51,153 nucleotides of DNA from a virus (Duplodnaviria; Heunggongvirae; Uroviricota; Caudoviricetes). Position numbers and translations under genes: made by a program. The stretch lies in IMG/VR virus record IMGVR_UViG_637000105_000004; one strand, given 5' to 3'. Within the stretch, counting starts at the first letter, position 1, and each line of letters starts with the position of its first letter. The notes beneath the pieces were generated by a model. The model worked only from the letters and a program-made list of their open reading frames with translations, was not told the origin of the DNA and searched no databases. This document shows, in pieces, positions 1-51,153 of the stretch.

Positions 1-483
1 ATGACGAAGAAAAAAGCACATAAACCTGGTTCAGCGACCATCGCGCTTAACAAGCGCGCCCGTCACGAATACTTTATCGAAGAAGAGTTCGAAGCGGGAC
101 TTGCCCTGCAAGGCTGGGAGGTTAAATCCCTGCGCGCAGGAAAAGCCAATATCAGCGACAGCTATGTCCTTCTGCGCGACGGAGAGGCATTTCTGTTTGG
201 CGCTAACATCACGCCAATGGCTGTGGCCTCCACGCATGTGGTGTGCGATCCTACCCGTACCCGCAAGTTACTTCTCAACCAGCGCGAACTGGACTCATTG
301 TACGGTCGCGTCAATCGAGAAGGCTATACCGTAGTGGCGCTCTCCCTGTACTGGAAAAATGCCTGGTGCAAAGTGAAAATCGGCGTCGCCAAAGGTAAGA
401 AACAGCACGATAAACGTTCAGATATCAAAGAACGCGAATGGCAGGTGGATAAAGCGCGTATCATGAAAAATGCCCACCGTTAA
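1..483 (+). CDS. smpB: SsrA-binding protein SmpB (160 aa)
   Basis: Full-length ORF; translation matches enterobacterial SmpB from memory; lies directly upstream of tmRNA as in E. coli. Confidence 0.96.
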
Positions 484-697
484 ACCTATATAAGCGATAC
501 TAATCAAATCCTCACCGCGCCTCCCTATCCGGTGGCGCGAATGAACATCTTATCGACTGTCAAATCTGACACAGATGTAGCCATCCCATTGCTTAATCGA
601 AAAAAAATCATACTATGCAGGCGCTAATTCCAGGATGATAACGCCTTTTGGGCTAGTCATGCTGCTCATAAATCTGGTATACTTACCGTTACACATT

Positions 698-1060
698 GGG
701 GCTGATTCTGGATTCGACGGGATTTGCGAAACCCAAGGTGCATGCCGAGGGGCGGTTGGCCTCGTAAAAAGCCGCAAAAAATAGTCGCAAACGACGAAAA
801 CTACGCTTTAGCAGCTTAATAACCTGCTTAGAGCCCTCTCTCCCTAGCCTCCGCTCTTAGGACGGGGATCAAGAGAGGTCAAACCCAAAAGAGATCGCGT
901 GGAAGCCCTGCCTGGGGTTGAAGCGTTAAAACTTAATCAGGCTAGTTTGTTAGTGGCGTGTCCGTCCACAGCTGGCAAGCGAATGTAAAGACTAACTAAG
1001 CATGTAGTACCGAGGATGTAGAAATTTCGGACGCGGGTTCAACTCCCGCCAGCTCCACCA
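698..1060 (+). ncRNA. ssrA: tmRNA (SsrA), 363 nt
   Basis: Starts GGGGCTGATTCTGGATTCGACGGG, contains tag-coding region, ends with tRNA-like GGTTCAACTCCCGCCAGCTCCACCA; near-identical to E. coli ssrA from memory. Confidence 0.96.
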
Positions 1061-1065
1061 ATCAT
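1034..1065. repeat. attL core: 32-bp ssrA 3'-end sequence, exact direct repeat of 49466-49497
   Basis: cgggttcaactcccgccagctccaccaatcat occurs at both positions; about 150 bp of diverged (~80-85% identical) homology follows each copy. Confidence 0.75.
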
Positions 1066-1188
1066 AATTGCTCGGTGTAAGGACAGCACCAACAAAAACA
1101 GGATGTTAGCAGTCTCAGCAGGACCAGGGCCAGGCGGTGAAGGGACAAAAAAGGATACGCAAAGGAGCCGCGGCTCTTTAGTTACATG

Positions 1189-1217
1189 AAAGCCCGCTAA
1201 TGCGGGCTTTTTTTATG
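1189..1217 (+). terminator. Rho-independent terminator downstream of ssrA
   Basis: aaagcccgc-taa-tgcgggcttt hairpin followed by T-run. Confidence 0.75.
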
Positions 1218-1228
1218 GGATAAGACAT

Positions 1229-2149
1229 ATGAACCAACTGCAAGAAATCATTCAGATACTAAGTACTGGTGATGAAGGCACAACAAATGCTCTCATAAAA
1301 ACGAAGATCCTTCTTTTCTCTATCGGGAAAAAGGAGCTTGCTGCATGGGTAAATCATGAGATAAACGGTTATCCTGATTCAGTTTCCCTTCCAGATTATA
1401 GAATTGTTGGCACAAGAATTCTTGCAGATCTGAATAACGGCGTTCGCCTATATAGAGCTTTTCCGTTACCGATTGGTTATCTAAGTGAAGATGACTATGA
1501 AGATGCTACAACCAGTAATGTGAGGCTTTCAATCAGTCAAATCGAAGAACTAGTGACCAATGCTGGTGATAGCCATGCTCTTCAGCAGCCAATTCCTTTA
1601 GATTACGCGTTAGTTAAGTACTGCAAAGGTATCGATAAAGGCTATGAGTTAACACGCTGTTATAAAGAGATCGCACTACATAACTTTACTTCCATCTTAA
1701 CTCAGGTCAGGTCACGGCTACTTGATTTTATACTTGAACTTTCTGATCAAGTTTCTGAAATACCAGATGAGAAAAACATGACAGAAAAACTTAAAAATAT
1801 CGACACGTCTTCATTATTCCATAACTCAATTTTTGGAGACAATACTGTCATAAACTTCGGAAATGAAAACTCATTTTCTGTGAATAACCACGTCGTAAAA
1901 AACGACACTGAGTCATTAAAAGAGTTTCTCTCAGCTCAGGGGTTCCCTAAATCTGATGTTAACGATTTAGAAATTGCTATTGGTGAAGATGGCCCGATAG
2001 CTAACAAACGTGGTGAATATGGTCAATCTGTTAGTAAATGGTTGGCAAATATTGCGAGTAAAGCAGCCCATGGTACTTTGGGCATAGGAATAGCTGCTGC
2101 AACTCAAGCAGCTACAGCGGCTCTGAAAAAATACTACGGTCTATCATAA
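1229..2149 (+). CDS. Hypothetical protein, 306 aa, AT-rich cargo gene; helical N-terminal region, Asn/Ser-rich linker, C-terminal Gly/Ala-rich amphipathic segment (candidate Abi-like effector)
   Basis: Clean ORF with atypical AT-rich composition; C-terminus GTLGIGIAAATQAATAALKKYYGLS looks like a small-residue membrane-interacting helix; no confident family assignment. Confidence 0.7.
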   Translation: MNQLQEIIQILSTGDEGTTNALIKTKILLFSIGKKELAAWVNHEINGYPDSVSLPDYRIVGTRILADLNNGVRLYRAFPLPIGYLSEDDYEDATTSNVRLSISQIEELVTNAGDSHALQQPIPLDYALVKYCKGIDKGYELTRCYKEIALHNFTSILTQVRSRLLDFILELSDQVSEIPDEKNMTEKLKNIDTSSLFHNSIFGDNTVINFGNENSFSVNNHVVKNDTESLKEFLSAQGFPKSDVNDLEIAIGEDGPIANKRGEYGQSVSKWLANIASKAAHGTLGIGIAAATQAATAALKKYYGLS

Positions 2150-2156
2150 CCATCAT

Positions 2157-2198
2157 GGGGTGTCGGGGGTCGGAGGTTCAAATCCTCTCGTGCCGACA
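2157..2198 (+). other. tRNA-Pro 3' fragment (T-arm plus acceptor 3' strand, no CCA); probable relic attachment site
   Basis: ggggtgtcgggggtcggaggttcaaatcctctcgtgccgac closely matches the 3' half of E. coli tRNA-Pro (proM/proL type) from memory; no 5' half is present. Confidence 0.6.
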
Positions 2199-2212
2199 AA
2201 AAATCCCTTAAG

Positions 2213-2240
2213 AACCAGCCTATTATGGCTGGTTTTTTTA
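2213..2240 (+). terminator. Putative Rho-independent terminator
   Basis: aaccagcc-tatta-tggctggtt hairpin followed by ttttttt. Confidence 0.55.
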
Positions 2241-2440
2241 TGATTGTTTTTTATGCGGAGAAATACCGGGGAATAATTGGGGTAAAACACCTTTAGGCTA
2301 TTCACTTAGCCTACCACCATCAAAATCTTTCCGAATGTATCCATCTCTTTTTTCTTATGCAGCTAAAACGAAGTCTTGATACTGTTTATTTACACAGATA
2401 AGAATAATACTGTCTACAAACGCAGTACAAAAGAAGTGTT

Positions 2441-2688
2441 ATGCGTATTGAGATCTCCATAGCCAAAGACAAAATGACCAAATGCCAAACGGTGCTGTGG
2501 ATGCGTTAAAGGAAGAATTAACTCGACGCATCAGTAAGCGTTATGACGATGTAGAGGTGATCGTAAAAGCCACCAGCAACGATGGCCTTTCTGTTACGCG
2601 CACCGCCGATAAAGATTCAGCTAAAACTTTTGTTCAGGAAACTCTGAAAGATACCTGGGAGTCTGCTGACGAGTGGTTTGTTCACTAA
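2441..2688 (+). pseudogene. dinI-like gene with apparent frameshift
   Basis: ATG at 2441 encodes [13 protein letters not shown] (DinI-like N-terminus) and stops after 22 codons; the +1 frame from 2482 encodes the rest, ending [16 protein letters not shown] (DinI-like C-terminus). Confidence 0.55.
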
Positions 2689-3114
2689 TTAACACGTAAA
2701 ATCGGTAACGGCTGGAAATCATTCAATACTCGCACTATCGGAAGTTCACCAGCCAACCGCAGCACGTTCTTGCATACGACGTGTCTGCGGTTTTTCAACC
2801 ATTTAGATACAGCACTCTCATCGCATTCATTCTTCCGCATTAAAGTATATATGACCATATCACCTTAATATTTTTCTTCTTCAGATAAAAATTGTTATCT
2901 ATGTATACTTTTAAACCGAATCCGTGTAGAGTCTCTACCTAAGTTAGTTCACAGTTACCCCTTCAGTTTGCGCCATTAACCTCCTGACTTTTGCCGCTAT
3001 CTGTAAGCATTCCTGTATACCTGAAACTACAGGGGTCATCTACGAACTTTAAGAACACCCAGGATAAAAATTGTCAACTATATTATATATAACACCATAC
3101 TAATTCGAGGTTAT

Positions 3115-3228
3115 ATGAACAGCATACTGATAATCACTTCACTACTTATCATATTCAGCATTTTTGGTCATGCTCTAATAAAATTAGGGATTGGCATATC
3201 CAATAACCCGGACAAAACCGATGTATAA
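3115..3228 (+). CDS. Small hydrophobic peptide (37 aa), possible small membrane protein or type I toxin-like
   Basis: GAGGT Shine-Dalgarno 5 nt upstream of ATG; translation [37 protein letters not shown] is a single TM helix with polar tail; below the 60-aa ORF track cutoff. Confidence 0.35.
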
Positions 3229-3296
3229 GTCAACATATCCTTAATCAGACATACAATATTGCAATGAAAACCAATAATATTTTAAGGAATATCTTC

Positions 3297-3530
3297 ATGA
3301 AATCAAAAGACACCCTAAAGTGGTTCCCTGCGCAGCTTCCTGAAGTCAGAATTATCCTGGGAGATGCTGTCGTGGAAGTAGCAAAACAGGGAAGACCTAT
3401 CAATACCAGAACATTGCTTGATTACATTGAAGGAAACATAAAGAAAAAGTCATGGCTGGATAACAAAGAATTATTACAAACAGCGATATCAGTTCTTAAA
3501 GACAACCAAAATTTAAATGGTAAAGTGTAA
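3297..3530 (+). CDS. YdfK/YnaE-family prophage protein (77 aa)
   Basis: Translation from MKSKDTLKWFPAQLPEVRIILGD resembles Qin/Rac YdfK/YnaE from memory; position next to pin matches the Qin layout. Confidence 0.6.
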   Translation: MKSKDTLKWFPAQLPEVRIILGDAVVEVAKQGRPINTRTLLDYIEGNIKKKSWLDNKELLQTAISVLKDNQNLNGKV

Positions 3531-3904
3531 CCCCCCTGAAAAATAATTTTTTAATGCATTAAAAAATATCAACAACTACGTTATCCCTCAACAACCTACT
3601 TTTTTACCATTTTTCCACTTTAACAACATTTTGCTCCACTTTTCCACGACCAAACAACTTGAAATCTGGTTAAAATAACATACAACACTATTATTCGTCT
3701 TCCTCGAGTCCGCCCGGATTTCGAAAAACAAACCGAGTTAAAGCCATTTTTCAAAAAATCGATTTTGGGTTACACCAAAATTACGGGACTGCATCCGAAT
3801 TCGTTTATTTTCGAACGTATACATACAAATATGTACAATAATAAGCGAAATAATTTTTGGATATGCATTATGATATGTACACCAATTTCGTATAGAGTCT
3901 CACT

Positions 3905-4495
3905 ATGTCTCGAATTTTTGCTTACTGTCGGATATCAACTCTGGATCAGACCACCGAAAATCAACGCCGGGAAATCGAAAGTGCAGGTTTTAAAATCAAA
4001 CCTCAGCAAATAATCGAAGAACACATTAGCGGCTCAGCAGCAACCAGTGAGCGTCCTGGTTTTAACCGGTTGCTTGCTCGCCTGAAATGTGGTGATCAAT
4101 TGATTGTGACAAAACTGGATCGCCTTGGTTGTAATGCAATGGATATCAGGAAAACAGTGGAACAACTGACCGAAACAGGTATCAGAGTGCATTGCTTAGC
4201 ATTGGGGGGCATTGACCTGACCAGTCCAACAGGAAAAATGATGATGCAAGTAATTTCAGCAGTCGCTGAATTTGAACGAGACCTTTTACTTGAACGCACT
4301 CATTCCGGGATAGTAAGAGCCCGGGGCGCAGGGAAACGTTTTGGTCGACCACCTGTGTTAAATGAAGAACAGAAACAGGTGGTATTCGAACGAATTAAGT
4401 CAGGTGTAAGTATAAGTGCCATTGCCCGGGAATTCAAAACCTCGCGGCAAACCATTTTAAGAGCCAAAGCAAAACTTCAGACACCTGACATATAA
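3905..4495 (+). CDS. pin: Serine recombinase / DNA invertase (PinQ/PinR-like, 196 aa)
   Basis: N-terminal catalytic motif YCRISTLDQ with Ser, resolvase core, C-terminal HTH; adjacent to tail-fibre genes. Confidence 0.92.
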
Positions 4496-4722
4496 AAAAT
4501 AATCTCGGTGTGAGATGCTTTACGTCTTCCAAGCCCCCTTCCTTGCCGTAAATGGAAAGATACATCTAATTATAGAATTTATATGTTTTACCCTACGGCA
4601 GTGCTGGCCATTCAATATCCTGTGCAGTTGACGTATCAACACGGTTCAGCAACACCCGATACTTTTTCCAGGCTTCCAGCAACGGGGTTTCTTCCTCCGT
4701 TGCATATACAGCTCACCTTTTT

Positions 4723-5031
4723 TCACCCACGATTAACCAACAGCCAGACCAGCAGACACGCCACCACCGGCACAGCAAAATCCATCAGGCTTGCCACATC
4801 CCACACGCGCGGATCAAAACCGCCCCACCACGGCATGTTAATCCTCTTGCCATGCCCAAACATTTCAATCCAGCGATATTCCGCCTGGGTGTGTTCACGC
4901 GCAATGAAGAACGTACAACCGGCTATCGCCCCGTAAGCCCAGTTCCCGGTAAAAAGACCAACCAGTAGCTGCGCAGCCACAGCACAAAGCGCATGAAGGA
5001 AAGGTGTTATATCCATTTTCATCCTACCCAA
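4723..5031 (-). CDS. Small hydrophobic membrane protein (about 98 aa)
   Basis: ORF with predicted TM segments (LHALCAVAAQLLVGLFTG, AVPVVACLLVWLLV); likely start at MKMDITPF. Confidence 0.5.
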   Translation of the reverse strand: MGRMKMDITPFLHALCAVAAQLLVGLFTGNWAYGAIAGCTFFIAREHTQAEYRWIEMFGHGKRINMPWWGGFDPRVWDVASLMDFAVPVVACLLVWLLVNRG

Positions 5032-5058
5032 TAAAACGGGGCGCTCGGCCCCTTGATA

Positions 5059-6099
5059 TTATTTAGACGCAAGCGCCGCCTCAATTGCAGATAATCTTTG
5101 TCTTAATTCTGCGTTTTCTTCTTCCAGTGCTGTTATTCTGTCGTCTGACTCTCTGGCTACCTGAACAAGCAAGCCAGTAACACCAGAATAATCTACTGTG
5201 TAATAACGTTCACCTTCTTCACCTTCCGATCCGCTTGCACCGTCCTGATATTTCATTGCGGAACCTACAACTTCTGGGATTGCTTCCAGAGCTTCCTGTG
5301 CAATGACACCAGCATAGGGCATACCGTTTTCTTTAAGCGTGTATGTATAGCCGTTCATTTTACGGATGCGGTCGGTTGCATTATCGATCACCTGAATGTT
5401 GTCTTTCAGATCCCGGTCGGAATGCTGGTTAAATGCGGTGGCATGACATGCACCATTAACGCTTAACATATAGGTGTTATCGGTATTTTTTTGCGCATAG
5501 AACATATAAGCGCCACCATCAACACCGACTTCATAAACAACAGGACGGCTGGAGTTGCCCCACAATTGAGCAGTAACACCAGCATAAGCGGTTCCCTGTG
5601 TGTTTAATGTCATGGTTGACCCATGATTGGCATATTTGATCTGTAATGTGTCGGTGTAATCAAATTTAATAAGCGCGTTACTTCCACGCTTGCTGTATGA
5701 CATAAGGCAGTTACCCATTTTGAGGTATCCGCTGTCACCGGGAAAAATCATCGTACCGCCATAAAGGTTGGTAAAGTCCCAGCAAATGTTTGTCCCGTTA
5801 TCGTTCAGGTTAAGGCGCGCCATTGCGTTACCTGGACTGTCTATCCATTTTTTGAGGTATAGTTCGCAATACGCATCCTCAACACCTGCCGTCCTGTGAG
5901 TTGAGCGGAGTTTTCTCCCAAATATAGCTCCGCTAGTTGGCAATACCTGCTGATACCATGAAGCAGACCAGTCACCAACGATTTCATCTTTGCTGTCTAC
6001 ATATAATTTTGTTGCGTAGCTTCCTTGATCGTTTTTTAATTTGCTAACGTCGGATTTTAGCGTTTTGATGTCATCAGGAATTACTGTCGATGTAGCCAT
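5059..6099 (-). CDS. Tail fibre / receptor-binding protein with C-terminal intramolecular chaperone (peptidase S74-like) domain, 346 aa
   Basis: C-terminus DLKDNIQVID...YTYTLKENGMPYAGVIAQE...LLVQVARESDDRITALEEENAELRQRL is typical of self-cleaving tail-fibre chaperone domains; start overlaps upstream gene. Confidence 0.7.
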   Translation of the reverse strand: MATSTVIPDDIKTLKSDVSKLKNDQGSYATKLYVDSKDEIVGDWSASWYQQVLPTSGAIFGRKLRSTHRTAGVEDAYCELYLKKWIDSPGNAMARLNLNDNGTNICWDFTNLYGGTMIFPGDSGYLKMGNCLMSYSKRGSNALIKFDYTDTLQIKYANHGSTMTLNTQGTAYAGVTAQLWGNSSRPVVYEVGVDGGAYMFYAQKNTDNTYMLSVNGACHATAFNQHSDRDLKDNIQVIDNATDRIRKMNGYTYTLKENGMPYAGVIAQEALEAIPEVVGSAMKYQDGASGSEGEEGERYYTVDYSGVTGLLVQVARESDDRITALEEENAELRQRLSAIEAALASK

Positions 6100-6108
6100 T
6101 TGTCTCCC

Positions 6109-6390
6109 TCACATCCAGCCACGAAGTTGATGCTCAACAACAATCGCGTATTTATCGAATATTGACGATTTTTTTGCATCATTAATGATGCGCACGTTTA
6201 CAAAATATCCGTCCTCCTTAACACATACCGGTTCGCCATCTTCAGTCAGTTCTCCGGTTTCTTTGTACACGTTACCTATCACGTCAATAAGAATATCACC
6301 CTGCATCGACTCGTCATCATAATAGCCAATACTCTCCATAAAGGCCGAAAAGTCGGCCCTGTCTGCAAATTTGAGCGTTAAATCTTTCAT
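6109..6390 (-). CDS. Hypothetical protein (93 aa) in tail-fibre operon
   Basis: ORF translationally coupled to stf stop (ATGA overlap) and to the downstream fibre gene; acidic; no family recognised. Confidence 0.5.
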   Translation of the reverse strand: MKDLTLKFADRADFSAFMESIGYYDDESMQGDILIDVIGNVYKETGELTEDGEPVCVKEDGYFVNVRIINDAKKSSIFDKYAIVVEHQLRGWM

Positions 6391-8786
6391 TTAATACTCT
6401 CCCCCATTTGCGCATCAGTTAATTCTTTATGCCAGAGACGAAGATTTCTCAAATGGCCGAATAGATGACGAGTTCCCGATGTGGCTTGACCTCCAATTCG
6501 AATAAAGGTCCGTGTTTTTACGCCCGTCCACTCCGTTTTCATGGTTTTAGTAGCCTCACCGTTAGAAACTACTCGTTTAGTACCATCAGAATAAATATTA
6601 AAACCACCAATGAATTTTCGAACATCAGTTCGACCAGCAAACACACTAGAAACGTAAGTACTTGTCGACGCTTTATAAGTTTGCATATAAAGCTGACCGT
6701 AATATTTCTCAGTTGTGTTAAAAGCGTATGTAATTGACTCAATAGGTGGCACACCAGAAAAATCAAAAATACGCGGTGCTACATTAGGAGGAATATCGCC
6801 CCAATTTCTATTAACCTCGACCAGGCACGTAAGCGGTCTATTATAGATATTATTTTCAGTTGGGATCGTCACCATATCACTGGAGCGGGTTGCGGGTACA
6901 GTTGTCGTAATAACAAAAGATGAAGCACATCCGCCGTTTTCAAATTGTGGTGTTGCAAGGTAAATATAATCTCCCGCTTCAGTTACACCACCTTTTTTCG
7001 GCGCATACTGAATCATTGCGCCAATTAAGGTTTCACCTTCAACAGCTTCTATAGTTGCCTCATAGAAAATCCACCCTGTAACCGGATCTTTAGTTGCAGT
7101 AGCTGCTATTCTATTGGCTGCTCCGCCAGTTTTTTCTATTATCAGAGTTCCGAAAGTTAAATAAGCATCTCCTAAAAATGTATAAACCGACCCATCGTAT
7201 TTTTCAAAACGCAAACGACAACGAAGACCATCAGGAGCTTTAACCCTGCATGAAACAGTGCAATACTTATTATCGCCACTAACATCAATCCCCCGGGATG
7301 CACTGCATGTATGCAGACTAAGTGCAGATGATTGTCCTGTCATATTATCTTTTGTTCGCATTTTGGCATATGAAAAACCAAATTCATCAACACCATTATT
7401 AGTTTTATCGATATTGCTGGTACTCGTCCATTCAGCGGGGATATTGGATTTAACAAAATAGTTAGTGCGCTGTCCTTCAATCAATAAACCTTCTTTTTCA
7501 AATCGTGGCTCATCAATTTTAGCAACACTAAATACGCCTGATTTATTGATATATGTGGCAGTTGATGCGCGTTTAAACTTTACAACCTTATCGCCAGGCA
7601 TCGTTATTTCATCATCACCAATAACAATCTTTTTATATGACGGCGAAAAGCCCGTAATCATATCCAGTGAATCGTTAAACGGTATCCACACATCGGGAAG
7701 CGGCTGCAAAACTTGTTTATACGGCTCCGCAGCCTGGCTTGCATACTCTCTGGCTGCGTCTTCACTTGCTTTTGCAGCCGTCTGGCTTGCTGCCGATGCT
7801 TTCGCTGAGTTAGCCGCCGCAGTCTCGCTCGCCTTTGCGTTGGTTTCACTGGTTTTTGCAGCTTTTTGACTGTTGGCTGATGCAGAGGCAGAAGAAGCCG
7901 CCGCACTTGCAGAACCAGCTGCGGCACTCTCGCTTTGGGCTGCTGCATCCTGACTGTTTTTCGCCGCAGTTTCACTGGCTTTGGCATTCGTTTCGCTGGT
8001 CTTCGCTGCCGTCTGGCTGGACTTTGCGTTAGTTTCACTCGTCTTCGCAGCTTTCTGGCTGTTAGCCGCAGCAGTTGCTGATCCAGTTGCTGAAGTCGCA
8101 GAACCGGCTGCCGCGCTCTCGCTTTGGGCTGCTGCAACCTGGCTGTTTTTTGCCGCAGTTTCACTGGCTTTGGCATTCGTTTCGCTGGTCTTCGCTGCCG
8201 TCTGGCTGGACTTTGCGTTGGTTTCGCTCGTCTTTGCGGCTGTCTCGCTATTTTTCGCGTTGGTTTCTGATTTTTTGGCTGCTGTCGCGGAGTTTTCTGA
8301 TGCAGTCTGTGAGGTCGCTGCCGCCTGTGCACTATTAGCTGCATTCGTTTCTGAGGTTTTCGCCGCGTTCTTCGATGATGCCGCTGCAGTTTCGGATTTC
8401 TTTGCCGCCGCTGCGCTCTGAGAGGCGGCTTCGGCGTTGCGTGCCGCTTCTTCCACCATTTCCTCAAAACGACGCAATGCCTCCGGCATGACATCATCTT
8501 CCGTCATGGCACCGAGAAAATCATTCAGCGTACCTGGTCTGGAACCTTCATAGACGGTAATGGTTCCGGCATGTGAAGGCGGAAAACCTTCAACAAGCAG
8601 GATAACGCTGTACTGGCCATACTCAACATCCATGCTGTAACGCCCGGCTTCATCCGGATTTTCAGAGGCCACCGTGTTCACCAGTACCGTGGTGCTGTTA
8701 CGCTTTGCCTTCAGTTGAATAGTGCAGTTCTGTATTGGTTTTCCCGCACCATCTTTCAGCACACCTGAGATTTTTACTGCTGCCAT
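6387..8786 (-). CDS. stf: Side tail fibre protein Stf (about 799 aa) with Ala/Ser/Thr-rich repeats and divergent C-terminal domain
   Basis: N-terminus MAAVKISGVLKDGAGKPIQNCTIQLKA matches lambda Stf from memory; repeated KTSETNAK units in the shaft. Confidence 0.88.
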   Translation of the reverse strand: MAAVKISGVLKDGAGKPIQNCTIQLKAKRNSTTVLVNTVASENPDEAGRYSMDVEYGQYSVILLVEGFPPSHAGTITVYEGSRPGTLNDFLGAMTEDDVMPEALRRFEEMVEEAARNAEAASQSAAAAKKSETAAASSKNAAKTSETNAANSAQAAATSQTASENSATAAKKSETNAKNSETAAKTSETNAKSSQTAAKTSETNAKASETAAKNSQVAAAQSESAAAGSATSATGSATAAANSQKAAKTSETNAKSSQTAAKTSETNAKASETAAKNSQDAAAQSESAAAGSASAAASSASASANSQKAAKTSETNAKASETAAANSAKASAASQTAAKASEDAAREYASQAAEPYKQVLQPLPDVWIPFNDSLDMITGFSPSYKKIVIGDDEITMPGDKVVKFKRASTATYINKSGVFSVAKIDEPRFEKEGLLIEGQRTNYFVKSNIPAEWTSTSNIDKTNNGVDEFGFSYAKMRTKDNMTGQSSALSLHTCSASRGIDVSGDNKYCTVSCRVKAPDGLRCRLRFEKYDGSVYTFLGDAYLTFGTLIIEKTGGAANRIAATATKDPVTGWIFYEATIEAVEGETLIGAMIQYAPKKGGVTEAGDYIYLATPQFENGGCASSFVITTTVPATRSSDMVTIPTENNIYNRPLTCLVEVNRNWGDIPPNVAPRIFDFSGVPPIESITYAFNTTEKYYGQLYMQTYKASTSTYVSSVFAGRTDVRKFIGGFNIYSDGTKRVVSNGEATKTMKTEWTGVKTRTFIRIGGQATSGTRHLFGHLRNLRLWHKELTDAQMGESIK
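7700..8420. repeat. Tandem in-frame coding repeats within stf
   Basis: Reiterated ~24-48 bp units encoding SETNAKxSQTAAKT motifs. Confidence 0.8.
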
Positions 8787-8829
8787 ATCCACTCCACAAT
8801 AAATATCCTCCGGCATAGCCGGAGGTTTT

Positions 8830-9500
8830 TCAAATGCGCCTATAAGGCTCTCTTACCAGCCGCGCCCTAACAGGCGCACACGATCTGACATTTGCATCCA
8901 ACTTCGTTACTTACGGCCCGTAAACGGGCTGCCCGGATAGGGAATCGATAACTGCTCTCCCATTTTATCCTCTTCAAGCTGGTGCTTTATGTAATCCTGT
9001 ATCTTCGCCGTGTTCTTACCCACTGTATCGACGTAGTACCCTCTGCACCAGAACTCCCTGTTCCTGTATTTGAATTTCAAATCACCAAACTGCTCGTAAA
9101 GCATCAGACTGCTTTTCCCTTTCAGATATCCCATAAACCCGGATACGCTCATTTTGGGCGGGATCTCCACAAGCATATGGATATGATCTGCACAGCATTC
9201 AGCTTCCAGAATCCGTACGCTTTTCCACTCACACAGCTTTCTCAAAATACTGCCTATTGCTCTACGCTTCTCTCTGTAGAACACCTGTCTTCGGTATTTT
9301 GGCGCAAAAACTATGTGATATTTACAGTTCCATCGGGTGTGCGCTAAGCTCTTTTCGTTCCCCATTGGGACCCCCTTTTGATTTCTTGTTTGACACTTGC
9401 AGTTGCCAGACCGCAAAGTGTTTTAACAAATCAAAAGGGGTTTTAATAACTGGCTCAAAGCTGAAAGCTTTCCGGAACCCCCAGCCTAGCTGGGGGTTTT
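8830..9500 (-). mobile_element. IS200-like insertion sequence (IS200/IS605 family); boundaries approximate
   Basis: Contains Y1 HUH transposase gene with flanking hairpins; inserted between lom and stf. Confidence 0.75.
8907..9365 (-). CDS. tnpA: IS200 transposase TnpA (152 aa)
   Basis: Translation MGNEKSLAHTRWNCKYHIVFAPKYRR...HIHMLVEIPPK... matches IS200 TnpA from memory. Confidence 0.9.
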   Translation of the reverse strand: MGNEKSLAHTRWNCKYHIVFAPKYRRQVFYREKRRAIGSILRKLCEWKSVRILEAECCADHIHMLVEIPPKMSVSGFMGYLKGKSSLMLYEQFGDLKFKYRNREFWCRGYYVDTVGKNTAKIQDYIKHQLEEDKMGEQLSIPYPGSPFTGRK

Positions 9501-9509
9501 CTGTGCACA

Positions 9510-9536
9510 AAAAAGCCCGCCTGAACCGGCGGGCTG
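9510..9536 (-). terminator. Rho-independent terminator downstream of lom
   Basis: Minus strand gcccgccggttcaggcgggc followed by ttttttgtg. Confidence 0.7.
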
Positions 9537-9561
9537 TCATAACACTGTGTTACCTGGCTAA

Positions 9562-10161
9562 TCAGAATTTATAACCGACACCCACGATGAAACCGTCAGT
9601 GCGCCAGTCACCACTGCCGGAACCTTCATAAGCAAGGTCAATGGCCACGGATTCGGTCGGGTTAAACTGCACGCCAGCCCCCCACGCCAGAGACGTGTTG
9701 CTGTGGCGACCGTCATCACTTCCGGTCAGCACATCGTGCGTTTTCCCCTTGTTGTCAGTTACGCGGAGATAATCCCCGGAGAAGGTCGACACACGGCTGT
9801 AAGCCATACCCGCCATCGCATAAGCACTGAACCATTCATTCACGCGTACAGATGGCCCCGCCATCATGCTGAACCAGCGGTTACGCACGGAATCTTCATG
9901 CCAGCGGGTATCGCTGTAATGCGTTTTTTGCTCATCTTTGGCATTGGCATAACTGAATGACGTCACCAGCCCCAGCGTGTCCGTAAATTCATAACGGTAT
10001 TTCACGTTAATGCCCTTCAGGTCATCACTGCCTGGCATATCAGTATGGGTCTGAAGATACCCGGCGCTTAGTGTGGACTGATGCTCTGCTGCGCTCGCTG
10101 GCGTACCAGCGGCAACCAGCCAGACTACTGCGGACAGAATAACAGCACATAATTTACGCAT
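9562..10161 (-). CDS. lom: Outer membrane protein Lom (Ail/Lom family, 199 aa)
   Basis: Signal peptide plus beta-barrel pattern ending GYKF; lambda Lom-like; located after J as in lambda. Confidence 0.9.
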   Translation of the reverse strand: MRKLCAVILSAVVWLVAAGTPASAAEHQSTLSAGYLQTHTDMPGSDDLKGINVKYRYEFTDTLGLVTSFSYANAKDEQKTHYSDTRWHEDSVRNRWFSMMAGPSVRVNEWFSAYAMAGMAYSRVSTFSGDYLRVTDNKGKTHDVLTGSDDGRHSNTSLAWGAGVQFNPTESVAIDLAYEGSGSGDWRTDGFIVGVGYKF

Positions 10162-10186
10162 AATTACCTCTCGCTTTTCTGCAATA

Positions 10187-10215
10187 AAAAAGGCGTCATT
10201 TCTGACGCCCGTATT
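10187..10215 (-). terminator. Rho-independent terminator between J and lom
   Basis: Minus strand ggcgtcagaaatgacgcc followed by ttttttatt. Confidence 0.7.
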
Positions 10216-10228
10216 GGGGCTATAAAAT

Positions 10229-13200
10229 TCAGCTGATACTGATGCCTGCGGTGGCTTTCTTCATCACCACAACCAGCAAATCGCTGATACTTGCTGTGGG
10301 ATACCAGTTATTTACCAGCCATGCTGACACCGAAAACTCCAGCGTCATGTGACCGTGACCGGCAGGCATATCAATAACGCCACTGTAAATCAGCGTATTA
10401 TCCAGCGCGGTACGGTTATAAATTTCAGCACCGTTTTTCCGCACTATCAGACGGCATGAGGAGTAAATATCAGTATGCTCTCTCTCATGCTTAGCGCCGC
10501 TGAATGCCACCGCCGGAATAACAATCTGTCGGTCAAACGGCTGATCGTCATAAATCCTGACGGTAATGGTCCCTGATGGCCACCGTTCCGGTGCACGGGA
10601 GTCCCGGGGGAAAGCTTTACCCACTGTTTTAACGAGATCGCCTTCAATCTGGTTCGCGGACAGTTTTCCCAGAACCCGGCAGTTCTCGTTAATCGTGACG
10701 TTGTTGAGCGTCCCGGAGTTCGCATTCACGTTACCGCTGATATCGGCATTTTTCGCCGTCAGCCGCCCGTCCGGTGTCAGGGAAAATGCCGGAGGATTAC
10801 CGCCGCTGGTAATGGTGGGAGCCGTCAGATATTTCAGGAACACTTCGTTCATGAATATCTGATCGCCCTGACCAACAAACATCGGCTTTGTGTTGCCATT
10901 CGCAGGATTAACCATCGCAATCCTGTCCGCCGCCAGCAGCACCTGACTCTGCATGCCGTCAGGGGTGTTCTCAATACCGGCACCAATACCCGCGATATAA
11001 AGGCGTCCGTCCTGCATCTGCTGCAGCTTCACAGCCCACATGCTGTTCAGGTTATTATTTGTATCAACCTGAACCTTCTGTATCTGCTGAATTGCCGCAC
11101 TCTGGTCTTCCAGTTTCTTATTGACGGTCTGCGTGATTTCATTGCTGACATCCGTAATGGACGTCCTGATTTCAGCCAGGTCAGGCGCAAGCTGACCGTT
11201 ATCAATCTGCGTCCACAGCTCCTGAGCCAGATGGCTTTTCCCTATCTCGCCTTTGAAAAAATCCAGATAGCCGGATGCATCATCACTCGGCTGGCCAACA
11301 GCCTCCACAAATGCCGATTTGCCAACGGTGTTCACACTGCGGATGTAAAAATAATAATCATGGCCCGGTTTGATATTGATACTGGCAGCTATCCAGTACA
11401 GCGCCGTGCCAAGATAGCGGGCTGTGGTTTCAACCTGCCTGATATCCGCAATCCGCTTTTCCGAGAACCAGAACTCAAACTGTACCGTCGGATCATAAAC
11501 GGCAAGATGGGGCGTGGCGGTTATCTGAAAATAGCCCGGCGTCAGCTCAATCCGCGACGGCGCTGCCGGTGCGGCAATCCGGAACGATACCGATGCAGGA
11601 TCGCCCTGCTGCCCCCAGGCATTTGCCGCCCGGACTGTCAGCCTGTAGCTTCCCAGCGCCAGCTGCCTGAAGCGGTATGTGGTTTCCGTCGTCCGGGCCG
11701 TGCTGACCAGCCGCTCACTGCCGTCATCCGCTGCCACGGTCAGGCGAAGCATAAAGCTCACACCCTTCACCACCTTCGGCGTATCCCAGCGCGCCAGCAC
11801 CTGATATTCCCCGCTGTCTGCAGTGACTTCTGCGGTCAGGTGCTGCACCGCTGGCGGCGTGACACCATTCACCGTGCCACTCTGTTCGCCGTCAAAGTGC
11901 GCCCCGTTATCCACGATGGCCTCTTTTTCCGGCACATGCTGCACGGCGGTGATGGCATACGTGCCGTCGTCGTTCTCACGGATACTCACGCAGCGGAACA
12001 GTCGCTGGCGCAGCGTCGGCAGCTTCAGCCCCCATACGCTGTATTCAGCAACACCGTCAGGAACACGGCTCACTTTTACCTTCACGCCGTCGGTGACGGA
12101 CTGAACCTCCACGCTGACCGGATTGCCACTTCCGTCAACCAGGCTTATCAGCGTGGTACCGGAGGATGGCAGCGTGATTTCACGGTCGAGCGTCAGCGTC
12201 CGGGTCTGGCTGTTCACCGCCAGCACACGACCACTGGTGCTGATACCGGCATAGTCATCATCGCAGATTTCAATGATATCGCCCGGTACATGGCGAAGCC
12301 CTTCAGCACCCACGCTGAAGTCCACGGTCTGCGTTTCCAGCAGTTCCGTTTTAATCAGCCACAGCCCGGCGCGGTGTGCCTGCCCCCGACTGGTACAACC
12401 AAAGGCATCCATCTTCGTGACATTACGACCGTAACGGGCAATGGCCTGCGTATCTTCAACAAGCTCTGTCGCCGTCTCCCAGCCGTTGTCCGGGTCAATC
12501 CAGTTCACCTCAACGGCATTATGGCGGTCCTTCAGGGCGCTGAAGCTGTAGCGGAACGGCGCGCCATCATCCGGCATCACCACATTACTGCGGTTATAGG
12601 TCCACACCTTATCTGATGGTCGGTCCTGCACGAACGTCAGCGTCTGCCCGTTCCATACCGGCATACAGCGCATCGCCGAGCAGAAATCACTGAGCACATC
12701 CCACGCCTTACGCTGCGTGGTCAGCCAGGCATTACAGGTGATGCGCGGCTCCGTGCCGCCAAAACCGTCCGGCACCGACTGGTCGCAATACTGTCCGATG
12801 ACATACAGCGCCCATTTGTCCACATCCGCCGCACCAAGACGTTTCCCCATGCCGTAGCGCGTATGGGTCAGCATATCCCACAGACACCAGGCCATGTTGT
12901 TGCTGTATGCCGGTTTAAACGTTCCGTCCCAGATACCGCTGTATTGCCGCGTCTGCGGGTTATAATTCGACGGCACCTGCAGAATACGCCCGCGAAGATG
13001 ATAATTACGGCTCACCTGCTGACTGCCGAACTGTTCCGAGTCCACCTGCACGCCGACCAGTGCCGTGTTCGGGTAGCACTGTTTCACATCGATGATTTCG
13101 GTGTATGACGACCAGAGCGTTTTGTTCTGCAGCTGGTCTGTGGTGCTGTCCGGCGTCATCCTGCGCATCCGGATATTAAACGGGCGCGGCGGCAGGTTAT

Positions 13201-13708
13201 CCACCACCACCGAGGCCAGATACTGTGAGGTGGTTTTGCCCTTAATGGTGATGTCTTTTTCCGTCACCCAGCCACCATTACGCTGTATCTGAACCAGCAG
13301 GCGAACTTCCGACAGATTCCGGTCCCCCTTTGAGGTGGTTTCCACCAGTGCCTGCACACCGAAGGTAAAGCGCAGACGGTCGATGTTTGCCGACGTGATG
13401 GTCCGGGTAATCGGCGTGTCGTACTTCACTTCCGTACCCAGCACCGTCTCGGAGCCGGAGGATTCAAATCCCTCCGGCGGTGTCTGCTCCTGCTCACCTG
13501 CCCGGAACACCACCGTGACACCGGAGATATTGGTATTCCCCTCACTGTCCAGCACTGGCGTACTGTTCAGCAGCACACTTTTTAATCCGTCCACCGGACC
13601 TTCAACCGGCCCTTCACTGATGGCGTCTATCACGCTCAGCATCTGGGATGATTTCAGGTTGTCCTTCGCTTCGCGCGGGGTATGCCCCTTACTGCTGCCT
13701 TTACCCAT
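10229..13708 (-). CDS. J: Tail tip host specificity protein J (1159 aa)
   Basis: Large ORF in lambda J position; lambda J-like N-terminus. Confidence 0.93.
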
Positions 13709-13768
13709 TCGTCATGATCCATAAACGATAAAACCGCCCGGAGGCGGTTTCACATAAAACATTTTGCA

Positions 13769-14440
13769 TCAGCGACCAATCACCACAACCTGACCACCAT
13801 CCCCTTCGTCTGCCGTGCTGATCTCCTGAGAAATCACGCGTGACCCCACGCGCATTTCACCGTACAGAACGGGCAGAACATTCCCCTGGGCAACCATGTT
13901 ATCCAGTGAGGAGAAATAGGTGTTCTGCTTACCGTTATCCGTTGTCTGTGTGCGGGGAGTTCTGGCTTTCGGTGCCAGCATCTGCGCCACACCACCGAGC
14001 ACCATACTGGCACCGAGAGAAAACAAAATGCCGGTCATACCACCGGCACCAATGGCTGCCCCCCATGCTGCAAGGGTGGCTCCGGCGGTAAAGAATGATC
14101 CGGCAATGGCGGCTGCTCCCAGGACAATCTGGAATACACCACCTGACTTGGCCCCGGCGACTCTGGGAACAATATGAATCACAGCGCCATCAGGCAGAGT
14201 CTCATGTAACTGCGCCGTTAATCCGGACGTGCTGACGTCCCGCCCGGCAATCCGTACCTGATACCAGCCGTCGCTCAGTTTCTGACGAAACGCCGGGAGC
14301 TGTGTGGCCAGTGCGCGGATGGCTTCAGCCCCCGTTTTCACACGAAGGTCGATGCGGCGGCCAAATCGTTGCAAATCCCCGTAAAGGCAGATGCGTGCCA
14401 TTCCCGGTGACGCCAGAGGGAGTGTGTGCGTCGCTGCCAT
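13769..14440 (-). CDS. I: Tail assembly protein I (223 aa)
   Basis: Size and position as lambda gpI; overlaps K. Confidence 0.88.
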   Translation of the reverse strand: MAATHTLPLASPGMARICLYGDLQRFGRRIDLRVKTGAEAIRALATQLPAFRQKLSDGWYQVRIAGRDVSTSGLTAQLHETLPDGAVIHIVPRVAGAKSGGVFQIVLGAAAIAGSFFTAGATLAAWGAAIGAGGMTGILFSLGASMVLGGVAQMLAPKARTPRTQTTDNGKQNTYFSSLDNMVAQGNVLPVLYGEMRVGSRVISQEISTADEGDGGQVVVIGR

Positions 14441-15081
14441 TTGTCGGTATACCTCTCTCGTTTACTCAGTTGTTCAGGAATATGGTGCAGCAGCTCGCCG
14501 TCGCCGCAGTAAATTGCGGCATGATTCGGCACCGATGAACCAAAGCAGCACAGCAGCACGTCGCCAGGCTGCGCCTCTGTCAGTGCGACACGGTAAAAAC
14601 CAGTCGCCTCCATATTGCCAAGATAGAGATTCTGACCGTTACGCCACCAGTCATCCCCGCGATGAAAATCCGGCATCTCAATCCCCGCCAGATGATAAGC
14701 ATCCCGGAACAGCGTGTAACAGTCCGTCACCCCGTGCTCAAAGCGACGCCCGGTAAGATGTGGCACACAGCGGAACTTGTGAATCGCCCCCCGGCAGACC
14801 AGCCACCACGGCAAATCACTCTGCACCTGCAGCCGCCGGTCAGCCTCACTCAGCCAGGGCAGACCACCGGGATGACTGTGGACCAGTGCCACAATCTCAC
14901 CCTGCATCTCTGCCTGCAGCCAGTCCTCCGGAGCCATCCGGAAATAATCCTCCGGCTCACCGGAAATATTCACGCAGGGAAAATATCTTTCCCCCTCCGG
15001 CGCTCTCACCACGAAGCCGCACGACTCCGCTGGCGCACATCGCAGGGCGTGCGCCAGAATCGCTGATTCTGTCTCTGTCAT
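14338..15081 (-). CDS. K: Tail assembly protein K (NlpC/P60-type, about 247 aa)
   Basis: Translation from MTETESAILAHALRCAPAESCGF resembles lambda gpK; overlaps I as in lambda. Confidence 0.88.
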   Translation of the reverse strand: MTETESAILAHALRCAPAESCGFVVRAPEGERYFPCVNISGEPEDYFRMAPEDWLQAEMQGEIVALVHSHPGGLPWLSEADRRLQVQSDLPWWLVCRGAIHKFRCVPHLTGRRFEHGVTDCYTLFRDAYHLAGIEMPDFHRGDDWWRNGQNLYLGNMEATGFYRVALTEAQPGDVLLCCFGSSVPNHAAIYCGDGELLHHIPEQLSKRERYTDKWQRRTHSLWRHREWHASAFTGICNDLAAASTFV

Positions 15082-15085
15082 GGGA

Positions 15086-15784
15086 TTACTGCGAAAGTTT
15101 GTTAATGGAAAGGAAGCCGCCAAAGTTGCCGACGTTATTGCGAAACTTACAGCCGCTCAGGCATTTGCTGCATTTATCCTTCGTGATATCGGACGTCGGC
15201 TGGTCATATTCATCCGCGACCGCCGGACCGCTATAACCGCACTCATCACCGCGATAGGTCCAGGTGCAGGTGTTGGCCAGCATGATGCGCCCCGGAAAAA
15301 CAGCACCATCCGTTTCCGTCGGCGTGGACAACACAAAGGAGGCACTGACCGCGCTCAGTTCGCTGCACTGCTCGACGCGCCAGCGGCTGATCACCTCCTG
15401 CTCCGGATCGGCATCGCTGTTTCCGTTGACGAAATTCACCGCATCCAGAAAACGGGCGTAAACCTTACGCCTGACCACCGTTCCGCCGACCAGACTCTGC
15501 AGATCTTCCACCATCCCGGTGACCATACCGTACAGGTTAGAAACCGTCAGCGTGGGGCGCGTACTGGTGCCTTTGCCATTCAGTTCAAAACCACTCCCCT
15601 GAATGGGATACGGCTGATACTGTCGCCCCTGCCAGGTGACCGGCTCACCTTTTTCGTTCTGCTCATTACAGAAAAAATAACGTTCTCCACCGACCTCTGT
15701 CAGGTCGATTTCCCAGAGCACCACGCTGGCCGACTGCTCCGCACGGGTGCATTCATTCAGTGTTTCCTGCCGGATATCCTGCAT
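15086..15784 (-). CDS. L: Minor tail protein L (232 aa)
   Basis: Size and position identical to lambda gpL. Confidence 0.9.
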   Translation of the reverse strand: MQDIRQETLNECTRAEQSASVVLWEIDLTEVGGERYFFCNEQNEKGEPVTWQGRQYQPYPIQGSGFELNGKGTSTRPTLTVSNLYGMVTGMVEDLQSLVGGTVVRRKVYARFLDAVNFVNGNSDADPEQEVISRWRVEQCSELSAVSASFVLSTPTETDGAVFPGRIMLANTCTWTYRGDECGYSGPAVADEYDQPTSDITKDKCSKCLSGCKFRNNVGNFGGFLSINKLSQ

Positions 15785-16113
15785 CAGTTCACCACCTGTT
15801 CAAACTCTGCGCTGAACTCAACACGCAGCATACTGACCCGCGACGACCATTTTGCGCAGGTCACCTTTATCTGCCGCCACTCATAAGGCGGCGTCCACAG
15901 AAAGGCTTTCCAGCCCCCGTGCTCAGCCAGAAACGACTCCAGCGCCGCGGCCTCCCAACGGGGAACAGAAAGCGTCACGCTGTACGTTTTCAGGTCGGCA
16001 TTCAGCCCGGCAGGCGCTCGCTGGGAATAGCCATCACCAAAGCGCACCTTTCTTACGGAAGGGGCCGAAGCCACATCCATACCGGGTTTCACTTTCCAGC
16101 GGAAGGTTTTCAT
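15784..16113 (-). CDS. M: Minor tail protein M (109 aa)
   Basis: Size and position identical to lambda gpM. Confidence 0.9.
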   Translation of the reverse strand: MKTFRWKVKPGMDVASAPSVRKVRFGDGYSQRAPAGLNADLKTYSVTLSVPRWEAAALESFLAEHGGWKAFLWTPPYEWRQIKVTCAKWSSRVSMLRVEFSAEFEQVVN

Positions 16114-18671
16114 CGTCCACCTCCGGAGAACAGACCACCATCACGCATCTGTGTCTGAATTTCATCACGGGCACCCTTGCGGGCCATGTCATACACCGCC
16201 TTCAGAGCAGCCGGACCTATCTGCCCGTTCGTGCCGTCGTTGTTAATCACCACATGGTTATTCTGCTCAAACGTCCCGGACGCCTGCGACCGGCTGTCAG
16301 CCAGACTGCCCGGTGTACCGACATAACCACCGGTGGCATAGCCGCGCATCAGCCGGTAGAGATTCCCCACGCCAATCCGGCTGGTTGCCTCCTTCGTGAA
16401 GACAAATTCACCACGGTGAACAATCCCCGCTGGCTCATATTTGCCGCCGGTTCCCGTAAATCCTCCGGTTGCAAAATGGAATTTCGCCGCAGCGGCCTGA
16501 ATGGCTGTACCGCCTGACGCGGATGCGCCGCCACCAACAGCCCCGCCAATGGCGCTGCCGATACTCCCGACAATCCCCACCATTGCCTGCTTAAGCAGAA
16601 TTTCTGTCATCATGGACAGCACGGAACGGGTGAAGCTGCGCCAGTTCTGCTCACTGCCGGTCAGCATCGCTGCCATATTCTGTGCAATACCATCAAAGGT
16701 CTGCGTGGCTGCACTTTTTACCTGCGACATACTGTCCGTGGCGCTCTCTTCCCACTCACTCCAGCCGGACTTCAGGCCTGCCATCCAGCTCCCGCGAAGC
16801 TGGTCTTCAGCCGCCCAGGTCTTTTTCTGCTCTGACATGACGTTATTCAGCGCCAGCGGATTATCGCCATACTGTTCCTTCAGGCGCTGTTCCGTGGCTT
16901 CCCGTTCTGCCTGCCGGTCAGTCAGCCCCCGGCTTTTCGCCTCAATGGCGGCCCGTTTTGCCCGTTGCTGCTGTGCGAATTTATCCGCCTGCTGCGCCAG
17001 CGCGTTCAGGCGCTCCTGATACGTAACCTTGTCGCCAAGTGCAGCCAGCTGGCGTTTGTACTCCAGCGTCTCATCTTTATGCGCCAGCAGGGATTTCTCC
17101 TGTGCGGACAGCTGGCGACGTTGTGCCGCCTCCTCCAGTACCGCGAACTGACTTTCTGCCTTCCACAAATCCCGGCGCTGCTGGCTGATTTTCTCATTCG
17201 CTCCGGCATGCTTCTCCAGCGTCCGGAGTTCTGCCTGAAGCGTCAGCAGGGCAGCATGAGCACTGTCTTCCTGACGATCGCCCGCAGACACCTTCACGCC
17301 GGACTGTTTCGGCTTTTTCAGCGTCGCTTCATAATCCTTTTTCGCCGCCGCCATCAGCGTGTTGTAATCCGCCTGCAGGATTTTCCCGTCTTTCAGTGCC
17401 TTGTTCAGTTCTTCCTGACGGGCGGTATATTTCTCCAGCGGCGTCTGCAGCCGTTTGTAAGCCTTCTGCGCCTCTTCGGTATATTTCAGCCGTGACGCTT
17501 CGGTATCGCTCTGCTGCTGCGCATTTTTGTCCTGTTGACTCTGCTGTTCAGCCTTCTTTCGGGCGGCTTTAAGCGCAAGACGGGCCTTTTCACGGTCATC
17601 CCAGTAACGCGCCCGCGCTTCATCGTTAACAAAATAATCATCCTTGCGCAGATTCCAGATGTCGTCCGCTTTCTTAAACGCAGCCTCTGCCTTAATCAGC
17701 ATCTCCTGAGCGGTATCAGGACGACCAATATCCAGCACCGCATCCCACATGGATTTGAATGCCCGTGCTGTCCTGTCTGCCCAGGTTTCCAGCGTGCCCA
17801 TGTTCTCTTTCAGGCGTCGGGTCTGGTCATCAAACCCTTTCGTTGCGGCCTCGTTCGCCGCCTGCAATGCCCCGGCTTCATCGCCGGAACGCTGCAACTG
17901 AGCAACATACGCAATCTGCTCCGCCGTCACGTTATGGAACTGGCGCGCCATCGCCGTCAGCCCCGACGTCGGGTCAGTGGTCAGCTTCCCGAAGGCTTCA
18001 GCGACCTTGTCCACCTCCACGCCGGATGCAGAAGAGAAACGCGCCACACTCTGGCTGATGGACGCAATCTGAGCCTCACCGCTTACCCCCGCCTTAACCA
18101 GTGCGCTGAGTGACTCGCTGGTCTGGTTAAACATCAGCCCTGCCGCCTGCCCGGCTCTGGACAGGACCAGCATACGATCTGCCGTCAGCCCCGACTGATT
18201 GCCGGAAAGGACCAGCGTTTTGTTGAAATCGGACAGGGTTGAGTTGCCCTGATACCAGGCATACGCCAGCGCACCGGTCGCCACCGCCAGCGAGGTGGCC
18301 CCGACCATCGGCAGGGTGATCGCACCGGCAAGCCCCCGGAACATGGGGATCATCCCGCCGAAGGAGTCCTTCACCTGACCCCCCTGTTGCAGCAGGATCA
18401 GCCACGGACTTTGCCCGCCTGCAAGCTGCGTGGCCACGTCGGTGAACTGTGCAGGCAGCATACGCATGGCGGCTTTATACTGCCCGACGGAAATCCCCGC
18501 TTTCTGTGCAGCCAGCGCCTGCCGGTTCATCGACTGTTCAACGACTGCCGCTGTTTTTTTCGCATCACTTTCCGTACCGGAAAAATGACGCCTGACTCTG
18601 GCCATCTGCTCGTCAAATCTGGCCGCATCCAGACTTAAATCAACGACCAGATCGCCTACCGGTTCAGCCAT
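16110..18671 (-). CDS. H: Tail tape measure protein H (853 aa)
   Basis: Same length as lambda gpH; coiled-coil-rich; Gly-rich C-terminus. Confidence 0.93.
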   Translation of the reverse strand: MAEPVGDLVVDLSLDAARFDEQMARVRRHFSGTESDAKKTAAVVEQSMNRQALAAQKAGISVGQYKAAMRMLPAQFTDVATQLAGGQSPWLILLQQGGQVKDSFGGMIPMFRGLAGAITLPMVGATSLAVATGALAYAWYQGNSTLSDFNKTLVLSGNQSGLTADRMLVLSRAGQAAGLMFNQTSESLSALVKAGVSGEAQIASISQSVARFSSASGVEVDKVAEAFGKLTTDPTSGLTAMARQFHNVTAEQIAYVAQLQRSGDEAGALQAANEAATKGFDDQTRRLKENMGTLETWADRTARAFKSMWDAVLDIGRPDTAQEMLIKAEAAFKKADDIWNLRKDDYFVNDEARARYWDDREKARLALKAARKKAEQQSQQDKNAQQQSDTEASRLKYTEEAQKAYKRLQTPLEKYTARQEELNKALKDGKILQADYNTLMAAAKKDYEATLKKPKQSGVKVSAGDRQEDSAHAALLTLQAELRTLEKHAGANEKISQQRRDLWKAESQFAVLEEAAQRRQLSAQEKSLLAHKDETLEYKRQLAALGDKVTYQERLNALAQQADKFAQQQRAKRAAIEAKSRGLTDRQAEREATEQRLKEQYGDNPLALNNVMSEQKKTWAAEDQLRGSWMAGLKSGWSEWEESATDSMSQVKSAATQTFDGIAQNMAAMLTGSEQNWRSFTRSVLSMMTEILLKQAMVGIVGSIGSAIGGAVGGGASASGGTAIQAAAAKFHFATGGFTGTGGKYEPAGIVHRGEFVFTKEATSRIGVGNLYRLMRGYATGGYVGTPGSLADSRSQASGTFEQNNHVVINNDGTNGQIGPAALKAVYDMARKGARDEIQTQMRDGGLFSGGGR

Positions 18672-19502
18672 ACCGGACTCCTCCTGCGATCCCTTCTGAT
18701 ACTGTCATCAGCATTACGTCATCCTCCGTCATGCCCGCCATATCCGGGGAAGCGGGGATAACTTCATTTCCGTCCGGGGCAAAGCGGACGCCTCCGGCAA
18801 GCCCTGCCGCTTTCTGCATCAGCACATCATCTTCAGGCTCTTCGTCAGCCTCACGCCGGTTCAGCAGACTGAAATCCAGCGGATGCATATCCGGATCGCT
18901 GAAAAACAGGCTGAGCACGGTGTACGTCAGCCCGGAAAAGTGCATATCCAGCAGAACATCATGAAAATAATGGGTACTGTAAAAGCGGTGCCAGTCGGCA
19001 TACTCTGTGGATGACATCCCGGCAAGCATGGCGCGCCAGTCAGGTCGCCCCATCTCACGCGCCAGTTTCAGGGCAAAACTCAGCTCACCGTCGAACACTT
19101 TCCCGCAGAAACAGGCTCTGCAGGCCCGGCGTCATCTGCCTGTTCAGGAGTATCATTCACCACAAACTCATACATACCGGACAGCCGGTACACCACGTTT
19201 TCAGCATGAGAAATTGCCTCCGCGGGCCAGGTGGTAAGCACTTCCTGCTCAATCTGTTTAACGGCTTCATTCATGGACGGCTGCTTTGTCTTCTGTGGAT
19301 GGTTATGCCACAGGGACATCGCCACCACAAAAGCACCGGTTCTGATGGCGTCTTCCACAGTAAACTTCCGGTTGCTGTCTGACTCCGCCTGTTCTGCCTG
19401 CCGTTTCATCAGGGCGAGATGCTCAATACGCTGCAGGGCTGACAGTTCAGAAAGCGTGACGGTCACGCCGTTATGTTCAAATGATTCGGTTTTCAGGAAC
19501 AT
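18664..19502 (-). CDS. T: Tail assembly chaperone G-T fusion produced by -1 programmed frameshift
   Basis: T frame (18664-19098) overlaps the end of G; GGGAAAG slippery heptamer on minus strand at 19098-19104, as in lambda. Confidence 0.85.
19080..19502 (-). CDS. G: Tail assembly chaperone G (140 aa)
   Basis: Size and position as lambda gpG; slippery heptamer near its 3' end. Confidence 0.9.
   Translation of the reverse strand: MFLKTESFEHNGVTVTLSELSALQRIEHLALMKRQAEQAESDSNRKFTVEDAIRTGAFVVAMSLWHNHPQKTKQPSMNEAVKQIEQEVLTTWPAEAISHAENVVYRLSGMYEFVVNDTPEQADDAGPAEPVSAGKCSTVS
19098..19104 (-). other. Programmed -1 ribosomal frameshift slippery site (G GGA AAG)
   Basis: Plus strand ctttccc equals minus strand GGGAAAG, located 6 codons before the G stop. 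Confidence 0.85.
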
Positions 19503-19517
19503 CGCTGATTCTCCGGA

Positions 19518-20258
19518 TTAACTGGCGGTGACGTTGATTTCTGCAACCGCAGCAAACTCACCATTACCGGATACGACCGGAATGTTGACCTTGCCTGCAG
19601 CAACACCTTTCACGGTGATGGTCATACCACTGACCGACACGGTGGCTTTTGTTTTATCCGCAGACACCGCACGGAAGCTCTTGTCGGTTGCGCCTTCCGG
19701 CTGGAATGCCACGGTCAGCGTCGTGCTCTGCCCTTTAACCACCGAGGTGCTGGCAGGCGTCACGGTCATGCCGGTTGCCGCTGTTACCGTGCTGCGATCT
19801 TCTGCCATTGACGGACGGCCCACATTGGTGACCTTCACCGTACGGGTGATCACTTCCTTCGCTGTCACCGCCTTACCGATGCTGCTGACCCAGCCGCGGA
19901 ACACATCGACCGTGCCGTTCGGGAAGCGGATTTTATAGGCACGGGTATCACCTTCATTAAACCACGCCAGCAGCGCCTGCTGCCCCTGCTCTCCGGGCAT
20001 CCACGCCAGCGTGAAGCTGGTATCTCCGGCTGATTTCTGCCCCTGTCCGGTCGCAGTCCAGTCCGCATCTTCATCATCGAGATAGCTGTCGTCATAGGAC
20101 TCAGCGGTCAGTTCGCCGGGCGTCAGGTCTTTAACCTTTGCCAGACGCGACCAGTCAACGTCTGAAAGCGGGTTTGCGTAAGGGTCGCCGCTCCCGTTAT
20201 AAACCCACAGTGTGGTCCCGGCCCCTTTCACCGGTGCCAGAGGATTTGGTGTTGGCAT
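19518..20258 (-). CDS. V: Major tail tube protein V (246 aa)
   Basis: From [20 protein letters not shown]; lambda gpV-like with C-terminal Ig-like domain. Confidence 0.93.
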
Positions 20259-20265
20259 ATCGTCC

Positions 20266-20661
20266 TCACATTTCATAGGTAATGACATAAGTCAGATCGG
20301 CTGAACTCCACAGGCCCGCATCATCGTCGCGCCGGTAGTCATAGCCACTGGCCACCATACTGGTGATCAAATCTGACAGTGCCGGGATATCGCTCATCAC
20401 CGGATAAATCCGGGACTCCATCCACGCATCCAGCTCTGAATCCGGCACATGAGCAGGCAGGAAAACTTCGATATGCAGCTCCGCCTGCCAGGTATCGCTG
20501 TCCAGCTCTTCGCCCGTGTATTCAGCGCCGGTGAGATAAACGGCAACTGCCGGAAAATCCGCCTCATCAAAAACAGCGGGGCGACCATCAAAAAACGTCG
20601 CCCCGGTGTCATGCCTCTCCAGTGCATCCAGTACGGCTGCACGGATATCAGTATGTTTCAT
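20266..20661 (-). CDS. U: Tail terminator protein U (131 aa)
   Basis: Size and position as lambda gpU. Confidence 0.9.
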
Positions 20662-21236
20662 CGCTTTATTACCATCCTAAGTTGATGCTGCAGCGCATAG
20701 CCCAGCTCTTTCGGAAGACGTTCACGCCGTATCTGCTCAATATTCTGTTTAAACGCCGTGGTCAGCGGCACCGCCATCGGGATTTTCACCACATCAATGG
20801 GGTAACGGTTTTTCCCGGCCACACGCTGCATGACATGCCACCGGCCATTTTTCAGTTGCTGAATAAACGCGCCGGGAATACGACGGTTTCCCACCACAAG
20901 CACGCTGCCGCCACCTTTCAGGGATGAACGCTGCCCCTTTTTACGACGCCTGCGTCGGGACAGGACAACCCGCGCGTTACCCAGCTTTATTACGGGCAAA
21001 TCCCCCCGGTTAACCTTGATTCTGGCCTGCGGATTTTTGACCGTGGCCCTTTTCAGCCTGGCCCTTTCCTTTACCAGTTTCCGGCGTACCTTTGTCTCAC
21101 GGGCAACCTGTGACGCCGACTGCGATATCGCGGATGAAGCAACGCGGTTAATGGCCATTGCGGCGGCACCGGGCACCGCCGTTCTGCTGATACGGCTGAG
21201 GTTTTCAACGGCCTGCTCAAGACCTTTTATGGCCAT
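20658..21236 (-). CDS. Z: Tail completion protein Z (192 aa)
   Basis: Size and position as lambda gpZ. Confidence 0.9.
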   Translation of the reverse strand: MAIKGLEQAVENLSRISRTAVPGAAAMAINRVASSAISQSASQVARETKVRRKLVKERARLKRATVKNPQARIKVNRGDLPVIKLGNARVVLSRRRRRKKGQRSSLKGGGSVLVVGNRRIPGAFIQQLKNGRWHVMQRVAGKNRYPIDVVKIPMAVPLTTAFKQNIEQIRRERLPKELGYALQHQLRMVIKR

Positions 21237-21247
21237 ACATCCCCCTT

Positions 21248-21601
21248 TCAGCGGCGACGGTTAACGGCAGGCGGTACGCCCCGACCAAGCCAGAGATGAC
21301 AGCTTCCGCCATCATCCGGCGAAATCCGGTCTATCCAGAAGTTTTCCTCACCGATGATCAGCGTGTCGCCGCGCCGCAGCTGCCGCACATCATCAGTCCG
21401 GACAAACAGGGACGGGCTGGAGCCTTCAACGCGCACGCCCTGTCCGGCATAGCTGATATTTTCAGGGTCATCAAAAACACCACGTATCACAGCACCGGAC
21501 TGCTCACCGGATGTCATGGTGGCTGACGTTCCCATGTACCCGCGTATCGTTTCATCGGCGCAGGCAATGGCAGCATCGAACAGGTTATCGAAATCAGCCA
21601 C
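21248..21601 (-). CDS. FII: Head-tail joining protein FII (117 aa)
   Basis: Size and position as lambda gpFII. Confidence 0.9.
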   Translation of the reverse strand: MADFDNLFDAAIACADETIRGYMGTSATMTSGEQSGAVIRGVFDDPENISYAGQGVRVEGSSPSLFVRTDDVRQLRRGDTLIIGEENFWIDRISPDDGGSCHLWLGRGVPPAVNRRR

Positions 21602-21612
21602 AGCGCCTCCCG

Positions 21613-22008
21613 TTATTGCATTCTGGCCAGGCCGCGCTCTGTCATTTCAGCTGCCACACCGGCAGAGACACGGAACGCCGTTCCCGGCAGCACAAATGCC
21701 ACAGCCTCATCCCGCGTGGCGTGAAGTGCATCAGTATGCAGCGTCACCAGTGCCACAACCGTGACCAGATCAGCCGTATCAGTCACGGTATCCGGCTGCG
21801 CTGATACAACCTCATTTTCATGTCCGGTCAGCACATTTTCCGGGCTGAGAGGGGTATCCTGACCGGCAGTGTCGCCCGTGTCATCAAGCTCTTCTTCCAG
21901 CTCTGCCACACGGAGCGCCAGTTCTTCTTTCGTCCCCGTCAGGCTGATATCACGGTTCAGTTGTTCACCCAGCGAGCGGAGACGGGCAATCAGTTCATCT
22001 TTCGTCAT
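21613..22008 (-). CDS. FI: DNA packaging protein FI (about 131 aa)
   Basis: From MTKDELIARLRSLGEQLNRD; lambda FI-like. Confidence 0.88.
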   Translation of the reverse strand: MTKDELIARLRSLGEQLNRDISLTGTKEELALRVAELEEELDDTGDTAGQDTPLSPENVLTGHENEVVSAQPDTVTDTADLVTVVALVTLHTDALHATRDEAVAFVLPGTAFRVSAGVAAEMTERGLARMQ

Positions 22009-22049
22009 GGACTCCTCCACAGAGAGAAAATGGCCCCGAAGGGCCATGA

Positions 22050-23075
22050 TTACGCCAGTTGTACGGACACGAACGCATCAGGGTCAGCCAGCAGCATCAG
22101 CGGTGCTGACTGAATCATGGTGAACTCACGCGCCGGATCGCCGGTGGTCACCCAGTTTTTCGGGTAGCGGGCAGAGGCGTTAATACCTTCGCGCTGTGCG
22201 TCCGCATCCTGAATGCAGCCATAGGTGCGCAGACCGCGTGCCTGAGTGTTCCCCAGCACCATCGTGTTGTCCGGCAGGAAGTTCTTTTTGACGTCGTTTT
22301 CCACGTACTGTCCGGAATACACGACGATCGCCGTATCGCCATACATCCCCTTATAGGACACCGCTTCGCCCAGGTCTTTTACCGCTGTCTCCAGCTCGGA
22401 ATTAGAGCCGCGACGGGTATCCAGCTTCTCCTTGACGGCTTTGAAGGAACGGAACAGCGCCCAGCCTTTCGGATCAAACACGATGATATTCACCACGCCG
22501 CTGGCGTTCAGCGCGTAGGCTTCGATATCGTCGGTCGGGTCATACGTGGACTTGTCACGCTTGCTCCACTCCGTACCACCGGACTGTGTGATGTTGTTCG
22601 CCGCACTGCGGCCCATATCCACTTCAACCGGATCGAAGGCTTCACCGGTCATGGTGTATTTGCCCTTAAGCACGGCAGAAACTGCCTGCATCTCTTCGAC
22701 CTGAGCAATGGCCAGCTCTTCGTCTCGCATGTTCTGCATGATGATGCGACGGCGGCGGTAAGCCGGGTCCGCCAGATTCTGTGGATCTTCATCCGGCAGG
22801 CGACGCAGGGTCATCTGCGGATTCACCTCATGCTTGGGTTTGACATATCCCGGTGTAAATTCAGAGGTGGAGCCGCCACGGGATCGGATAACCTCACCGG
22901 AAACAATCGGCGAAACGTACAGCGCCATGTTTACCAGTCCCGGAATTTGTGAGAGATAGACTTTCTCCGTGGTGAAGGGATAGCTCTCACGGAAAAAGAG
23001 ACGCAGAAACAGCGGATCAAACTTAAATTTCTTCTCATTTGCCGCCAGCAGCTGGGCGGTTGTGTACATCGACAT
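22050..23075 (-). CDS. E: Major capsid protein E (341 aa)
   Basis: Same length as lambda gpE; position after D. Confidence 0.94.
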   Translation of the reverse strand: MSMYTTAQLLAANEKKFKFDPLFLRLFFRESYPFTTEKVYLSQIPGLVNMALYVSPIVSGEVIRSRGGSTSEFTPGYVKPKHEVNPQMTLRRLPDEDPQNLADPAYRRRRIIMQNMRDEELAIAQVEEMQAVSAVLKGKYTMTGEAFDPVEVDMGRSAANNITQSGGTEWSKRDKSTYDPTDDIEAYALNASGVVNIIVFDPKGWALFRSFKAVKEKLDTRRGSNSELETAVKDLGEAVSYKGMYGDTAIVVYSGQYVENDVKKNFLPDNTMVLGNTQARGLRTYGCIQDADAQREGINASARYPKNWVTTGDPAREFTMIQSAPLMLLADPDAFVSVQLA

Positions 23076-23129
23076 AAAAAAATCCCGTAAAAAAGCCGCA
23101 CAGGCGGCCTTTAGTGATGAAGGGTAAGG

Positions 23130-23462
23130 TTAAACGATGCTGATTGCCGTTCCGGCAAACGCGGTCCGTTTTTTCGTCTCGTCGCTGGCAGCCTCCGGCC
23201 AGAGCACATCCTCATAACGGAACGTGCCTGACTTGTAGAACGTCAGCGTGGTGCTGGTCTGGTCAGCATCAACCGCCAGAATGCCAACGGCAGCACCGTC
23301 GGTAGTGCCATCCCACGCAACCAGCTTACGGGTGGAGGTGTCCAGCATCAGCGGGGTCATTGCAGGCGCTTTCGCACTCAATCCGCCGGGCGCGGTTGCC
23401 GTATGTGCCGGGTCACTGTTGCCCAGCGGCTGGTAATGGGTAAAGGTTTCTTTGCTCGTCAT
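23130..23462 (-). CDS. D: Capsid decoration protein D (110 aa)
   Basis: From [27 protein letters not shown]; lambda gpD-like. Confidence 0.93.
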
Positions 23463-23471
23463 AAACATCCC

Positions 23472-24771
23472 TTACACTGGTGTGTTCAGCAAATCGTTAA
23501 CGGCATCAGATGCCGGGTTACCTGCAGCCAGCGGAGCCGGTGCCCCCTGCATCAGACGATCCAGCGCAGTGTCACTGCGCGCCTGTGCACTCTGTGGTGC
23601 TGCGGCCAGAATGCGGCGGGCCGTTTCCACGGTCATACCGGGGGTTTCTGCCAGAACGCGCGCCTGTTCTTCGCGTCCGTGAGCCTCCTCACAGTTGAGG
23701 ATCCCCATAATGCGGCTGTTTTCTGCCGCAACCGCTGCGGTGATCTGCGCGTTCACGTCCGGTTGCGCCGCGCTGGCGTTTTCGCCCTCCGTCGCTGGCA
23801 CCACGTCAGTAACGTCAGCCTGCGAAGCAGTGGCTGAAACAGTTGTTGATTGAGTCTCTTTGGTCATTCGCCCTCCTGAGAGACGGGATTTACGTGCATC
23901 CAGTGCATCACGCATAACGGTGATCGCATCGGTGCTGTTGACAAGTTCATCAGCCAGTCCGGCATCAATGGCCTCCTGACCGCTGTACACTGCAGCCTCG
24001 GTATCCAGCACAGCCTGCACGGACAGGCCGGTATATGCCGACACCTTCTGCGCAAACATCTGGCGGGTTGCATCCATCCGGGACTGCAGTGTCTCCCGGA
24101 CGTCATCCGGAAGATGGCTGTAGGGGTTGCCATCCACCTTATGGCTGCCGCTGTAAATCAGCGTGATTTCCACGCCCTGTTTCTCCAGCGCAGCACCGTA
24201 ATTACTGTGAGCCATCATGACGCCGATGGAGCCTGTCCGGGCGGTCTGCGTGACCAGACGCCGGGAGGCGGCGCTGGCAAGCAGCTGCCCTGCACTGCAG
24301 TTCATGTCATTGGCCAGCGCCCATACCGGCTTTATGTCACGCACACGGGCGATGATGTCAGCGCAGTCAAATGCCCCTGCCACCATTCCGCCGGGCGTGT
24401 CCATATCGAGCAGAATGCCGTCCACCATCGGGTCGCTGGCAGCCTGTTGCAGACGGGCGATAATGCCGTTGTAACCGGTCATTCCCGAATACGGCTGCAG
24501 CGCCCGCGTCCGGCTGACCAGCGTGCCGGACACCGGCAGCACGGCGATGCCGTTCATGACCTGATAACTGCGGGTCTGTCGTGGGCCGTCATCATCACCG
24601 GATAATGCCAGCGTCGCGAGTGCCTCCTGGGCAGTCAGGCTGTCGCCGGACACCGCATCCGTCAGGCGGCTGATCCCAAGCTGGCCTGCAAGCGCACAAA
24701 AGAAAACCCGCGCATAGGCGGGTTCAAGCATCAGCGGCTCATTAAAGGCCATGCTGGCAATATGCGGGAGA

Positions 24772-24791
<20 letters not shown>
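23472..24791 (-). CDS. C: Prohead protease / scaffold C (439 aa), with Nu3 scaffold nested in frame in the 3' third
   Basis: From VTAELRNLPHIASMAFNEPLMLEP (likely GTG start); ClpP-like fold region; overlaps B by 20 bp as in lambda. Confidence 0.88.
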
Positions 24792-28472
<3,681 letters not shown>

Positions 28473-28498
<26 letters not shown>

Positions 28499-29018
28499 TC
28501 AGCAACCCCGGTATCAGTTCATCCAGCGCGGCTGCTTTGTTCATGGCTTTGATGATATCCCGTTTCAGGAAATCAATATGCCGGTTATCCAGCTCAGGAA
28601 AACGTCGCTGCACCGACAGAGGAATACCGTCGAGAATACTGGATATTTCCCTTGCTATACGCGACAGCACGAAAGTACAGAATGCGGTTTCCACCACTTC
28701 AGCCGATTCTTTGGCATTTTTCAGTTCCTGCGCCGTCGCCTGAGCACGGGTCAGGCGATGGCGCTCAAATTCAAGTGTTCCGGGGTGAAGATCTGCCTCG
28801 CTGGCCAGCCGCAGTTCTTCAACCTCCCGGCGCAGCTTTTCGTTCTCAATTTCAGCATCCCTTTCGGCATACCATTTTATGACGGCGGCAGAATCATAAA
28901 GCACCTCATTACCCTTGCCACCGCCTCGCAGAACGGGCATTCCCTGCTCCTGCCAGTTCTGAATGGTACGGATACTCGCACCGAAAATATCAGCCAGCTG
29001 CTTTTTGTTGACTTCCAT
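28473..29018 (-). CDS. Nu1: Terminase small subunit Nu1 (181 aa)
   Basis: Translation MEVNKKQLADIFGASIRTIQNWQEQGMPVLRGGGKGNEVLYD matches lambda Nu1 from memory. Confidence 0.95.
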
Positions 29019-29260
29019 TGTTCATTCCACGGACAAAAACAGAGAAAGGAAACGACAGAGGCCAAAAAGCCCGTTTTCAGCACCTGTCGTTTCCTTTCTT
29101 TTCAGGGGGTGTTTTAAATAAAAACATTAGGTTACGGCGAAGAAGAACGGAAACGCCTTAAACCGGAAAATTTTCATAAATAGTGAAAAACCGCGAGGTC
29201 GCCGCCCCGTAACCTGTCGGATCGCCGGAAAGGACCCGAAAAATGATAATAATTATCATC
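29019..29260 (-). other. cos site (cosB, cosN, cosQ); cosN 12-nt cohesive end at 29196-29207
   Basis: Reverse complement of 29100-29207 reads GGGCGGCGACCTCGCGGTTTTTCACTATTTATGAAAATTTTCCGGTTTAAGGCGTTTCCGTTCTTCTTCGCCGTAAC, near-identical to the lambda left end from memory. Confidence 0.9.
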
Positions 29261-29406
29261 TACATATCACAACGTGCGTGTACGCCATCAAACCACGTCA
29301 AATAATCAATTATGACGCAGGTATCGTATTAATTGATCCGCATCAACTTAACGTAAAAACAACTTCAGACAATACAAATCAGCAACACAGAATACGGGAC
29401 AACCTC

Positions 29407-29601
29407 ATGTCAACGAAGAACAGAACCCGCAGAACAACAACCCGCAACATCCGCTTTCCTAACCAAATGATTGAACAAATTAACATCGCTCTTGATCAAA
29501 AAGGGTCCGGGAATTTCTCAGCCTGGGTCATTGAAGCCTGCCGTCGGAGACTAACGTCAGAAAAGAGAGCATATACATCAATCAAAAGTGATGAAGAATG
29601 A
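29407..29601 (+). CDS. Lambda right-end orf-64-like protein (ribbon-helix-helix-like, YlcI/DUF3950-like, 64 aa)
   Basis: MSTKNRTRRTTTRNIRFPNQMIEQINIALDQKGSGNFSAWVIEACRRRL; same position relative to cos as in lambda. Confidence 0.6.
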   Translation: MSTKNRTRRTTTRNIRFPNQMIEQINIALDQKGSGNFSAWVIEACRRRLTSEKRAYTSIKSDEE

Positions 29602-29851
29602 ATATCCCGGTTTCTTTACCTCCCCTCCCACCCCGCACAGGACTGGCGAGCGTGTGGGACAAATATGTGAGTCATAAACGCCTTATCCTCAGAAATGCAG
29701 TTGGCATCCGAACAGGACGATATTGTAAATTCACCTAATTACGAGGCATTGCAGTAGTTGAATTGTAGTTCTGTATTAGCCTGACAGTGACAGAATGCGA
29801 TATTGACTCTGTCACAGGTGAAATAGTTTGAATGGTTAGCAGTTATGGTGA

Positions 29852-30058
29852 TCAGTCAACCACCAAGGAATAATCCTTCGAATTCTTATCGTGCTTCACC
29901 AACGCTGCCTCAATTGCCCTGAATGCTTCCAGAGACACTTGATGTTCTATACATGCAATTACAACATCCGGGTAACCCATCGAAATGGTGCTATTAAGCA
30001 TAGTTTTTACACGAACCTGCTCCTGGGAGGGGGCATCAGTGTATTGATCTTTATGCAT
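29852..30058 (-). CDS. Lambda right-end small protein (p78-like, 68 aa)
   Basis: ORF in conserved block adjacent to cos; resembles lambda right-end ORF from memory. Confidence 0.5.
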
Positions 30059-30353
30059 TTTGTCGCTCCATGCGTTTGCTCTTCACTTGCGGCTAAAAAT
30101 ATAACGTCAAATCACTCAGCATGAAAGAGTGAAAGTTTCAGCGCGTTTCCCTTACATAATCTGTCATTTGTATTCTCTTCAGGTATACCGGAAAGACTAG
30201 GTATTGTCACACAACCAATACCATCGACAATCGAGATTTATATCTATTCGGTAATGTTTAAATATAACAAAACCCCGTAAAAACGAGGTTTATGGGTAAT
30301 TTGTATTGTTGAATAGCATCTGATGAGAAATTGATGCTAATACTATAAACATA

Positions 30354-30527
30354 CTAGATTAAATCAATCTTGATATCATAGCTTTCAAGACCAGTCATTT
30401 TTTCCCGTGCAGTAAACTGGATACTGGTAACTTCTTTCCCGGTCTTTTTCTTAAGCTCAATGATTTTTTTTGTTATATATTCAGAAATATCTGCTTCTGT
30501 TTTTGTTTTTAACTCTTCAATGTTCAT
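30354..30527 (-). CDS. gnsB: GnsA/GnsB-family protein (57 aa)
   Basis: MNIEELKTKTEADISEYITKKIIELKKKTGKEVTSIQFTAREKMTGLESYDIKIDLI closely resembles GnsA/GnsB from memory. Confidence 0.8.
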   Translation of the reverse strand: MNIEELKTKTEADISEYITKKIIELKKKTGKEVTSIQFTAREKMTGLESYDIKIDLI

Positions 30528-30699
30528 CATTTCCTCTTTTAGTCTGTTATGACTGTCCTGGTACACAGTAGTGTCAATTATATGGAGCAAACGTATAAAA
30601 GATAAGATGAAACATCGCAATAATCAACATACGACGGTCTAAATTTCACACAAACAGATAAAGATGATTATCATTTATTATCAATGCATTAGAATCAAA

Positions 30700-30930
30700 T
30701 CAATTCAAGAGTCTCATTGCTGCTTCCAGAATTTCTTCTGAAGTTACATGTCGATCCGCTGCTACATAAATGACTTTATGATCTCCGGTCAGAGATGGAA
30801 ACCCTGCAGCCATTACAGTGAGGTGTGTTGTTTCGCCATTTGGATATTCACGCATGATGGTGTTAACTCCGGTCATCACTGGCACTACCATTGCTGGTTC
30901 AGAGTTAAAAAAAACTATTATTTTTTTCAT
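30700..30930 (-). CDS. Hypothetical small protein (possibly YnfN-like)
   Basis: ORF between gnsB and cspI; probable start MKKIIVFF; the longer 30700-30969 ORF is an alternative. Confidence 0.45.
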   Translation of the reverse strand: MKKIIVFFNSEPAMVVPVMTGVNTIMREYPNGETTHLTVMAAGFPSLTGDHKVIYVAADRHVTSEEILEAAMRLLN

Positions 30931-31201
30931 AATGTTACCGTAATATGTGAGTATCCATCGACTAGACACTAAGCAAAAAAGCTCCCGAAGGAGCCTTCAT
31001 TTTCACTTTCTTAAATCTAACGACAGATGGCTAACATTTAAGTATTGTGAAATATTATCAAATGTAATCATCATTGATTTACAAAAGATACATTTTGCCC
31101 CGAAAGGATTTCTGTCAGAAACATCAAAAGATGATGTTCTATACTGAGAACCATGGCAACACGGGCATCTAAAGTGAATATGGTTTGTAATATTTTCTAC
31201 C

Positions 31202-31414
31202 TCAAAGTGCCACTACATGAACAGCTGCAGGGCCTTTAGGTCCGTTCTCAATACCAAATTCGACTTCCTGATTCTCAGTTAACGTTTTGAAATCGTTGCT
31301 CTGAATAGCTGAGAAATGCACAAACACATCTTTGCTACCATCTTTCGGCGTGATGAAACCAAAACCTTTTTCAGGGTTAAACCATTTCACTAAACCAGTC
31401 ATTTTGTTAGACAT
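31202..31414 (-). CDS. cspI: Cold shock protein, CspA family (CspI-like, 70 aa)
   Basis: [38 protein letters not shown] with RNP1/RNP2 motifs. Confidence 0.9.
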
Positions 31415-31778
31415 CATTATTACCTTTTGAAGAAGTTAGCCCTTGGGCAGAATGGTCCGAAAAAAAATATCAGAGAGAAAAACCAACAAGAAAATCTCAA
31501 GAGGTACAAATAATAAAATTATAACAATGACTGCTTCAGATAATTTTGTAACAAACCAGAACACCATTAACGCATGATTAACCAACCATAGCAAGGATTA
31601 CTTTTGTAAAGAAAAACACACGAATGAAACAATAGCTTTATTTATTAATAAAACGTGTCATTCTGTCTAATGACCTTTTATCTTACCCTTAAGATTTCAA
31701 GGATTTTGACTCATGGAAGAGTCCTTTTTATTTAAATTTCACATTCAAGCGCTAAAAATAATCCGATTTAATATTAAT

Positions 31779-32806
<1,028 letters not shown>

Positions 32807-32919
32807 GGATATTTATCAGGATTTATCGGCTTCAAATCCCCGGATATGTTAAATCTTACCTCACCAGTGATGGGCACTGGCGGGAGGAGGATGTCAATCT
32901 GATAAACACAGAGGTGACT

Positions 32920-33180
32920 ATGGATTACACAAATCTACCAAAACAAACTTTTGCTGATTTAATCGCACTCAGGCAAGCAGTCGTAGCTCTAATCAACTTG
33001 TTGCCGGAGAAGGAAAAGGAATTAGTTAAAGCGCTTCTTAACAGAACTGCCGCCGATTTTTCATCATATCCACTGACAGATGACCTTGCGGACCTTCCTG
33101 AATTAATTGCAGCGTCCGCCATTAAGCTTACTGAAGAGATTTACCCTCCTCAAAAATCTTCACAAAATTCCTGCGAGTAA
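32920..33180 (+). CDS. Hypothetical protein (86 aa) on the opposite strand within the lysis cassette
   Basis: GAGGTGA Shine-Dalgarno 4-5 nt upstream of ATG; helical-looking translation; 3' end overlaps the convergent 33128-33679 gene by about 50 bp. Confidence 0.4.
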   Translation: MDYTNLPKQTFADLIALRQAVVALINLLPEKEKELVKALLNRTAADFSSYPLTDDLADLPELIAASAIKLTEEIYPPQKSSQNSCE

Positions 33181-33679
33181 CTTCAATGCAATAATCGTAA
33201 AACGCCGCAAACTGCTCATCGCGGCGTTTTTTTTCATCTTCAGAAGGGATCAGCACCGACAATTTTTTATTCAGATCAGCGACGCTGCCCTCCAGTTTTT
33301 CAATGGGCGATTCAATATCATCTTTTTCTGACCGCAATGCCGTCGGTGGCGTCTTCAGAGAACCAGTAATTCTTCCCGGTAGCTTTCCTTTGTAGGTTAT
33401 CCACACATTCTGCGCCTCTAAAATTATGGGGCGCTTTTCCGGCGACTGCTCATCCCCTACACATAACCCGGCAGCAACATCCAGGAATACCTGTCTGATT
33501 CTCATTCTGGCTGCTGCCTCATAAAACTCCAGCGCGGCACCTTCAACACGGTCCAGCGAGATGTCCAGGTCAAAAATTTCACCGTCAAAGCGTTTTTTGT
33601 CCCGTAAGGCTACAGTTACCGCCACTTTATTCTCAAAATTGCGGACTCCTTTCACAACCAGTTCATAGTCTTGTGTCAT
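33128..33679 (-). CDS. Hypothetical protein between holin and endolysin (YdfR/DUF1327-like N-terminus, about 183 aa)
   Basis: ORF starting MTQDYELVVKG immediately after holin stop; N-terminal half resembles Qin YdfR from memory, with a C-terminal extension. Confidence 0.6.
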   Translation of the reverse strand: MTQDYELVVKGVRNFENKVAVTVALRDKKRFDGEIFDLDISLDRVEGAALEFYEAAARMRIRQVFLDVAAGLCVGDEQSPEKRPIILEAQNVWITYKGKLPGRITGSLKTPPTALRSEKDDIESPIEKLEGSVADLNKKLSVLIPSEDEKKRRDEQFAAFYDYCIEVTRRNFVKIFEEGKSLQ

Positions 33680-33683
33680 TGGA

Positions 33684-33899
33684 TTACTCTCTTCTCGCAA
33701 CCTTACGCCTGTCTTCTTTAATCTTGAAATAAAGGTTTGTCAGATACGTCAGCAGGCCAAAAACCAGACTACCCAGCACACCGATTGCAGCCCACTGTGA
33801 CGGAGTTACTTTATCGAGTAACTGCAATGCCCAGAAACCAGCATTACCAGCCGATGTGCCATAGGCGATACCTGTTGTTAACTTATCCATTGATTTCAT
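33684..33899 (-). CDS. Phage-21-type pinholin S (71 aa) with dual-start motif
   Basis: [28 protein letters not shown]...[15 protein letters not shown] resembles S21; Met1-Lys-Ser-Met4 gives antiholin and holin starts. Confidence 0.88.
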
Positions 33900-34117
33900 A
33901 TCCTCACCCCGATGTACACAGATGGTGCAATATGTTTGAAAAGATCGGAGTCTATGGGTTAGTTTTTATAGCAAACGTTGTTCTCAACGGCGCTAAAAAA
34001 CAGACACATTAAAAATGTGGGTAATTATTTTAAAAGAAAATCATATATTAAATAATAATACGAGATATGTTTTCATATTTAGTGTACTGTATACGGCCAT
34101 TTATACAGGAAAAGCCT

Positions 34118-34288
34118 ATGTCAGAACGTAAAGACTCAAAATCACGCCGTAATTATCTCGTTAAATGTTCCTGCCCAAACTGCACCCAAGAGTCAGAACA
34201 CAGTTTTTCAAGAGTACAAAAAGGTGCCCTTTTGATCTGCCCTCATTGCAACAAAGTATTCCAGACAAATCTTAAAGCTGTAGCTTGA
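34118..34288 (+). CDS. Small C4 zinc-ribbon protein (56 aa, YnfQ/YmcF-like)
   Basis: AGGAAAA Shine-Dalgarno; CxxC...CxxC motifs (CSCPNC, CPHC). Confidence 0.55.
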   Translation: MSERKDSKSRRNYLVKCSCPNCTQESEHSFSRVQKGALLICPHCNKVFQTNLKAVA

Positions 34289-34651
34289 TTGATTTTATTC
34301 GTAACAAGTATTTTTTATATTTTAATAACATATTTAAAGCAGATAATAAAAAACCCGCCTGAGCGGGTTTAATATTGTGGTACTTTTTGTGGGAGTCATC
34401 CACTTACGCACTTTGTTTTGCTATGCCAGCAGTTAGCTTCTGCTGTAAAACTATTCATGCAGCAAACCTGCACTTCACCACAATGGTTAGCATACTTTTC
34501 CTGATTAAGTTATTGCCAAATATGCTGGCCATTGTTTCATGTATTGGACCTCCTTACTATTTATTAAAGAGATCCAATATTCACCACTCTGTCTGTATCT
34601 CCACTCAGGCATCAGCCTTCTTCGTTATCGTATACAGACAAACTATGAATT

Positions 34652-34867
34652 TTAATCAGTAATTATGACATTTGCTGCTGCAGGACCTTTAGCACCACTC
34701 TCTACAGAGAAGGTAACCTTTTGACCTTCAAATAAGGTTCGAAAATTATCATTCTGAATCGCAGAAAAATGCACAAACACATCTTTACTACCATCAACAG
34801 GAGAAATAAAGCCAAAACCTTTATCAGCGTTAAACCATTTTACTAAACCAGTCATTTTATTTGACAT
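34652..34867 (-). CDS. cspB: Cold shock protein, CspA family (CspB-like, 71 aa)
   Basis: [42 protein letters not shown]... Confidence 0.9.
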
Positions 34868-35167
34868 TCTACATTCCTTAACTTGAGCCTTTCGGCATAA
34901 ATGGCTTGTATAACAGAAACGACTTCGTACTTAATTGGAGAGACTCAAAGAAGGAATAAGTGAATAACACCTGAAATGAGAACTGCTTTAGTAAACTACT
35001 TCGTATATCGTCTGTTCTTCAAACCGACGCAATCATTAACGCATAGTTGAACATATGAAGCAATGTTTATTTTAGACATCCAGCCATCTTCAACCCCATC
35101 AAAAAACTATAGCTTTCTTCAGGAACGTGTGTATAGTGCGCCCAGTTATCAGTATTAAGGAATTTTT

Positions 35168-35380
35168 TTGTCCCGTAAAATGACAGGAATTGTCAAAACC
35201 TTTGACGGCAAAAGCGGCAAGGGTCTTATCACCCCATCCGATGGTCGTATCGATGTCCAGCTTCATGTTTCAGCGCTCAATCTCCGCGATGCAGAAGAAA
35301 TTACCACCGGATTACGCGTGGAATTTTGCCGGATAAATGGTCTGCGTGGCCCTTCAGCTGCCAATGTTTACCTTTCATGA
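35168..35380 (+). CDS. cspF: Cold shock protein family member (CspF/CspH-like, 70 aa)
   Basis: [38 protein letters not shown]; divergent Csp paralog. Confidence 0.85.
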
Positions 35381-35654
35381 GCTATATTAAAGCTTTAATT
35401 TCAGGCCCCATCGAATCAAACATGGAGAGTTTTCATGAATAACCCCGTCTGTCTTGATGACTGGTTGATTGGCTTTAAAAGCTTATGCTGTACTTTGACC
35501 GTAATAGCTCTGCTAATAATGTAATATGCAGACTCATTGTATCTAGGGACATAGTACTGGAAGAAAACATTTTAAACATCAGGCAAAGTCACCCGATAAA
35601 TAATAAGTAAACAAACATGAATCCCGGAATGAGATTCAACATCTCTATTACCCT

Positions 35655-35690
35655 ATTTAAAGCACAAAAACCCGCTCATCAGCGGGTTTT
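35655..35690 (-). terminator. Putative tR'-like terminator downstream of the late promoter region
   Basis: Minus strand cccgctgatgagcggg hairpin followed by tttttgtgcttt, about 110-140 nt downstream of the Q gene end. Confidence 0.5.
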
Positions 35691-35795
35691 CTACTTTTTC
35701 TTAACGTCGGGTATATAAAGCCCATCGTTGAAAAAATTTTATCCATATTTTTTGAAAAATGCAAGCATTACGTCGCCATCTTCGGCGAAAATCAT

Positions 35796-36548
35796 TTATC
35801 TCGTCACTTTTCTTAATTGCACCTCAGCATATGCTTCTTCCTGCCAGCACTTTGTAACCAGTTTATCAATGACATCTGCATATCCTTTGTACCACTGATA
35901 ATCAGTCAGGTCTGGTACCAGCTTCTGGACATGACACCGCGCCAGTGTCGTTGGTAAACGACTAAACCGGTTTCCATTGCAACGCCCACAAATCTTATAA
36001 ACAGGCGCGCCATGAAGCCGGGTCCTTTTTTCATCCAGGACAATACCTTTACCCTTACACCCTCTGCACGCTGTGCTGACTTCTCCCTTACCATGACAAT
36101 GCTGACATAGTTCCTTCACCCACTCTTCCTTGATAACAGACTCCCCGCTTCTGGAGTATTTCACCACTTCGCGCAATACATTATGAAATCCAGTACCAGC
36201 ACAAGGCTCACAGCGAGCCTTACTTGCCGCAGACCTGGAATAATCAGCAAAGGCAAAACTCACAAGGTAAGGGATGATCTGTAACCGGATTTCTTCACTC
36301 AATTTGTTCAATGTCGGGTTATCCAGTGCCATCGCGTAATTGAGCAGACCTTCAATCGCAAACTGAGGATCCTGAACGCCAGCTTTTGCCAGGAATAAGG
36401 CAAACCCAAGCGGTGCTTTCGACTGCACCATCCCCTGCGCAGCCATCACATCCGTAATCGTTAAACCACCTGAGCCTGTCGCCGGTGCGGCATCACTCAA
36501 TTTTGGAGATTTTGGGGAGTAATATTTTGGTAAGGCTTCAAGGTTCAT
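35796..36548 (-). CDS. Q: Late gene antiterminator Q (about 250 aa)
   Basis: From MNLEALPKYYSPKSPKLSD with GGAGAA Shine-Dalgarno; Cys-rich zinc-binding region (CEPCAGTG, CQHCHGKG, CRGCKGKG); position upstream of lysis genes. Confidence 0.8.
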   Translation of the reverse strand: MNLEALPKYYSPKSPKLSDAAPATGSGGLTITDVMAAQGMVQSKAPLGFALFLAKAGVQDPQFAIEGLLNYAMALDNPTLNKLSEEIRLQIIPYLVSFAFADYSRSAASKARCEPCAGTGFHNVLREVVKYSRSGESVIKEEWVKELCQHCHGKGEVSTACRGCKGKGIVLDEKRTRLHGAPVYKICGRCNGNRFSRLPTTLARCHVQKLVPDLTDYQWYKGYADVIDKLVTKCWQEEAYAEVQLRKVTR

Positions 36549-36561
36549 GCTCGTTCTCCAC

Positions 36562-37557
36562 TTACGCCAGTACGCCAATTGCCAGCGCACGATCGATAAA
36601 ACGAAATATCAGCTCCAGTTGGGAGCCATACTTCTCTTCAAATGTCACGGTATCCGCATGCAGCTCGTCGTGATGCTTTCTGCACAAAGGCAACACAAAG
36701 AGATCATGCGCTTTTGTACCCATTCCACCCTGACCGTGGCCTATCAGGTGGTGGGGATCATCAGCTGGCTTTCCACAACATGCGCACGGCTGCGTCTTAA
36801 CCCAGCGCGTGTACTTTTCATTAACCCAGCGGCGACGTTTGGGGCGTAACATAAAAGACTCCGGCGACTCCGGATCCACTTTCAGCGCCAGCACCTTTTT
36901 CGCTTTATCCTGGATGATGCTGGTGGCAGGAACCGAAGGCACAAGGTCACTTTCCCGGGTGACAGATGGCACAACAGGCTTCGGTAATCTCAGTGCCTTA
37001 CGGGCTGCACTTTCCGGTAAGGCATCCGCCAAATCATTACGAACCAGCCACCAGCACAGTTCCGGCATTGTCACAACGTGACTGTCATCAAAACCGAGAT
37101 CCCGACGCACGACAGACAACACCCAGCGGGCACAGTTATCCGTTGCCATTGATTCCAGCCGTTCCGTGAACTGGTCACGCAGCTGGTTATCGCAGTGCCA
37201 GCACAGACGAATTGCTCCCGGAGCGTGCCGCATTGTGGTCATGTTCTCGCTGTGCCAGTCGGAATGAGGCCACTGACAGCCCTTTTCACGAAGTAACCAG
37301 CTTTCAAGACATTCCACGCCACCAGCACGACGGATCACTGCCTCATTGCGGAACACGGCCCGAACGGCAGGATCATCCGCCAGCGGTTGTGATGCCGCCG
37401 GAACGGCACCACTGGCGAAAGATGAATAACGTTCCGGCTCAGGCTCCAGCAGGACACGCCCCTGCATAAACAGGGGCATCAGCTCTGAACCTGGCCTGAA
37501 CAATACAATCCCCATACGCGGGGCAATTTCAGGGGTCAGTAGTGCTCTCACGGTCAC
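36562..37557 (-). CDS. DUF968 / YdfU-like protein (331 aa)
   Basis: Cys/His-rich C-terminus (CACCGKPADDPHHLIGHGQGGMGTKAHD, CRKHHDELH); resembles Qin YdfU from memory. Confidence 0.7.
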   Translation of the reverse strand: MTVRALLTPEIAPRMGIVLFRPGSELMPLFMQGRVLLEPEPERYSSFASGAVPAASQPLADDPAVRAVFRNEAVIRRAGGVECLESWLLREKGCQWPHSDWHSENMTTMRHAPGAIRLCWHCDNQLRDQFTERLESMATDNCARWVLSVVRRDLGFDDSHVVTMPELCWWLVRNDLADALPESAARKALRLPKPVVPSVTRESDLVPSVPATSIIQDKAKKVLALKVDPESPESFMLRPKRRRWVNEKYTRWVKTQPCACCGKPADDPHHLIGHGQGGMGTKAHDLFVLPLCRKHHDELHADTVTFEEKYGSQLELIFRFIDRALAIGVLA

Positions 37558-37558
37558 C

Positions 37559-38356
37559 TCAATGAACGGTATCGAGCAGCTTTAACAGCTCAGGGAATCG
37601 GGATTCGAAGAAATGCGGCTGCGTCTCGCGCGGATTTGCGGGACTGGTGATGTTCTTGCCGAACATGCAACCTTTCGCTGTCAGCGACCAGAATTTTTTG
37701 ATGTTGTTAATCGCGGTACGGCTGTATCGTTCGCGCTGCTCGACGATCCCCAGTTTCACCATCTGGTGATATGCCTGATTAACCGTCAGGCGGATACCAT
37801 ACTGTTTCAGCAGTGCACTCAGTGACAGTGTCGGGCGACTTGAGCCATCGTGTGCATCAGCAGGAGCATCAATGGCATAGCGCGGTGCCAGATTCGGTAA
37901 GCCAACAGCCTCCTGGAGTTTCTGACAGGCACCAAGCACTGATGAGTTAGACAGGTTTAATTCCCGGCGCATAAAGTCCAGCAGGATCACGCCAGCCTGC
38001 ATCTTGTCAGCAGCCTGCCCGGATAATTTTTCCGGTGTGCTGGTTACCATATCGAAAGTACGGATCACCTTCAGATGGAATGACGGGCTGATCCACATTG
38101 CATAGGCATACACCAGTTCTTTGCAGACATACGTCCCCTGGTTATTTCCGCCACGAATAACGTTAACTGGCTCTATATTGACCGAGTTGCAAATCTGCAA
38201 CTCGCTTATTAAACGTTCAGTTTGCTCATTGCGGAGCCAGAATGCAGGCTTATGCTTATCCAGAGAACCGGCAGCCCTGTGCAGATCGTTCAGGCTGTAA
38301 CGCCCATAAGCATCACGACGAACTTCAATACCATCAATAACCATCAGATTATTCAT
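37559..38356 (-). CDS. KilA-N domain protein (265 aa)
   Basis: N-terminus MNNLMVIDGIEVRRDAYGRYSLNDLHRAAG typical of KilA-N. Confidence 0.75.
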   Translation of the reverse strand: MNNLMVIDGIEVRRDAYGRYSLNDLHRAAGSLDKHKPAFWLRNEQTERLISELQICNSVNIEPVNVIRGGNNQGTYVCKELVYAYAMWISPSFHLKVIRTFDMVTSTPEKLSGQAADKMQAGVILLDFMRRELNLSNSSVLGACQKLQEAVGLPNLAPRYAIDAPADAHDGSSRPTLSLSALLKQYGIRLTVNQAYHQMVKLGIVEQRERYSRTAINNIKKFWSLTAKGCMFGKNITSPANPRETQPHFFESRFPELLKLLDTVH

Positions 38357-38375
38357 ACTTCGTTTCTCCTCTTAA

Positions 38376-38765
38376 TCAGGCGGCTGCACCCGCCGGTTTC
38401 TCATACTTACTGATAGTGATCTCGACCTTCCCTTCCGGGATAACCGGTCCCCACTCCACCAGCATTCTTTTCACCTGACTGTCGTCTTCCCACACACCCA
38501 CGTGGGTCAGGGCGTCAAACAGCGCCTTGTTATAGTTGTCCAGATCGCGGATCCGGTTATCCGGAGGAAACAACACGATCTCCACTGAAGCAGGTGCCGA
38601 CGTTGGTTTCGGCAGACGACGTAACTGCTCAACTATTGCTGCGCACGCCGCGCTCTGGAATTTTCGCCCCGCCGCGCTTATCAGGCTCTTACCAGCAAAC
38701 GCCCCTTTGTTAGGGTGTCGCCAGTACGTGTTCACGCTGGGCGGAAAAGGCAGGATCAGCTTCAT
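38376..38765 (-). CDS. rusA: Holliday junction resolvase RusA (129 aa)
   Basis: MKLILPFPPSVNTYWRH...DLDNYNKALFDALTHVGVWEDDSQV RusA motifs. Confidence 0.9.
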   Translation of the reverse strand: MKLILPFPPSVNTYWRHPNKGAFAGKSLISAAGRKFQSAACAAIVEQLRRLPKPTSAPASVEIVLFPPDNRIRDLDNYNKALFDALTHVGVWEDDSQVKRMLVEWGPVIPEGKVEITISKYEKPAGAAA

Positions 38766-39088
38766 ACTTTCAGGCCCCTCTCATGTAACCAGTGGGCTGC
38801 ACGCAGCCTGGCGTTTTCCTCACCGGCAAGCAGTGCGCAGATAATCCCGACCGCCTCGCTGTCGTCGTCCTTCACAGCGGTATGAAGCGTTATCCCCCGT
38901 GCCACGCCACGCTTTATCGTGATGACGCCTTTTTTCTCCAGTGCGCGAAGATGCTCCACCGCTGCATTCACCGAACGGTATCCCAGCATGGTTGCCACCT
39001 CCTGATTGGTTGGCGGGAAGCCACGTTCTTTCTGGTAAGAAATCAGCATATCCAGCACCTGCTGCTGGCATTGAGTTAACGTCGTCAT
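38762..39088 (-). CDS. LexA N-terminal DNA-binding-domain-like protein (108 aa) lacking a peptidase domain
   Basis: MTTLTQCQQQVLDMLISYQKERGFPPTNQEVATMLGYRSVNAAVEHLRALEKKGVITIKRGVARGITL aligns with the LexA winged HTH; start overlaps upstream stop (TAATG). Confidence 0.7.
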   Translation of the reverse strand: MTTLTQCQQQVLDMLISYQKERGFPPTNQEVATMLGYRSVNAAVEHLRALEKKGVITIKRGVARGITLHTAVKDDDSEAVGIICALLAGEENARLRAAHWLHERGLKV

Positions 39089-39582
39089 TAAGCCCCCACG
39101 TAATTCCCTGACAGATACCACTCTTCACCCGATACAGCGCGCTTGCTGCTTTTCCGTAAACACCGCTCACGACGCGCAAGAAAATTGTTTCGCTCTTGCT
39201 GGGAGTGGCTTTCACGGAATGCCGCCATCCACACCGTTGCAGCACGACGGTATAAGCCCCTGGACTCCAGTTCTTCCGCCTGGCGGGTCAGGCACAAAAT
39301 CACCCGGGGATCGTTAGTGCCGACATAGAAATTGCGCACAGGTCTGGATTCACGAACTGGTTGCGGTTCCGGCTCCTGCGGTATCTCAGTCAGCCGCGGG
39401 AAATGTCTGCGTGTATCCCCTTCACAACGGTGAGCCACACGCCCACTCTGACGTAACTTGCTTGCTGACTGCAGAACGCGCTGTCGTGAGTAACCTGCAA
39501 AAGCATCCGCAATGTCTCCGGAAGTACACCCCGGATGGGCTTCAATGAATTTCTGAACGTCATTCAAAAGACTCATGATCAC
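39088..39582 (-). CDS. Hypothetical regulatory-type protein (164 aa)
   Basis: ORF translationally coupled to neighbours; basic C-terminus; no confident family. Confidence 0.55.
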   Translation of the reverse strand: MIMSLLNDVQKFIEAHPGCTSGDIADAFAGYSRQRVLQSASKLRQSGRVAHRCEGDTRRHFPRLTEIPQEPEPQPVRESRPVRNFYVGTNDPRVILCLTRQAEELESRGLYRRAATVWMAAFRESHSQQERNNFLARRERCLRKSSKRAVSGEEWYLSGNYVGA

Positions 39583-40520
39583 CCCCTGAATCCTGCCGGG
39601 ATCTGGCTGTAGTCCACATTGTCGTAACTGGCTTTGAAGTACGGGTCTTCGCGTTTTTCTGTGTACGTGCTGACGGACGGCGATAAGCGCAGGGAAAGCT
39701 CATCCCATTTTTCCCGCAGCTTCGACGGGCTGAGCACGTTACGGCACCAGAACGGATCGCGGCTGACGCGGCTGTACATCTCGCAGATTTGTTTGTGAGT
39801 ACGACCATCCTGCACACACATCAGGCGAATTTCGTTTGCCCAGGCTGTCCAGTTCGGTTCTTTGGGACGAACCACCTCGCCGTCACATTCGGCAGCCTGC
39901 TCGTACAGGGCGATGATTTTTTTCCAGAGCCACTGTGCGCAGGTCAAATCATCCTGCGTCCCCCACTGGCGTTTTTTAGGGCTGAATACAACCGCATCAG
40001 GATGGCGAGTTAAAAAATCCTGTTCAGCCGTCTGCGTGTCCGGTTGCGAAGAGTCCGGACGAGAAGGTTTTTTATCTGACGGATCATGTTTTGATTTTAC
40101 TGACGGATCCCCGCCAGATTCTGACGGGTGAAAACCCGCTTTTTTGCCAGATTTCGACGCATCAAATTTTGACGGGTCAGATTTTGATGCGTCAGATTTT
40201 GACGGGTCAGAATCTGACAGTTGAGAAAATGCCGCTGCCTGAAGCTTCGCAACGTTAAGCTGATAAACATTCGACGCATTGCGGTTACCCTGGCGACGCG
40301 CCTTACGCGTTAACCAGCCTTCTGCTTCCAGCCGTGCGATAGCCGTTCTGACGGTACTCATCCCCGCGCCAATCTGGCGTGCAATGGTTTCAATCGATGG
40401 CCAGCACACACCTTCGTCATTACTGAAATCAGCCAGGCGGGCCATAATTGCCACGCTGGATAATTTCATGCCTGACGCTGCGCAACCATCCCATACATAG
40501 CCGGTTAATTTAGTGCTCAT
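39579..40520 (-). CDS. Replication initiator (O-like, HTH N-terminal domain) containing ori iterons in its coding sequence (313 aa)
   Basis: N-terminal HTH (SIETIARQIGAGMSTVRTAIARLEAEGWL); internal SDPSKSDASKSDPSKFDASKS repeat encoded by DNA iterons. Confidence 0.7.
   Translation of the reverse strand: MSTKLTGYVWDGCAASGMKLSSVAIMARLADFSNDEGVCWPSIETIARQIGAGMSTVRTAIARLEAEGWLTRKARRQGNRNASNVYQLNVAKLQAAAFSQLSDSDPSKSDASKSDPSKFDASKSGKKAGFHPSESGGDPSVKSKHDPSDKKPSRPDSSQPDTQTAEQDFLTRHPDAVVFSPKKRQWGTQDDLTCAQWLWKKIIALYEQAAECDGEVVRPKEPNWTAWANEIRLMCVQDGRTHKQICEMYSRVSRDPFWCRNVLSPSKLREKWDELSLRLSPSVSTYTEKREDPYFKASYDNVDYSQIPAGFRG
40091..40220. repeat. Tandem ~15-16-bp iterons (putative replication origin)
   Basis: Six or more copies of CAGATTTTGACGGGT-like units in tandem inside the initiator gene. 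Confidence 0.75.
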
Positions 40521-40529
40521 GACCGACCT

Positions 40530-40868
40530 CTATTTCCCTGAATTTACGACGAAACTGTTCGAGCGGGCTGAAGCACTCATGCTCATAGCCTTCGCGGAGG
40601 TAGATAACACGTTGTGTTTCCGGCTCCCAACGAATGACTCTGACGGGCACTCCGTAGTGATCTTTGAACCAGCGGTTAACTTGTCGCAAAGGACTGTCTC
40701 CTTCTGCCGGTTGAAATCACCCACAGCCCACTCTGCAAAGCTGTGGGTTACAATTTCCCTGTCACCTGGTACATTTACTGCATAGCAATACTCCACCTTC
40801 GCTTTTCCACCCGGTACAGGAAGCGCAATCAGTTGCGAGCGACGGTAGTGTGTTGTTAAACTGTTCAT
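40530..40868 (-). CDS. Hypothetical protein (112 aa)
   Basis: ORF between CII-like gene and initiator; Ser-rich C-terminal part is low-complexity, so gene model is uncertain. Confidence 0.4.
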
Positions 40869-41473
40869 GCGTTAGTTTCTCCACAGTCACGACACGCCAC
40901 GGCGCCCGGAGCTGCACACTCGCGGGCGTCACTACTTTCTGAAACGCAAAAGATTTTGTAGACCAGTGCTGCATGCTCCTGCAGCTTCGAAATTGAGAGG
41001 TACAGCTCATCGTTAATTGCTGTCTTCTCATGCGGTTCCACTACACCGTCTTCAATTGCTGAACGAATCTGTTTTGAATAACTGCCGATCTGTTCAATGA
41101 CTTCCAGCAGGCGTTGGTTGATATCGGCGTTGTCCACATCCTCGACGTCAGGAAGAGACACAAAGACGCCATTTGCAGACTGCGCCACTGCGTCAGCAAT
41201 GAAGTGAGTTCCACCAGCACGTTGCAAAATCATTGCCCATCCCAGCGGGAAAATCTGATCGCCATCGGCACGAAGGCGGTTAAATAATGCGTTCTCTGTT
41301 ACATCCAGCCAGTCAGCTGCTTCAGCGTAACCACCCGGCAACTTTGCGATAGTTTTTCTGACAGCTTTCACGTACCACTCAGGCTGTTTTTCTACTTTCC
41401 AGTGATGCTTACCCACGGTTAGCCTCATCGTTCTGTGGTTTCTGTTAATCGATTTATCCATTAGATTTTTCAT
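40865..41473 (-). CDS. Putative early regulatory protein (CII/CP76-like or YdaT-like, about 200 aa)
   Basis: ORF directly after cro-like gene with overlapping start; family assignment is tentative. Confidence 0.45.
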
Positions 41474-41654
41474 AAAGCTCAGGTTTAAATGGCAACCGTC
41501 CGCAAGTTCTATATGCAGCTTCTGCTGCACGTCCTTTTGGAATTAACTGGCCCGGACGGTTTCGCCACTGATAAACGGCTTCAGTTGTTATGCCGAAAAA
41601 AGCAGCAACTTTCTCAATACTGCCGAAGTAGCTTTCGATATCGTCAGTTGTCAT
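41454..41654 (-). CDS. Cro-like HTH regulator (66 aa)
   Basis: Small HTH protein (AAFFGITTEAVYQWRNR) divergent from the repressor gene. Confidence 0.8.
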   Translation of the reverse strand: MTTDDIESYFGSIEKVAAFFGITTEAVYQWRNRPGQLIPKGRAAEAAYRTCGRLPFKPELYEKSNG

Positions 41655-41751
41655 ACGCCCTCCAAACTAAGTTTTGTTAGATGCTAATTACAAATCTATC
41701 TTTGGTCAATAAAAACTAAGATTACTTAGCAATTAAAGAAATGGTGCTCCT
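41655..41751. promoter_or_regulatory. Immunity-region operator/promoter (OR-like) between cro-like and repressor genes
   Basis: 97-bp divergent intergenic region with repeated AACTAAG / CTAAG-N4-CTTAG / TTAG-N3-CTAA dyads. Confidence 0.65.
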
Positions 41752-42378
41752 ATGGAAACGGTTGGTCAGCGTATAAAAGCTCTGAGAAGAGTTACCAGAA
41801 CGTCCCAGAAAGAATTGGGTAAATTTTGTGGAGTAAGCGACGTTGCTGTGGGGTACTGGGAGAAAGACATCAATACCCCTGGCGGGGAGGCACTTTCGAA
41901 ATTAGCGAAGTTCTTCAATACGTCAATAGATTACATTCTTTATGGTGCTGAGTTTGAAGGCAAACTCGTCACAAACATGCGCAGAGTTCCTGTAATATCG
42001 TGGGTTCAGGCTGGGCAGTTTACTGAGTGCAGGGCAGCAGAAGTGTTTAGTGAAGTGGACAAGTGGGTAGATACATCATTAAAGGTTGGTGATAACTCAT
42101 TTGCATTAGAGGTTAAAGGTGACTCCATGACTAACCCTAATGGCCTCCCAACAATACCAGAAGGCGCAACAGTGATTGTAGATCCAGATGCAGAACCTCG
42201 TCATGGAAAAATAGTCATCGCTCGACTTGATGGAACAAACGAAGCTACAGTAAAAAAATTAGTCATCGATGGCCCTCAAAAGTTTTTAGTGCCATTAAAT
42301 CCTCGGTATCCCAACATCCCTATCAATGGTAATTGCCTTATCATTGGTGTAGTCAAAGGAGTTCAATACGAACTCTAA
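41752..42378 (+). CDS. CI-like repressor (HTH plus S24 LexA-type peptidase domain, 208 aa)
   Basis: N-terminal HTH (RTSQKELGKFCGVSDVAVGYWE) and C-terminal autocleavage domain with GDSM Ser and a downstream Lys. Confidence 0.9.
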   Translation: METVGQRIKALRRVTRTSQKELGKFCGVSDVAVGYWEKDINTPGGEALSKLAKFFNTSIDYILYGAEFEGKLVTNMRRVPVISWVQAGQFTECRAAEVFSEVDKWVDTSLKVGDNSFALEVKGDSMTNPNGLPTIPEGATVIVDPDAEPRHGKIVIARLDGTNEATVKKLVIDGPQKFLVPLNPRYPNIPINGNCLIIGVVKGVQYEL

Positions 42379-42384
42379 GATCTC

Positions 42385-42470
42385 TCTTCTCTAACTAAGG
42401 CACCGAACTAAGAAAAGTTTGGTGTTTTCTCTTGCCATGATAACTAAGTTAAGTTAGATTTTATATCAAA
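42385..42470 (+). promoter_or_regulatory. Putative OL/pL-like operator-promoter region downstream of the repressor gene
   Basis: Three more AACTAAG heptamers (42393, 42406, 42442) plus TTGCCA and TAGATT hexamers with 17-bp spacing. Confidence 0.45.
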
Positions 42471-42542
42471 GATAACGAACAGGCAGGACGCCCACGAAGT
42501 AGCCGCCTGGGGCATATGAAGTCCAGGATGATTCGTTAGCAA

Positions 42543-42568
42543 CAAAAAAGCGCCCTATAGGACGCTTC
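42543..42568 (-). terminator. Rho-independent terminator after the 42594-43106 gene
   Basis: Minus strand agcgtcctatagggcgct followed by tttttgttg. Confidence 0.6.
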
Positions 42569-42580
42569 GCTCTTTAACAA
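42569..42580 (+). promoter_or_regulatory. boxA-like element (GCTCTTTAACAA)
   Basis: Exact 12-mer matching the rrn/nut boxA consensus as recalled, on the strand transcribed from the putative pL. Confidence 0.4.
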
Positions 42581-42593
42581 TCTGGATGACTTA

Positions 42594-43106
42594 TTACTCA
42601 GATTTGAACTTTGGTTCTGGCAAAAGAGGAGGAGTTGAGTCCTCGAATCGTAGCCAGTGCTCCCAGATATCGTGGGATTGTAATTCCAGAAGACCAATTT
42701 GACGTGATGCAACTGCAGTGCCAGCTATAGTTCCTCCTACATAATCAACCTGGACGGACTTTGACGCTTTCTCAATTAATTCTGTCCAAGCTTCACTTTC
42801 CGCGTTAAAAGAAGCAGTTAATTCCTGCAGACGCTGTGGATCATCCTTGTTGTCTTGTTTCAAACGATTCAGGGCGGCCACCGAATACTTATTCTTAACC
42901 CAACTAACCTGAGCTAACTGAACTCTCTGACAAGCGTCCATATCAGTAGTTGTTTCCTGAGGCATATCAAAGCAGGAAATAAAAAAAGTCTCAACACCAT
43001 CATTTAGACTACTGCTCGGCTGGTTCAAAGCATCAGAAGCATTGGATGCTATCGGTATTATCAGTGCTACCGACAGAATCAAACGTTTAACATAAATCGC
43101 TCCCAT
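42594..43106 (-). CDS. Secreted protein with signal peptide (DUF1311/LprI-like, 170 aa)
   Basis: N-terminal signal sequence VKRLILSVALIIPIASNA; moron-like position and orientation. Confidence 0.65.
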   Translation of the reverse strand: MGAIYVKRLILSVALIIPIASNASDALNQPSSSLNDGVETFFISCFDMPQETTTDMDACQRVQLAQVSWVKNKYSVAALNRLKQDNKDDPQRLQELTASFNAESEAWTELIEKASKSVQVDYVGGTIAGTAVASRQIGLLELQSHDIWEHWLRFEDSTPPLLPEPKFKSE

Positions 43107-43129
43107 TTAATTATCCCCTCTAAGAACAG

Positions 43130-43560
43130 AGTCATCCAGATTAGCCGAATCCTTGTTGTTGGGGAATAACCAGGCCCACCTCGCCTGATGTGGCTAAAAG
43201 CAGGCACATAACAGCTAAGTATTTTCAACCAGAGAGAATCCTTAGCGTTGTGGTGAATGCGGCTCAGCGCACGCGGGTTAAGGTTGAGGCTGACAGTCGA
43301 CCTTCTGTGGATACCCACCCGCCTGGTGTGCAACCTTCGCCAGGCACCGGGAGGCCCCGGCACCACAACTTTATGCTGTGTGTAGTCCTGGCGGTACCAG
43401 CTTGTACCCTTGCTTCCGGCTGGTACCGCTCTTTTTACAAAACAGAGAAGAGCATCACCGGACGACGGGCTCATAACCCAATCCACCCGGGCGGCTGCCA
43501 CCGCAGGTGTTCTTCTCTGTTTTGTGGAGAAACCAACCGACCTTGCAGGGTCGATATGAT
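43130..43560 (+). other. GC-rich, highly structured non-coding segment (candidate cis-acting RNA or ncRNA)
   Basis: No credible protein in any frame despite open frames; perfect 15-bp long-range inverted repeat 43437-43451 / 43511-43525 and several local hairpins. Confidence 0.45.
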
Positions 43561-43573
43561 GAGGAGCAGCAAA

Positions 43574-43936
43574 ATGGCTAGCGAACGCAGTACCAACGTG
43601 CAGGAATTTATCGGGGAGCTGGACGGCGGCGTATTTGAAACCAAAATCGGCGCAGTTCTCAGTGAAGTCGCTTCCGGTGTGATGAACACGAAAACCAAAG
43701 GTAAGGTCTCGCTCAACCTGGAAATCGAACCGTTTGATGAGAACCGTGTGAAAATAAAACACAAACTCTCATATGTTCGTCCGACTAACCGCGGGAAAAT
43801 TTCCGAAGAAGACACCACCGAAACGCCGATGTATGTCAATCGCGGTGGTCGCCTGACTATTCTGCAGGAAGACCAGGGACAATTACTGACTCTTGCCGGT
43901 GAACCTGACGGAAAACTCCGCGCAGCAGGTCATTAA
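43574..43936 (+). CDS. YfdP-like protein (120 aa)
   Basis: AGGAG Shine-Dalgarno 9 nt upstream of ATG; followed by YfdQ- and YfdR-like genes as in CPS-53. Confidence 0.65.
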   Translation: MASERSTNVQEFIGELDGGVFETKIGAVLSEVASGVMNTKTKGKVSLNLEIEPFDENRVKIKHKLSYVRPTNRGKISEEDTTETPMYVNRGGRLTILQEDQGQLLTLAGEPDGKLRAAGH

Positions 43937-44001
43937 TATCGTTCTTAATTAACTGATTATTTATCTCATCACTGAATATCTTTATATAGTGAGGACTTAT
44001 T

Positions 44002-44826
44002 ATGTCTCAGAACTTAGACGCAACCGCAATTAATCAAATCCATGCCCTTATTTCTGCTCAGGGTGTTAATGAAATTATCAGTAAGATTGGTGCCGACGCA
44101 GTGGCATTACCTGAAAATTTCCGCATTCATGATCTGGAAAAATTTAATTTAAATCGCTTCCGTTTCCGTGGTGCGCTTTCCACTGCCAGCATCGATGACT
44201 TTACCCGTTATTCTAAAGATCTTGCGGATGAAGGCACCCGCTGCTTTATCGATGCCGATAATATGCGTGCCGTCAGTGTGCTTAACCTGGGTACTATTGA
44301 TGAGCCTGGTCACGCAGATAACACCGCCACTCTCAAACTGAAAAAGACAGCACCGTTCTCTGCTCTGTTGTCTGTTAACGGCGAGCGTAACTCCCAGAAG
44401 TCACTGGCAGAATGGATTGAAGACTGGGCCGACTACCTTGTGGGCTTTGATGCTAATGGTGATGCCATTCAGGCAACAAAAGCGGCTGCGGCAGTCCGTA
44501 AAATCACGATTGAAGCAAACCAGACCGCTGATTTTGAAGACAATGACTTCAGCGGCAAACGCTCCCTGATGGAGTCTGTCGAAGCGAAGACCAAAGATAT
44601 TATGCCAGTGGCATTTGAATTTAAATGCGTTCCGTTTGAAGGCCTGAAAGAACGTCCGTTTAAATTACGCCTCAGCATTATCACTGGCGATCGTCCTGTA
44701 CTGGTTCTGCGCATTATTCAGCTGGAAGCAGTGCAGGAAGAAATGGCTAACGAATTTCGTGATCTGCTTGTTGAGAAATTCAAGGACAGCAAAGTAGAAA
44801 CCTTTATTGGTACTTTTACCGCCTGA
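44002..44826 (+). CDS. YfdQ-like protein (DUF2303-like, 274 aa)
   Basis: Length and neighbourhood match YfdQ from memory. Confidence 0.7.
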
Positions 44827-44953
44827 TTTCATTACTGCAAATGCCCCTGCGGGGGCATTTATGGAAACGTAATTGACTCAATAATCGCCGGATGGTGAGG
44901 GCTTTCTTTTACCAGAATTCAGCGCGGTGCAGCGCATATACGTGGAGAACAAA

Positions 44954-45478
44954 ATGTCATTTATTAAAACTTTTTCCGGGAAGCATTTTTATTATGACAG
45001 GATAAATAAAGACGACATCGTTATTAACGATATCGCGGTTTCTCTTTCAAATATCTGTCGCTTTGCAGGACATCTTTCACATTTCTACAGCGTCGCCCAA
45101 CATGCGGTGCTTTGCAGCCAACTGGTACCGCAGGAATTTGCTTTTGAAGCGTTAATGCATGATGCAACAGAAGCGCATTGCCAGGACATCCCGGCGCCAC
45201 TGAAACGCCTTCTTCCTGACTATAAACGGATGGAAGAAAAAATAGACGCCGTAATCCGTGAGAAATACGGGTTACCCCCGGTTATGAGTACGCCCGTGAA
45301 ATATGCCGATCTCATCATGCTGGCAACCGAACGCCGCGATCTCGGGCTTGATGATGGCTCTTTCTGGCCCGTACTGGAAGGTATCCCGGCAACAGAGATG
45401 TTCAAAGTTATTCCACTGTCGCCAGGCCATACCTATGGGATGTTTATGGAACGCTTTAAAGAGTTAACTGAGTCGTAA
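44954..45478 (+). CDS. HD-domain phosphohydrolase (YfdR-like, about 174 aa)
   Basis: H...HD metal-binding pattern (HLSHFYSVAQHAV; MHDATEAH). Confidence 0.7.
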   Translation: MSFIKTFSGKHFYYDRINKDDIVINDIAVSLSNICRFAGHLSHFYSVAQHAVLCSQLVPQEFAFEALMHDATEAHCQDIPAPLKRLLPDYKRMEEKIDAVIREKYGLPPVMSTPVKYADLIMLATERRDLGLDDGSFWPVLEGIPATEMFKVIPLSPGHTYGMFMERFKELTES

Positions 45479-45586
45479 AAATCAGCACGTACGAATTCAA
45501 ACTCTGCCATAAAAGAACATATAAGTAATTTATTAACATATAGATATAGGTTATATTACAAATTGAAAAATTATTGGAGAGCAACA

Positions 45587-46453
45587 ATGAATCAAAATCC
45601 ATTCTCATTCTATGACTTTCTTGGATATTTAATACCAGGTGGTTTTTTTATCCTATTAATGTATTTCTGTGGTTTGACATTCGATCTAGATATTGTTATT
45701 GACTTAAGTGAATTGCTCAGAGGTCAAAGTCAAATCTTTGGCATTTTGAACTACGCTTCAATAGTTATTATATCTTATATAGCTGGACATTTTATTTCTA
45801 TCACATCAGCATTTTTTATCGAAAAATACATGAATAAAGAATTAGGATATCCTTCCAAATATCTATTTAAAAAATTGATAGATACCTCAGAAAGCATTTG
45901 TAGCCCATCATGCGATGAGAGAAGCGCTGATAAAAAAACAAAAATAAAGAATCGCATAATCAAATGCGTATTATGTCCAATAATACTATGGGATTTTATA
46001 ACACAAAAACTATGTTATTCTCAATCTCTACCATTTCATTTAGCTAATACAACATGGTTAATGATCAAAGAAGGTTATGAGAAAAAGTTCATAACAAATC
46101 GCCAATTATTACAAGATAAAAACGGACTTGATGATGATCTCTTCAGATTGGCATATCATTATGTTTATGAGTTTTCAAAACAACATCAAACAAAAATTCA
46201 AAACTATGTTGCATTATATGGTTTTTGCAGAAACATATGTTTAATCTTTATAATTTCATTTTGGGTATCAGTTCCAACCTTTATTTATCGATTATGTACT
46301 CATAGTGATTATCTTTATAGTTTACTTTCAATAATGCTTAGCTTTTTCTTCGTCTATGTTTTCTATGTTGGTTTTGTTAAATTTTATAGAAGATATACTT
46401 TAGAAGTATTAATGGCATTTGCTGTACTTCAAAGTAACGACACTATTCGTTAA
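45587..46453 (+). CDS. AT-rich integral membrane protein (about 288 aa, 4 predicted TM helices)
   Basis: GGAGAG Shine-Dalgarno 5 nt upstream of ATG; two TM helices at each end flanking a soluble middle; very low GC. Confidence 0.7.
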   Translation: MNQNPFSFYDFLGYLIPGGFFILLMYFCGLTFDLDIVIDLSELLRGQSQIFGILNYASIVIISYIAGHFISITSAFFIEKYMNKELGYPSKYLFKKLIDTSESICSPSCDERSADKKTKIKNRIIKCVLCPIILWDFITQKLCYSQSLPFHLANTTWLMIKEGYEKKFITNRQLLQDKNGLDDDLFRLAYHYVYEFSKQHQTKIQNYVALYGFCRNICLIFIISFWVSVPTFIYRLCTHSDYLYSLLSIMLSFFFVYVFYVGFVKFYRRYTLEVLMAFAVLQSNDTIR

Positions 46454-46494
46454 TAATGTTGCTCCCGTGTGCAGACGGGATAATGGAGAAACGT

Positions 46495-46701
46495 ATGCTG
46501 AACCTCGATTGTGTTCCTATCTCAACTTATTGCAAAGAAACTGGCGAAACTCCTGAAGCAATAAACAAACGTGTACAGCGCGGTGTTTGGCGTGAAGGTG
46601 TTCAGGTTTTAAAGGTTGAAGGCGTTAAGGAGAGGTGGATTGATCTTAGTGAGGTTGCAAAATGGGCCAGACAAAACTGCTCAAACTACCGCGCGGCGTA
46701 A
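46495..46701 (+). CDS. xis: Putative excisionase (Xis-like, 68 aa)
   Basis: Small basic DNA-binding-like ORF immediately upstream of and overlapping int; GGAG Shine-Dalgarno. Confidence 0.55.
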   Translation: MLNLDCVPISTYCKETGETPEAINKRVQRGVWREGVQVLKVEGVKERWIDLSEVAKWARQNCSNYRAA

Positions 46702-47834
46702 CAATCAGGAAACACCACCAGGGAGAAACGATCAATATAACTTTCACCTACAAAGGAGTTAGATGTCGTGAGCCGCTTTCCAATCTGGAAGTAACACCAA
46801 AGAACATTAAATACGCCGAGCGTACACTCGGCGAAATCCATAATAAGATCGAAAGGGGAACATTCATTTATGCAGAATATTTTCCCCGTTCTGCTCGTTT
46901 GAAAATTTTTGGTAATGCTGCTGCAAGCAAAACGGTAAAGATGTACCTAGACGAATATCTTGAAATCTGCGAAACAAGAAAACTTTCACCCTCTACGATT
47001 GGTGGCTATAAAAAATGCCGTAGTGCGTTAGCCTCACTTCACATTTGCCCTGCAAGTGAATTAACACCAGCAACCCTGAAAGCGTGGATTCAAAGCCAGA
47101 AAACAACCTTAAAAACCATTCGCAACCAGTTATCTTTCCTACGGTCAGCACTTGATGAAGCCGTGACCGATGGGGTACTTCAAATTAACCCCGTATCGTT
47201 AGTAACAGCTTCGCGCTACCAAAGTGATAAGTCAGAAGCAGAAAGCAGCTATGTGGTTGATCCGCTATCACCAGCAGAAGTTGATGCATTACTAGCAGCA
47301 GCCGGAAACAAACAATGGGAAAATCTGTTCCGGTTCGCCATACATACAGGCCTGCGTAGTTCTGAATTATGTGCCCTACGATGGCATGATATCGACTTTG
47401 TTGGAAAAACAGCCCATGTTCAGAGCGCAAGTGTTGTCGGAGTTATCAAAGGAACAAAGACAAAAGCCGGTACCCGTAAAGTTGAACTGACTGAAGAAGC
47501 AATGTTGGCGTTGATAAACCAGAAGCCATTTACATTCATGAAGGATGCTACTGTCTTTGAAGATCCAAAGACCAATAAACCCTGGACAAGTGCTGATGCA
47601 ATCAGGAAAAAAGCATGGGTGCCAACATTGCGAAAAGCAGGTATTCGTTACAGAAATCCATATCAAACTAGGCATACATTCGCCACCCGCCATATCAGCC
47701 GGGGAGCAAACCTGTTTTGGCTTGCAGCTCAAATGGGGCATAAAGGGCCGGAAATGTTATTTCGTCATTATGGTTCATATTTAAAGGAATATGACGGTAA
47801 TACGACCAGCAATATCACAAAAAAAGCCACTTAA
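46662..47834 (+). CDS. int: Tyrosine site-specific integrase (390 aa)
   Basis: N-terminal arm-binding type motif LPRGVTIRK...TFTYKGVRCRE; C-terminal catalytic region with R...HxxR...Y (RHTFATRHISRGANLFWLAAQMGHKGPEMLFRHYGSY). Confidence 0.92.
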   Translation: MGQTKLLKLPRGVTIRKHHQGETINITFTYKGVRCREPLSNLEVTPKNIKYAERTLGEIHNKIERGTFIYAEYFPRSARLKIFGNAAASKTVKMYLDEYLEICETRKLSPSTIGGYKKCRSALASLHICPASELTPATLKAWIQSQKTTLKTIRNQLSFLRSALDEAVTDGVLQINPVSLVTASRYQSDKSEAESSYVVDPLSPAEVDALLAAAGNKQWENLFRFAIHTGLRSSELCALRWHDIDFVGKTAHVQSASVVGVIKGTKTKAGTRKVELTEEAMLALINQKPFTFMKDATVFEDPKTNKPWTSADAIRKKAWVPTLRKAGIRYRNPYQTRHTFATRHISRGANLFWLAAQMGHKGPEMLFRHYGSYLKEYDGNTTSNITKKAT

Positions 47835-47847
47835 GTGGCTTTATCAA

Positions 47848-48231
47848 TTAGGAGGCTCTCGATTTAAGCATTTCCGTACACTTAGCAAAGAGCCTCTCAG
47901 TTGTTAGAATCGCAACTTCAGACTGTTTAGAAGTGACCGATTGATCAAGTCGATAGTCTGCAACAATCCTCTGAGCTTTAAGTTGACTCAGGATAAAACT
48001 AATCCCTTTTAGATATCTAGCTTCATATACTTCACTTCCTCTTGAAGCATCACCCTGCAAATAATTGATTAGCCCCTGATGACTGTCTTTCGGCCCGTTT
48101 ACCATACAAGGCAAGACATGATGGTAAGCGCCATAGTAGGATCTTGCTATAGCATTTCGATAGCCGATTTCGTCATTACGTTGATGACAGTCTTTTGCAA
48201 AACCGAGAAAATCTTGACTATTAACCGGCAT
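47848..48231 (-). CDS. Small AT-rich cargo protein (127 aa), possible HEPN-like domain
   Basis: GGAGGG Shine-Dalgarno 7 nt upstream of ATG at 48231; motif RSYYGAYHH fits Rx4-6H; second gene of a two-gene cassette. Confidence 0.6.
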   Translation of the reverse strand: MPVNSQDFLGFAKDCHQRNDEIGYRNAIARSYYGAYHHVLPCMVNGPKDSHQGLINYLQGDASRGSEVYEARYLKGISFILSQLKAQRIVADYRLDQSVTSKQSEVAILTTERLFAKCTEMLKSRAS

Positions 48232-49036
48232 GTGCAACCCTCCGGGTAATCAGACCTAATTCGGAGATAGCATTCTGCTCAATATGAGTGTCTTTACATT
48301 CAAACCAAACAGTAAAATCTTTACCGACTAAACAATCGTGCTCAGCCATTGAAAAAGCAAGCTCAATATTCATATCAGCGATTTGTTCAGCATCAGAAGA
48401 CTTTGTCATGAATACAATCGCATTCACTTTCTCTTCCGAAATATTATAAAAACGCATTCCCGAAAGATGAACCTTCTGAGAATCCATGACATTGGCTACA
48501 TTATTGAAAATAAGTTCATATTCTAAACCAGAAAGATCGGCACGTTGCTTAAAGGATTCGACCTGGGAAACAACTTCATCAAAATTGTTGTCCATTTTTT
48601 CAGGCTCCTTATCTCCGAACAATTTAGAGTATGACTGGAAATACTTCTCCGCCAACGCCATTTTCCCCATAAAGAGGGAGTTTTCATAAGCTTGAAGATA
48701 AATAAACGGGGATACGAAGCTTTCAGCAAGCTTAATGCTTGTTTCAAAGCTTTTCTTCAACGTACCGTAATCTGACAAGAAAACAAGAAAATTCTTTGCA
48801 ACAACCTTATTATGGCATACCTGCAAGGAACGCTCAAAGAAGCCTATCGCCTCATTCACTTGACCATGTGCACCATAGACCAACGCTAAAAGATAGTCCT
48901 CAGAGACAGGATCTCTAAGTGCTTCAATCTCACGTAACATCCTTCTAAAGTTAAAGTCATCAATCCTCACTCCATCTTTGAGGTATTTAGTTAGCCCCGC
49001 GCTAATAACTGATGCTTTTTTTGCTGGCTGCAACAT
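48221..49036 (-). CDS. AT-rich cargo protein (271 aa) with TPR-like helical N-terminal region
   Basis: First gene of two-gene cassette between int and attR; 8-bp gap to downstream gene; no family recognised. Confidence 0.65.
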   Translation of the reverse strand: MLQPAKKASVISAGLTKYLKDGVRIDDFNFRRMLREIEALRDPVSEDYLLALVYGAHGQVNEAIGFFERSLQVCHNKVVAKNFLVFLSDYGTLKKSFETSIKLAESFVSPFIYLQAYENSLFMGKMALAEKYFQSYSKLFGDKEPEKMDNNFDEVVSQVESFKQRADLSGLEYELIFNNVANVMDSQKVHLSGMRFYNISEEKVNAIVFMTKSSDAEQIADMNIELAFSMAEHDCLVGKDFTVWFECKDTHIEQNAISELGLITRRVAHAG

Positions 49037-49465
49037 TAAAAACCTTATCTTACAAATAGTTGGTAATGATGTTGAATTATTTTTTGTTCTTTATGGCTAA
49101 TAAGATTACATGAAGGGACAACTTCTGGCCACCTTAGAAAACACTCACTTTAGTAACAAGAGTCAATAATATTGTTGACAAATCACAAAAAAACAAACTT
49201 ATCCAAAACAATCTGGTTTATTACAAAGCCTCTGTGCATAAATCTGTGTATAACATCATTTTTACACACATTTTTATAAAAATATTTTTTAGCAAAAAAT
49301 GCTATCTATCTCCGAAACTGCAACCACAAACCATTAATTCCAAATGAAACTATTTTAAAATAAATAGTAAGACAGTAACAGGACGGAAAAAGTTCCGCAA
49401 AAGAGCCGCGTGTAAAATCAACAATATTTGGCTATTTAAATTCAATGAATTACATAACTATGGAC

Positions 49466-49497
49466 ACGGGTTCAACTCCCGCCAGCTCCACCAATCA
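49466..49497. repeat. attR core: displaced copy of the ssrA 3' end (direct repeat of 1034-1065)
   Basis: 32-bp exact match to the ssrA 3' end, followed by ~150 bp of diverged ssrA-downstream homology. Confidence 0.75.
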
Positions 49498-49620
49498 TGA
49501 TTGGACGGTGTAAGGACTACACCAACAAAAACAGGAAGTTATAAGTCTCAGCAGGACACCGACCAGACGGTGAGGAGACAAAAAAGGATACGCAACGGAG
49601 TCGCGACTCCCTATGACATT

Positions 49621-49649
49621 AAAGCCCGCTGATGCGGGCTTTTTTATTG
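49621..49649 (+). terminator. Terminator-like hairpin homologous to the ssrA terminator
   Basis: aaagcccgctgatgcgggctttttta. Confidence 0.6.
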
Positions 49650-50076
49650 GTCCTGACCCGCCCTGAATAGAATTCATCCAATTACAGTCCAGACATATAC
49701 AGTATCCCTCAGCTCAGTATCAGCTTCTCGACAAATGGTCACTGTTATTTACCCGTTGCCAGAAAGAGAATAATTTGCCCCCATAGCCAGCCTTCCTGGA
49801 ATCTGTATATTCATTAATATTGTTATCGATTCCATCAAGTAACATAGGTTGGATGCGATTGATCTTACTCACATTAGTCGACACGGAACTCAGTAAGTTG
49901 AACTCTGAAAAAGCAGTTTAAATAGCATTTAAACAAATGCCACCAGTTCGAAAAAGAGTATAAGCACACTTAATATATTGTTTTAATTATTCATTTCCTT
50001 TCAACCCAATTCTTATCCCTCACATTATTTGTTATTAATTTGTTGTTTTTGATCACAATAAGAAAACAATATGTAA

Positions 50077-51153
<1,077 letters not shown>

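Follow-up and report, generated by a model that had tools for sequence, protein, structure and literature searches.

A relic of proL inside an ssrA-integrated Escherichia coli prophage, probably the fossil attachment site of a proL-integrating lambdoid phage

Why does the 3′ part of a proline tRNA gene lie inside a prophage that is integrated in another RNA gene? The question is raised by a 51,153-nt stretch of viral DNA (IMG/VR record IMGVR_UViG_637000105_000004), referred to here in its full length as the window. From the letters of the window alone, the original prediction had described a 42-nt match to the 3′ half of tRNA-Pro (2157-2198) following a 306-amino-acid gene, had interpreted it as the footprint of an integrase attachment site, and had proposed a composite history for the prophage, by exchange of the att/int module or by tandem integration. 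We compared this locus with related prophages, free phages, and native tRNA loci.

The window begins with smpB (1-483) and ssrA, the tmRNA gene (698-1060, plus strand; called by ARAGORN and by Rfam tmRNA at 289 bits), and corresponds almost entirely to the smpB-ssrA region of E. coli CFT073 (99-100% identity). The last 32 nt of ssrA (1029-1060) recur with one mismatch at 49462-49493; these are the only two copies of the ssrA 3′ repeat in the window, one at each prophage end. A tyrosine integrase gene (46662-47834, plus strand; Pfam Arm-DNA-bind_2 and Phage_integrase) reads toward the second repeat and adjoins attR. Since the ssrA 3′ end is repeated at both ends and the integrase faces one of them, we conclude that a prophage of ~48 kb sits integrated in ssrA. 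The repeat extends ~155 nt past the tmRNA gene, over 1061-1214 on the left and 49494-49650 on the right, and includes a terminator hairpin. The two flank copies are diverged yet clearly alignable (mean column identity of 87% over four aligned sequences). Because both flank and terminator are duplicated at attL and attR, the phage must supply its own ssrA 3′ end, 3′ flank, and terminator; the phage copy now forms attL, where ssrA is rebuilt, and the host original stands at attR. The phage-borne arm thus spans 1029-1214 (plus strand), ends in a hairpin and T-run, and is common to the UTI89 prophage up to 1213, while the displaced host 3′ end with its flank and terminator spans 49462-49650 (plus strand).

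Several small genes accompany this integrase. Upstream, at 45563-46701 (plus strand), the open reading frame (ORF) list gives a 296-amino-acid membrane protein and an 81-amino-acid ORF that overlaps the start of int and is a putative excisionase by position; both go with int in UTI89-type genomes. The 296-amino-acid predicted membrane protein (45563-46453) directly follows yfdR and has a weak PADLOC match to a Csx27-like protein (E = 1.4e-5); a Pfam search assigned it no family. Between int and the att core, two cargo genes of 129 and 271 amino acids (47848-49036, minus strand) occupy a second variable slot. The 129-amino-acid ORF has a weak PADLOC HEPN_IX match (E = 1.4e-3) and overlaps the 271-amino-acid ORF, which has no family match. 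The integrase was found in 435 E. coli genomes, and the pair of cargo genes in only 42.

The tRNA fragment itself comes from proL. In alignments to K-12 tRNA genes, of the kind that the original prediction had suggested, the fragment matched proL (tRNA-Pro GGG, between yejM and yejO), of which the window holds tRNA positions 26/27-76 at 2149-2199 (plus strand). Window 2149-2197 is identical at 48 of 49 positions to the intact proL of E. coli NC19 (NZ_CP076654; proL positions 26-74), and the one mismatch is a change of G29 to A at 2152. At native proL loci in thousands of genomes, the resemblance to window 2149-2241 is 87-89% and continues through the terminator hairpin. Tried as the source, proM has only a 34-nt T-arm stretch in common, at 88%, and the alignment gives proL. 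These alignments covered proL and proM, and for proK the exclusion is based solely on where the native match sits, between yejM and yejO. A chance or low-complexity match has a negligible probability and is already refuted: the 41-mer at 2157-2197 is exact, occurs once in the window, and did not appear in any of 100 dinucleotide-preserving shuffles, and the homology of its flank runs 240 nt further, to a real attL. The match to tRNA-Pro did not turn out to be weak on proper alignment; the fragment is real.

Two details of the fragment differ from what had been described. It had been placed 8 bp after the stop codon of the 306-amino-acid gene, an AbiTii-domain gene. In fact, the homology starts at 2149/2150 (tRNA position 26/27) and abuts the TAA stop (2147-2149) with 0 nt between them. 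It had also been said to have no CCA; the CCA is present and has been changed by one substitution to CAA (2197-2199), and it is kept in the sister copies of UTI89, GF161, and Citrobacter braakii. The reported lack of a 5′ half was confirmed. Local alignment of the 55 nt upstream with proL positions 1-30 was no better than with shuffled sequences (P = 0.59), and on this result we also rejected a 5′ half concealed in the 3′ coding region of the AbiTii gene. No tRNA was predicted at the relic by ARAGORN, nor by Rfam at E values up to 1; with the 5′ half missing there is no complete cloverleaf, as a functional tRNA gene would have. Rfam matches nearby (Leu_leader, STnc50, and CssrB) scored far under their gathering scores and were taken as chance. 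The relic has no annotation in RefSeq. It is followed at 2200-2241 (plus strand) by a copy of the proL terminator, which a terminator scan predicts as an intrinsic terminator with an 11-pair stem (2210-2237) and a T-run.

A search of prophages integrated at tRNA-Pro for the same downstream sequence, also proposed at the outset, was informative. In E. coli NC19, a related but defective prophage occupies the native yejM-proL-yejO locus. After the intact proL, its sequence is 98-100% identical to window 2198-2440 and then reaches a DinI-like gene, so that the block at 2149-2440 (plus strand) corresponds to the NC19 attL junction of intact proL and prophage arm; the same block is the relic block of UTI89, again at 98-100%. 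Two terminator variants are present in NC19: the type found in the window stands behind the intact proL at attL, and the native type has been displaced to attR. Because the window has the attL variant, it holds a phage-borne copy and not a piece of host chromosome. Past yfdR, NC19 continues with an integrase, cargo, and a proL attR of its own, and the integrase is of the proL type by its position beside attR. At that attR (L018, 5103-5180; L020, 793-870), the phage left arm and the host 3′ half together carry the annotation of a second tRNA-Pro, 78 nt long, in which the acceptor stem still pairs along its full length; it follows that the NC19 attP carries a whole tRNA-like sequence.

Free phages carry the same piece. 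In Flotzy (PP925827) and Eeyore (PP925821), a proL fragment lies directly 3′ of the integrase gene, and the order continues with a UmuD-like gene, DinI, an invertase (in Eeyore), and the tail fiber gene. At native proL, prophages of the Flotzy type occur in split form. EC2641 has the attL side, in which yejM and an intact proL are followed by two small genes (UmuD-like in Flotzy), DinI, invertase, and tail fiber genes, the same gene order as downstream of the relic; CX21 has the attR side, with integrase, proL 3′ piece, and yejO in that order. This split indicates that the proL piece is the working attP of proL-integrating phages. The relic sequence thus forms the native tRNA junction in lysogens at the attL of NC19, the attL of EC2641, and the attR of CX21. 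With the same piece serving as attL in NC19 and lying beside the integrase in Flotzy and Eeyore, its interpretation as an attachment-site footprint stands. The ssrA att arm is built alike, from the 3′ end of an RNA gene, its flank, and a terminator, and this likeness supports 2149-2241 as an att arm.

Other elements use this tRNA gene as well. In O111:H8 (TW05614, ST130; L010 / L011), the native proL is occupied by a different, satellite-like island, whose integrase gene immediately follows the tRNA and which also encodes an Icd-like protein and a RepA-family helicase. Thus, proL is a target of at least two unrelated kinds of element. The yejM-tRNAPro-yejO locus has been described as a prophage site in Shigella flexneri 1c, where the gtrIC prophage lies at tRNA-Pro/yejO (PMC4924310). 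Apart from that prophage, our literature searches on the relic, on phages integrating at proL, and on a pseudo-tRNA in Gifsy-2 gave no earlier account.

The window shares with Flotzy, Eeyore, and NC19 the 3′ part of tRNA-Pro(GGG), the style of the phage-borne terminator, and a DinI gene on the right followed by tail fiber genes. The right-side neighbors vary, in that Flotzy and Eeyore have a UmuD-like gene and the invertase is complete only in Eeyore and truncated in NC19. In the window, a frameshifted DinI-like gene (2441-2688, plus strand; Pfam DinI, E = 6.9e-20) is the first gene of the old phage end, which in the CFT073 annotation continues with ynaM, ydfK, an invertase gene, and tail fiber genes. 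The DinI-like ORF from 2482 is 68 amino acids long and is a pseudogene in that annotation. A mosaic breakpoint lies at ~2441, with 98-100% identity to NC19 and UTI89 upstream and 89% downstream, and many further prophages of E. coli are 97% identical from 2376 onwards. In the proL elements, the cognate integrase is either adjacent to the site or at the opposite end of the prophage, accompanied there by another proL repeat; the window has lost cognate integrase, left arm, and partner repeat and has an unrelated ssrA-specific module instead. The only integrase found in it is the ssrA-adjacent one, which is not significantly similar to that of Flotzy, a proL-type enzyme, and the 51 kb contain a single proL piece even when up to three mismatches are allowed.

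Both boundaries of the replaced module are visible in the comparison with NC19. The early region with yfdP-, yfdQ-, and yfdR-like genes (43150-45473, plus strand) is 96.9% identical to that of the NC19 proL prophage, and the homology ends at 45473, the end of yfdR; on the other side, it resumes at 2149/2150. The ssrA-specific module that took the place of the old one would comprise ~45474-49493 plus 1029-1214. Of the two routes to a composite history, exchange of the att/int module is supported by these boundaries, whereas tandem integration is not supported for the structure as it now stands, there being one proL piece and two ssrA repeats. We conclude, with a probability of close to nine in ten, that the relic is a fossil att site, derived from a proL-integrating lambdoid phage whose integrase/att module has been replaced by an ssrA-specific one.

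We infer the order and mechanism of this exchange as follows. Lambdoid phages of the proL type carry the 3′ part of proL, from the anticodon region to the CCA, together with a terminator, and this copy makes proL functional again at attL when they integrate. The window's prophage would descend from such a phage. Its original integrase, its left att arm, and anything between them would later have been replaced by an incoming module of the 296-amino-acid ORF, the putative xis, int, the two cargo genes, and the phage ssrA 3′ end with flank and terminator. The exchange would have taken place by recombination between related phages, homologous on the yfdR side and, at the other end, in or beside the old core. 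What remained in place, before dinI, the invertase gene, and the tail fiber genes, would be the original proL copy and right arm. In the window, the 5′ part of the tRNA, or left arm, has been replaced by AbiTii coding sequence, and the relic now bounds, on the right, a cargo slot of the size of one gene, with AbiTii inside and the ssrA-flank terminator as the left edge. Because cognate integrase, left arm, and partner repeat are all missing, the relic would be inert as an att site.

That slot is smaller than was first thought. The cargo segment had been set at 1066-2156 (~1.1 kb); since the ssrA att arm includes 1061-1214, the true cargo is 1215-2149 (plus strand). Its sole gene is the 306-amino-acid AbiTii-domain gene (ORF 1229-2149; PADLOC AbiTii, E = 4.5e-33). 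Pfam PF18864, a domain associated with abortive infection, matches at 116 bits against a gathering cutoff of 27.6 (E = 3e-33). The cassette is exactly gene-sized, with a 14-nt leader and no 3′ spacer. By its layout, the AbiTii gene is a cassette between two terminators, that of the ssrA flank on the left and that of the relic on the right. Prophages of the UTI89 type, also at ssrA, have 1-1213, 2150-2793, and the int region in common with the window, and between the same anchors UTI89 has a gene with a DpnII/MboI-like restriction endonuclease domain, a small ORF, and a GIY-YIG gene. Cargo thus turns over between the ssrA-arm terminator and the relic. In E. coli 25-07338 (L003, 3903-4000), the AbiTii cassette follows an internal ssrA 3′ repeat and is not beside the full ssrA gene; upstream of that repeat is a piece homologous to window 2696-2793. 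Such an arrangement indicates a tandem array of elements at ssrA.

The position of the relic directly 3′ of the AbiTii stop, with the only terminator-like hairpin downstream of AbiTii inside it, suggests another reading, namely, that it was retained as the terminator or 3′ UTR of the gene and belongs to the gene cassette rather than being an att remnant. The phage-type terminator probably does end AbiTii transcription now. The AbiTii-relic junction is, moreover, the same in strain 3985, which has a second, diverged lambdoid type of ssrA prophage. (A "P2-like" label for that prophage was dropped, the annotated region being of lambdoid siphovirus type with gpJ, Lom, and tfa.) In this respect, the concern that the fragment is a conserved part of the gene's terminator has some substance. 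In 3985, however, the relic itself is ~33% and the hairpin ~25% diverged, a decay at about the neutral rate, beside an intact AbiTii with 93% amino acid identity (dS between the alleles, 0.23), which argues that the gene does not depend on the relic. The block also occurs without AbiTii, in NC19, in the free phages, and in the UTI89-type prophages of more than 100 ExPEC/APEC genomes (99.1% identity over 2150-2380). These contexts largely refute retention as an AbiTii terminator, which we consider very improbable.

Copies of the relic in other prophages bear on how it arose. Strain GF161 has an e14-like prophage at icd with two relic copies (L006, 3822-3914 and 5001-5135). They form a 117-nt direct repeat of 98.3% identity, have different decayed 5′ halves, and enclose one gene of 261 amino acids, for which no family assignment was obtained. 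This double relic looks like the result of insertion at the relic or of cassette exchange through it. A C. braakii prophage also carries the relic. It was the single locus returned when one genome per species was scanned for the exact pattern of relic plus phage-type terminator, a scan that says little about the distribution of the relic; it also turned up no species in which the flank of native proL agrees with the phage-type terminator. Gifsy-2 of Salmonella (L014; NC_010393.1, 44256-44334) has a partial relic comprising the T-arm, the acceptor strand, and the terminator, at 88.6% identity. This partial copy is located ~1.5 kb before the phage record ends, on the side of the effector gene sseI that faces the att site.

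In UTI89, GF161, and C. braakii, the relic is preceded by a decayed 5′ half that has a D-loop insertion. This 5′ half is significant only in C. braakii (P = 0.0005); that of UTI89 is marginal by itself (P = 0.07) and is backed only by its likeness to the C. braakii copy. For Flotzy, Eeyore, and Gifsy-2, the candidates for a decayed 5′ half were not significant and were dropped. The decayed 5′ halves in the sister copies suggest that the ancestral site was more than a minimal attP: probably a complete tRNA-like sequence, or perhaps a captured attL.

An alternative origin is nested integration, in which a proL-type phage entered a proL-like secondary site in an element already resident in ssrA and then lost its integrase end by deletion, so that the relic would be a former attL inside an older element and not the product of a module swap. 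The relic does retain the full block common to the proL attP and attB, from CATGGGG to the 3′ end; the double relic around the 261-amino-acid gene in GF161 is exactly what an insertion at a relic would leave, so that such insertions seem able to happen; and the decayed 5′ halves of UTI89, GF161, and C. braakii are nearer to native proL than to the left arm of Flotzy or NC19. Against this, the window has one proL piece only and no trace of a proL-type integrase, its other boundary is clean at the end of the conserved yfdR (45473), as homologous exchange predicts, and no proL-like target is known to have existed beside ssrA beforehand. We therefore regard nested integration as unlikely and favor replacement of the module.

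One feature fits the fossil reading less well. The 3′ half is unexpectedly well kept in CFT073, UTI89, GF161, and C. braakii, whereas the copy in strain 3985 has ~33% divergence although the AbiTii alleles beside it differ by a dS of only 0.23, and such uneven decay is not predicted for a purely dead fossil. Possible causes are a constraint of some kind and recombination with active proL phages that refreshes the sequence; the latter is the simplest idea for the kept 3′ half. The conserved relic may, in the same vein, serve as a homology patch for module shuffling. A more far-reaching proposal is that the relic, which keeps the whole proL identity block, is used as a landing pad (secondary attB) by the proL-specific integrases of incoming phages and satellites, or else provides a homology patch, and in either way drives the turnover of defense cassettes at prophage ends. 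A live relic would explain why several lineages (prophages at ssrA and icd, and that of C. braakii) combine a near-perfect 3′ half with a decaying 5′ half, why GF161 has a double copy around a single gene, and why homology breakpoints fall exactly at the relic edge. We hold this proposal to be doubtful and give it a low probability.

Remnants of tRNA att sites are a familiar feature of bacterial genomes, among them the E. coli K-12 tRNA pseudogenes pawZ (argW/CPS-53), ptwF (thrW/CP4-6), and pauD (argU/DLP12). Like these, the proL relic is a partial 3′ tRNA copy left by integrase-mediated insertion. Unlike them, displaced host copies as they are at a current attR of the same tRNA's locus, it is a phage-borne copy inside a prophage at another locus (ssrA) and does not match the att now in use. 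In mosaic lambdoid phages, the integrase/att module is exchanged as a unit between related genomes, with boundaries at gene ends. Here, the old core and right arm stayed, and both specificities are legible from one sequence.

Hotspots of defense or "moron" cargo beside prophage att sites are likewise known from P2/P4-like and other temperate phages. The slot described here resembles them in having variable genes with defense-type domains (AbiTii, DpnII/MboI-like restriction endonuclease, and GIY-YIG) between conserved anchors and differs in that one anchor is the fossil att of another specificity; we did not find this att-side cargo slot described in the literature. Footprints of tRNA att sites, module exchange, and att-side defense cargo are all established, so the relic is a further example and reveals no new mechanism. 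What it provides is a clean, datable record of a switch in integration specificity, from proL to ssrA, in a prophage of uropathogenic E. coli. It also corrects the anatomy of this prophage, whose ssrA att arm reaches 1214, and indicates that unannotated tRNA fragments are usable in prophage annotation as markers of module boundaries and cargo slots.

Follow-up and report, generated by a model that had tools for sequence, protein, structure and literature searches.

The tail-fibre genes of this virus sequence most probably make up an alternative side-tail-fibre cassette found in lambdoid coliphages, fixed in orientation and non-invertible (a probability of roughly 0.8), in which a lectin-type tip, a 93-amino-acid (aa) partner protein and a short second fibre with a Peptidase_S74 (S74) chaperone replace the usual tip and Tfa, and in which the invertase nearby, PinQ, is an orphan. 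The window, the whole analysed stretch of 51,153 nucleotides, is a 100% match to Escherichia coli CFT073. The host element is a complete lambda-like prophage at ssrA, bounded by the ssrA 3′ repeat, with the cassette at the end of its late operon and a gene order of J, lom, an IS200 element and stf. All four cassette proteins are full-length matches to PHROG families (among them phrog_1443, phrog_4563 and phrog_1361). The genes described by the first-pass annotation are all present where it placed them, between 4723 and 8786, and the serine recombinase lies outside that interval. No functional study of this cassette came up in searches of the literature.

The stf open reading frame (ORF) spans 6387-8816 on the minus strand, and its start is assigned at the ATG at 8786. 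An IS200C element has inserted at 8804-9505, and the upstream ATG at 8816 is part of its terminal hairpin; the biologically correct start is that at 8786, the same end coordinate as in the first-pass annotation. From this start, a lambda-like tail-docking domain and an Ala/Ser/Thr-rich repeat shaft occupy 7734-8786. PF08400 matches Stf aa 13-142 (Pfam, E = 6e-67), the docking region matches the chain named "Tail fiber protein" of PDB 9e7m (E = 1.6e-49), and lambda orf-401 is 61% identical to Stf across aa 3-273. The KTSETNA-type repeats consist of 21/42-nt units, with a 189-bp duplication at 7815-8294. The lambda-type N-terminus and repeats that had been recognised from the sequence are thus confirmed by domain, identity and repeat structure. 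The resemblance to the Stf/Tfa system of lambda (Ur-lambda) extends to the position after J and lom, to the docking domain, with about 88% identity in the first 110 aa, and to the composition of the shaft.

Beyond the shaft, the similarity to lambda ends. Sequence comparison found nothing in Stf that resembles orf-314, the lambda tip, in agreement with the divergent C-terminus noted earlier. Instead, the C-terminal module of about 448 aa (6387-7733, minus strand) is predicted to be a tandem ConA/LamG-like β-sandwich that folds as a monomer. The structure prediction proposed in the first-pass annotation gave a jelly-roll β-sandwich for this module, which superposes on known carbohydrate-binding modules and lectins in a fold search, and NF048003, an NCBIfam model of a gene transfer agent (GTA) head-spike fibre domain, matches aa 445-645 of the 809-aa ORF (E = 2.4e-14). 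The GTA head-spike domain and other ConA-like carbohydrate-binding modules are thus related by profile match and predicted fold, although the domain in this locus caps the side tail fibre of a siphovirus. A hypervariable core lies at nucleotides 6505-7459 (Stf aa about 441-760). On the predicted structure, Stf from about aa 361 onward is an exchangeable tandem ConA/LamG lectin-like module with a hypervariable core, and the family of fibres with such tips is widespread, with about 1700 cluster representatives. The tip would bind a surface glycan, and would do so with no need for Tfa.

The stf stop codon overlaps, as ATGA, the start of an ORF (6109-6390, minus strand; phrog_1361) that encodes an acidic protein of 93 aa (pI 4.4) and has its own ribosome-binding site, GGGGAGAG. 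The gene is translationally coupled to stf, as had been proposed. It adjoins a lectin-type fibre gene in all 74 informative IMG/VR loci; elsewhere, in other species and genera, it does so at 10 of 11 loci. Lectin-type tips have its product as a constant partner. Sequence searches of Pfam, NCBIfam, PADLOC and the PDB returned no informative match for it; the best PDB matches of both this protein and the 97-aa protein described below had E values of at least 0.05 and were taken as chance. The 93-aa protein may serve the lectin tip as a dedicated assembly partner or adaptor. A more specific and tentative proposal, somewhat less probable than its converse, is that it stands for a kind of tail-fibre partner not recognised before, be it a chaperone of lectin fibres that works without Tfa or an adaptor by which the S74 fibre docks onto the tip, and, separately, that the PinQ of CFT073 acts in trans on the fibre segments of other prophages, as is reported for K-12.

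The next gene (5059-6099, minus strand; phrog_4563 over its full length) encodes a short second fibre of 346 aa. Its C-terminal intramolecular chaperone, suspected from the sequence, is supported by a PF13884 (Peptidase_S74) match at aa 227-278 (E = 4.8e-14; 52.8 bits against a Pfam cut-off of 22). The chaperone starts at S227/D228 (nucleotides 5059-5421), and S227-K232 is nearly invariant in an alignment of 27 homologues. Ahead of it, aa 1-30 comprise a conserved N-terminal peptide and a coiled coil; a variable, β-rich region (aa 31-120) and a conserved distal part follow. The likeness to other S74 fibres, such as the K1F endosialidase, T5 pb1 and S16 gp37, lies in the above-threshold PF13884 match and the S-D-R-D-L-K start, and there is a weak sequence match to S16 gp37 itself (PDB 6f45); unlike those proteins, this one would have a mature part of only about 227 aa, given the predicted cleavage, and shows neither a recognisable enzymatic domain nor a knob domain of a known type. 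Structure prediction, also suggested at the outset, led to no structural conclusion here: the AF2 monomer model is poor (pLDDT 62.7), and a Foldseek search of the PDB with that model gave nothing with E < 0.01.

It may be that the 346-aa ORF, and perhaps the 93-aa ORF as well, is a non-functional leftover of a displaced longer fibre gene, which would leave Stf as the sole working fibre. In the family phrog_6578, a single 1210-aa fibre polypeptide does join an Stf-like N-terminus to what are the last 210 aa of the 346-aa protein, the distal half has many homologues 450-600 aa long, and the mosaic junctions and the tfa remnant at this locus attest to past recombination. However, the 346-aa ORF is conserved at full length and has its own ribosome-binding site, and its N-terminal peptide is kept in both the 346-aa and the 234-aa allelic types. 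Its dN/dS is 0.05-0.42, the gene occurs in plaque-forming phages, including a virulent Nonagvirus, and other genera have the same succession of lectin fibre, 93-aa gene and S74 short fibre, at 26-30% identity. A leftover is thus quite improbable.

As a working second fibre, the 346-aa protein would trimerise on its S74 chaperone, cut the chaperone off at about S227/D228 and dock via the conserved N-terminal peptide. Neither PF08400 nor any other tail-docking domain was found in it with Pfam or PHROG. The outcome would be a branched side fibre with two specificities. A possible precedent is found in the T5-like phages DT57C and DT571/2, in which the second fibre, LtfB, is thought to be attached through the first, LtfA, giving two receptor specificities (PMC4728585, PMC10713586). 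Both systems have two consecutive fibre genes, the second encoding a protein without a tail-docking domain. In the present locus, by contrast, a lectin module ends the first fibre and a 93-aa protein intervenes; the likeness does not come from sequence, and attachment here is purely a matter of inference.

The S74 short fibre usually comes after the 93-aa gene, as it does in Silvania and Atlantibacter, where it is the third gene, and in lambdoid phages a hydrophobic protein of 97 aa is next. Here this last gene (4723-5016, minus strand; phrog_1443, E = 1e-58) encodes 97 aa from an ATG, or 102 aa if a TTG upstream is used. Its dN/dS is 0.12-0.20; it has a ribosome-binding site of its own, and a terminator-like hairpin (5038-5052) lies between it and the second fibre gene. 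Hydrophobic stretches at about aa 3-25 and 71-97 bear out the earlier description of a small membrane protein, and searches of Pfam, NCBIfam, PADLOC and the PDB gave no informative match.

Downstream of the cassette, the last 36 codons and the stop codon of a tfa gene survive at 4593-4703 on the minus strand, annotated by PGAP as a pseudogene; 34 of the 36 residues are identical to TfaQ aa 156-191. The earlier statement that no classical tfa is present is correct in that there is no full-length gene, but it overlooked this remnant. Homology to canonical tfa-pin phages stops at 4704, and homology to the cassette in phage 2G7b begins at 4606; the remnant marks the downstream recombination junction. 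Recombination has put the cassette in place of a lambda-type tip and its Tfa, leaving 36 codons of tfa behind, and the absence of tfa is explained by the different architecture of the tip. Compared with lambda, then, the distal half of Stf is an unrelated, predicted monomeric lectin-like β-sandwich, tfa is cut to a stub and three extra genes follow stf. The stfQ-tfaQ-pinQ-ydfK loci of the K-12 Qin and Rac prophages, and of phages 2H10 and mEp460_ev081, share ydfK, pinQ and the tfa 3′ end with this prophage at 96-98% DNA identity up to 4704, but have a complete tfa and a Tfa-dependent stf tip before pinQ where this prophage has the cassette.

At the other end, IS200C lies between lom and stf on the minus strand (PF01797 Y1_Tnp, E = 5e-38; PGAP tnpA of IS200C). 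Related phages lack exactly these 702 bp (8804-9505). The insertion is no part of the cassette and may affect its expression. It lies 17 bp upstream of the stf start codon, with a hairpin at each of its ends, and the lom terminator is just upstream; moreover, PGAP treats stf as fragmented. These features might suggest that IS200C uncouples stf from the late operon, so that the CFT073 cassette is transcriptionally dead and a decaying relic in that strain. This is unlikely, however: none of the four ORFs is disrupted, and each is the same, or almost the same, as in viable phages; stf keeps its ribosome-binding site, and the prophage is otherwise complete. Lambdoid phages, furthermore, antiterminate their late transcription.

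The serine recombinase on the opposite strand (3905-4495, plus strand) is intact, with Resolvase and HTH_7 domains. Its 196 residues match K-12 PinQ at 194 positions (99%). Identity to Gin, PinE and Cin, which are far closer to each other, is 36-39%, with the catalytic residues conserved. The gene is convergent with the fibre genes, separated from the cassette by 230 bp, and sits in a standard Qin/Rac-type ydfK-pinQ-(tfa) block that also flanks ordinary stf-tfa loci. Of 30 related loci whose sequenced flanks are long enough, only 4 have it beside the cassette. That it might be part of the fibre locus, as had been hinted, is therefore not sustained: the recombinase is the known orphan invertase PinQ, functionally separate from the cassette. 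PinQ is reported to invert the e14 P segment in trans via pix sites, with no inversions found in Qin or Rac (PMC12529663). If active in CFT073, it would act in trans on Pin/Gin-type segments elsewhere.

The first-pass annotation could not identify 26-bp crossover sites and suggested a search with an invertase-site profile, and that search has the same result. A position weight matrix (PWM) was built from real gix, pix and cix sites, which score 26-29 bits. In principle a divergent PinQ site could escape it, but the one substrate reported for PinQ is a pix site. The best match in the 51-kb window (3747-3772, upstream of pinQ) reaches 11.1 bits, which is chance level given a mean maximum of 12.2 in shuffled sequence. 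The pix 16-mer has no match in the window at up to 3 mismatches, and the core AAACCNNGGTTT occurs 22 times against 25.9 expected. No inverted repeat of at least 20 nt surrounds the fibre genes, which are all on one strand, and there are no oppositely oriented alternative fibre or tfa genes. Several lesser candidates were set aside. A lone half-site inside pinQ (4430) is at chance level, and the inverted repeats of 13-24 nt within 3300-9600 are scattered and none too exact. Among them, the pair most like a crossover site (14 nt, at 7366 and 8824) was rejected, as one arm is in the IS200 end that relatives lack. Two inverted cassette copies on one IMG/VR contig (L042/L043) are an assembly artefact, since the two halves of the contig form a perfect palindrome.

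Across related loci, all 79 are collinear. With no site, no flanking inverted repeat, a fixed orientation and a pinQ gene that is missing from 26 of 30 relatives, the cassette locus is therefore not invertible, and PinQ is without a target site in this prophage. The first-pass annotation had named, as what would count against its reading, homologues in fixed orientation without inverted repeats and a recombinase that was a pseudogene or another element's resolvase. This is largely borne out: the homologues are as described, and the recombinase is intact, with its only reported substrate in another prophage (PMC12529663). It could still be argued that PinQ controls, or did until recently, a host-range switch at this locus, flipping a fibre segment via sites too divergent to recognise. 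An intact invertase is close by, the Mu G/Gin, P1 C/Cin and e14 P/PinE segments likewise have a small serine recombinase beside tail-fibre genes, and PinQ is distant enough from the invertases whose sites were profiled that its own sites might differ. Such a switch is nevertheless extremely improbable. Unlike the Mu, P1 and e14 segments, this locus has no crossover sites above chance, no inverted repeats and no second, opposite set of fibre tip and tfa; its relatives are collinear, mostly without pinQ; the recombinase belongs to a block found beside ordinary fibre loci too; and published work shows PinQ using pix sites in e14 and found no inversions in Qin or Rac.

The cassette is also common. 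At a coverage of at least 80%, it is present in 478 of 5426 complete E. coli genomes (about 9%), and it is found in the isolated phages Tritos, PhiR63_1, HannyBb and 2G7b. The three-gene core extends to the virulent Nonagvirus ESCO3 and to other genera. Purifying selection acts on all four genes, as judged by dN/dS, and hypervariable cores sit between conserved ends. The locus had been described as unusual, a view that does not hold for four full-length PHROG families that occur together this often and in viable phages; it is a variant of the lambda side-tail-fibre locus that is common and keeps a fixed orientation.

None of these results challenges current understanding. For annotation, they remove a false lead: here, a host-range switch does not follow from the presence of an invertase beside tail-fibre genes. 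Found in temperate and virulent phages and in several genera, the cassette frequently takes the place of the lambda Stf tip in nature; its exchange points, at Stf aa ~361 and at the 3′ end of tfa, are clear, and it has two hypervariable regions. Should the 93-aa protein be necessary and sufficient for assembly of the tip, it could aid the design of chimeric Stf particles for delivery vectors, and if it is an adaptor, branched side fibres of dual specificity would be present in many lambdoid phages.

The side tail fibre (Stf) locus is a modular cassette that frequently stands in for the lambda Stf tip and its classical chaperone, Tfa; it adjoins an orphan PinQ recombinase. On the minus strand, J (10229-13708), lom (9562-10161) and an IS200C element (8804-9505) are followed by stf (6387-8786), a 93-aa ORF (6109-6390), a 346-aa ORF encoding a second fibre (5059-6099), a 97-aa ORF encoding a membrane protein (4723-5016) and a tfa remnant (4593-4703); the serine recombinase gene pinQ (3905-4495), preceded by ydfK, is on the plus strand. 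The first-pass annotation had described the four fibre-cassette genes and the recombinase on the opposite strand correctly, and had also considered the locus unusual. The latter view is not borne out: the four proteins are full-length members of phrog_1419, 1361, 4563 and 1443, and 478 of 5426 complete E. coli genomes contain, at ≥80% coverage, the segment that reaches from the tfa remnant to the stf end (4606-6505). The same four genes occur in the same order in the isolated phages PhiR63_1, Tritos and HannyBb, all three with the recombinase, and in 2G7b, without it. All of 79 distinct IMG/VR loci keep the genes collinear and in one order (stfN, stfC, 93-aa gene, second fibre, membrane gene), and the three-gene core is also carried by the virulent Nonagvirus vB_EcoS_ESCO3.

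Lambda has the classical tip and Tfa, whereas here a different module is present and tfa is reduced to a remnant. The earlier statement that tfa is missing thus holds for the complete gene, but not for the locus as a whole, as its final 36 codons are retained, with 34 of the 36 residues identical to TfaQ aa 156-191. The stretch comprising ydfK, pinQ and the tfa 3' end shares 96-98% identity with 2H10, mEp460_ev081 and Qin, which carry an ordinary stf-tfa pair. This homology ends at 4704, inside the tfa remnant, indicating that a tfa-pinQ junction was already in place when the cassette entered upstream of it by recombination.

Positions 3700-9600 are 100% identical to the E. coli CFT073 chromosome. 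The prophage, ~48.4 kb in length, lies downstream of smpB (1-483) and the tmRNA gene (698-1060), and is bordered on both sides by a direct repeat (1029-1218 and 49462-49650, 87-89% identity) that consists of the ssrA 3' end and ~160 bp beyond it, terminator included. This repeat far exceeds the usual length of an att core. According to the RefSeq annotation, the remaining ~37 kb contain a complete lambda-like gene set (terminase, portal, protease, decoration, capsid, tail genes through J, lysis, a Q-like antiterminator, replication, cI/cro and integrase). The lambdoid prophage thus appears complete, with the fibre locus at the distal end of its late operon. The ssrA-proximal arm is a small accessory and defence region. 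Just inside that end, within 1229-2149, is an abortive-infection gene of the AbiTii family (E ~1e-33 for both Pfam PF18864 and PADLOC PDLC02334), followed by a DinI-like gene (frameshifted according to PGAP), ynfT/ydfK and pinQ.

The IS200C element, with tnpA at 8907-9416 on the minus strand, separates the lom terminator from stf, whose ATG lies 17 bp further downstream. The region 8804-9505 is missing exactly in related phages. An ATG at 8816, inside the IS200C terminal hairpin, is spurious and adds 10 codons to the stf ORF; the start codon at 8786, as originally assigned, is the correct one. It may be that the element influences late-operon read-through into the fibre genes. The CFT073 RefSeq/PGAP annotation divides the continuous stf ORF (6387-8816; 6688-9117 in comparison locus L001) between a pseudo N-terminal fragment, a 110-aa "hypothetical protein" that is out of frame within the repeats, and a "head spike fiber domain" protein of 425 aa. 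Long ORFs exist in several frames of the repeat region, and the three-way split looks like an annotation artefact, not a gene disruption.

The adjacent recombinase had raised the possibility that the locus is invertible. It is identical to PinQ of the K-12 Qin prophage at 194 of 196 positions, but only 36-39% identical to Gin, PinE and Cin. With a half-site profile built from authentic sites (Mu gix, e14 pix and P1 cixL), which themselves score 26-29 bits, no crossover site above chance was found in the whole 51-kb window: the best 26-mer reaches 11.1 bits, and shuffled sequence peaks at 12.2 bits on average. That chance-level match is an AT-rich dyad, TTTTTCAAAAAATCGATTTTGGGTTA (3747-3772); it precedes the pinQ start by 133 bp, within a stretch conserved in phages with pinQ, and may be a relic or have a regulatory role. 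The pix 16-mer, a reported PinQ substrate, has no match at ≤3 mismatches, and no inverted repeat of ≥20 nt flanks the fibre genes, in agreement with the initial failure to identify crossover sites. Related loci show a single orientation, with none inverted, and pinQ is beside the cassette in only 4 of the 30 loci with room for it. Two inverted cassette copies in one IMG/VR record (IMGVR_UViG_2724679539_000001, loci L042/L043) are an assembly artefact and not an invertible arrangement; the 25,496-bp contig is a perfect palindrome about its midpoint. In a 2025 study, PinQ was reported to invert the e14 P segment in trans, and no inversions were found in Qin or Rac (PMC12529663). Taken together, the missing sites and repeats, the uniform orientation of relatives, the infrequent presence of pinQ and the report of action in trans argue, at the level of sequence, that the locus is not invertible and that the invertase is an orphan neighbour.

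The N-terminal part of Stf is of the lambda type, as first described: PF08400 matches aa 13-142, aa 3-273 are 61% identical to lambda orf-401, and the 94-residue "Tail fiber protein" chain of a solved structure (9e7m) matches with an E value of 1.6e-49. The Ala/Ser/Thr repeats are real, and the distal part is indeed divergent, with no similarity to the lambda tip, orf-314. The C-terminal ~440 aa recur in 1705 cluster representatives (exhaustive profile-free search, E ≤ 0.001), and among the full-length matches listed they form the C-terminal end of proteins of ~440 to nearly 1500 aa. The ESCO3 fibre matches CFT073 Stf only from ~aa 361 on, which defines the exchange point of the module. NCBIfam NF048003 (the "GTA head spike fiber" domain) covers aa 445-645, and the last 60 aa have a sub-threshold match to Pfam Laminin_G_3. 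An AlphaFold2 monomer model of the tip, based on an alignment of 45 diverse members, is confident and all-beta (pLDDT 91.5, pTM 0.89); Foldseek places Pa193 and E217 proteins at the top, followed by tandem laminin-G and neurexin domains. The tip is a putative glycan-binding adhesin in which each chain would fold singly; with such chain-by-chain folding, the fibre would have no need of a Tfa-type chaperone. Against Tritos and 2G7b, Stf identity is ≥90% up to aa ~440 and falls to 15-65% over aa 441-760, after which the end is conserved again. A variable core between conserved ends is what one would expect to see in a receptor-binding determinant.

The gene for the 97-aa hydrophobic protein lies behind a terminator-like hairpin and a ribosome-binding site of its own. 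Purifying selection acts on it, and in many E. coli genomes it is found (as 4647-5025, 90-95% identity) without adjoining fibre genes, which suggests that it moves independently as a small accessory gene. In one such genome, it adjoins a gene annotated as "nucleocapsid protein". The gene is missing from ESCO3 and from the loci in other genera, and is regarded as an accessory that accompanies the cassette in its lambdoid form.

The 346-aa second fibre has its own ribosome-binding site (GGGAGA) and, as proposed, a putatively self-cleaving chaperone domain (Peptidase_S74, aa 227-278), which opens with a nearly invariant S-D-R-D-L-K motif. At the N-terminus, its homologues have a peptide in common, M-[AV]-T-x-T-[VN]-I-P-x-D-I, and then coiled-coil repeats that vary in number. 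Otherwise close relatives are 30-50% identical over aa 31-120, and the distal part is conserved. This 346-aa type is present in 36 of 49 loci; the other 13 have a ~234-aa type, likewise with a coiled-coil N-terminus and an S74 domain. Pairwise dN/dS is below 1 in all four cassette genes, and the third gene in Silvania and Atlantibacter, after the 93-aa homologue, encodes a 319-358-aa S74 protein; this marks the second fibre as a genuine gene under selection, not debris. Its monomer model was too poor for structural use. No tail-docking domain was recognised in the protein, and attachment through Stf is plausible by analogy to phage DT57C, in which LtfB is proposed to attach on LtfA (PMC4728585, PMC10713586).

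The 93-aa ORF is coupled to stf, as initially noted: its start overlaps the stf stop codon (ATGA), with a GGGGAGAG ribosome-binding site in front. The protein is acidic (pI 4.4) and has no match in the family libraries searched or in the PDB. Its gene directly adjoins stf in all 74 IMG/VR loci with sufficient sequence. Additionally, among 11 loci in other species and genera (Escherichia ruysiae, Silvania, Buttiauxella, Atlantibacter and Leclercia) whose lectin-like tip module is only 26-50% identical, a 92-100-aa homologue with overlapping start and stop follows the module in 10. In Buttiauxella (L098, 4710-6400) and Atlantibacter (L099, 4704-6502) prophages, the pair lies between Mu-like baseplate-region genes for DNA-circulation (gp43-type) and baseplate-hub (GpP/gp44-type) proteins, and is thus used in myovirus baseplate modules too. 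No second fibre was found near these pairs, which links the 93-aa protein to the lectin module and not to the second fibre. The most economical reading of this gene linkage is that the protein would take over the role of Tfa as a dedicated assembly partner; it may instead be an adaptor. The remaining interest of the locus lies in this uncharacterised partner and in a possible branched fibre architecture, both of which we infer.

What the first reader, a model, noticed from the sequence alone, without database searches (positions are those of the whole stretch)
32807..33700. Non-canonical lysis cassette: extra 183-aa gene and a convergent plus-strand ORF between pinholin and endolysin
Between the S21-type holin and the endolysin there is a 183-aa gene (YdfR-like N-terminus plus a ~90-aa extension) and, on the opposite strand, an 86-aa ORF with a good Shine-Dalgarno whose 3' end overlaps the former by ~50 bp. 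A convergent gene pair inside a lysis operon is unusual and could represent an antisense regulatory arrangement or a moron.
Basis: seen in the sequence. Interest (0 to 1): 0.45.

Follow-up and report, generated by a model that had tools for sequence, protein, structure and literature searches.

The report
Conserved convergent gene pair in lysis cassette
Between the holin and endolysin genes of this E. coli prophage lies a real, evolutionarily conserved pair of small genes that face each other and overlap at their ends; it looks like a self-contained accessory ("moron") unit, and its function is still unknown.

Summary
The window is identical to the Qin-like prophage of E. coli CFT073/S88/APEC O1. 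A 183-aa minus-strand gene (33128-33679) lies between the S21-type holin and the SAR endolysin. An 86-aa plus-strand gene (32920-33180, good SD) converges on it with a 53-bp 3' overlap.

Neither ORF is an artefact. The 183-aa protein is YdfR/DUF1327 fused in frame to a ~70-aa helical module ("A"). Module A also occurs as a stand-alone 73-aa gene and inside 296-329-aa proteins. RefSeq's pseudogene call is therefore misleading.

The 86-aa gene ("B") has homologues at 41-57% identity. In every locus examined they keep the same convergent overlap (53 or 59 bp) with an A-type gene, including one case in a different position (after Rz).

A GC-rich hairpin follows the B stop and lies inside A's codons. 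In this window it carries a T8 tract. It is kept by a compensatory change and decays in alleles that lack B. Three unrelated plus-strand cargo genes share the same ~85-nt promoter-like head next to the endolysin start.

Best reading: a moron-type autonomous unit in a cassette-exchange slot. Function is unknown. Both ORFs are already catalogued as hypothetical (phrog_2572, phrog_2091).

The parts
33684..33899 (-). essQ, S21-type class II holin (pinholin), 71 aa, with the M1/M4 dual start
   Evidence: Pfam Phage_holin_2_1, E=7.3e-34. RefSeq annotates it as essQ.
33128..33679 (-). 183-aa YdfR-A fusion gene (late strand)
   Evidence: ORF. phrog_2091 matches 1-183/183 at E=4.7e-112. The exact protein is on at least 1000 contigs, named 'YdfR family protein'.
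33344..33679 (-). YdfR/DUF1327 part of the fusion (residues 1-112)
   Evidence: PF07041. It aligns end to end with intact 115-aa YdfR. The AF2 model gives three strands plus a helix for residues 1-69. RefSeq annotates only this part, as a pseudogene.
33128..33343 (-). Module A: ~71-aa helical-hairpin extension (TALRSEKDD...EKKRRDEQFAAFYDYCIEVTRRNFVKIFEEGKSLQ*)
   Evidence: Homologous to a stand-alone 73-aa gene that is translationally coupled to Rz (L014, L103). The same module also occurs inside 296-329-aa and 213-aa proteins. All indels between alleles are in frame (176, 171, 211 aa). AF2 predicts helices 123-143 and 147-182.
32920..33180 (+). Gene B: 86-aa acidic (pI 4.6) predicted three-helix protein, convergent with the lysis genes
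   Evidence: RefSeq WP_001306174.1, hypothetical. phrog_2572 matches 1-86/86. True homologues are P0171 (57%; 49% in the MAFFT alignment) and P0172 (41%). It is the best-scoring and only stop-free frame. AF2 gives helices 8-27, 30-48 and 56-74 at pLDDT 68.
32910..32914 (+). Shine-Dalgarno sequence of B (AGAGG), 5 nt before the ATG
   Evidence: Read from the sequence. An SD (AAGGA) and a start codon are also kept in the two other subfamilies.
32822..32850 (+). Putative sigma-70 promoter of B: TTTATC (32822-32827), 17-nt spacer, TATGTT (32845-32850)
   Evidence: Inference only. The hexamers and spacing are kept in all three B subfamilies (TTTATC or CTTATC; TATGTT or TATTGT). The head is shared with two unrelated plus-strand cargo genes, and the 35-nt piece that holds the -35 is absent from cargo-less alleles. 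The strict consensus scan did not call it.
32865..32881 (+). Small hairpin CCAGTG-ATGGG-CACTGG in the presumed 5' leader of B
   Evidence: Read from the sequence. It is conserved ahead of all three cargo types. Its role is inferred only.
33199..33234 (+). Hairpin AAAACGCCGC-N12-GCGGCG followed by T8, 18 nt after the B stop: terminator-like for B, lying inside A's codons KKRRDEQFAAFY
   Evidence: dG is -14.6 kcal/mol, z=-3.5. It is kept in all three B subfamilies, with one compensatory G-C to A-U change. It is weakened, broken or deleted in alleles without B. The scan tool missed it because its loop of 12 exceeds the limit of 8.
33128..33180 (.). 53-bp region where the 3' coding ends of A and B overlap
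   Evidence: The overlap is 53 bp in subfamily 1 and 59 bp in subfamilies 2 and 3.
32273..32806 (-). rrrQ, SAR-type endolysin, downstream late gene
   Evidence: Pfam Phage_lysozyme, E=2.6e-24. RefSeq annotation.
31779..32276 (-). rzpQ i-spanin (DUF2514), with an embedded Rz1-like lipoprotein ORF (31829-32125)
   Evidence: Pfam DUF2514. K-12 annotates rzoQ at the equivalent place.

Best explanation
This is a conserved two-gene convergent module sitting in a cargo slot of the lysis cassette.

Late strand. The holin is followed by YdfR (DUF1327) fused in frame to a ~70-aa helical-hairpin module A. This gene is transcribed with S, R and Rz from the late promoter.

Opposite strand. Gene B (86 aa, acidic, predicted three-helix) is an autonomous moron-type unit. 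Transcription is inferred to start at a weak but conserved sigma-70-like promoter (TTTATC-17-TATGTT, 32822-32850) that abuts the endolysin start. B is translated from its own SD. Its transcript is inferred to end at the hairpin plus T8 at 33199-33234, which is written into A's codons. That would keep B transcription from running antisense into ydfR and the holin. Q-modified late polymerase would be expected to read through the same hairpin to reach R and Rz.

The promoter head on one side and module A on the other are constant arms. Different plus-strand cargo genes have been exchanged between them.

What is shown in silico:
- both ORFs are real coding genes;
- the pair is conserved;
- the hairpin tracks B rather than A;
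- the head is shared between cargo types.

What is inferred:
- promoter activity;
- termination;
- expression of B in the lysogen.

The biochemical function of A and B is not known.
For: (1) B is a real gene.
- phmmer against 1.84 billion proteins found P0171 (93 aa, 57% in that search; 49% in the MAFFT alignment) and P0172 (89 aa, 41%).
- The B frame has no stops and the highest BLOSUM score of six frames in all three cross-subfamily comparisons: 152, 130 and 178, against 134, 75 and 139 for the best shadow frame.
- The SD and start codon are conserved.

(2) A is a real module.
- It is a stand-alone 73-aa gene whose ATG overlaps the Rz stop (L014, L103).
- It is fused to YdfR in 183, 176, 171, 211 and 243-aa alleles that differ only by in-frame indels.
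- It is fused to a further ~120-aa domain in 296-329-aa proteins, and it occurs without YdfR in a 213-aa protein.

(3) The pair is conserved. The overlap is 53 or 59 bp in every locus. There are 94 loci in three subfamilies, and one subfamily sits after Rz instead of between S and R.

(4) The hairpin tracks B.
- With B: dG is -14.6, -12.4 and -20.1 kcal/mol (z = -3.5 to -5.4), with one compensatory pair.
- Without B: it carries a mismatch (dG -8.4, z=-1.1), has a broken T tract, or has lost its 3' arm, while A's reading frame stays open.

(5) The head is shared. B, a 104-aa gene (77% identical to orf6 of Stx2 phage 86) and a 233-aa gene all follow the same ~85-nt head. Cargo-less alleles lack the 35 nt that carry the -35. 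The 233-aa cargo has its own hairpin plus T7.

(6) Moron traits. The module is absent from K-12 Qin and from O157 prophages with the short YdfR. G+C is 41-42%, against 45-52% in the neighbouring genes.

(7) Inducible, plaque-forming phages carry the cassette (2H10, PhiR63_1, PhiR12_x, PhiR5_1), so it does not disable lysis.
Against: - No expression data were available, so promoter use and termination are untested.
- The putative promoter is weak (3/6 and 4/6 matches) and failed the strict scan.
- The same head is present in short-YdfR prophages that carry no cargo.
- Only subfamily 1 has a proper T tract after the hairpin. Subfamily 3 has none.
- The 12-nt loop is long for an intrinsic terminator.
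- The B-less hairpin variants share one mismatch, so they may be a single lineage.
- Within-subfamily polymorphism is too sparse for dN/dS.
- There is no functional hint from Pfam, PADLOC, PDB sequences or Foldseek.
- The strict A-B linkage hints at more than a simple passenger gene.
Confidence: 0.6

Rival explanations
1. A and B are functional protein partners. A would be a late-expressed effector domain, delivered alone or on YdfR. B would be a convergently encoded antagonist or immunity-like binder made outside the late programme, in the manner of a toxin-antitoxin or effector-inhibitor pair.
For: A and B are strictly linked in three diverged subfamilies and in two genomic positions. Both are small helical proteins. 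B is acidic (pI 4.6) and stand-alone A is basic (pI 8.9).
Against: Module A is common without B, in the 296-aa A-CTD proteins seen on 129 or more contigs. One lysogen has an IS3 inside B while A is intact (L010). The A part in this window is itself acidic (pI 5.0). There is no match to any known TA or defence family. The physical overlap makes linkage partly automatic.
Confidence: 0.2
2. The arrangement acts at the RNA level as cis-antisense control. The B transcript is fully complementary to the late polycistronic mRNA between ydfR-A and R, and it shares the hairpin with the 3' end of A. It would pair with leaky late transcripts in the lysogen, followed by RNase III cleavage or transcriptional interference, to damp endolysin and spanin expression. 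Conversely, late transcription would switch B off.
For: The geometry is convergent, with a conserved 53-59 bp coding overlap and about 110 nt of transcript overlap if B ends at the hairpin. The hairpin has an A tract upstream and a T tract downstream, so it is potentially bidirectional. The geometry resembles 3'-overlapping type I TA loci (from my own knowledge of txpA/RatA, bsrG/SR4 and par of pAD1).
Against: B is conserved at the protein level, with SD and start codon kept, so it is not merely an RNA. Two unrelated cargo genes occupy the same slot, which points to 'an expression site' rather than a specific antisense sequence. No transcript data were available.
Confidence: 0.15
3. The finding is an annotation artefact. 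The plus ORF would be a chance or shadow ORF. The 183-aa ORF would be a ydfR pseudogene that reads through into junk after an insertion, as RefSeq's 'missing C-terminus' flag suggests.
For: PGAP marks ydfR as a pseudogene in CFT073. A 65-aa shadow ORF lies antisense to B. Within-subfamily substitutions do not discriminate between frames.
Against: There are diverged homologues of both B and A with conserved starts and in-frame indels. A exists as a stand-alone gene. The alleles are intact in nearly all complete loci: 62 of 183 aa, 8 of 176 aa, 6 of 243 aa, and so on.
Confidence: 0.03

Closest known systems
Morons of lambdoid prophages (autonomous promoter-gene-terminator units inside late operons, such as lambda bor and lom; concept of Hendrix and colleagues, cited from my own knowledge)
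   Same: It is an extra gene absent from sister prophages. It has lower G+C, its own SD, a terminator-like hairpin straight after the stop, and a promoter-like head. It sits inside a late operon.
   Different: It is oriented against the late operon. It overlaps the 3' coding end of a late gene, and its terminator is written into that gene's codons. It also travels with a specific partner module (A) on the other strand.
YdfR / DUF1327 (PF07041) of the Qin prophage
   Same: The N-terminal 112 residues are a full DUF1327 domain, in the canonical place between the class II holin and the endolysin. K-12 YdfR binds the catalytic half of RNase E through residues 1-72 and co-purifies with RNA (PMC13232886).
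   Different: It is 183 aa instead of 103-116 aa, because module A is fused in frame where the normal stop would be. No function is known for the fusion.
3'-overlapping type I toxin-antitoxin loci (txpA/RatA and bsrG/SR4 of B. subtilis; par of pAD1; from my own knowledge)
   Same: The transcription units converge, overlap at their 3' ends, and share a hairpin.
   Different: Neither partner is a small hydrophobic toxin. The 'antisense' partner is a conserved protein-coding gene.
PHROG families phrog_2572 (B), phrog_2091 (183-aa YdfR-A) and phrog_1085 (296-aa YdfR-A-CTD)
   Same: There are full-length matches at E=1e-53 to 1e-190.
   Different: All three families are annotated 'unknown function'. 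The families do not record the pairing, the overlap or the embedded hairpin.

Membership tests
Moron (autonomous accessory transcription unit in a prophage late region) | Gene present in some and absent from other closely related prophages at the same position | tested here: met
   It is absent from K-12 Qin and from O157 prophages with the 115-aa YdfR. It is present in 293 of 5426 E. coli genomes.
Moron (autonomous accessory transcription unit in a prophage late region) | Own promoter | tested here: inconclusive
   TTTATC-17-TATGTT is conserved and shared by three cargo types, and its -35 piece is missing from cargo-less alleles. However, it is weak, was not called by the scan, and is also present in cargo-free short-YdfR alleles.
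Moron (autonomous accessory transcription unit in a prophage late region) | Own intrinsic terminator | tested here: met
   A hairpin of dG -14.6 kcal/mol plus T8 lies 18 nt after the stop. It is kept by a compensatory change and lost where B is absent. This is in silico only, and the T tract is weak or absent in subfamilies 2 and 3.
Moron (autonomous accessory transcription unit in a prophage late region) | Expressed from the repressed prophage | not testable with these tools
   No transcriptome or proteome data were accessible.
Moron (autonomous accessory transcription unit in a prophage late region) | Base composition differs from its surroundings | tested here: met
   B has 41.4% G+C and module A 42.1%, against 44.9-51.5% for the holin, ydfR-N, R and Rz.
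YdfR / DUF1327 (PF07041) | Pfam match above the gathering score | tested here: met
   140.7 bits against a cut-off of 25, covering residues 8-119.
YdfR / DUF1327 (PF07041) | Single-domain protein of about 100-116 aa | tested here: not met
   It is 183 aa. Residues 113-183 are the separate module A.
Type I toxin-antitoxin with 3'-overlapping convergent RNAs | Convergent units overlapping at their 3' ends | tested here: met
   There is a 53-bp coding overlap, and the hairpin lies within A.
Type I toxin-antitoxin with 3'-overlapping convergent RNAs | Small hydrophobic membrane toxin | tested here: not met
   A and B are hydrophilic helical proteins (GRAVY -0.75 and -0.11) with no predicted TM segment.
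Type I toxin-antitoxin with 3'-overlapping convergent RNAs | Antitoxin is a non-coding RNA | tested here: not met
   B is conserved as a protein, with SD and start codon kept.
Type II toxin-antitoxin or known anti-phage defence systems | Match to a known toxin, antitoxin or defence protein family | tested here: not met
   Pfam and PADLOC give nothing for A, B or their homologues.
Anti-CRISPR AcrIIC4 | Significant sequence or fold similarity | tested here: not met
   The best profile hit to PDB has E about 0.2. Foldseek against PDB finds nothing below E=6.
PHROG phrog_2572 / phrog_2091 | Full-length profile match | tested here: met
   E=1.2e-53 (1-86/86) and E=4.7e-112 (1-183/183).

The most novel reading that the evidence does not exclude
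The slot between ydfR and the endolysin would be a dedicated cassette-exchange and expression site. A constant promoter head and the constant A module flank interchangeable plus-strand cargo genes. Within it, A and B would form a functional pair. YdfR-A would be a late, RNase E-directed (RNA-metabolism) effector. B would be its convergently encoded antagonist, made in the lysogen, with the shared hairpin coupling the two at the RNA level.
Probability: 0.12. Interest if true: 0.7.

Novelty: new variant of a known kind. Interest (0 to 1): 0.45.

Why it matters
Lysis cassettes of lambdoid phages are treated as a compact holin-endolysin-spanin unit. This work shows that in S21-type cassettes the holin-endolysin junction is a recurrent slot for accessory genes read against the late operon.

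One such gene (B) is locked in a conserved overlapping pair with a module (A) that is usually fused to YdfR. YdfR was recently reported to bind RNase E. The module is present in about 5% of complete E. coli genomes, including the uropathogens CFT073 and S88 and the avian pathogen APEC O1, and in inducible phages.

If B is expressed in lysogens, it is a candidate lysogenic-conversion, exclusion or anti-defence factor. If A and B interact, they would give a first handle on what YdfR-family proteins do during lysis.

There is also a practical point. RefSeq flags the 183-aa gene as a pseudogene in CFT073, and that call should be revisited.

Tried and rejected
- Strict promoter/terminator scan. It found no promoter for B. 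It missed the hairpin because its loop limit is 8.
- Rfam. Nothing in the cassette, only the cspA thermoregulator upstream of cspB.
- Codon-position and syn/nonsyn counts. I ran them between 92-94% identical alleles and among 22 distinct alleles. There were too few changes, and the shadow frame shares third positions with B, so the result is uninformative.
- Word-indexed protein search with B. It found only relatives of at least 77% identity. The exhaustive phmmer search was needed.
- P0170, a 975-aa TPR/CHAT protein hit. Rejected as helical-repeat noise.
- Species-representative genome scan. It returned E. coli only.
- 'DUF1823', as annotated in the PhiR phages. Not reproduced by hmmscan; the best Pfam hit for B was ABATE at E=0.07.
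- Relatedness of B to the 104-aa cargo of Stx2 phages. Rejected: BLASTP found nothing and hhalign gave probability 0.2%.
- Structure route. B has pLDDT 68 and no Foldseek hit. YdfR-A has pLDDT 57, which is too low for a meaningful fold search.
- PADLOC. No hits for A or B (the only listing was a 0.017 E-value match of the 296-aa A-CTD protein P0080 to PbeC).
- Literature. No paper in the held library describes the pair. Only the RNase E study covers YdfR itself.
- Simple 'insertion truncated ydfR' model. Rejected, because the inserted extension is itself a conserved module.

Full report
**What is there**

The window matches the Qin-like prophage of E. coli CFT073, S88, APEC O1 and many other strains at 100% identity over 32700-33950. 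The lysis cassette lies on the minus strand and is complete:
- S21-type holin essQ, 33684-33899;
- a 183-aa ORF, 33128-33679;
- SAR endolysin rrrQ, 32273-32806;
- spanin rzpQ, 31779-32276, with an embedded Rz1-like ORF.

On the plus strand an 86-aa ORF (32920-33180) has an AGAGG Shine-Dalgarno 5 nt before its ATG. Its 3' end overlaps the 183-aa ORF by 53 bp. The only correction is that the YdfR-homologous part runs to residue ~112. Intact 115-aa YdfR proteins end there (...GSLKTPPLA*), so the extension is ~71 aa.

RefSeq annotates the plus ORF as hypothetical protein WP_001306174.1. It annotates only 33344-33679 of the minus gene, as a YdfR pseudogene 'missing C-terminus'. Other NCBI records call the same 183-aa sequence 'YdfR family protein'. 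Both exact proteins occur on at least 1000 contigs. Both are full-length members of PHROG families of unknown function, phrog_2572 and phrog_2091.

**The extension is a real module (A), not read-through junk**

The ~70-aa sequence after YdfR is SEKDDIES.IEKLE...ELNKKLS..PSED.KKRRDEQFAAFYDYC..V.RRNF.K.F. It recurs in many contexts:
- It is fused to YdfR in alleles of 183, 176, 171 and 211 aa that differ only by in-frame indels.
- It is fused to YdfR plus a further ~120-aa C-terminal domain in 296-329-aa proteins. These belong to phrog_1085. P0080 has an N-terminus identical to the window's YdfR part.
- It occurs without YdfR, at the start of a 213-aa protein directly after the holin in an Stx2a phage.
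- Most telling, it is a stand-alone 73-aa gene whose ATG overlaps the Rz stop in another phage lineage.

AF2 models the window protein in three parts. Residues 1-69 form a three-stranded sheet plus a helix. Residues 71-126 are a low-confidence linker. Residues 123-182 form a helical hairpin. Overall pLDDT is 57. The PGAP pseudogene flag appears to come from a length mismatch with the ~115-aa family model.

**The plus-strand ORF (B) is a real gene, and the pair is conserved**

A word-indexed search found only close E. coli relatives. An exhaustive phmmer search of 1.84 billion representatives found P0171 (93 aa, 57% identity in that search; 49% in the MAFFT alignment) and P0172 (89 aa, 41%). 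A 975-aa TPR/CHAT hit is repeat noise.

The contigs that encode these homologues, plus further viral contigs, define three subfamilies. In every case B is convergent with an A-type gene and overlaps its 3' end by 53 or 59 bp.
- In subfamilies 1 and 3 the order is holin, YdfR-A, B (opposite strand), endolysin.
- In subfamily 2 the order is endolysin, Ant, Rz, A (73 aa), B (opposite strand), small terminase. The pair therefore moved as a unit.

Across 94 loci, tblastn and ORF analysis found no B without an A partner. Most alleles are intact: 62 of 183 aa, 8 of 176 aa, 6 of 243 aa.

In the part of B outside the overlap, the B frame is the only stop-free frame in all three subfamilies. It also has the best cross-subfamily BLOSUM score: 152, 130 and 178, against 134, 75 and 139 for the shadow frame. 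The SD and start codon (ATG or GTG) are kept. AF2 predicts three helices at pLDDT 68. B is acidic, with pI 4.6.

**The hairpin belongs to B**

Eighteen nt after the B stop lies AAAACGCCGC-N12-GCGGCG followed by T8 (33199-33234). Its dG is -14.6 kcal/mol and z is -3.5. It is written into A's codons KKRRDEQFAAFY.
- Subfamily 2 keeps it: AACGCCGC/GCGGCGTT, dG -12.4 kcal/mol.
- Subfamily 3 keeps it through a compensatory G-C to A-U change plus one extra pair: AACGCCACC/GGTGGCGTT, dG -20.1 kcal/mol. This happens even though the encoded residues change from RR..AA to RH..VA.
- In alleles that retain module A but lack B, the hairpin decays. It carries a C-to-A mismatch (dG -8.4, z=-1.1), or it loses the T tract, or its 3' arm is deleted by an in-frame 15-nt deletion.

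The hairpin therefore tracks B and not A, as expected for B's terminator or 3' stabiliser. There are caveats. Only subfamily 1 has a strong T tract, the loop is long, and the B-less variants may be one lineage.

**A shared head and a cargo slot**

The 42 nt next to the endolysin start read ATATTTATCAGGATTTATCGG....ATCCCCGGATATGTT. They contain TTTATC-17-TATGTT (32822-32850).
- This block is 64-93% identical (27-39 of 42 positions) between subfamilies.
- The leader downstream of it is ~40% identical.
- B coding DNA is 57-63% identical.
- In subfamily 2 the block is kept although no endolysin gene follows it.

Two unrelated plus-strand genes follow the same ~85-nt head, including a small hairpin CCAGTG.TGGGCACTGG. 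One is a 104-aa gene in Stx2a phages, 77% identical to orf6 of Stx2 phage 86. The other is a 233-aa gene in Stx1a and Stx2a phages, which has its own hairpin plus T7. Alleles in which the A-CTD gene abuts the endolysin, with no plus-strand cargo, lack the 35 nt that hold the -35.

B and module A have 41-42% G+C, against 45-52% for their neighbours. The module is absent from K-12 Qin and from O157 prophages with the short YdfR. Together these are the marks of a moron slot with constant arms (the head and module A) and exchangeable cargo.

The promoter remains putative. It is weak, the strict scan did not call it, and short-YdfR alleles carry the head without any cargo.

**Function**

No family, fold or defence-system match was found for A or B. 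The best PDB profile hit, AcrIIC4, has E about 0.2 and is not significant.

For YdfR itself, a 2026 study reports three things: binding to the catalytic half of RNase E through residues 1-72, co-purifying RNA, and no expression under standard growth (PMC13232886).

Inducible phages carry the cassette (2H10, PhiR63_1, PhiR12_x, PhiR5_1), so it is compatible with lysis. One lysogen has an IS3 in B while A is intact, and A-CTD proteins are common without B. Both facts argue against B being an indispensable antidote to A.

**Verdict**

It is a conserved, overlapping, convergent gene pair, in which B looks like an autonomous moron-type unit in a cargo slot of the lysis cassette. It is not a pseudogene plus a chance ORF.

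Both genes are already catalogued as hypothetical. The kind (a moron, or accessory gene in a late operon) is known. The variant is new as far as the held literature shows: cargo in the opposite orientation, a conserved 3' overlap with a partner module, and a terminator embedded in that partner's codons.

Whether the pair acts through RNA, through protein partnership, or simply as cargo remains open and needs expression data.

Noticed in passing
window 33344-33679 (L001 4645-4980): RefSeq/PGAP flags ydfR in CFT073 as a pseudogene 'missing C-terminus'. The ORF is in fact open for 183 aa, and other records annotate the same sequence as an intact YdfR family protein. The flag looks like a model-length artefact.
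   Followed up: yes
L004 1709-2410 (+) versus 2159-2950 (-); same in L007 and L013: In Stx1a and Stx2a phages of O157, a 233-aa plus-strand orphan ORF with its own hairpin plus T7 overlaps the last ~90 codons of a 263-aa YdfR-A ORF by 250 bp. DFAST annotates the minus ORF and PGAP annotates neither. Which part is truly coding is unresolved.
   Followed up: partly
L011 1718-2032 (+): A 104-aa plus-strand gene sits behind the same head next to the endolysin in Stx2a phages. It is 77% identical to orf6 of Stx2 phage 86 and is unrelated to B.
   Followed up: partly
L005 2086-2979, L012 2087-3076, L011 2044-2685; proteins P0080, P0099, P0166: A ~120-aa C-terminal domain (EWECNRPSFVVSGD.GKITISENGKVTPPSHQH...IEFAIDYLKNNKKQGLMKR.GRCMGYLQ...) follows module A in 213-329-aa proteins (phrog_1085). 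It has no Pfam, PDB or PADLOC match.
   Followed up: partly
window 32858-32885 and 33330-33345 versus L003 1545-1575: Both junctions of the A/B module carry similar short sequences (CCAGTGATGGGC and CCGTCGGTGGCG). Short-YdfR alleles read CCAGCGGTGGCG at the fused point. They might therefore be deletion derivatives formed through this microhomology.
   Followed up: no
L010 (E. coli GF66.2), equivalent to window ~32980: An IS3-family element is inserted inside gene B, while YdfR-A, the holin and the endolysin remain.
   Followed up: partly
proteins P0144, P0150, P0164 (173-187 aa) and P0131 (207 aa): Some database entries combine the holin (PF04971) and DUF1327 in one protein. One entry has a tandem duplication inside YdfR. 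These may be frameshift or assembly variants.
   Followed up: no
window 34589-35028 (-): Full-length match to the cspA thermoregulator RNA (156 bits, E=5e-42), covering the 5' leader and the start of the cspB coding region. The lysis cassette is flanked by the cold-shock genes cspB, cspF and cspI, as in K-12 Qin.
   Followed up: no
window 34119-34288 (+) and 34351-34370 (-): There is a YnfU-like small zinc-ribbon ORF (CPNC...CPHC) between the holin and cspB. A strong terminator-like hairpin (AAACCCGCTCAGGCGGGTTT plus a T run) lies downstream of cspB on the minus strand.
   Followed up: no
alignment A4 versus PDB: The B profile gives weak, non-significant hits (E about 0.2) over residues 25-86 to the 88-aa anti-CRISPR AcrIIC4. 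This is probably chance similarity between small acidic helical proteins, but it is a lead for an anti-defence test.
   Followed up: partly

Follow-up and report, generated by a model that had tools for sequence, protein, structure and literature searches.

In E. coli, the N-terminal winged helix of LexA contacts operator bases through five residues of helix 3, Ser39, Asn41, Ala42, Glu44 and Glu45 (PMC3091678, PMC13416735), and the protein dimerises through its C-terminal domain (PMC11442139). The N-terminal fragment released by autocleavage (residues 1-84) retains residual operator binding and still represses, and its degradation by ClpXP is needed for full SOS induction (PMC11442139). In engineered proteins, such as those used in bacterial two-hybrid systems or as optogenetic repressors, residues 1-87 of LexA suffice to repress a LexA operator when they are joined to a foreign module that oligomerises (PMC8222386). 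A phage-encoded relative of this domain is gp6 of the Bacillus tectivirus GIL01, a truncated LexA homologue expressed early in the lytic cycle, which has the PF01726 domain without the protease, binds its own palindromic operator and activates the late promoter P3 (PMC6182141). This functional precedent was overlooked in an earlier, sequence-only reading of the locus described here.

The DNA analysed here (the window, 51,153 nts) is from the chromosome of E. coli CFT073 and carries a lambda-like prophage. [quoted passage not shown] The reading frame runs from an ATG at 39088..39086 through 108 codons to a TGA at 38764..38762, and the ORF, the RefSeq CDS, the Pfam match (E=3e-19) and the membership in phrog_362 agree that this small gene is real, as had been proposed from the letters alone. 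The upstream gene is yfdN, of the PerC family (39088-39582, minus strand, Pfam PerC E=9e-10). The two genes are joined by the TAATG stop/start overlap already described in the earlier reading, which lies at 39086..39090 (CATTA on the plus strand) and in which the TAA of yfdN (39090..39088) and the ATG of the LexA-type gene have one base in common. A Shine-Dalgarno-like GGGGG is found at 39097..39093, 4 nts 5′ of this ATG. A second overlap, previously unmentioned, links the stop of the gene to the start of rusA (38376-38765, minus strand, Pfam RusA E=1.7e-14) through an ATGA at 38762..38765. Over 38762-39088, neither an Rfam family nor a credible antisense ORF was detected.

Codons 1-69 (38882..39088, minus strand) encode a LexA-type winged helix-turn-helix. 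The AlphaFold model (pLDDT 78-88 over residues 1-69) has helices at residues 6-22, 28-35 and 40-52 and strands at 56-58 and 66-68. The good alignment to the LexA N-terminal domain, claimed earlier without database searches, holds on profile search: PF01726 (LexA_DNA_bind) is matched over its full length (positions 1-65 of 65) with E=3e-19 and 69 bits, the gathering threshold being 23.7 bits. HMMER aligns the protein to residues 2-70 of E. coli LexA, and E. coli LexA chains in the PDB are retrieved by sequence search with E values of 6e-16 to 3e-15. The model superposes on the LexA-DNA chains 3jso and 3jsp at 1.0-1.3 Å over 67-70 residues with 48-51% identity, and Foldseek also places 1lea among the winged-helix matches at the same rmsd. 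Taken over 1lea, 1jhh and 3jso, E. coli LexA has the same winged helix at 44-51% identity and 1.0-1.3 Å.

The recognition helix SVNAAVEHLRALEK, assigned by alignment to LexA, spans codons 39-52 (38933..38974, minus strand). When the LexA DNA-contact residues were checked, as had been suggested with the sequence-only reading, four of the five were found to be kept (S39, N41, A42 and E45) and the fifth, Glu44, to be replaced by Val. Lys53 and the wing residues R64-G65 are also common to both proteins, and Arg52 of LexA is replaced by Lys. Across 26 distinct protein alleles, residues 34-53 do not vary. Of 30 LexA hits with an S24 domain, 28 have Glu44, whereas no phrog_362-type family member does, the residue at position 44 being V, A, F, T, N or L; helix 3 as a whole is more varied in distant members (e.g., SVNTIAGH, SPNAATDM and SSNAVLLH). 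Judged by its contact residues, it is plausible that the 108-aa protein could occupy SOS boxes, as first proposed. In comparison, helix 3 of GIL01 gp6 (SHKTAHRY) is unlike LexA at four of the five contact positions, against one of five here. The gp6 protein also differs in its length of 66 aa, in having no tail and in belonging to another virus group and host phylum. A BLASTP comparison of gp6 with the 108-aa protein gave no alignment with E<=100, and the two therefore represent independent captures of a LexA domain.

Since the protein stops at residue 108 and the DNA-binding domain is the sole Pfam domain reported, with no match to Peptidase_S24, the earlier statement that the autocleavage domain is lacking is confirmed. 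The C-terminal domain of LexA, which bears the catalytic Ser119 and Lys156 and serves in both proteolysis and dimerisation, is missing, and residues 75-103 form two predicted helices in its place. NCBIfam TIGR00498 (the LexA repressor equivalog) is matched over profile positions 1-91 of 203 with 71.5 bits, below its curated cut-off of 110.95 bits. The Ala84-Gly85 cleavage site of LexA is matched in E. coli-type copies by an AG (residues 88-89), which lies at the end of a helix in the AlphaFold model; distant members have MVERES, LLTRKE, MIDDQP or LLACSV at this position. A residual LexA site cleavable in trans (LLAGEE) was considered and rejected, the AG being unconserved in distant members and the segment predicted to be helical. 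Lacking an S24 domain, a conserved cleavage site and the C-terminal domain of LexA, the 108-aa protein would not be inactivated by RecA*, in keeping with what the sequence-only reading had supposed. It comprises about the same portion of LexA as the autocleavage fragment, with the differences that it is encoded by a gene of its own, does not end in the ...VAA of the fragment and has 39 extra residues, which may restore dimerisation. The VAA C-terminus of the fragment is reportedly a ClpX signal.

The extra residues include a conserved two-helix hairpin, which the earlier reading overlooked (codons 75-103, with helices at 75-88 and 93-103; 38780..38866, minus strand; AlphaFold pLDDT ~90). This hairpin is conserved across genera in relatives down to 41% identity. 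A profile of the tail alone found no sequence match in the PDB, and Foldseek with the whole model returned the winged helix only, full-length matches of BlaI, MarR or MntR type being poor (rmsd 4-13 Å). Most likely, the hairpin is a dimerisation module. The protein would then resemble the engineered LexA(1-87) fusions, which likewise combine the LexA DNA-binding domain with an unrelated C-terminal module, with the difference that the latter are artificial whereas the putative oligomeriser is here a natural hairpin of 30 residues. Heterodimerisation with LexA, which had also been suggested, is unsupported because the C-terminal domain through which LexA dimerises (PMC11442139) is absent.

Residues 1-108, tail included, match the phrog_362 profile from end to end (1-106 of 106, E=2.4e-58), a family of the SfV orf42 type annotated as phage ‘transcriptional repressor’. 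The protein is 95-98% identical to copies in SfV, SfII, SfIV, cdtI, mEp460 and Stx2a/2c/2k phages (by tblastn for SfV, SfII, cdtI and mEp460), and the sole difference of the CFT073 allele from the phrog_362/SfV orf42 family is Cys84, where most copies have Arg. The gene is annotated in SfV, SfII, cdtI, mEp460 and Stx2a/2c phages and in about half of complete E. coli genomes, and the labels ‘LexA DNA binding domain protein’ and ‘LexA family transcriptional regulator’ are already in public use. Its annotation in many published phage genomes had been overlooked in the earlier reading, and some public records misname it ‘LexA repressor and protease’ or ‘RecA-mediated autopeptidase’. A scan of genome contigs, which otherwise returned mostly true lexA, added members from Atlantibacter, Kosakonia and Buttiauxella. 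The gene is under strong purifying selection, with a pN/pS of 0.11 and no internal stops among 42 distinct alleles, and clusters of intact 108-aa copies have 2527, 782 and 374 members. Full-text searches of the literature found no study of the function of the phrog_362 protein, which constitutes a known and annotated but uncharacterised accessory gene family. The gene is real and selected, and it probably encodes a sequence-specific DNA-binding protein. A role as an anti-phage defence component was rejected, PADLOC giving only a marginal CARF match of 18 bits.

The gene belongs to a same-strand operon (35796..40520, minus strand; Pfam, PHROG and RefSeq) comprising an O-like replication gene, the PerC-type gene, the LexA-type gene, rusA, a KilA-N gene, a DUF968/HNH gene and the antiterminator gene Q. 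Its assignment to a nin-type region in the earlier reading is right, because it sits between the replication gene and Q. The position ahead of RusA, DUF968 and Q is kept in relatives at 41-51% identity, and the gene behaves as a nin cassette with changing upstream neighbours (replication gene, PerC or Dam) and with two types of Q. Among the carriers compared, it has no non-coding stretch as a constant companion, which fits a target that is present regardless of the phage mosaic. In the conserved RusA-DUF968-Q block, gaps between genes measure ~10-110 nts. A consensus scan found no promoter-like site immediately upstream of the gene and a candidate early rightward promoter, TTGACC-17-TAGCAT, upstream of cro (41681..41709, minus strand), which is the likely source of the transcript covering the gene. 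Unlike E. coli LexA, the 108-aa protein is a phage product, from what is presumably an early lytic operon.

By PWM scan, strong LexA boxes occur at one place in the window, 2380..2427, where two canonical SOS boxes scoring 19.5 and 13.0 bits stand in tandem upstream of a frameshifted dinI-like gene, 36 kb away from the LexA-type gene; they are possible targets of the 108-aa protein. In the early and late control regions of the CFT073 prophage, the PWM scan detected no strong SOS box. Its CI operators are of the CTAAG-N-CTTAG type, and the half-sites of its ori iterons have the orientation opposite to that of an SOS box. A palindrome scan found TACTGTATA-CGGCCATT-TATACAGGA at 34086..34109, 9 nts upstream of the ynfU start, in which LexA-type half-sites are spaced as CTGT-N14-ACAG instead of N8. 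As an operator candidate, this palindrome is speculative; the region is common to only 6 phage records, and a role as shared operator was rejected as the motif occurs in only 1 of 80 gene-carrying loci.

In five carrier phage genomes, unbiased palindrome enrichment yielded, apart from terminators and A/T runs, nothing but the canonical SOS box, with ACTGT-N8-ACAGT as the top non-terminator palindrome (7 distinct sites vs 0.2 expected); lambda, HK97 and P22 contain none. The surroundings of the gene contain 43 strong boxes (at least 20 bits) in 1.31 Mb, compared with 3 in 1.23 Mb at lambda-type ninB loci, none of which carries the gene, the effective sample being small because the enrichment consists of three box types in closely related phages. 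In some carrier phages, the SOS boxes lie inside cI, including a perfect box in the cI linker of SfII/mEp460-type repressor genes, and at the start of a late-region methylase gene (TACTGTAAAAATAAACAGTG). In two distant relatives, an SOS box stands at the head of the cluster to which the gene belongs, and which in one case also includes dinI. A strict dependence between the cI-internal box and the gene was rejected, as the box and RusA persist in three loci that lack the gene.

Tentatively, and at somewhat less than an even chance, we favor the view that the protein is a RecA-proof, delayed-early and probably tail-dimerised binder of SOS-type CTGT operators. Here, the LexA-type winged helix would be brought into a dimer by the private two-helix hairpin. 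The gene would be transcribed with the delayed-early (pR) genes, so that the protein would appear once infection or induction has begun and be absent from the quiescent lysogen. It would bind CTGT-type SOS-like inverted repeats, both host SOS operators and the canonical SOS boxes found in many phage genomes of this group, and the presumed effect is repression, these operators staying repressed once host LexA is destroyed. In function, the protein would hence imitate the N-terminal cleavage fragment of LexA, in a stable form. The contact positions, with one difference from LexA against four in gp6, lend support to SOS operators as the target. Further points in favor are the shared Lys53 and wing residues, the invariant residues 34-53, the low pN/pS, the mobility of the cassette without a linked non-coding stretch, the canonical boxes enriched in carrier genomes and around the gene, and the box-headed clusters of the two distant relatives; repression by the free LexA N-terminal fragment and by the LexA(1-87) fusions provides precedents. 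Against them speak, on the side of the protein, the loss of Glu44 throughout the family and the variation of helix 3 in distant members. On the side of the DNA, the CFT073 control regions have no strong box, boxes being confined to the broken dinI-like gene, a strong box lies within -5 to +6.5 kb in only 27 of 52 fully covered gene-carrying loci, and loci with a box-bearing cI and RusA exist without the gene.

The chief alternative is that the LexA-derived domain has drifted to a phage-specific operator of its own, at a phage or host site, so that, like gp6, the protein would activate or repress one promoter in the lytic cycle and would not act on the SOS regulon. This is a credible possibility, if on balance an unlikely one. 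It draws on the existence of gp6 itself, a LexA homologue reduced to its DNA-binding domain that recognises a palindrome of its own and switches on a late promoter (PMC6182141), and on the control regions of the CFT073 prophage lacking SOS boxes. Enterobacterales hosts presumably share one LexA box; the family-wide loss of Glu44 and the varied helix 3 among members from such hosts fit a private operator, as does the palindrome with LexA half-sites at the non-canonical N14 spacing ahead of ynfU. However, that palindrome is found in a single one of the 80 carrier loci, no candidate operator accompanies the gene consistently, the RusA-DUF968-Q block has its short gaps, and palindrome enrichment in the five carriers gave nothing convincing besides the canonical SOS box. 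Moreover, the reading head of the 108-aa protein is far nearer to LexA than that of gp6. It is improbable that the protein is instead a DNA-binding accessory to the adjoining recombination and replication functions (RusA, DUF968/HNH and the O-like initiator) and not a transcription factor. The translational coupling to rusA, the DNA-acting nature of the conserved neighbours and the position directly after the replication gene in mEp390 and several relatives would suit such a role, but the replication module varies among carriers (HTH_36/Phg_2220_C in some, DUF1376 with a lambda-P type in locus L007), RusA is apart from the gene in loci L002 and L007 and absent in L010, HK97 and loci L118, L127 and L159 have RusA without the gene, and the fold is that of an operator-reading repressor. 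A replication accessory replacing lambda P was rejected, since relatives with the DUF1376 and lambda-P-type module keep the RusA-DUF968-Q neighbourhood.

An opposite effect, in which a weak or differently spaced binder would compete with LexA at phage SOS boxes, or the tail would sequester a host factor, and LexA-controlled genes would be turned on, is very improbable. Nothing specific speaks for it beyond SOS boxes in cI and at the methylase start of some carriers, where LexA might hinder the phage; a protein on the same operator normally represses too, and no sign of a LexA- or RecA-binding surface was seen in the sequence. Almost certainly, the gene is not a functionless, decaying remnant of a captured lexA. 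It does resemble a lexA cut just past the cleavage-site region, the HMMER and TIGR00498 alignments reaching residues 90-91, but the low pN/pS, the absence of stops in the 42 alleles, the tail conserved to 41% identity, the maintained gene order and the large clusters of intact copies effectively refute decay.

If the phrog_362 protein has an operator of its own, it would be a second, independently evolved case of a captured LexA head turned into a private phage regulator. [quoted passage not shown] A bolder extension, which we regard as doubtful, is that after induction the RecA-proof LexA mimic re-occupies SOS-type operators, shuts the host SOS regulon, silences LexA-controlled rivals (antirepressors of other prophages, colicins) and acts on the SOS boxes of the phage, including the one in the cI linker, which would make induction irreversible and govern its timing in carriers that include about half of complete E. 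coli genomes and, in particular, Stx2a/2c phages. Binding to SOS-type operators, if true, would matter for SOS mutagenesis, for how prophages compete within polylysogens and for when Shiga-toxin phages are induced.

The window matches the E. coli CFT073 chromosome at 100% identity and spans a lambdoid prophage located between ssrA and glaH. On the minus strand, an ORF of 108 codons (ATG 39088..39086, TGA 38764..38762) encodes WP_000210150.1, annotated in RefSeq as 'LexA repressor'. The sequence-only reading had placed a 108-aa protein with a LexA N-terminal domain here, and profile search agrees strongly, with a Pfam LexA_DNA_bind match (E=3e-19) across the entire 65-position profile, while PDB chains of E. 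coli LexA match at E ~1e-15. Nothing else of note was found in Pfam; the S24 autocleavage domain, which the same reading had called missing, has no match there. Against the NCBIfam lexA equivalog the protein reaches 71.5 bits, below the cut-off of 110.95, and matches only profile positions 1-91 of 203. An 'AG' at residues 88-89 was aligned to the LexA cleavage site; it is not conserved in distant family members and falls at a predicted helix end. Because similarity reaches about residue 90, the alignments suggest that the gene descended from a lexA cut just past the cleavage region, the rest being remodelled.

An AlphaFold model built from a 20-sequence family alignment (mean pLDDT 84) has, in residues 6-68, three helices plus a wing of two strands; a linker of low confidence (71-74) follows, and then two tail helices, 75-88 and 93-103 (pLDDT ~90). 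In Foldseek, residues 1-70 superpose on the LexA-DNA complex (3jso/3jsp) and on the NMR structure 1lea at 1.0-1.3 Å with 48-51% identity; the tail has no Foldseek match, and a tail-only profile matches no PDB sequence. In this tail, V79, I82, I83, L86 and L87 follow an i, i+3/4, i+7 pattern of hydrophobic residues and A97 and L101 are invariant; the conserved hairpin is the obvious candidate for an oligomerising module. Codon 84 (38837-38839), in the first tail helix, specifies Cys in the CFT073 allele and Arg in most other copies.

LexA contacts DNA through Ser39, Asn41, Ala42, Glu44 and Glu45 (PMC3091678, PMC13416735), and Arg52/Lys53 are reported to be important (PMC4807011). The phage protein has S39, N41, A42, V44, E45, K52 and K53 and keeps the wing residues R64-G65; of the five contact residues, those at positions 39, 41, 42 and 45 are thus kept and the one at 44 is replaced. 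Glu occupies position 44 in 28 of 30 S24-bearing LexA matches but never in the tail-bearing family, which has V, A, F, T, N or L; positions 42, 43 and 45 likewise vary in its distant members. It seems safe to state that the surface reading CTGT is mostly retained and that one acidic contact has been systematically lost.

The whole length of the protein is matched by phrog_362 ('transcriptional repressor'; E=2.4e-58). A DNA search finds near-identical genes in 51 phage records, a protein search in 60. They include SfV orf42, annotated 'unknown', the SfII and mEp460 copies, annotated 'LexA DNA binding domain protein', and those of SfIV, cdtI and the Stx2a, Stx2c and Stx2k converting phages. Of 5426 complete E. 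coli genomes, 2702 are hit by a 1.4-kb query with the gene at its centre, 2164 of these over 80% or more of the query length, and intact 108-aa copies cluster into groups with 2527, 782 and 374 members. The family is therefore already in public annotation and the observation itself is not new; some records are misnamed ('SOS-response repressor and protease LexA', 'RecA-mediated autopeptidases'), and our literature search found no functional study of the phrog_362-type family. An exhaustive HMMER search recovered full-length relatives, tail included, at 41-51% identity in Atlantibacter, Kosakonia and Buttiauxella genomes and in coliphage mEp390. Ten proteins from this search (P0130, P0131, P0147, P0150, P0151, P0154, P0157, P0159, P0162 and P0164) carry two LexA DNA-binding domains in tandem, as built-in pseudo-dimers; S24 is absent from the three that were read (P0130, P0131 and P0154). 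Among 42 distinct DNA alleles, pN/pS is 0.11, there are zero internal stops, and residues 34-53 show no amino-acid change, variation falling mostly in residues 70-106. These figures mark the gene as functional.

The minus-strand order in the window is cro, ymfL, a DUF4222 gene, an O-like replication gene, the PerC-family gene yfdN, the LexA-DBD gene, RusA, a KilA-N protein, DUF968/HNH and the antiterminator Q. CATTA on the plus strand (39086-39090) reads TAATG on the coding strand, hence the upstream TAA and the ATG have one base in common, in agreement with the translational coupling already proposed. A GGGGG run lies 4 nt 5′ of the ATG, and ATGA (38765..38762) joins the stop to the rusA start, so that the 3′ end is coupled as well. 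No Rfam family or credible antisense ORF was found overlapping the gene. The coupled upstream gene yfdN (39088-39582) belongs to the PerC family, related to activators of the LEE virulence island, and is present in some carriers and missing in others. Within the O-like gene, six iterons in a 15-bp register (40113-40226), short palindromes of type GTCAGAWTYTGAC, encode a repetitive SDPSKSDASKSD stretch and presumably form the phage origin.

The 41-51% relatives keep the order LexA-DBD gene, RusA, ANT or KilA-N, DUF968 and Q, and gene order in window and relatives bears out the assignment to the nin region. Its 5′ neighbour may be the replication gene itself, PerC, or one methylase or two, and L007, the phage of a distant relative, has another type of replication module yet still carries the gene ahead of RusA-DUF968-Q; the gene is thus part of the nin cassette and not of the replication module. 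It is also dispensable, as three of 80 loci with an SfII-type cI (L118, L127 and L159) keep RusA and lack the gene. Since a suitably placed promoter-like site was found only upstream of cro, and not directly before the gene, the gene is probably delayed-early and expressed from pR.

SOS boxes were sought with a position weight matrix (PWM) built on 17 E. coli sites. The only well-scoring sites in the window, at 2380-2399 (19.5 bits) and 2408-2427 (13.0 bits), stand in tandem, 28 bp apart, upstream of a frameshifted dinI-like gene (2441-2688) near the ssrA end of the prophage region; the scan found none at the early or late control regions. mEp460 and cdtI have a matching arrangement but an intact dinI. 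At 34086-34109, TACTGTATA-CGGCCATT-TATACAGGA presents two perfect LexA half-sites (CTGT-N14-ACAG), spaced 6 bp wider than in an SOS box, with the ynfU start codon 9 nt downstream; this region is common to 6 phage records only and the N14 motif is rare among carriers. Another site, GACTGTCCTGGTACACAGTA (30551-30570, about 20 nt upstream of the gnsB start), has perfect ACTGT...ACAGT arms around a G+C-rich spacer and scores only 8.6 bits.

Among other carriers, a perfect canonical box lies inside cI, in codons for the HTH-S24 linker (SfII 29167-29186; mEp460 31970-31989; locus L013 837-854). The SfII copy, at 26.3 bits, matches the umuDC operator when read on the coding strand. Found 3-4 kb upstream of the LexA-DBD gene in 21 of 80 loci, this box might act as a roadblock or as an internal promoter under SOS control. 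Another, TACTGTAAAAATAAACAGTG (21.9 bits; mEp460 41021-41040, SfV 34170-34189, cdtI 44083-44102), overlaps the annotated start of a late-region DNA methyltransferase gene between Q and holin, 4-5 kb downstream of the LexA-DBD gene in 24/80 loci. In L007 (5560-5579) and L010 (about 513-532), phages of distant relatives, an SOS box heads the cluster holding the LexA-DBD gene: dinI (in L010), a 75-82-aa gene, the LexA-DBD gene, a 67-aa gene, (RusA), DUF968 and Q. In these phages SOS may thus directly control Q and, through it, the expression of late genes. ACTGT-N8-ACAGT is the top enriched non-terminator palindrome in five carrier genomes (7 distinct sites vs 0.2 expected), with 0 sites in lambda, HK97 and P22. 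Boxes of at least 20 bits number 43 in 1.31 Mb (80 IMG/VR loci around the gene) against 3 in 1.23 Mb (80 lambda-type ninB loci without it); IMG/VR-based E-values and enrichments are inflated by near-duplicate prophages. The association is real but weak as evidence: the phages behind it are closely related and supply three box types, and among the 52 carrier loci that are fully covered such a box is present in only 27. The best LexA-like site of lambda, TACTGGATCTATCAACAGGA (15.5 bits, 38660-38679), lies near the oop region, in the gap between cII and O; 29/80 lambda-type ninB loci have it too, and HK97 and 3 further loci have close variants.

The N-terminal fragment of LexA binds 10-1000-fold more weakly, and its degradation by ClpXP is still required for full SOS induction (PMC11442139), and LexA(1-87), when joined to an unrelated oligomerising module, becomes a repressor of a LexA-type operator on dimerising (PMC8222386). 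A repressor consisting of the DNA-binding domain is therefore credible. The reading that we tentatively favour, at somewhat under an even chance, is that the protein would be made delayed-early, form a dimer and bind SOS-type operators in a RecA-proof manner, keeping or restoring repression once LexA is gone; when it is expressed, that it dimerises, which DNA it reads and in which direction it regulates are all inferences.

A possible but rather doubtful alternative is a regulator with a private operator like gp6, the characterised example of a phage-encoded truncated LexA homologue and of the same general kind as the present family. The palindrome bound by gp6 of GIL01 is quite different (PMC6182141), and helix 3 of gp6 differs from that of LexA at 4/5 contact positions. 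Since gp6 and the window protein share no BLASTP similarity, the enterobacterial family is an independent capture; it also has the extra tail. An accessory DNA-binding role for the adjoining recombination or replication genes is improbable. That the protein antagonises LexA is very improbable; heterodimerisation with LexA, raised in the sequence-only reading, has no basis since the LexA dimer interface belongs to the C-terminal domain, absent here. A dead remnant is contradicted by the selection data and has next to no probability. The value of the family lies in its being common in prophages of pathogenic E. coli and in a hypothesis that is easy to test.

Follow-up and report, generated by a model that had tools for sequence, protein, structure and literature searches.

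How lambdoid prophages that lack an N gene (the SfV, ST64B, yfdPQR and Gifsy-like classes) pass their early terminators is a question to which the literature offers only the guess of a put-like RNA (PMC12315714). The DNA analysed here, a stretch of 51,153 nucleotides called the window below, is a lambdoid prophage of the SfV/SfIV/cdtI/mEp460/ST64B kind with the early-left operon order yfdP-yfdQ-yfdR-xis-int. Between its predicted pL promoter and yfdP it holds a sequence that matches the BoxA of rRNA operons. Could such a site, in the absence of N, help early-left transcription to reach these genes?

The early-left control region and its BoxA

The control region surrounds a cI-type repressor gene and comprises the following elements, listed together with the Q-like gene:

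35799-36590, minus strand: Q-like antiterminator gene
41454-41654, minus strand: cro-like gene
41665-41671 and 41714-41720, plus strand: OR-side operator-like AACTAAG repeats, between the cro-like gene and cI
41752-42378, plus strand: cI-type (LexA/UmuD-like) repressor gene (phrog_4 transcriptional repressor, E 1.7e-55)
42393, 42406 and 42442 (span 42393-42448), plus strand: OL-side operator-like AACTAAG repeats, the copy at 42442 lying within the pL spacer
42432-42460, plus strand: predicted sigma70 promoter pL, with TTGCCA (42432-37), a 17-nt spacer and TAGATT (42455-60); inferred start at about 42467
42474-42537, plus strand: structured pL leader RNA of 64 nt, with helices P1 (42474-79/42532-37), P2 (42482-84/42490-92) and P3 (42506-10/42523-27)
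42544-42568, minus strand: predicted intrinsic terminator, with stem GAAGCGUCC/GGGCGCUUU, loop UAUA and U-tract
42569-42580, plus strand: BoxA, GCTCTTTAACAA, 31 nt past the leader RNA and at about +102 from the inferred pL start
42594-43106, minus strand: convergent moron ORF of 170 aa with a signal-peptide-like N-terminus (phrog_7681; weakly LprI-like)

AACTAAG occurs six times in the window, and five of the copies cluster around cI at the positions listed, compared with an expectation of 4.3 over the whole 51 kb on both strands. The promoter assignment is supported by the homologous loci of other immunity types, where a sigma70 promoter matching at 9/12 positions or more was found in 47/88 loci and in 0/88 control windows. 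The modal distance from the -10 element to helix P1 of the leader in these 88 loci is 12 nt, which places the leader start at about +5 of the pL transcript in all immunity types. An earlier note on the window had described an early-left control region with repeated AACTAAG operator-like motifs, a BoxA on the strand transcribed from pL, and the presence of a Q-like late antiterminator. Our results agree with this description: the predicted pL is well supported and is read, like BoxA, on the plus strand, five of the repeats lie around cI, and the Q-like gene is present.

The 12-mer at 42569-42580, which the same note had called an exact rrn-type boxA, is indeed a 12/12 match. It conforms to rrn UGCUCUUUAACAA as well as to GYTCTTTAANA, the functional gamma-proteobacterial BoxA consensus derived experimentally by Baniulyte et al. 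(PMC5725501), of which it is the sole match in the window. When up to one mismatch was allowed, a search of the 51 kb returned only this one GCTCTTTAACAA site, and hence no second BoxA-like site as a nutR counterpart. Whole-window shuffles (51 kb) yielded at least one BoxA match by chance in 13-26 of 100 cases, and a window-wide match taken alone is weak evidence. A chance origin was ruled out by position and by the comparative evidence given below. The site directly abuts the 3' side of a hairpin (42547-42568), ends 14 nt before the stop codon of the minus-strand ORF and is followed on the plus strand by approximately 1 kb without an ORF; in a single-sequence minimum free energy (MFE) fold, part of it is paired. 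We give about even chances to the 12-mer being a true BoxA, at which the RNA would be bound by the host NusB-NusE(S10) heterodimer independently of N.

The adjacent hairpin and the minus-strand ORF at 42594-43106 do not appear in the earlier note. On the plus strand the order before BoxA is A6 (42544-42549), GCGCCC-TATA-GGACGC and TTC. Read on the minus strand, the same stretch has a GC-rich 9-bp stem, a tetraloop and the U-tract UUUUUUGUUG (UUUUGUUG follows GAAGCGUCC-UAUA-GGGCGCUUU), and the stop codon of the moron lies 26 nt upstream, as in an intrinsic terminator. The hairpin energy is -12.9 kcal/mol (z -3.3) on the minus strand vs -7.2 kcal/mol on the plus strand, where the stem has a C.A mismatch in the place of the minus-strand U.G and the U-tract is poor. 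The Rfam matches at the hairpin are terminator-like only, all on the minus strand. Judged by these features, the hairpin is the probable minus-strand terminator of the convergent moron, so that hairpin and BoxA would form a two-strand module.

Distribution and conservation of the hairpin-BoxA module

As an anchor for the comparison we used the 60-nt stretch 42476-42535 just after pL, which is common to many lambdoid phages of various immunities and genera. Among IMG/VR contigs, hairpin and BoxA occur in 23/128 distinct leader contexts, at a fixed +87 from the leader core, and the remaining contexts have nothing nearer than three mismatches to BoxA. A second set, with one genome per species, gave 92 leader-core loci (697 kb scanned) that span Escherichia, Xenorhabdus, Photorhabdus, Yersinia, Serratia, Erwinia and Pectobacterium. 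On the strand of the leader, GYTCTTTAANA is matched 17 times in this set, each time at +3 to +81 nt from the leader 3' end, with approximately 1.3 matches expected over the 697 kb. Eleven of the 17 are the hairpin module, and the other six (five Xenorhabdus, one Kluyvera) are hairpin-less BoxAs with unrelated flanks.

Hairpins in a pL context were also picked without reference to BoxA, and in 32 of the 34 distinct contexts an intact BoxA follows. Over these 32 contexts, BoxA positions 1-9 and 11-13 are invariant, with C/A at the consensus N as the sole variation, against 16 variants of the hairpin loop and a linker nucleotide found in all states. Most copies of the module are closely related and have spread by recombination, and recent ancestry may account for part of their invariance. 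From position 15 onward the sequences diverge into 39 different downstream contexts. The module amounts to about 45 nt, made up of an A-tract, the hairpin, a linker of 0-1 nt and GCUCUUUAAMAAUC, with BoxA as its 3' half, and it is also found behind a different pL leader in Klebsiella phages. BoxA is carried by approximately 18-25% of the loci with the same pL leader, and it is absent from SfV, SfII, ST64B, ZF40, YeP1, SPN3UB and mEp237.

The earlier note had made its proposal depend on conservation of the 12-mer in related phages, and this is borne out in part. Where BoxA is present it is invariant and locked in position, as expected of conservation under constraint (32/34 intact; 17/17 at +3 to +81), though it is present in only about 20% of leader loci. 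By these comparisons BoxA is, to all appearance, a selected, position-locked and facultative element.

The same data bear on two alternatives. The 12-mer lies directly 3' of the hairpin, its CUCUUU could serve as a weak U-tract, and 13/100 shuffles of the window match the consensus by chance, so that it could be the T-rich flank of a bidirectional terminator or pause signal with an accidental resemblance to BoxA. This is very improbable in our view, because the same hairpin in 47 unrelated phage contexts bears other flanks and never BoxA, conservation runs through AACAAU and thus past any U-tract, hairpin-less BoxAs occupy the same place in Xenorhabdus and Kluyvera, and the plus-strand hairpin is weak (-7.2 kcal/mol). 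The second alternative is a vestige of an ancestral nutL (BoxA, boxB and N), with no present function, that hitch-hikes with the adjacent terminator, where leader and exchangeable cargo would be joined by recombination. Full nutL/nutR and N do occur in relatives that share the leader, the module sits exactly where downstream sequences start to diverge, and many of its copies are nearly identical. A vestige is nevertheless difficult to reconcile with the complete lack of variation at 12/13 positions over 32 contexts, compared with 16 loop variants and all linker states, or with variation confined to the degenerate position of the consensus. In addition, the motif occurs in several genera and behind different leaders, and is associated with antisense cargo, and we regard the vestige as improbable, if less so than the terminator flank.

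The association with cargo was measured as opposite-strand ORF cover over the next 1 kb. The median is 679 nt in module loci vs 222 nt in BoxA-less loci of the species set (Mann-Whitney p 4e-5), and 647 vs 246 nt in viral contigs (p 3e-11), with ORFs called mechanically and loci that are phylogenetically non-independent. This association fits both halves of the module, since the terminator would stop the cargo transcript and BoxA would protect the pL RNA.

BoxA could also act negatively, as in suhB, with Nus factors dampening translation or expression downstream, promoting Rho termination and so limiting early-left expression. Repression mediated by BoxA is documented for sites less than 50 nt upstream of a start codon (PMC5725501). 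One type of locus (L002) has this suhB-repression geometry, with a plus-strand ORF that starts 46 nt past BoxA, and speaks against the main reading there. The window itself has no plus-strand ORF for about 1 kb past BoxA, and the module correlates with antisense cargo and not with a nearby start codon, which leaves negative action only a slim chance.

Both elements are frequent in Escherichia coli. A 121-nt query covering leader, hairpin and BoxA matches 1527/5426 complete E. coli genomes, with 80% or more of the query covered in 1111 of these, CFT073 and 042 among them; this corresponds to approximately 28% of complete genomes for the leader and 20% for the stretch with leader and BoxA. The E. 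coli genomes, CFT073 and 042 included, carry no annotation at the site, and the prophages of CFT073 and 042 have 100% identity with the window over 42465-42585. At this prevalence both elements are open to direct genetics and to the use of existing transcriptome data.

N, boxB and the path from pL to yfdP

The earlier note had found no N-like gene, and this holds on closer analysis. PHROGs scans of the 20 ORFs of the pL and pR operons returned repressor, Cro-like, CII-like, O-like, RusA, Q-like and other families and no N family, and the hits of a second scan, for arginine-rich motifs, were for the most part out-of-frame noise, with no convincing N candidate in module-type loci, although very small or atypical N proteins could escape both scans. 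An in-frame extension of 128 codons before yfdP (43190-43573) matches no family. Folding of the 39 distinct downstream contexts gave no conserved hairpin 3' of the module BoxA that would correspond to boxB. With the PHROGs, arginine-rich and folding scans all negative, we rejected a hidden N gene or boxB in window-type loci. For the related phage LLS, too, no N was reported and a put-like RNA was merely speculated (PMC12315714).

In Xenorhabdus prophages that share the leader, nutL and nutR sites of the classical kind are found. BoxA is accompanied there by a boxB of the GCGCUGAAAAAGCGC type or by another boxB, and the pR-side BoxA lies approximately 1.2 kb away. Their N-like proteins carry arginine-rich motifs such as MHNFHGYDNARKRRHERRKELQEAH. 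One leader family is thus found in three kinds of phage, namely those with N and nut sites, those with an orphan BoxA, such as the window, and those with neither. The BoxA that follows the leader in Xenorhabdus belongs to nut sites, and the orphan could accordingly be a remnant of such a site, a point against the main reading.

Past BoxA, transcription from pL meets the following elements:

43217-43438, plus strand: STnc100/PasD-family sRNA-like element (RF02076, 37.5 bits, E 1.4e-5)
43436-43526, plus strand: long near-perfect hairpin of 91 nt just upstream of yfdP (-45.3 kcal/mol, z -6.75)
43574-47834, plus strand: translated early-left genes (yfdP-, yfdQ- (DUF2303) and yfdR-like genes, a 296-aa ORF, xis and int), reached by pL transcription

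The first translated early-left gene is yfdP, with its start at 43574, and approximately 1.1 kb of the pL RNA before it is untranslated. For about 0.5 kb the plus-strand RNA is antisense to the moron, and over 42650-43200 it has more C than G, with a GC skew down to -0.28, as expected of a Rho substrate. The sRNA-like element aligns with RF02076 over its full length, terminator included, at a score below the gathering threshold (37.5 vs 47 bits); for the description of the STnc100/PasD family we relied on a bioRxiv paper. It ends in a strong plus-strand terminator, with a stem at 43390-43430 followed by CUCUUUUU (-23.7 kcal/mol, z -4.5). The suggestion that a downstream structured RNA acts as the antiterminator is not borne out by these features: the element at 43217-43438 is, as predicted from its sequence, an obstacle to pL transcription and not an obvious antiterminator.

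The leader RNA, a proposed mechanism and known systems

The structured RNA most relevant to pL transcription may instead lie upstream of BoxA, in the leader at 42474-42537, which the earlier note had overlooked. The leader has three helices, P1 (6 bp), P2 (3 bp, invariant) and P3 (5 bp), and an invariant core, GGCAGGACGCCCACGAAGTAGC, at 42482-42503; more than 22 consecutive nucleotides (GGCAGGACGCCCACGAAGUAGC), together with GGC.UA.GAA and AUGA, are essentially invariant across genera. In a gapless alignment of 60 distinct variants, 95.4% of cells are paired and double changes occur at 10/14 pairs. The covariation score is 0.576, compared with 0.148 in shuffles (0/500) and at most 0.127 in controls with slid partners. 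RNAalifold independently predicts the same structure, and we used this comparative structure because the single-sequence MFE fold (z -0.25) misses it. A pseudoknot between 42502-04 and 42511-13 is a weakly supported candidate (CG 45, UG 10, UA 2, GC 1).

A covariance model of the leader scores 90.2 bits in the window and recovers a single copy from each phage, in every case in pL, with no second copy on the pR side and nothing in HK022, HK639 or lambda. The lambda pL leader shares just GCAGGACGC with it, at about +5 to +13. In Rfam, leader and module gave nothing beyond terminator-like matches on the minus strand, also when the short region was searched at E<=10, and a text search with the leader core returned no paper, although the core may have been listed before among 'put-like' sequences. 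The leader is in this sense a new element, covariation-supported, unannotated and present across Enterobacterales, without a counterpart in Rfam and different from HK022 put. An identity with put had been considered for the shared strings CGAAC and CAGGAUGA and was rejected: these are superficial, and the covariance model and the putL-like RNA of HK639 show no likeness. Hammerhead and other ribozymes, a riboswitch and a CsrA site (CAGGACG in a hairpin loop) were also considered and are unsupported.

BoxA-only, N-independent antitermination of long untranslated RNAs is known for rRNA, suhB and the CRISPR leaders of Salmonella (PMC5725501, PMC7665894). We propose, with equal weight for and against, that Nus factors are loaded in the same way at the BoxA of the window and shield the 1.1 kb of untranslated pL RNA from Rho, in a module that is paired with a terminator for the convergent moron. 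After induction, RNA polymerase would leave pL, transcribe the leader and pass the hairpin, which is weak on the plus strand owing to the C.A mismatch and is followed there by a poor U-tract. In the other direction, the moron transcript would be ended by the hairpin and its minus-strand U-tract, together a strong predicted terminator, before it reaches pL and cI. The emerging BoxA RNA would load NusB-S10, which with NusA, NusG and SuhB would form a complex of the rrn, suhB and CRISPR-leader type, and this complex would keep Rho off the C-rich untranslated RNA (antisense moron and sRNA region) before yfdP. The terminator at 43390-43437 may be handled by another factor or be leaky, or yfdP may have its own promoter.

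Complexes of the rrn type counter Rho and are not known to defeat strong intrinsic terminators, so that full early-left read-through is probably not the work of BoxA alone. With the terminator at 43390-43437 and the -45 kcal/mol hairpin before yfdP, it cannot be the whole answer. Nor is it essential to early-left expression in the family, given that only about one fifth of the leader-bearing phages carry it. Where it is carried, its invariance and locked position, together with the lack of N and boxB, favour N-independent action through host Nus factors. The earlier note had suggested N-independent early antitermination, either dependent on the host and boxA or by way of the downstream structured RNA; the first route is the best reading, with BoxA as an accessory anti-Rho and insulation module, and the second is not supported.

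In a tentative alternative, less likely than not, the main early-left antiterminator is the leader RNA and not BoxA. HK022-type put acts in cis on RNA polymerase, at the beta' zinc-binding domain, and suppresses termination. The leader would be a cis-acting RNA that, with a function like that of HK022 put, modifies RNA polymerase directly to read through intrinsic terminators, and BoxA would be an accessory anti-Rho addition where the cargo is antisense. Whatever the immunity type, the leader starts near +5 of the pL RNA, and strong covariation in P1 and P3 together with more than 22 invariant nucleotides that are unpaired or in short helices, from Escherichia to Xenorhabdus, suggests a conserved host machine as its binding partner. 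N-less phages with strong terminators on their pL path carry the leader, and the use of a put-like RNA by this class had previously only been guessed (PMC12315714). A put-like role in N-less phages is attractive. However, the leader has no detectable similarity to the put RNAs of HK022 and HK639, being a three-helix junction and not two stem-loops, and each phage has a single copy of it, in pL, in contrast to the putL and putR of HK022. It also coexists with classical N and nut sites in Xenorhabdus prophages, which argues against its being a plain replacement for N. Under a wider view, which we hold possible but doubtful, the leader would represent a new class of cis-acting regulatory RNA at the very 5' end of pL transcripts in many lambdoid prophages of Enterobacterales. 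It would bind a conserved host machine, be it RNA polymerase, an elongation factor or a Nus factor. Leader and orphan BoxA would then make up a two-part, protein-free antitermination system distinct from N/nut and put, and the cassette of reverse terminator and BoxA would be a mobile 'convergent-gene insulator'.

If functional, the BoxA would extend N-independent regulation by Nus factors, so far a matter of rRNA, suhB and CRISPR arrays, to phage early operons, and the module suggests how phages tolerate cargo inserted against early transcription. The leader would add a second cis element, an unannotated and deeply conserved structured RNA with which pL transcripts start.

Compared with the BoxA of rrn, suhB and the Salmonella CRISPR leaders, which act through NusB-NusE-NusA-NusG-SuhB, the core GCUCUUUAACAAU is identical. 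The window BoxA is likewise a single copy about 100 nt past a promoter, on a long untranslated transcript without N or boxB, and the hairpin directly 5' of it recalls the boxB-boxA order of rrn. It differs from these systems in lying in a phage early operon, in having a 5' hairpin with a non-conserved loop that is the predicted terminator of the opposite strand, and in travelling as a mobile module with convergent cargo. In addition, no boxC was recognised, and a semi-conserved AUCUGGAUAUCC follows the BoxA of the window.

In lambda nut, BoxA is also found in a lambdoid pL leader, and the Xenorhabdus relatives have true nutL and nutR with a GAAAA-loop boxB and N-like proteins. In contrast, no boxB follows BoxA in the window, where an N-like ORF and a nutR counterpart are lacking as well. 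The BoxA of the window is the full rrn consensus, whereas that of lambda is the weaker CGCUCUUA. With the put RNAs of HK022 and HK639 the leader shares an N-less phage class, a start within a few nucleotides of the pL start and a length of about 65-70 nt. It differs from put in sequence and by covariance model, in its three-helix junction with a possible pseudoknot in place of two adjacent stem-loops, and in its occurrence in pL, with none on the pR side, and also in phages that have N. Finally, lambdoid prophages are known to insulate morons by flanking terminators, and here, too, opposite-strand cargo has its own predicted terminator beside the control region. The window differs in having a BoxA fused to this terminator on the opposite strand, an arrangement that suggests a way of dealing with convergent transcription on both strands.

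The pL leader RNA and its distribution

The pL transcript has an unannotated structured RNA at its 5' end, listed here with features further along the early-left region:

42474-42537, plus strand: structured leader RNA, 64 nt
42594-43106, minus strand: convergent moron, encoding a 170-aa protein (phrog_7681)
43217-43438: STnc100/PasD-family sRNA-like element with a strong plus-strand terminator, scoring below the Rfam gathering score
43436-43526: near-perfect hairpin (91 nt, -45 kcal/mol), directly after the sRNA-like element and just 5' of yfdP

The leader RNA has no Rfam entry; it folds into three helices with strong covariation, and has an invariant core of 22 nt. At least 92 Enterobacterales species and more than 120 viral contigs carry it. 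The stretch formed by the leader, the following hairpin and BoxA is 100% identical in E. coli CFT073 (H96, 3070772-3070892) and strain 042 (H97), and is present in 1111 of the 5426 complete E. coli genomes (at least 80% coverage). The stretch itself carries no annotation.

Several comparison loci carry natural variants of the leader: P3 is deleted in L019, the 3' half is replaced in L105 and L338, and L075 has an insertion in J2/3-P3. These are possible natural loss-of-function alleles, which would be of use for comparison. The exact core also occurs in two assemblies labelled as non-Enterobacterales, L342 (Chryseobacterium sp., together with the BoxA module) and L353 (Pseudomonas lundensis); in both cases contamination or mislabelling seems likelier than a true host range.

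Sequences around the leader and BoxA

On the 3' side of the leader RNA, the subgroup with a CCACC/UCAUC P1 has a second conserved leader block, ..UUAACGCGCAGCAGGU..AAACGUUCCGCYRGCCNGGCG.., whose hairpin seems to show covariation. Klebsiella phage Kp4882-1 has this block ahead of the hairpin and BoxA module, and no three-helix leader.

Second leader block: L088 2560-2620; L089 2560-2620; L090 2450-2500; many of L316-L407

On the 3' side of BoxA, many contexts (module loci such as L363, L352 and L231) share a semi-conserved AUCUGGAUAUCC, which contains the palindrome GGATATCC and may be either a recombination joint or a signal akin to boxC. Of this sequence, just AUCUGGAU is retained in the window (42581-42587). 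The protein encoded by the moron has a signal-peptide-like N-terminus and matches LprI (lysozyme-inhibitor) weakly, below the Pfam cut-off.

The sRNA-like element and the 91-nt hairpin are kept as a whole block (43217-43526) in SfV and vB_EcoM-689R6. A plus-strand open frame of 128 codons (43190-43573), which leads into yfdP in frame, spans the sRNA-like region; it is probably non-coding, since it has no PHROG match and overlaps conserved RNA structure.

Within the O-like replication gene, a mir-5880 match at 40145-40219 was rejected as spurious, reflecting repeats or an inverted repeat. The encoded peptide shows a repeated SKSDxSK, and the region is probably the origin iteron region.

Comparison with N/nut, put and lambda

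Xenorhabdus prophages combine the leader RNA of the window with classical nutL/nutR sites (BoxA plus boxB, of two boxB types) and encode arginine-rich proteins of the N-like kind. nutL and the N-like gene are separated by an IS in L377 (transposase ORFs 4471-5543).

Xenorhabdus leader and nut loci: L377 4340-4380 and 5552-5881; L381; L370; L378; L330

The leader RNA is unlike the put RNAs of HK022 and HK639. The pL leader of lambda (NC_001416, L408; 35560-35582, minus strand) reads AUCAGCAGGACGCACUGACCACCAUGAAGGUGACGCUCUUAA and was not scored by the leader covariance model. It shares the 9-mer GCAGGACGC with the leader core and has a small AUGAA-loop hairpin directly ahead of the lambda BoxA; this could be a reduced relative, or a coincidence.

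Follow-up and report, generated by a model that had tools for sequence, protein, structure and literature searches.

The window analyzed here, a stretch of viral DNA of 51,153 nt (IMGVR_UViG_637000105_000004), is identical in sequence to the chromosome of Escherichia coli CFT073 and contains an entire prophage integrated in ssrA, with the tmRNA gene (698-1060) at one end and a partial tmRNA copy of 48 nt (49446-49493) at the other; a tRNA/tmRNA scan of the window retrieved ssrA only. The segment under study lies in the early-left leader of this prophage, between a cI-like repressor with HTH and peptidase S24 domains (41752-42378), which has a divergent Cro beside it, and yfdP (ATG at 43574), followed by yfdQ (DUF2303) and yfdR. 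An operator of the form AACTAAG-N-CTTAG is found in three copies, two at OR (41665 and 41714) and one at OL (42442), and a sigma-70 promoter scan placed the PL promoter at 42432-42460 on the + strand (TTGCCA-17-TAGATT), with the OL copy AACTAAGTTAAGTTAG between its hexamers, about 700 nt upstream of the segment as first delimited (43130-43560). The same layout, cI followed by a long non-coding leader and then by the first early-left gene, is shared by SfV, ST64B, mEp460, 118970_sal3, phiES15, phiNP, and LLS, in which 0.6-1.3 kb without any conserved gene separate the repressor from the first early-left gene. Alignment of these phage leaders resolves the segment into two separable modules, module 1 (43177-43436) and module 2 (43437-43526), both read on the + strand. 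Where present, module 2 lies 3' of the module 1 terminator, and the gene that comes next is not always yfdP; in phiES15, module 1 stands alone ahead of kil and gam, and some phages keep module 2 with module 1 absent or replaced. The single structured segment of about 430 nt that the initial annotation had proposed is well structured, but it is not one element.

In LLS, whose repressor is 89% identical to that of the window, and in its relatives, a PL promoter with the same operator sits about 20 nt 5' of the first element of module 1, so that the PL transcript has module 1 at its 5' end. Between the two, the window has an inserted gene cassette, in which an ORF with a weak LprI match (42594-43106, - strand) is bracketed by 24-nt inverted repeats (42579-42602 and 43119-43142; 13 perfect, AATCTGGATGACT / AGTCATCCAGATT). 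At this position, other viral loci carry different cassettes, framed by the conserved sequences ...GCTCTTTAACAATCTGG and CCAGATTAACCGAATCCTTGTTGTTGGGGAATAACCAGG, and these bracketed ORFs of the PL leader look like exchangeable moron cassettes with terminal inverted repeats. A scan for a promoter of module 1's own returned nothing convincing, with only a 9/12 match at 43087-43114, and a conserved UAAAAG that had been considered as its -10 was rejected, as it is not a conserved -10 element. Since PL is repressed in the lysogen and no convincing dedicated promoter was found, the expression of module 1 may be limited to induction. Outside the segment, about 100 nt after PL, the 42547-42580 stretch (+ strand) has a hairpin that runs into CGCUCUUUAACAA (42568-42580), which we take to be close to the rrn/lambda boxA consensus. 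This motif is kept in 23 fetched loci and overlaps a terminator tail and a cassette repeat; in one locus (L336), an exact UGCUCUUUAACAA follows a different hairpin. This stretch may be a site for Nus factors in an N-less phage or no more than a terminator tail plus a cassette repeat.

The initial annotation had seen no credible ORF in the segment, both strands being open across it (ORFs at 43190-43936 on the + strand and 43079-43762 on the - strand), and comparison with ST64B, 118970_sal3, phiNP, LLS, and a Klebsiella phage bears this out. Against these five homologues, substitutions are spread evenly over the three codon phases (e.g., 21/30/23 and 43/41/43), internal indels measure 1, 2, 4, 7, 13, 20, 23, and 25 nt and thus do not come in multiples of three, and open frames differ in frame and place among homologues, SfV included, which is 96% identical; no conserved coding frame was found. 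The segment is non-coding by these comparative standards, which corrects the RefSeq (PGAP) pseudogene call of a frameshifted hypothetical protein at 43250-43559. Also as first noted, the segment is GC rich (0.57-0.60, vs. 0.38-0.45 in the flanks) and includes a ttagcc/ggctaa inverted repeat (43141-43151/43187-43197). RNA structure prediction on the + strand gives -181 kcal/mol (z = -5.46, with 0/100 shuffles as good), vs. z = -3.03 for the - strand against its shuffles.

Module 1 and its STnc100-type domain

From 5' to 3', module 1 consists of a 5' element, a hairpin P0, a pseudoknotted domain, a linker with a seed, and a terminator. The 5' element (CACCUCGCCUGAUGUGG-CUAAAAGCAGGCACAUAAC, 43177-43212) is kept in 40 distinct contexts and may form a pseudoknot (CCAC/GUGG and GCCUG/CAGGC) whose pairing partners are invariant across copies; in "minimal" variants, it is joined straight to the seed and terminator, the central domain being dispensable. 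P0 (AGCUAAGUAUUUUC ... GAGAAUCCUUAGC, 43213-43246; inverted repeat I3) is the hairpin initially placed at 43212-43249, with arms at 43214-43226/43234-43246, and its stem is compensated among phages (GCUAAG/CUUAGC, GAUAAGAG/CUCUUAUC, GAAGCGCA/UGCGCUUC). The domain that follows (43247-43369) is closed by P1 (43247-43255/43361-43369), a 9-bp helix that adds to the repeats first reported and whose 5' arm is followed by an AAU junction. Within it are found H1 (43259-43261/43268-43270), P2 (43272-43278/43317-43323), H3 (43323-43328/43338-43343), and H2 (43347-43351/43356-43360), as well as a pseudoknot in which AAGGUUG (43280-43286) pairs with CAACCUU in the H3 loop (43331-43337).

An Rfam/Infernal scan, one of the checks initially proposed, retrieved nothing in the segment at gathering thresholds, and by E-value it gave one significant sub-threshold match, STnc100 (43217-43438; 37.5 bits vs. 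a gathering threshold of 47; E-value of 2e-6 in a 901-nt search and of 1.2e-4 over the whole window). SfV, ST64B, sal3, and phiES15 give STnc100 matches of 35-41 bits at the corresponding position. Dozens of distinct copies of the domain, obtained from IMG/VR by pattern scans, have a common plan: their closing helix, whose inner UGGUG/CACCA is invariant, is followed by the AAU junction, the first hairpin, an insert that varies, the penultimate hairpin, and lastly CCGGG-AGGCA-CCCGG, also a hairpin. Covariation of the closing helix concerns its outer three pairs (UA/GC/GU, UA/CG/UG, GC/AU), and P1 shows 55 doubly changed cells against 26 ± 3.6 in shuffles, 0/500 of which reach the observed count, with far lower values in slid controls; because H1 and H2 came out of register when all subtypes were aligned with MAFFT, P1 alone was counted on that alignment. 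When RNAalifold was run on ten window-type copies, P1, H1, P2, H3, and H2 were recovered with nine compensated pairs. At the pseudoknot position, 19 distinct helix sequences are found across copies, and at least six Watson-Crick pairs form in 50% of own pairings but in 2.3% of cross pairings under a strict positional test, whereas an earlier statistic with wide windows and G-U pairs allowed did not discriminate. Covariation among homologs, a check initially proposed, is thus found for P1, for H2 and H3, and for the pseudoknot, and G-U pairs fit the + strand only. The mEp460 and Stx2 phages represent a second subtype, where it is the H1 and H2 loops that are complementary (GCUGAU/AUCAGC), with one compensated variant (GCGAU/AUCGC).

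To this can be added the matches of R1, a covariance model built from window-type copies only, which hits a single place in the 51-kb window and scores 50-72 bits over the full length of canonical STnc100 copies, 53-56 bits on LLS-type copies, 24-33 bits on mEp460-type copies, and 102 bits on the dicF-dicB spacer. Judged from these reciprocal matches to canonical copies, the 43247-43369 domain belongs to the STnc100/PasD superfamily despite failing the Rfam cut-off. The initial suggestion of a novel ncRNA accordingly holds for the ncRNA and only in part for its novelty, the central domain being of a superfamily already described. With STnc100 (RF02076) and PasD, the segment shares the closing helix xUGGUG/CACCAx, the AAU junction, the first hairpin, the pseudoknot between the stretch after that hairpin and the loop of the penultimate one (H3), and the near-invariant ACCGGGAGGCACCCGGCACCA hairpin with its GGAGGCA, followed by a linker and an intrinsic terminator (43391-43436). 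Unlike them, it has a first hairpin of different sequence and an extra helix P2, its linker carries an RprA seed, its H2 loop is one base short in CFT073, and it lies in the PL leader beside the repressor, whereas canonical copies belong to the late region and neighbor Q, stx, esterase, or lysis genes. Eleven transcribed STnc100 copies are known in EDL933, one of them confirmed by Northern blot (PMC5331693), and a 2026 preprint relates STnc100 to the Hfq-bound PasD sRNAs (bioRxiv 10.64898/2026.05.13.724894); expression and Hfq association as prophage sRNAs were shown in these works for canonical copies only (PMC5331693; bioRxiv 10.64898/2026.05.13.724894). PasB was also considered as an identity for the segment and was rejected because PasB lies among structural genes.

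Three further features of the domain and its surroundings are worth mentioning. The H2 loop of CFT073 (43352-43355) reads AGGC when nearly all other copies, that of SfV included, read AGGCA, so that the family's most conserved hairpin has lost one base here, a feature that speaks against an sRNA. The conserved CACAUAAC (43206-43213) ahead of P0 can pair with GUUGUG of the closing helix, as it does in the minimum-free-energy fold; this pairing would exclude P1, which makes an alternative fold or a co-transcriptional switch possible. Finally, T-arm-like hairpins (GGGGUUCGAAUCCCC, CUGGUUCGAUUCCAG, GUCCGUUCAAUUCGGAC) are present in variable inserts or upstream parts of some leaders (locus L117, 189-347; the leaders of 118970_sal3 [L008], Kp4866-6 [L005], and phiNP [L010]).

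The RprA-like seed, the terminator, and the dicF-dicB leader

Between the domain and the terminator lies a linker (43370-43390, + strand) predicted to be unpaired, in which UGCUGUGUGUAGUC (43374-43387), three nt 5' of the terminator stem, is identical over 14 nt to the seed region of processed RprA (the RprA sequence being verified against the annotated rprA). More than 120 viral contigs contain this 14-mer; among 120 fetched viral loci, 78 have a hairpin with a T-run after it, and the structures upstream of it are of at least six different kinds. In LLS-type relatives, the identity to the 3' part of RprA reaches 27 nt and includes the start of the terminator stem, and both phiES15 and LLS give sub-threshold RprA matches at the homologous place (40-41 bits vs. 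70) because their 3' end reads AUUGCUGUGUGUAGUCUUUGCCC...terminator. As for the window, a scan with the whole-RNA Rfam model of RprA (RF00034) found no match up to an E-value of 10: the part shared with RprA is limited to the 3' 14-27 nt, in which the order of the processed 3' form, seed, then terminator, then U-tract, is present. The segment differs from RprA in that it is without the two 5' stem-loops and the rpoS-pairing region, is phage borne rather than at the chromosomal rprA locus, and has a terminator stem unrelated to that of RprA. In RprA, this 3' region forms the conserved seed, and the processed form of RprA is itself a regulator (PMC5137417). Within the prophage, a search for targets of the seed returned no complementary site with three mismatches or fewer beyond the locus of the seed itself. 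Four IMG/VR contigs (L156, L159, L169, and L211) encode a fuller RprA look-alike, with AUCCCCUGA, which resembles the rpoS-pairing region of RprA, before the shared seed and terminator.

The hairpin followed by a T-run that had been spotted in the segment (GCGGTACCAGC / GCTGGTACCGC, 43391-43401/43419-43429, 100% complementary, then TCTTTTT) corresponds to an intrinsic terminator (43391-43436, + strand) with a GC-rich stem of 11-13 bp, a 17-nt loop, and UCUUUUU. When 43370-43437 is folded alone, the seed is left free and a 13-bp terminator hairpin forms (-23.9 kcal/mol). Terminator stems differ and covary among phages, and the 5' arm resembles by alignment that of the DicF terminator (UGGCGGUAYCAGYUU). 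The U-tract is short and interrupted, which counts against an sRNA. Upstream of the seed, AC|UUU at 43368-43372 fits the RNase E site consensus.

The comparison with DicF is in this regard instructive. Rfam DicF (RF00039) scores 15.9 bits in the segment (E = 1.5, vs. a gathering threshold of 48), with a different seed, and the likeness is one of arrangement. In the Qin prophage, a window-type domain separates the DicF terminator from the start codon of dicB (Rfam STnc100, 38.8 bits), and inspection by eye of the ydfC-dicF spacer revealed a P0 hairpin and a diverged domain ahead of DicF, which thus stands where the segment has its RprA-like seed and terminator. The DicF RNA itself is an Hfq-binding sRNA formed by RNase E processing and either termination or RNase III cleavage (PMC5069750). 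Segment and Qin locus thus both show an sRNA, or sRNA-like unit, embedded in the early-left operon of a lambdoid prophage with an STnc100-type domain adjoining, and a single-stranded seed followed by related terminators (UGGCGGUAYCAGYUU...CCGCYCUUUUUA). They differ in that the seed of the segment is RprA-like whereas that of DicF pairs with ftsZ, in that the strong domain precedes the seed and terminator here but follows the terminator and precedes dicB in Qin, and in their downstream genes, yfdPQR and dicB, respectively. Natural chimeras (L206, L152, and L210) even carry the RprA-like seed in a DicF-type arrangement. In the Qin prophage of E. coli SK1144 (L422, 1571-1702), the domain of the dicF-dicB spacer has an extended closing helix, UUUUGUGAUGCGGUG/CACCGCAUCACAAAA.

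Across the family, the domain is mostly followed by a variable linker and a terminator (the latter within 110 nt of the domain in 21/29 canonical copies and 7/11 type A/C copies) and sometimes directly by an ORF, which leads us to interpret the linker as an exchangeable seed and the domain as a scaffold or a 5'-protecting structure. In Qin and some other loci, the domain is found in an mRNA leader after the terminator, which indicates that it is not itself tied to an sRNA function.

We consider it somewhat more likely than not that the segment, an untranslated PL leader, combines, on the + strand, an sRNA unit built like the Qin ydfC-dicF-dicB leader, an attenuator before yfdPQR, and module 2. 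Termination at 43391-43436 would make the sRNA's 3' end, and an RNase E-type cut in the AU-rich linker just 3' of the domain probably its 5' end, as with DicF and RprA. This would yield a roughly 65-nt Hfq-type sRNA acting in trans with the second seed of RprA, while the folded domain would protect or organize its precursor. The same terminator is of the attenuator type put forward in the initial annotation and may attenuate transcription into yfdP-yfdQ-yfdR and on to int, with read-through transcripts carrying module 2 (43437-43526). Such a unit would resemble StxS, a short PR' transcript of Stx phages that ends at a terminator, lies next to its promoter, and doubles as an Hfq sRNA (PMC7547250), but StxS differs in its sequence and in its promoter (PR', which is constitutive), and no STnc100-type domain is reported for it.

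Alternatively, the leader may act in cis only, as an attenuator in which the domain and module 2 control stability, RNase III/E processing, and translation, the terminated RNA being a by-product without function in trans. Indeed, the dicF-dicB spacer, L206, L148, and L127 all have the same type of domain directly ahead of an ORF, the 72-nt DicF end made by RNase III (PMC5069750) would fall inside the extended P1 helix of the spacer domain, the stem of module 2, at about 20 bp, has the size of an RNase III substrate, and module 1 can be absent or replaced in phages that retain module 2. However, if the terminated RNA were a by-product, one would not expect an exact 14-27-nt copy of a host sRNA seed to persist across many otherwise different scaffolds and terminators, and relatives in the family are Hfq bound, with many RIL-seq partners, so that a purely cis-acting leader appears rather unlikely to us.

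Module 2 and the remaining readings

Under the sRNA-and-attenuator reading that we favor, module 2 would only be carried by read-through transcripts, and it belongs to no curated family. Its predicted fold is a three-way junction (43437-43526, + strand; z = -6.66) on a basal stem of about 20 bp (43437-43456/43506-43525). The perfect 15-bp inverted repeat first noticed in the segment (43437-43451, fully complementary to 43511-43525) is part of this stem and extends to 25-nt arms with 84% complementarity. Single-sequence folds of 16 relatives mostly agree with the three-way junction, the pairing of the basal stem is kept through compensatory CG/AU and CG/GC exchanges, and the apical hairpin is variable. 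The core CAUCACCGGNCGACGGGCUCAUAACCCAAUCCACCCGGG is near-invariant across 29 non-redundant contexts and, as such, yields no covariation. On one branch, GGGCUCAUAACCC (43467-43479) matches the anticodon stem-loop of the initiator tRNA, with an identity that runs over 14 nt (CGGGCUCAUAACCC) when compared with the verified tRNA-fMet sequence; this 13-mer occurs once in the window vs. 0.03 expected. VapC toxins of Shigella and Salmonella cleave tRNA-fMet, which makes a decoy role of module 2 conceivable. Its basal stem, which would be of the size of an RNase III substrate, also looks like an RNase III or 5'-end-stabilizing element.

Downstream of module 2, the 43527-43573 stretch (+ strand) comprises a conserved GGAGAAA, a small covarying hairpin (43538-43543/43548-43553) whose sequence changes (CGACCUUGCAGGGUCG vs. 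GGCGGUGGCAGCCGCC) with its pairing retained, and a Shine-Dalgarno GAGGAG (43561-43566) ahead of the yfdP ATG, in keeping with the initial view that the downstream gene has a ribosome-binding site of its own. Two other candidates for this stretch were rejected: a uORF after module 2, whose start codon is not conserved (GUG, AUG, or ACG), and base pairing between the CUCAUAA loop and the first gene's start codon, which is inconsistent among phages.

A broader and more speculative reading, to which we lend little credence, is that the early-operon leaders of temperate enterobacterial phages serve as a modular launch pad where a stable STnc100-type scaffold and a terminator are recombined with exchangeable seeds taken from host sRNAs, that of processed RprA here and that of DicF in Qin, and where the invariant core of module 2, presented by the read-through RNA, mimics the initiator-tRNA anticodon stem-loop as a decoy or sensor, the partners of which would be tRNA-fMet-cleaving VapC toxins (Shigella, Salmonella), MetRS, or the 30S P site.

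The initial annotation had also raised the possibility of a put-like RNA, in which the nascent fold would bind RNA polymerase and replace N by promoting read-through of the 43391-43436 terminator and of later ones. The segment does occupy the place of HK022 putL (PMC9378689): both are structured RNAs with which the PL transcript of an N-less lambdoid phage starts, both are followed by a terminator, and in LLS-type phages the 5' element begins about 20 nt past PL; no N-like gene was found between PL and yfdP in the window, and the early-left genes stand behind a strong hairpin terminator. However, putL is about 70 nt long with two stem-loops (PMC9378689), much smaller than the segment, and has neither sequence nor fold in common with it: a motif search of the HK022 PL leader found nothing shared, and R1 had no match in the HK022 loci. 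Moreover, neither the Rfam E-value scan nor R1 revealed a second copy behind PR or elsewhere in the window, which leaves the segment with no putR-like partner, the canonical relatives are free-standing, terminated, Hfq-associated sRNAs of late regions, and the central domain is dispensable in the minimal variants. With this balance, the put-like role does not hold up well and has, in our view, a slim chance of being right.

A role at the DNA level, with the repeats serving as sites bound by proteins, as boundaries of recombination or of cassettes, or as conserved junctions between the modules of mosaic lambdoid genomes, would suit the exchangeable cassettes with terminal inverted repeats that lie immediately upstream, the invariant core of module 2 with its lack of covariation, and the coincidence of module boundaries with similarity breaks between phages; yet it is very improbable given that helices are kept by compensatory and G-U changes that fit the + strand only, that loop-loop and pseudoknot pairings covary, and that the T-run of the terminator is on the + strand only. 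As to a protein-coding gene, suggested by the PGAP pseudogene call, by the long open frames on both strands, and by the small hypothetical proteins that several phage records annotate at the segment, it is hardly credible in view of the evenly substituted codon phases, the indels of 1-25 nt that are not in threes, and the frames that shift among homologues, including SfV.

From a broader perspective, these homologies link three RNAs that had been treated separately, STnc100/PasD, DicF, and RprA, and present the STnc100 fold as a widespread pseudoknotted scaffold in early and late leaders of lambdoid phages, including the well-studied dicF-dicB spacer, to which phages attach different seeds, an exact copy of the host RprA seed among them. 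Matches with at least 80% query coverage are found in 1,607 of 5,426 complete E. coli genomes; were the RNA to act in trans, induction of the prophage would, in more than a quarter of such genomes, flood the cell with an RprA look-alike. In the searchable literature, we found no transcript data for this locus and no paper on it, nor anything about RprA-like RNAs of phages or about a mimic of the initiator tRNA in their leaders. The capture of the RprA seed and, above all, module 2 are the parts that deserve experiments, and for the latter, conserved and strongly folded, the 14-nt identity to the initiator-tRNA anticodon arm offers a concrete lead.

The same prophage encodes other structured RNAs on the - strand, namely two cspA-thermoregulator leaders (31156-31572 and 34589-35028), a full STnc490 sRNA (9375-9498), and a partial IS009 match (4627-4725).

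Follow-up and report, generated by a model that had tools for sequence, protein, structure and literature searches.

What does a strongly AT-rich gene for a membrane protein do between yfdR and the excisionase and integrase genes of an Escherichia coli prophage, and does it protect the lysogen from other phages? An earlier reading of the sequence (the original prediction) had proposed superinfection exclusion or abortive infection. We analysed a window of 51,153 nucleotides, which matches the E. coli CFT073 chromosome at 100% identity. The last 32 nt of the tmRNA recur exactly at 49467–49498, indicating that the prophage spans approximately 1034–49498 and that the gene lies inside it, about 3 kb from its right end. 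The features of the locus, in window coordinates, are:

1034–1065, + strand: attL core, at the 3′ end of ssrA (tmRNA at 698–1060)
45479–45586, + strand: AT-rich leader of 108 bp, the interval from yfdR to the gene
45576–45579, + strand: Shine–Dalgarno sequence GGAG, 7 nt 5′ of the ATG
45587–46453, + strand: coding sequence, 288 aa; stand-alone Csx27-superfamily inner-membrane protein with four transmembrane (TM) helices; WP_001075212.1; PHROG 12528
46495–46701, + strand: xis (excisionase, PHROG 2917), starting 41 bp past the gene's stop codon
46662–47834, + strand: tyrosine integrase gene (Arm-DNA-bind_2 and Phage_integrase)
49467–49498, + strand: attR core, a 32-bp exact repeat of the ssrA 3′ end

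The ORF runs on the + strand from 45563 or 45587 to 46453, and RefSeq annotates its product as a 'hypothetical protein'. The ATG at 45587 is the likely start, because it follows the GGAG sequence, agrees with RefSeq WP_001075212.1 and yields the MNQNPF beginning found at the N-termini of all homologs; homologs of the gene also carry Shine–Dalgarno sequences of the GGAG type. As originally noted, the gene is AT-rich compared with its flanks. GC is 0.27–0.30 over 45450–46500 versus 0.39–0.51 on either side, and 0.283 in the gene versus 0.492 in the prophage, while GC3 is 0.21 versus 0.38–0.49 in yfdQ, yfdR, xis and int. At this composition a run of 288 stop-free codons would arise by chance with p ~5e-11, and comparison with 78–85% orthologs gives a dN/dS of ~0.18. 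The ORF at 45587–46453 is therefore a real gene under purifying selection.

Gene order in this part of the prophage runs from a cI-like repressor gene through yfdP–yfdQ–yfdR, the gene, xis and int to a minus-strand pair and attR, followed by glaH. Since everything from cI through int lies on the + strand, the gene belongs to the leftward early gene string and lies at its int-proximal end. It does lie directly upstream of xis–int, as had been stated, but not in the sieB position to which it had been assigned: its position is equivalent to the ea/b-region of lambda, and in a related Enterobacter prophage (L087) a SieB-family gene sits beside cI, whereas the homolog of the present gene sits beside xis. 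No promoter of its own is evident: a promoter scan of the 108-bp leader gave no sigma-70 match of at least 9/12, and the upstream DNA is kept among close relatives only (~70 nt of the leader are common to the 78–85% relatives). We likewise found no terminator-like site in a scan between the stop codon of the gene and xis. Given these two scans, expression of the gene may accompany that of xis–int when the prophage is induced or the phage infects, instead of occurring in the lysogen.

The protein was predicted to have two TM helices at each end, and this is borne out by hydropathy, by the long helices of an AlphaFold model, which agree with the four hydropathy segments, and by positive-inside statistics. 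Its parts map onto the window as follows:

45593–45643, + strand: residues 3–19, the most conserved block (QNPFSxYDFLGYLIPGG), comprising the N-terminal cytoplasmic stub and the start of TM1, with invariant F6, D10 and Y14
45620–45688, + strand: TM1, residues ~12–34 (hydropathy, AlphaFold)
45740–45820, + strand: TM2, residues ~52–78, with conserved Y64, G67, H68 and S74 in its cytoplasmic half
45821–46204, + strand: cytoplasmic helical insert, residues 79–206, variable in its centre (101–182)
45887–45970, + strand: variable, indel-containing segment, residues 101–128, with a non-conserved Cys cluster and the lowest pLDDT
46205–46282, + strand: TM3, residues ~207–232, with the NYVALYGFxR block and invariant R215 in its cytoplasmic half
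46313–46387, + strand: TM4, residues ~243–267, followed by the conserved C-terminal GFVKFYRRYTLE helix (K265, E273)

The AlphaFold model, built from an alignment of 72 diverse homologs, is all-helical (pLDDT 90.3, pTM 0.89), and in it residues ~79–206 make up a small helical domain into which the long helices of TM2, TM3 and TM4 extend. The middle segment has a family-wide K+R density of 0.146 and the C-terminal tail one of 0.160, compared with ~0.075 in the two short loops, which by the positive-inside rule places both termini and the insert in the cytoplasm. Topology prediction, which had been proposed as a check, thus gives a 2+2 arrangement, N-in/C-in, around a K/R-rich cytoplasmic insert. 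The middle of the protein had been described as soluble and ~150 aa long; it is predicted to be soluble and cytoplasmic, but it is shorter, ~128 aa. The Cys cluster pointed out in this region is present in the CFT073 sequence, but it is not a conserved motif: its residues fall in the most variable, indel-rich segment and are lost even at 50–78% identity, and we rejected it as a metal or redox motif. The AlphaFold model had no match in the PDB, and neither fold nor family searches returned a recognisable pore, nuclease or other effector fold.

We found that the protein, said to belong to no recognised family, in fact has a very large one. It matches PHROG 12528 (E 8e-174), itself of unknown function, and the PADLOC model of Csx27 (PDLC01605; E 1.4e-5), with residues 6–268 aligned to model positions 4–188 of 206; it also matches PADLOC tm_4, a second VI-B-associated membrane model. 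A profile search of 1.84 billion representative proteins recovered a Csx27-homologous family of 956 clusters at 50% identity (E≤1e-3), 211 of them with E≤1e-30, and nearly all of the best 150 of the 956 are ~270–300 aa long and match over their full length. From this family we took 72 diverse members, 27–51% identical to the query, for HMM scans and conservation analysis. PADLOC Csx27 was matched by 52 of the 72 (best 2.2e-10), tm_4 by 16, and NCBIfam NF040557 'CAS_Csx27' by 13 (best 2e-6). The CFT073 protein contains no Pfam domain and has no NCBIfam match at E≤0.01; no Pfam family recurs among the 72 members, and the protein and the 72 members together gave no consistent Pfam or NCBIfam assignment. 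Members from 78 loci come from Gammaproteobacteria, Bacteroidota, Bacillota, Chloroflexota, Acidobacteriota and other groups.

Profile similarity over almost the whole of the Csx27 model, together with four predicted TM helices, places the protein in the Csx27 superfamily, and its N-terminal block is also common to tm_4. Csx27 proper is the accessory membrane protein of type VI-B1 CRISPR-Cas13b loci. The CFT073 protein does not qualify as such, since its gene adjoins neither cas13b nor a CRISPR array, it does not match NF040557, the curated model by which NCBI names Csx27, and it is ~80 aa longer, owing to the expanded cytoplasmic insert; unlike Csx27, it resides on prophages in Enterobacteriaceae. 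Cas13b was found at none of 144 immediate neighbours in 78 diverse loci, among the top PADLOC matches listed. We consider it very probable that the protein is Csx27-superfamily prophage cargo. According to secondary sources (PMC7642515, PMC11662929), Makarova et al. 2019 described an expansive Csx27 family and proposed that its proteins are ssDNA channels; judged by its profile matches, the family of the CFT073 protein is a clade of that expansive family. Literature searches found no paper on WP_001075212 or 'Csx27-like' and no published phage-resistance experiment with a member of this clade.

The pattern of conservation is strikingly one-sided. Across the 72 members F6, D10, Y14, Y64, G67, S74, E79, H191, R215 and K265 are invariant, and a further set is at least 90% conserved: P5, S7, Y9, F11–G13, P17, G18, H68, P89, S90 and P131 in the N-terminal half, and E195, H200, K203, N206–L210, G212, F263, F266, E273 and M276 in the C-terminal half. 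The 35 positions with at least 90% identity across phyla lie nearly all on the cytoplasmic side, with Y64 on the boundary. Conservation scores are 0.64–0.79 for the N-terminal stub and the cytoplasmic halves of TM1–TM4, 0.18–0.42 for the periplasmic halves and loops, and 0.33–0.35 for the centre of the cytoplasmic insert, the juxtamembrane parts of which are conserved (E79, P89 and S90 on one side; H191, E195, H200, K203 and N206 on the other). Among close orthologs dN in the core is ~0; the periplasmic end of the TM3–TM4 hairpin evolves fastest (dN/dS 0.35–0.78), followed by the insert (~0.22), and dN/dS exceeds 1 in no region. These data suggest that conserved D, E, H, K, R and N residues, which on the predicted topology would cluster in space, lie at the interface of the inner leaflet and the cytoplasm and may form a gate or catalytic site there.

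The claim that the gene is accessory cargo also held, since it occupies a variable slot on a shared backbone and is carried by ~ten temperate-phage arrangements. It is present in 204 of 5426 complete E. coli genomes (~4%), and the full-length protein is encoded in hundreds of genomes. In FDAARGOS_1287 the same yfdPQR...xis–int backbone has in this slot a DUF551 gene and a frameshifted ORF. An integrase gene follows 1–3 genes downstream in 46 of 72 viral loci (IMG/VR), mostly in the order gene–xis–int, and is nearby in 6 of 78 loci of diverse genomes. In Salmonella prophages the gene comes directly after cI, ~0.7 kb apart, and in Enterobacter and Klebsiella prophages it is accompanied by a different integrase and attachment site. 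A homolog 42% identical is found in the gpA–gpQ interval of a P2-like phage. There it stands as an apparently separate transcription unit, flanked by a divergent gene and a convergent one, and a GC-rich hairpin lies downstream of it. In P2 this interval carries tin and old, and experiments have validated it as an anti-phage hotspot (PMC9122126, PMC13586616). On the far side of int, the int–attR slot of sister prophages houses genes of validated defence systems, either PD-Lambda-5 (matched by PD-Lambda-5_B at E 1e-123) or one component of PD-T4-9 (E 4e-35). Variable presence on a conserved backbone, occurrence on unrelated backbones and deviant base composition thus mark the gene as prophage cargo, while its connection to defence hotspots is by association, through the P2 gpA–gpQ interval, the int–attR slot, and AbiH, Hachiman and restriction–NYN neighbours.

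The neighbourhoods of eight distant members were annotated with Pfam. One has AbiH directly downstream, one adjoins a ParE toxin–antitoxin (TA) pair, one lies in an integrative element with WYL, AAA, restriction, NYN and methylase genes, one in a Bacteroidota mobile element with Hachiman ~4 kb off, and one next to an integrase–xis pair; the remaining three are found in a co-directional array of small cassette-like ORFs, in a patch of small genes without assigned function, and in purely housekeeping surroundings. Immediate neighbours across diverse genomes are similarly mixed and include integrases, glycosyltransferases, epimerases, restriction–modification subunits, a CBASS cyclase, Old and AriA/PtuA-type ATPases. 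No neighbour family is common to more than 3 of the 78 loci and the longer members contain no extra Pfam domain, which ruled out a conserved partner gene or operon and fused domains among these loci and argues that the protein acts alone. What is established, then, is a selected, stand-alone and horizontally mobile inner-membrane protein of the Csx27 superfamily that travels in temperate-phage accessory slots.

Our best guess, on circumstantial support, is that this protein excludes phages, given the variable slot, the homolog in the P2 gpA–gpQ interval, and the distant members in defence islands and mobile elements. That it has an anti-phage or anti-mobile-element (MGE) role of any kind comes close to being probable on the sequence evidence; the narrower proposal, a single-gene phage-exclusion effector working from the cytoplasmic face of the inner membrane, we advance somewhat more tentatively. 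In such an effector, a buried conserved polar cluster located at the inner leaflet and the juxtamembrane helices (D10, H68, E79, H191, E195, H200, K203, N206, R215, K265 and E273) would constitute the gate or active site. Specificity for a trigger or target would come from the variable cytoplasmic insert and from the periplasmic TM3–TM4 hairpin, which evolves fast. Upon infection, the protein might open an ion leak leading to abortive infection, as with RexB or Csx28, although a membrane leak specifically is a doubtful choice among the possible outputs; alternatively, it might interfere with incoming nucleic acid at the membrane, comparable to SNIPE or to the ssDNA-channel idea for Csx27. Like the defence role itself, oligomerisation or pore formation, the trigger, and expression in the lysogen are inferred.

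A first alternative is that the protein acts at phage entry, blocking or diverting genome injection so that the cell survives. Its partner in this would be a host entry factor of the inner membrane or, on the phage side, ejection or tape-measure proteins. An inner-membrane protein carried on prophages suits such a role, and the rapid evolution of the periplasmic end of TM3–TM4, compared with a nearly unchanging core, is what a phage-tracking surface would display. There is precedent in SNIPE, which is membrane-anchored and acts on the cytoplasmic side at injection sites (PMC13190303), and in the ssDNA-channel proposal that secondary sources attribute to Makarova et al. 2019 for the Csx27 family. 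However, it is the cytoplasmic face that is conserved across the family, whereas conservation is lowest in the periplasmic parts, and this speaks against an injection blocker of the classical, periplasm-facing type. From a distribution over many phyla and a set of invariant charged residues one would also sooner expect a fixed biochemical activity than blocking of particular phages. No region shows a dN/dS above 1, and neither SieB nor another Pfam exclusion family is matched. We therefore regard exclusion at the entry step, including its supposed contacts with ejection proteins or entry factors, as unlikely.

The arrangement of the locus is also consistent with an early function that serves the phage itself, expressed with xis–int from the leftward early operon. 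During infection or induction the protein could then change the physiology of the membrane or weaken a host response, much as Csx27 damps Cas13b, to the benefit of the carrier phage and not of the lysogen. The gene has the same orientation as cI...yfdPQR...xis–int, ends 41 bp before xis, and is without a terminator-like site before xis or a clear promoter of its own; furthermore, the one known phenotype of Csx27 is that it represses, in E. coli, the interference of two different Cas13b proteins (Smargon et al.). In P2-like phages, however, the homolog is an isolated unit in the lysogenic-conversion hotspot; most family members are chromosomal and outside phages, with an integrase near only 6 of 78 loci; and no anti-defence family is matched. 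Both the early phage-serving function and its version as a modulator of host immunity or physiology consequently seem to us quite improbable.

The int-proximal membrane genes of enterobacterial prophages are often O-antigen modifiers (gtr, oac), which favours a third possibility, lysogenic conversion by an envelope enzyme. Such an enzyme would have its active site at the inner leaflet and act on a lipid or a lipid-linked glycan precursor, and the altered cell surface could secondarily change phage receptors. The invariant His, Asp, Glu, Arg, Lys and Asn residues at the membrane–cytoplasm interface do resemble a catalytic site, glycosyltransferases, epimerases or WecG-type enzymes account for ~10 of 144 immediate neighbours (~7%) in diverse genomes, and surface-polysaccharide loci are likewise AT-rich and mobile. 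On the other hand, no enzyme family in Pfam or NCBIfam and no fold is matched, the polysaccharide neighbours vary from locus to locus and form no conserved operon, neighbours connected with defence, TA systems or MGEs are at least as frequent, and the location in the P2 hotspot favours defence. An envelope enzyme, with or without an effect on receptors, is accordingly given little credence here. Finally, the idea of a decaying or functionless ORF hitch-hiking in AT-rich foreign DNA, to which the very low GC, unassigned function and patchy distribution among strains might point, is effectively refuted by conservation: the dN/dS of ~0.18, full length in hundreds of genomes, 35 positions at least 90% identical across phyla and a confident AlphaFold model.

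Exclusion from the cytoplasmic face, the reading we prefer, can be set against membrane proteins of known or proposed function. RexB is also a prophage-encoded inner-membrane protein with four TM helices, is transcribed in the direction of the repressor gene, and could, like the CFT073 protein, plausibly cause abortive infection through an ion leak. The two nevertheless differ: there is no sequence match in Pfam, RexB lacks the cytoplasmic insert, and the present gene lies beside xis–int and not cI, except in the Salmonella relatives. A RexB-type channel was rejected, there being no family match and no conserved RexA-like sensor gene. SieB and SieA are similarly prophage-encoded membrane proteins proposed to exclude other phages, but the present family is far broader; membership of the SieB family (PF14163) was dismissed, since Pfam gave no match, the gene lies beside xis, and L087 has a separate SieB beside cI. 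Csx28, the accessory small membrane protein of type VI-B2, has been reported in a preprint to form a pore and depolarise the membrane in experiments (bioRxiv 10.1101/2021.11.02.466367). As another small membrane protein linked to type VI-B it offers a precedent for a membrane-leak effector, but its sequence is unrelated, it contains a divergent HEPN domain, and its activation depends on Cas13b, a partner that is missing here.

The succession of TM1–TM2, a large cytoplasmic insert, TM3–TM4 and a C-terminal tail is reminiscent of MotA, PomA, ExbB and ZorA, and stators of this type were indeed the top Foldseek matches, all non-significant (E≥0.43, TM-score ~0.2). A stator subunit (MotA/ExbB/TolQ/ZorA) was rejected, as the likeness is one of topology only, MotA_ExbB is matched by 0 of the 72 members, and there is no conserved MotB, ExbD or ZorB partner. 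A CPBP or 'Abi' intramembrane protease (PF02517) was rejected as well: Pfam gave 0 of 72 matches, and the conserved residues are unlike EExxxR, FxxxH and HxxxN. SNIPE (PMC13190303) defends E. coli from the membrane, working on its cytoplasmic side where DNA enters, and variable regions tune its specificity; the CFT073 protein is likewise membrane-bound with variable regions and is proposed to act from that face. SNIPE differs in having a single TM helix, DUF4041 and a GIY-YIG nuclease. The two are not homologous, and no nuclease domain is recognisable in the CFT073 protein.

Several observations speak against defence in general. Csx27 is the sole relative to have been tested, and it lowers Cas13b interference rather than defending. 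The alternative cargo of the slot, the DUF551 protein, is no known defence gene. Polysaccharide-synthesis genes make up ~7% of neighbours, and some loci are purely housekeeping. None of PADLOC's validated single-gene defence models is matched by the CFT073 protein, which is also absent from the supplementary tables of DefensePredictor, and the gene has no evident promoter of its own.

Four-TM proteins of the Csx27 family are a known kind, with no function assigned. New here are a prophage-borne, Cas13b-independent clade with an enlarged insert, conservation on one side of the membrane, cargo behaviour and AT-richness throughout the family. To our knowledge, Csx27 has been without a mechanism since 2017, and for the wider family there is a computational hypothesis only, the ssDNA channel. 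The protein is a well-defined and tractable candidate rather than a demonstrated mechanism: the E. coli version is amenable to genetics and has no partner gene, and a confident model comes with a short list of invariant residues for mutation. If it does exclude phages, it would represent a widespread single-gene membrane defence, spread over many phyla and carried by ~4% of complete E. coli genomes, and it would also open a route into the accessory proteins of type VI-B CRISPR. A lack of any effect on phages would be a warning against reading defence from a hotspot location by itself. The broadest version, that the large, unnamed, phylum-spanning family is a new single-gene defence against phages or MGEs, with a new fold and a gate or active site at the cytoplasmic face, and with Csx27 as a recruited, shortened member, is a speculative possibility that we hold with less assurance than exclusion by the E. 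coli protein itself; on that reading, working out the activity of the CFT073 protein would account for Csx27 as well.

The low GC content is not peculiar to the CFT073 prophage. In 99% of 75 genomes the GC of the gene is below that of its flanks, with a mean offset of −0.10 compared with +0.013 for control neighbours (Wilcoxon p 5e-14), and in 88% of loci its GC3 is lower than in the surroundings. Low GC is thus a trait of the family.

The 48.5-kb or so prophage is integrated at the tmRNA gene, ssrA, which lies near the left end of the window.

698-1060, ssrA (tmRNA), the integration target
1034-1065 and 49467-49498, 32-bp 3' end of ssrA and its exact repeat at the right prophage end

Past the 32-bp repeat, weaker similarity between the two ends extends for a further ~180 bp (1073-1213 versus 49506-49645).

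The right part of the prophage has places where gene content differs between relatives. On the same prophage backbone in E. coli FDAARGOS_1287 (L082, 2055-2628), the slot between yfdR and xis is occupied by a DUF551 protein gene and a frameshifted ORF, which replace the membrane gene. This slot is therefore exchangeable, yet its content is not always a recognisable defence gene. A comparison of sister prophages sharing the module of membrane gene, xis and int revealed that the region between int and the right prophage end, attR, is hypervariable. There, CFT073 carries a pair of genes.

47848-49036, minus strand, overlapping two-gene unit between int and attR

One product, of 129 aa (PHROG 5176), has a weak PADLOC match to HEPN_IX (E 1.4e-3), and the other, of 271 aa (PHROG 17809), has weak TPR matches. 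In the sister prophages the same region holds PD-Lambda-5 (ATPase and D12 methylase), the SecB-like chaperone component of PD-T4-9, a ParA-like ATPase pair, or unknown genes. Because of the defence systems found at this position, the CFT073 pair is a candidate for an uncharacterised defence or toxin-antitoxin system.

Among close orthologs of the membrane protein, residues 220-255, on the periplasmic side of the TM3-TM4 hairpin, change fastest: dN/dS is 0.35 in the comparison at 85% identity and 0.78 in that at 78%, both from small counts. In the core on the cytoplasmic side dN is ~0. The hairpin could be a specificity surface, or could merely be under relaxed constraint.

Across the wider family of stand-alone Csx27-like membrane proteins (loci L002-L081 and L093-L168), 75 diverse genomes were compared, and in 99% of them the gene was poorer in GC than the DNA on either side of it, by 10 points on average and regardless of host GC. 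GC at synonymous sites was below that of the flanks in 88% of loci, and amino-acid composition accounts for only part of the deficit. Candidate causes are steady transfer from low-GC donors and selection for silencing or low expression. A distant member on a metagenome-assembled chromosome (L169, 7000-16800) lies within a long series of small ORFs that all point the same way, including NADAR, RraB, NTP_transf_6, acetyltransferases, TfoX_C and DUF4440; the series resembles a chromosomal integron cassette array.

Between the gene for the cI-like repressor and yfdP, the CFT073 prophage carries a further gene in antisense orientation.

42594-43106, minus strand, gene for a 170-aa protein

Its product has a signal-peptide-like N-terminus and a weak Pfam match to LprI (lysozyme inhibitor; E 0.008), and the gene is nearer the classical sieB/rex neighbourhood than is the membrane gene (45587-46453).
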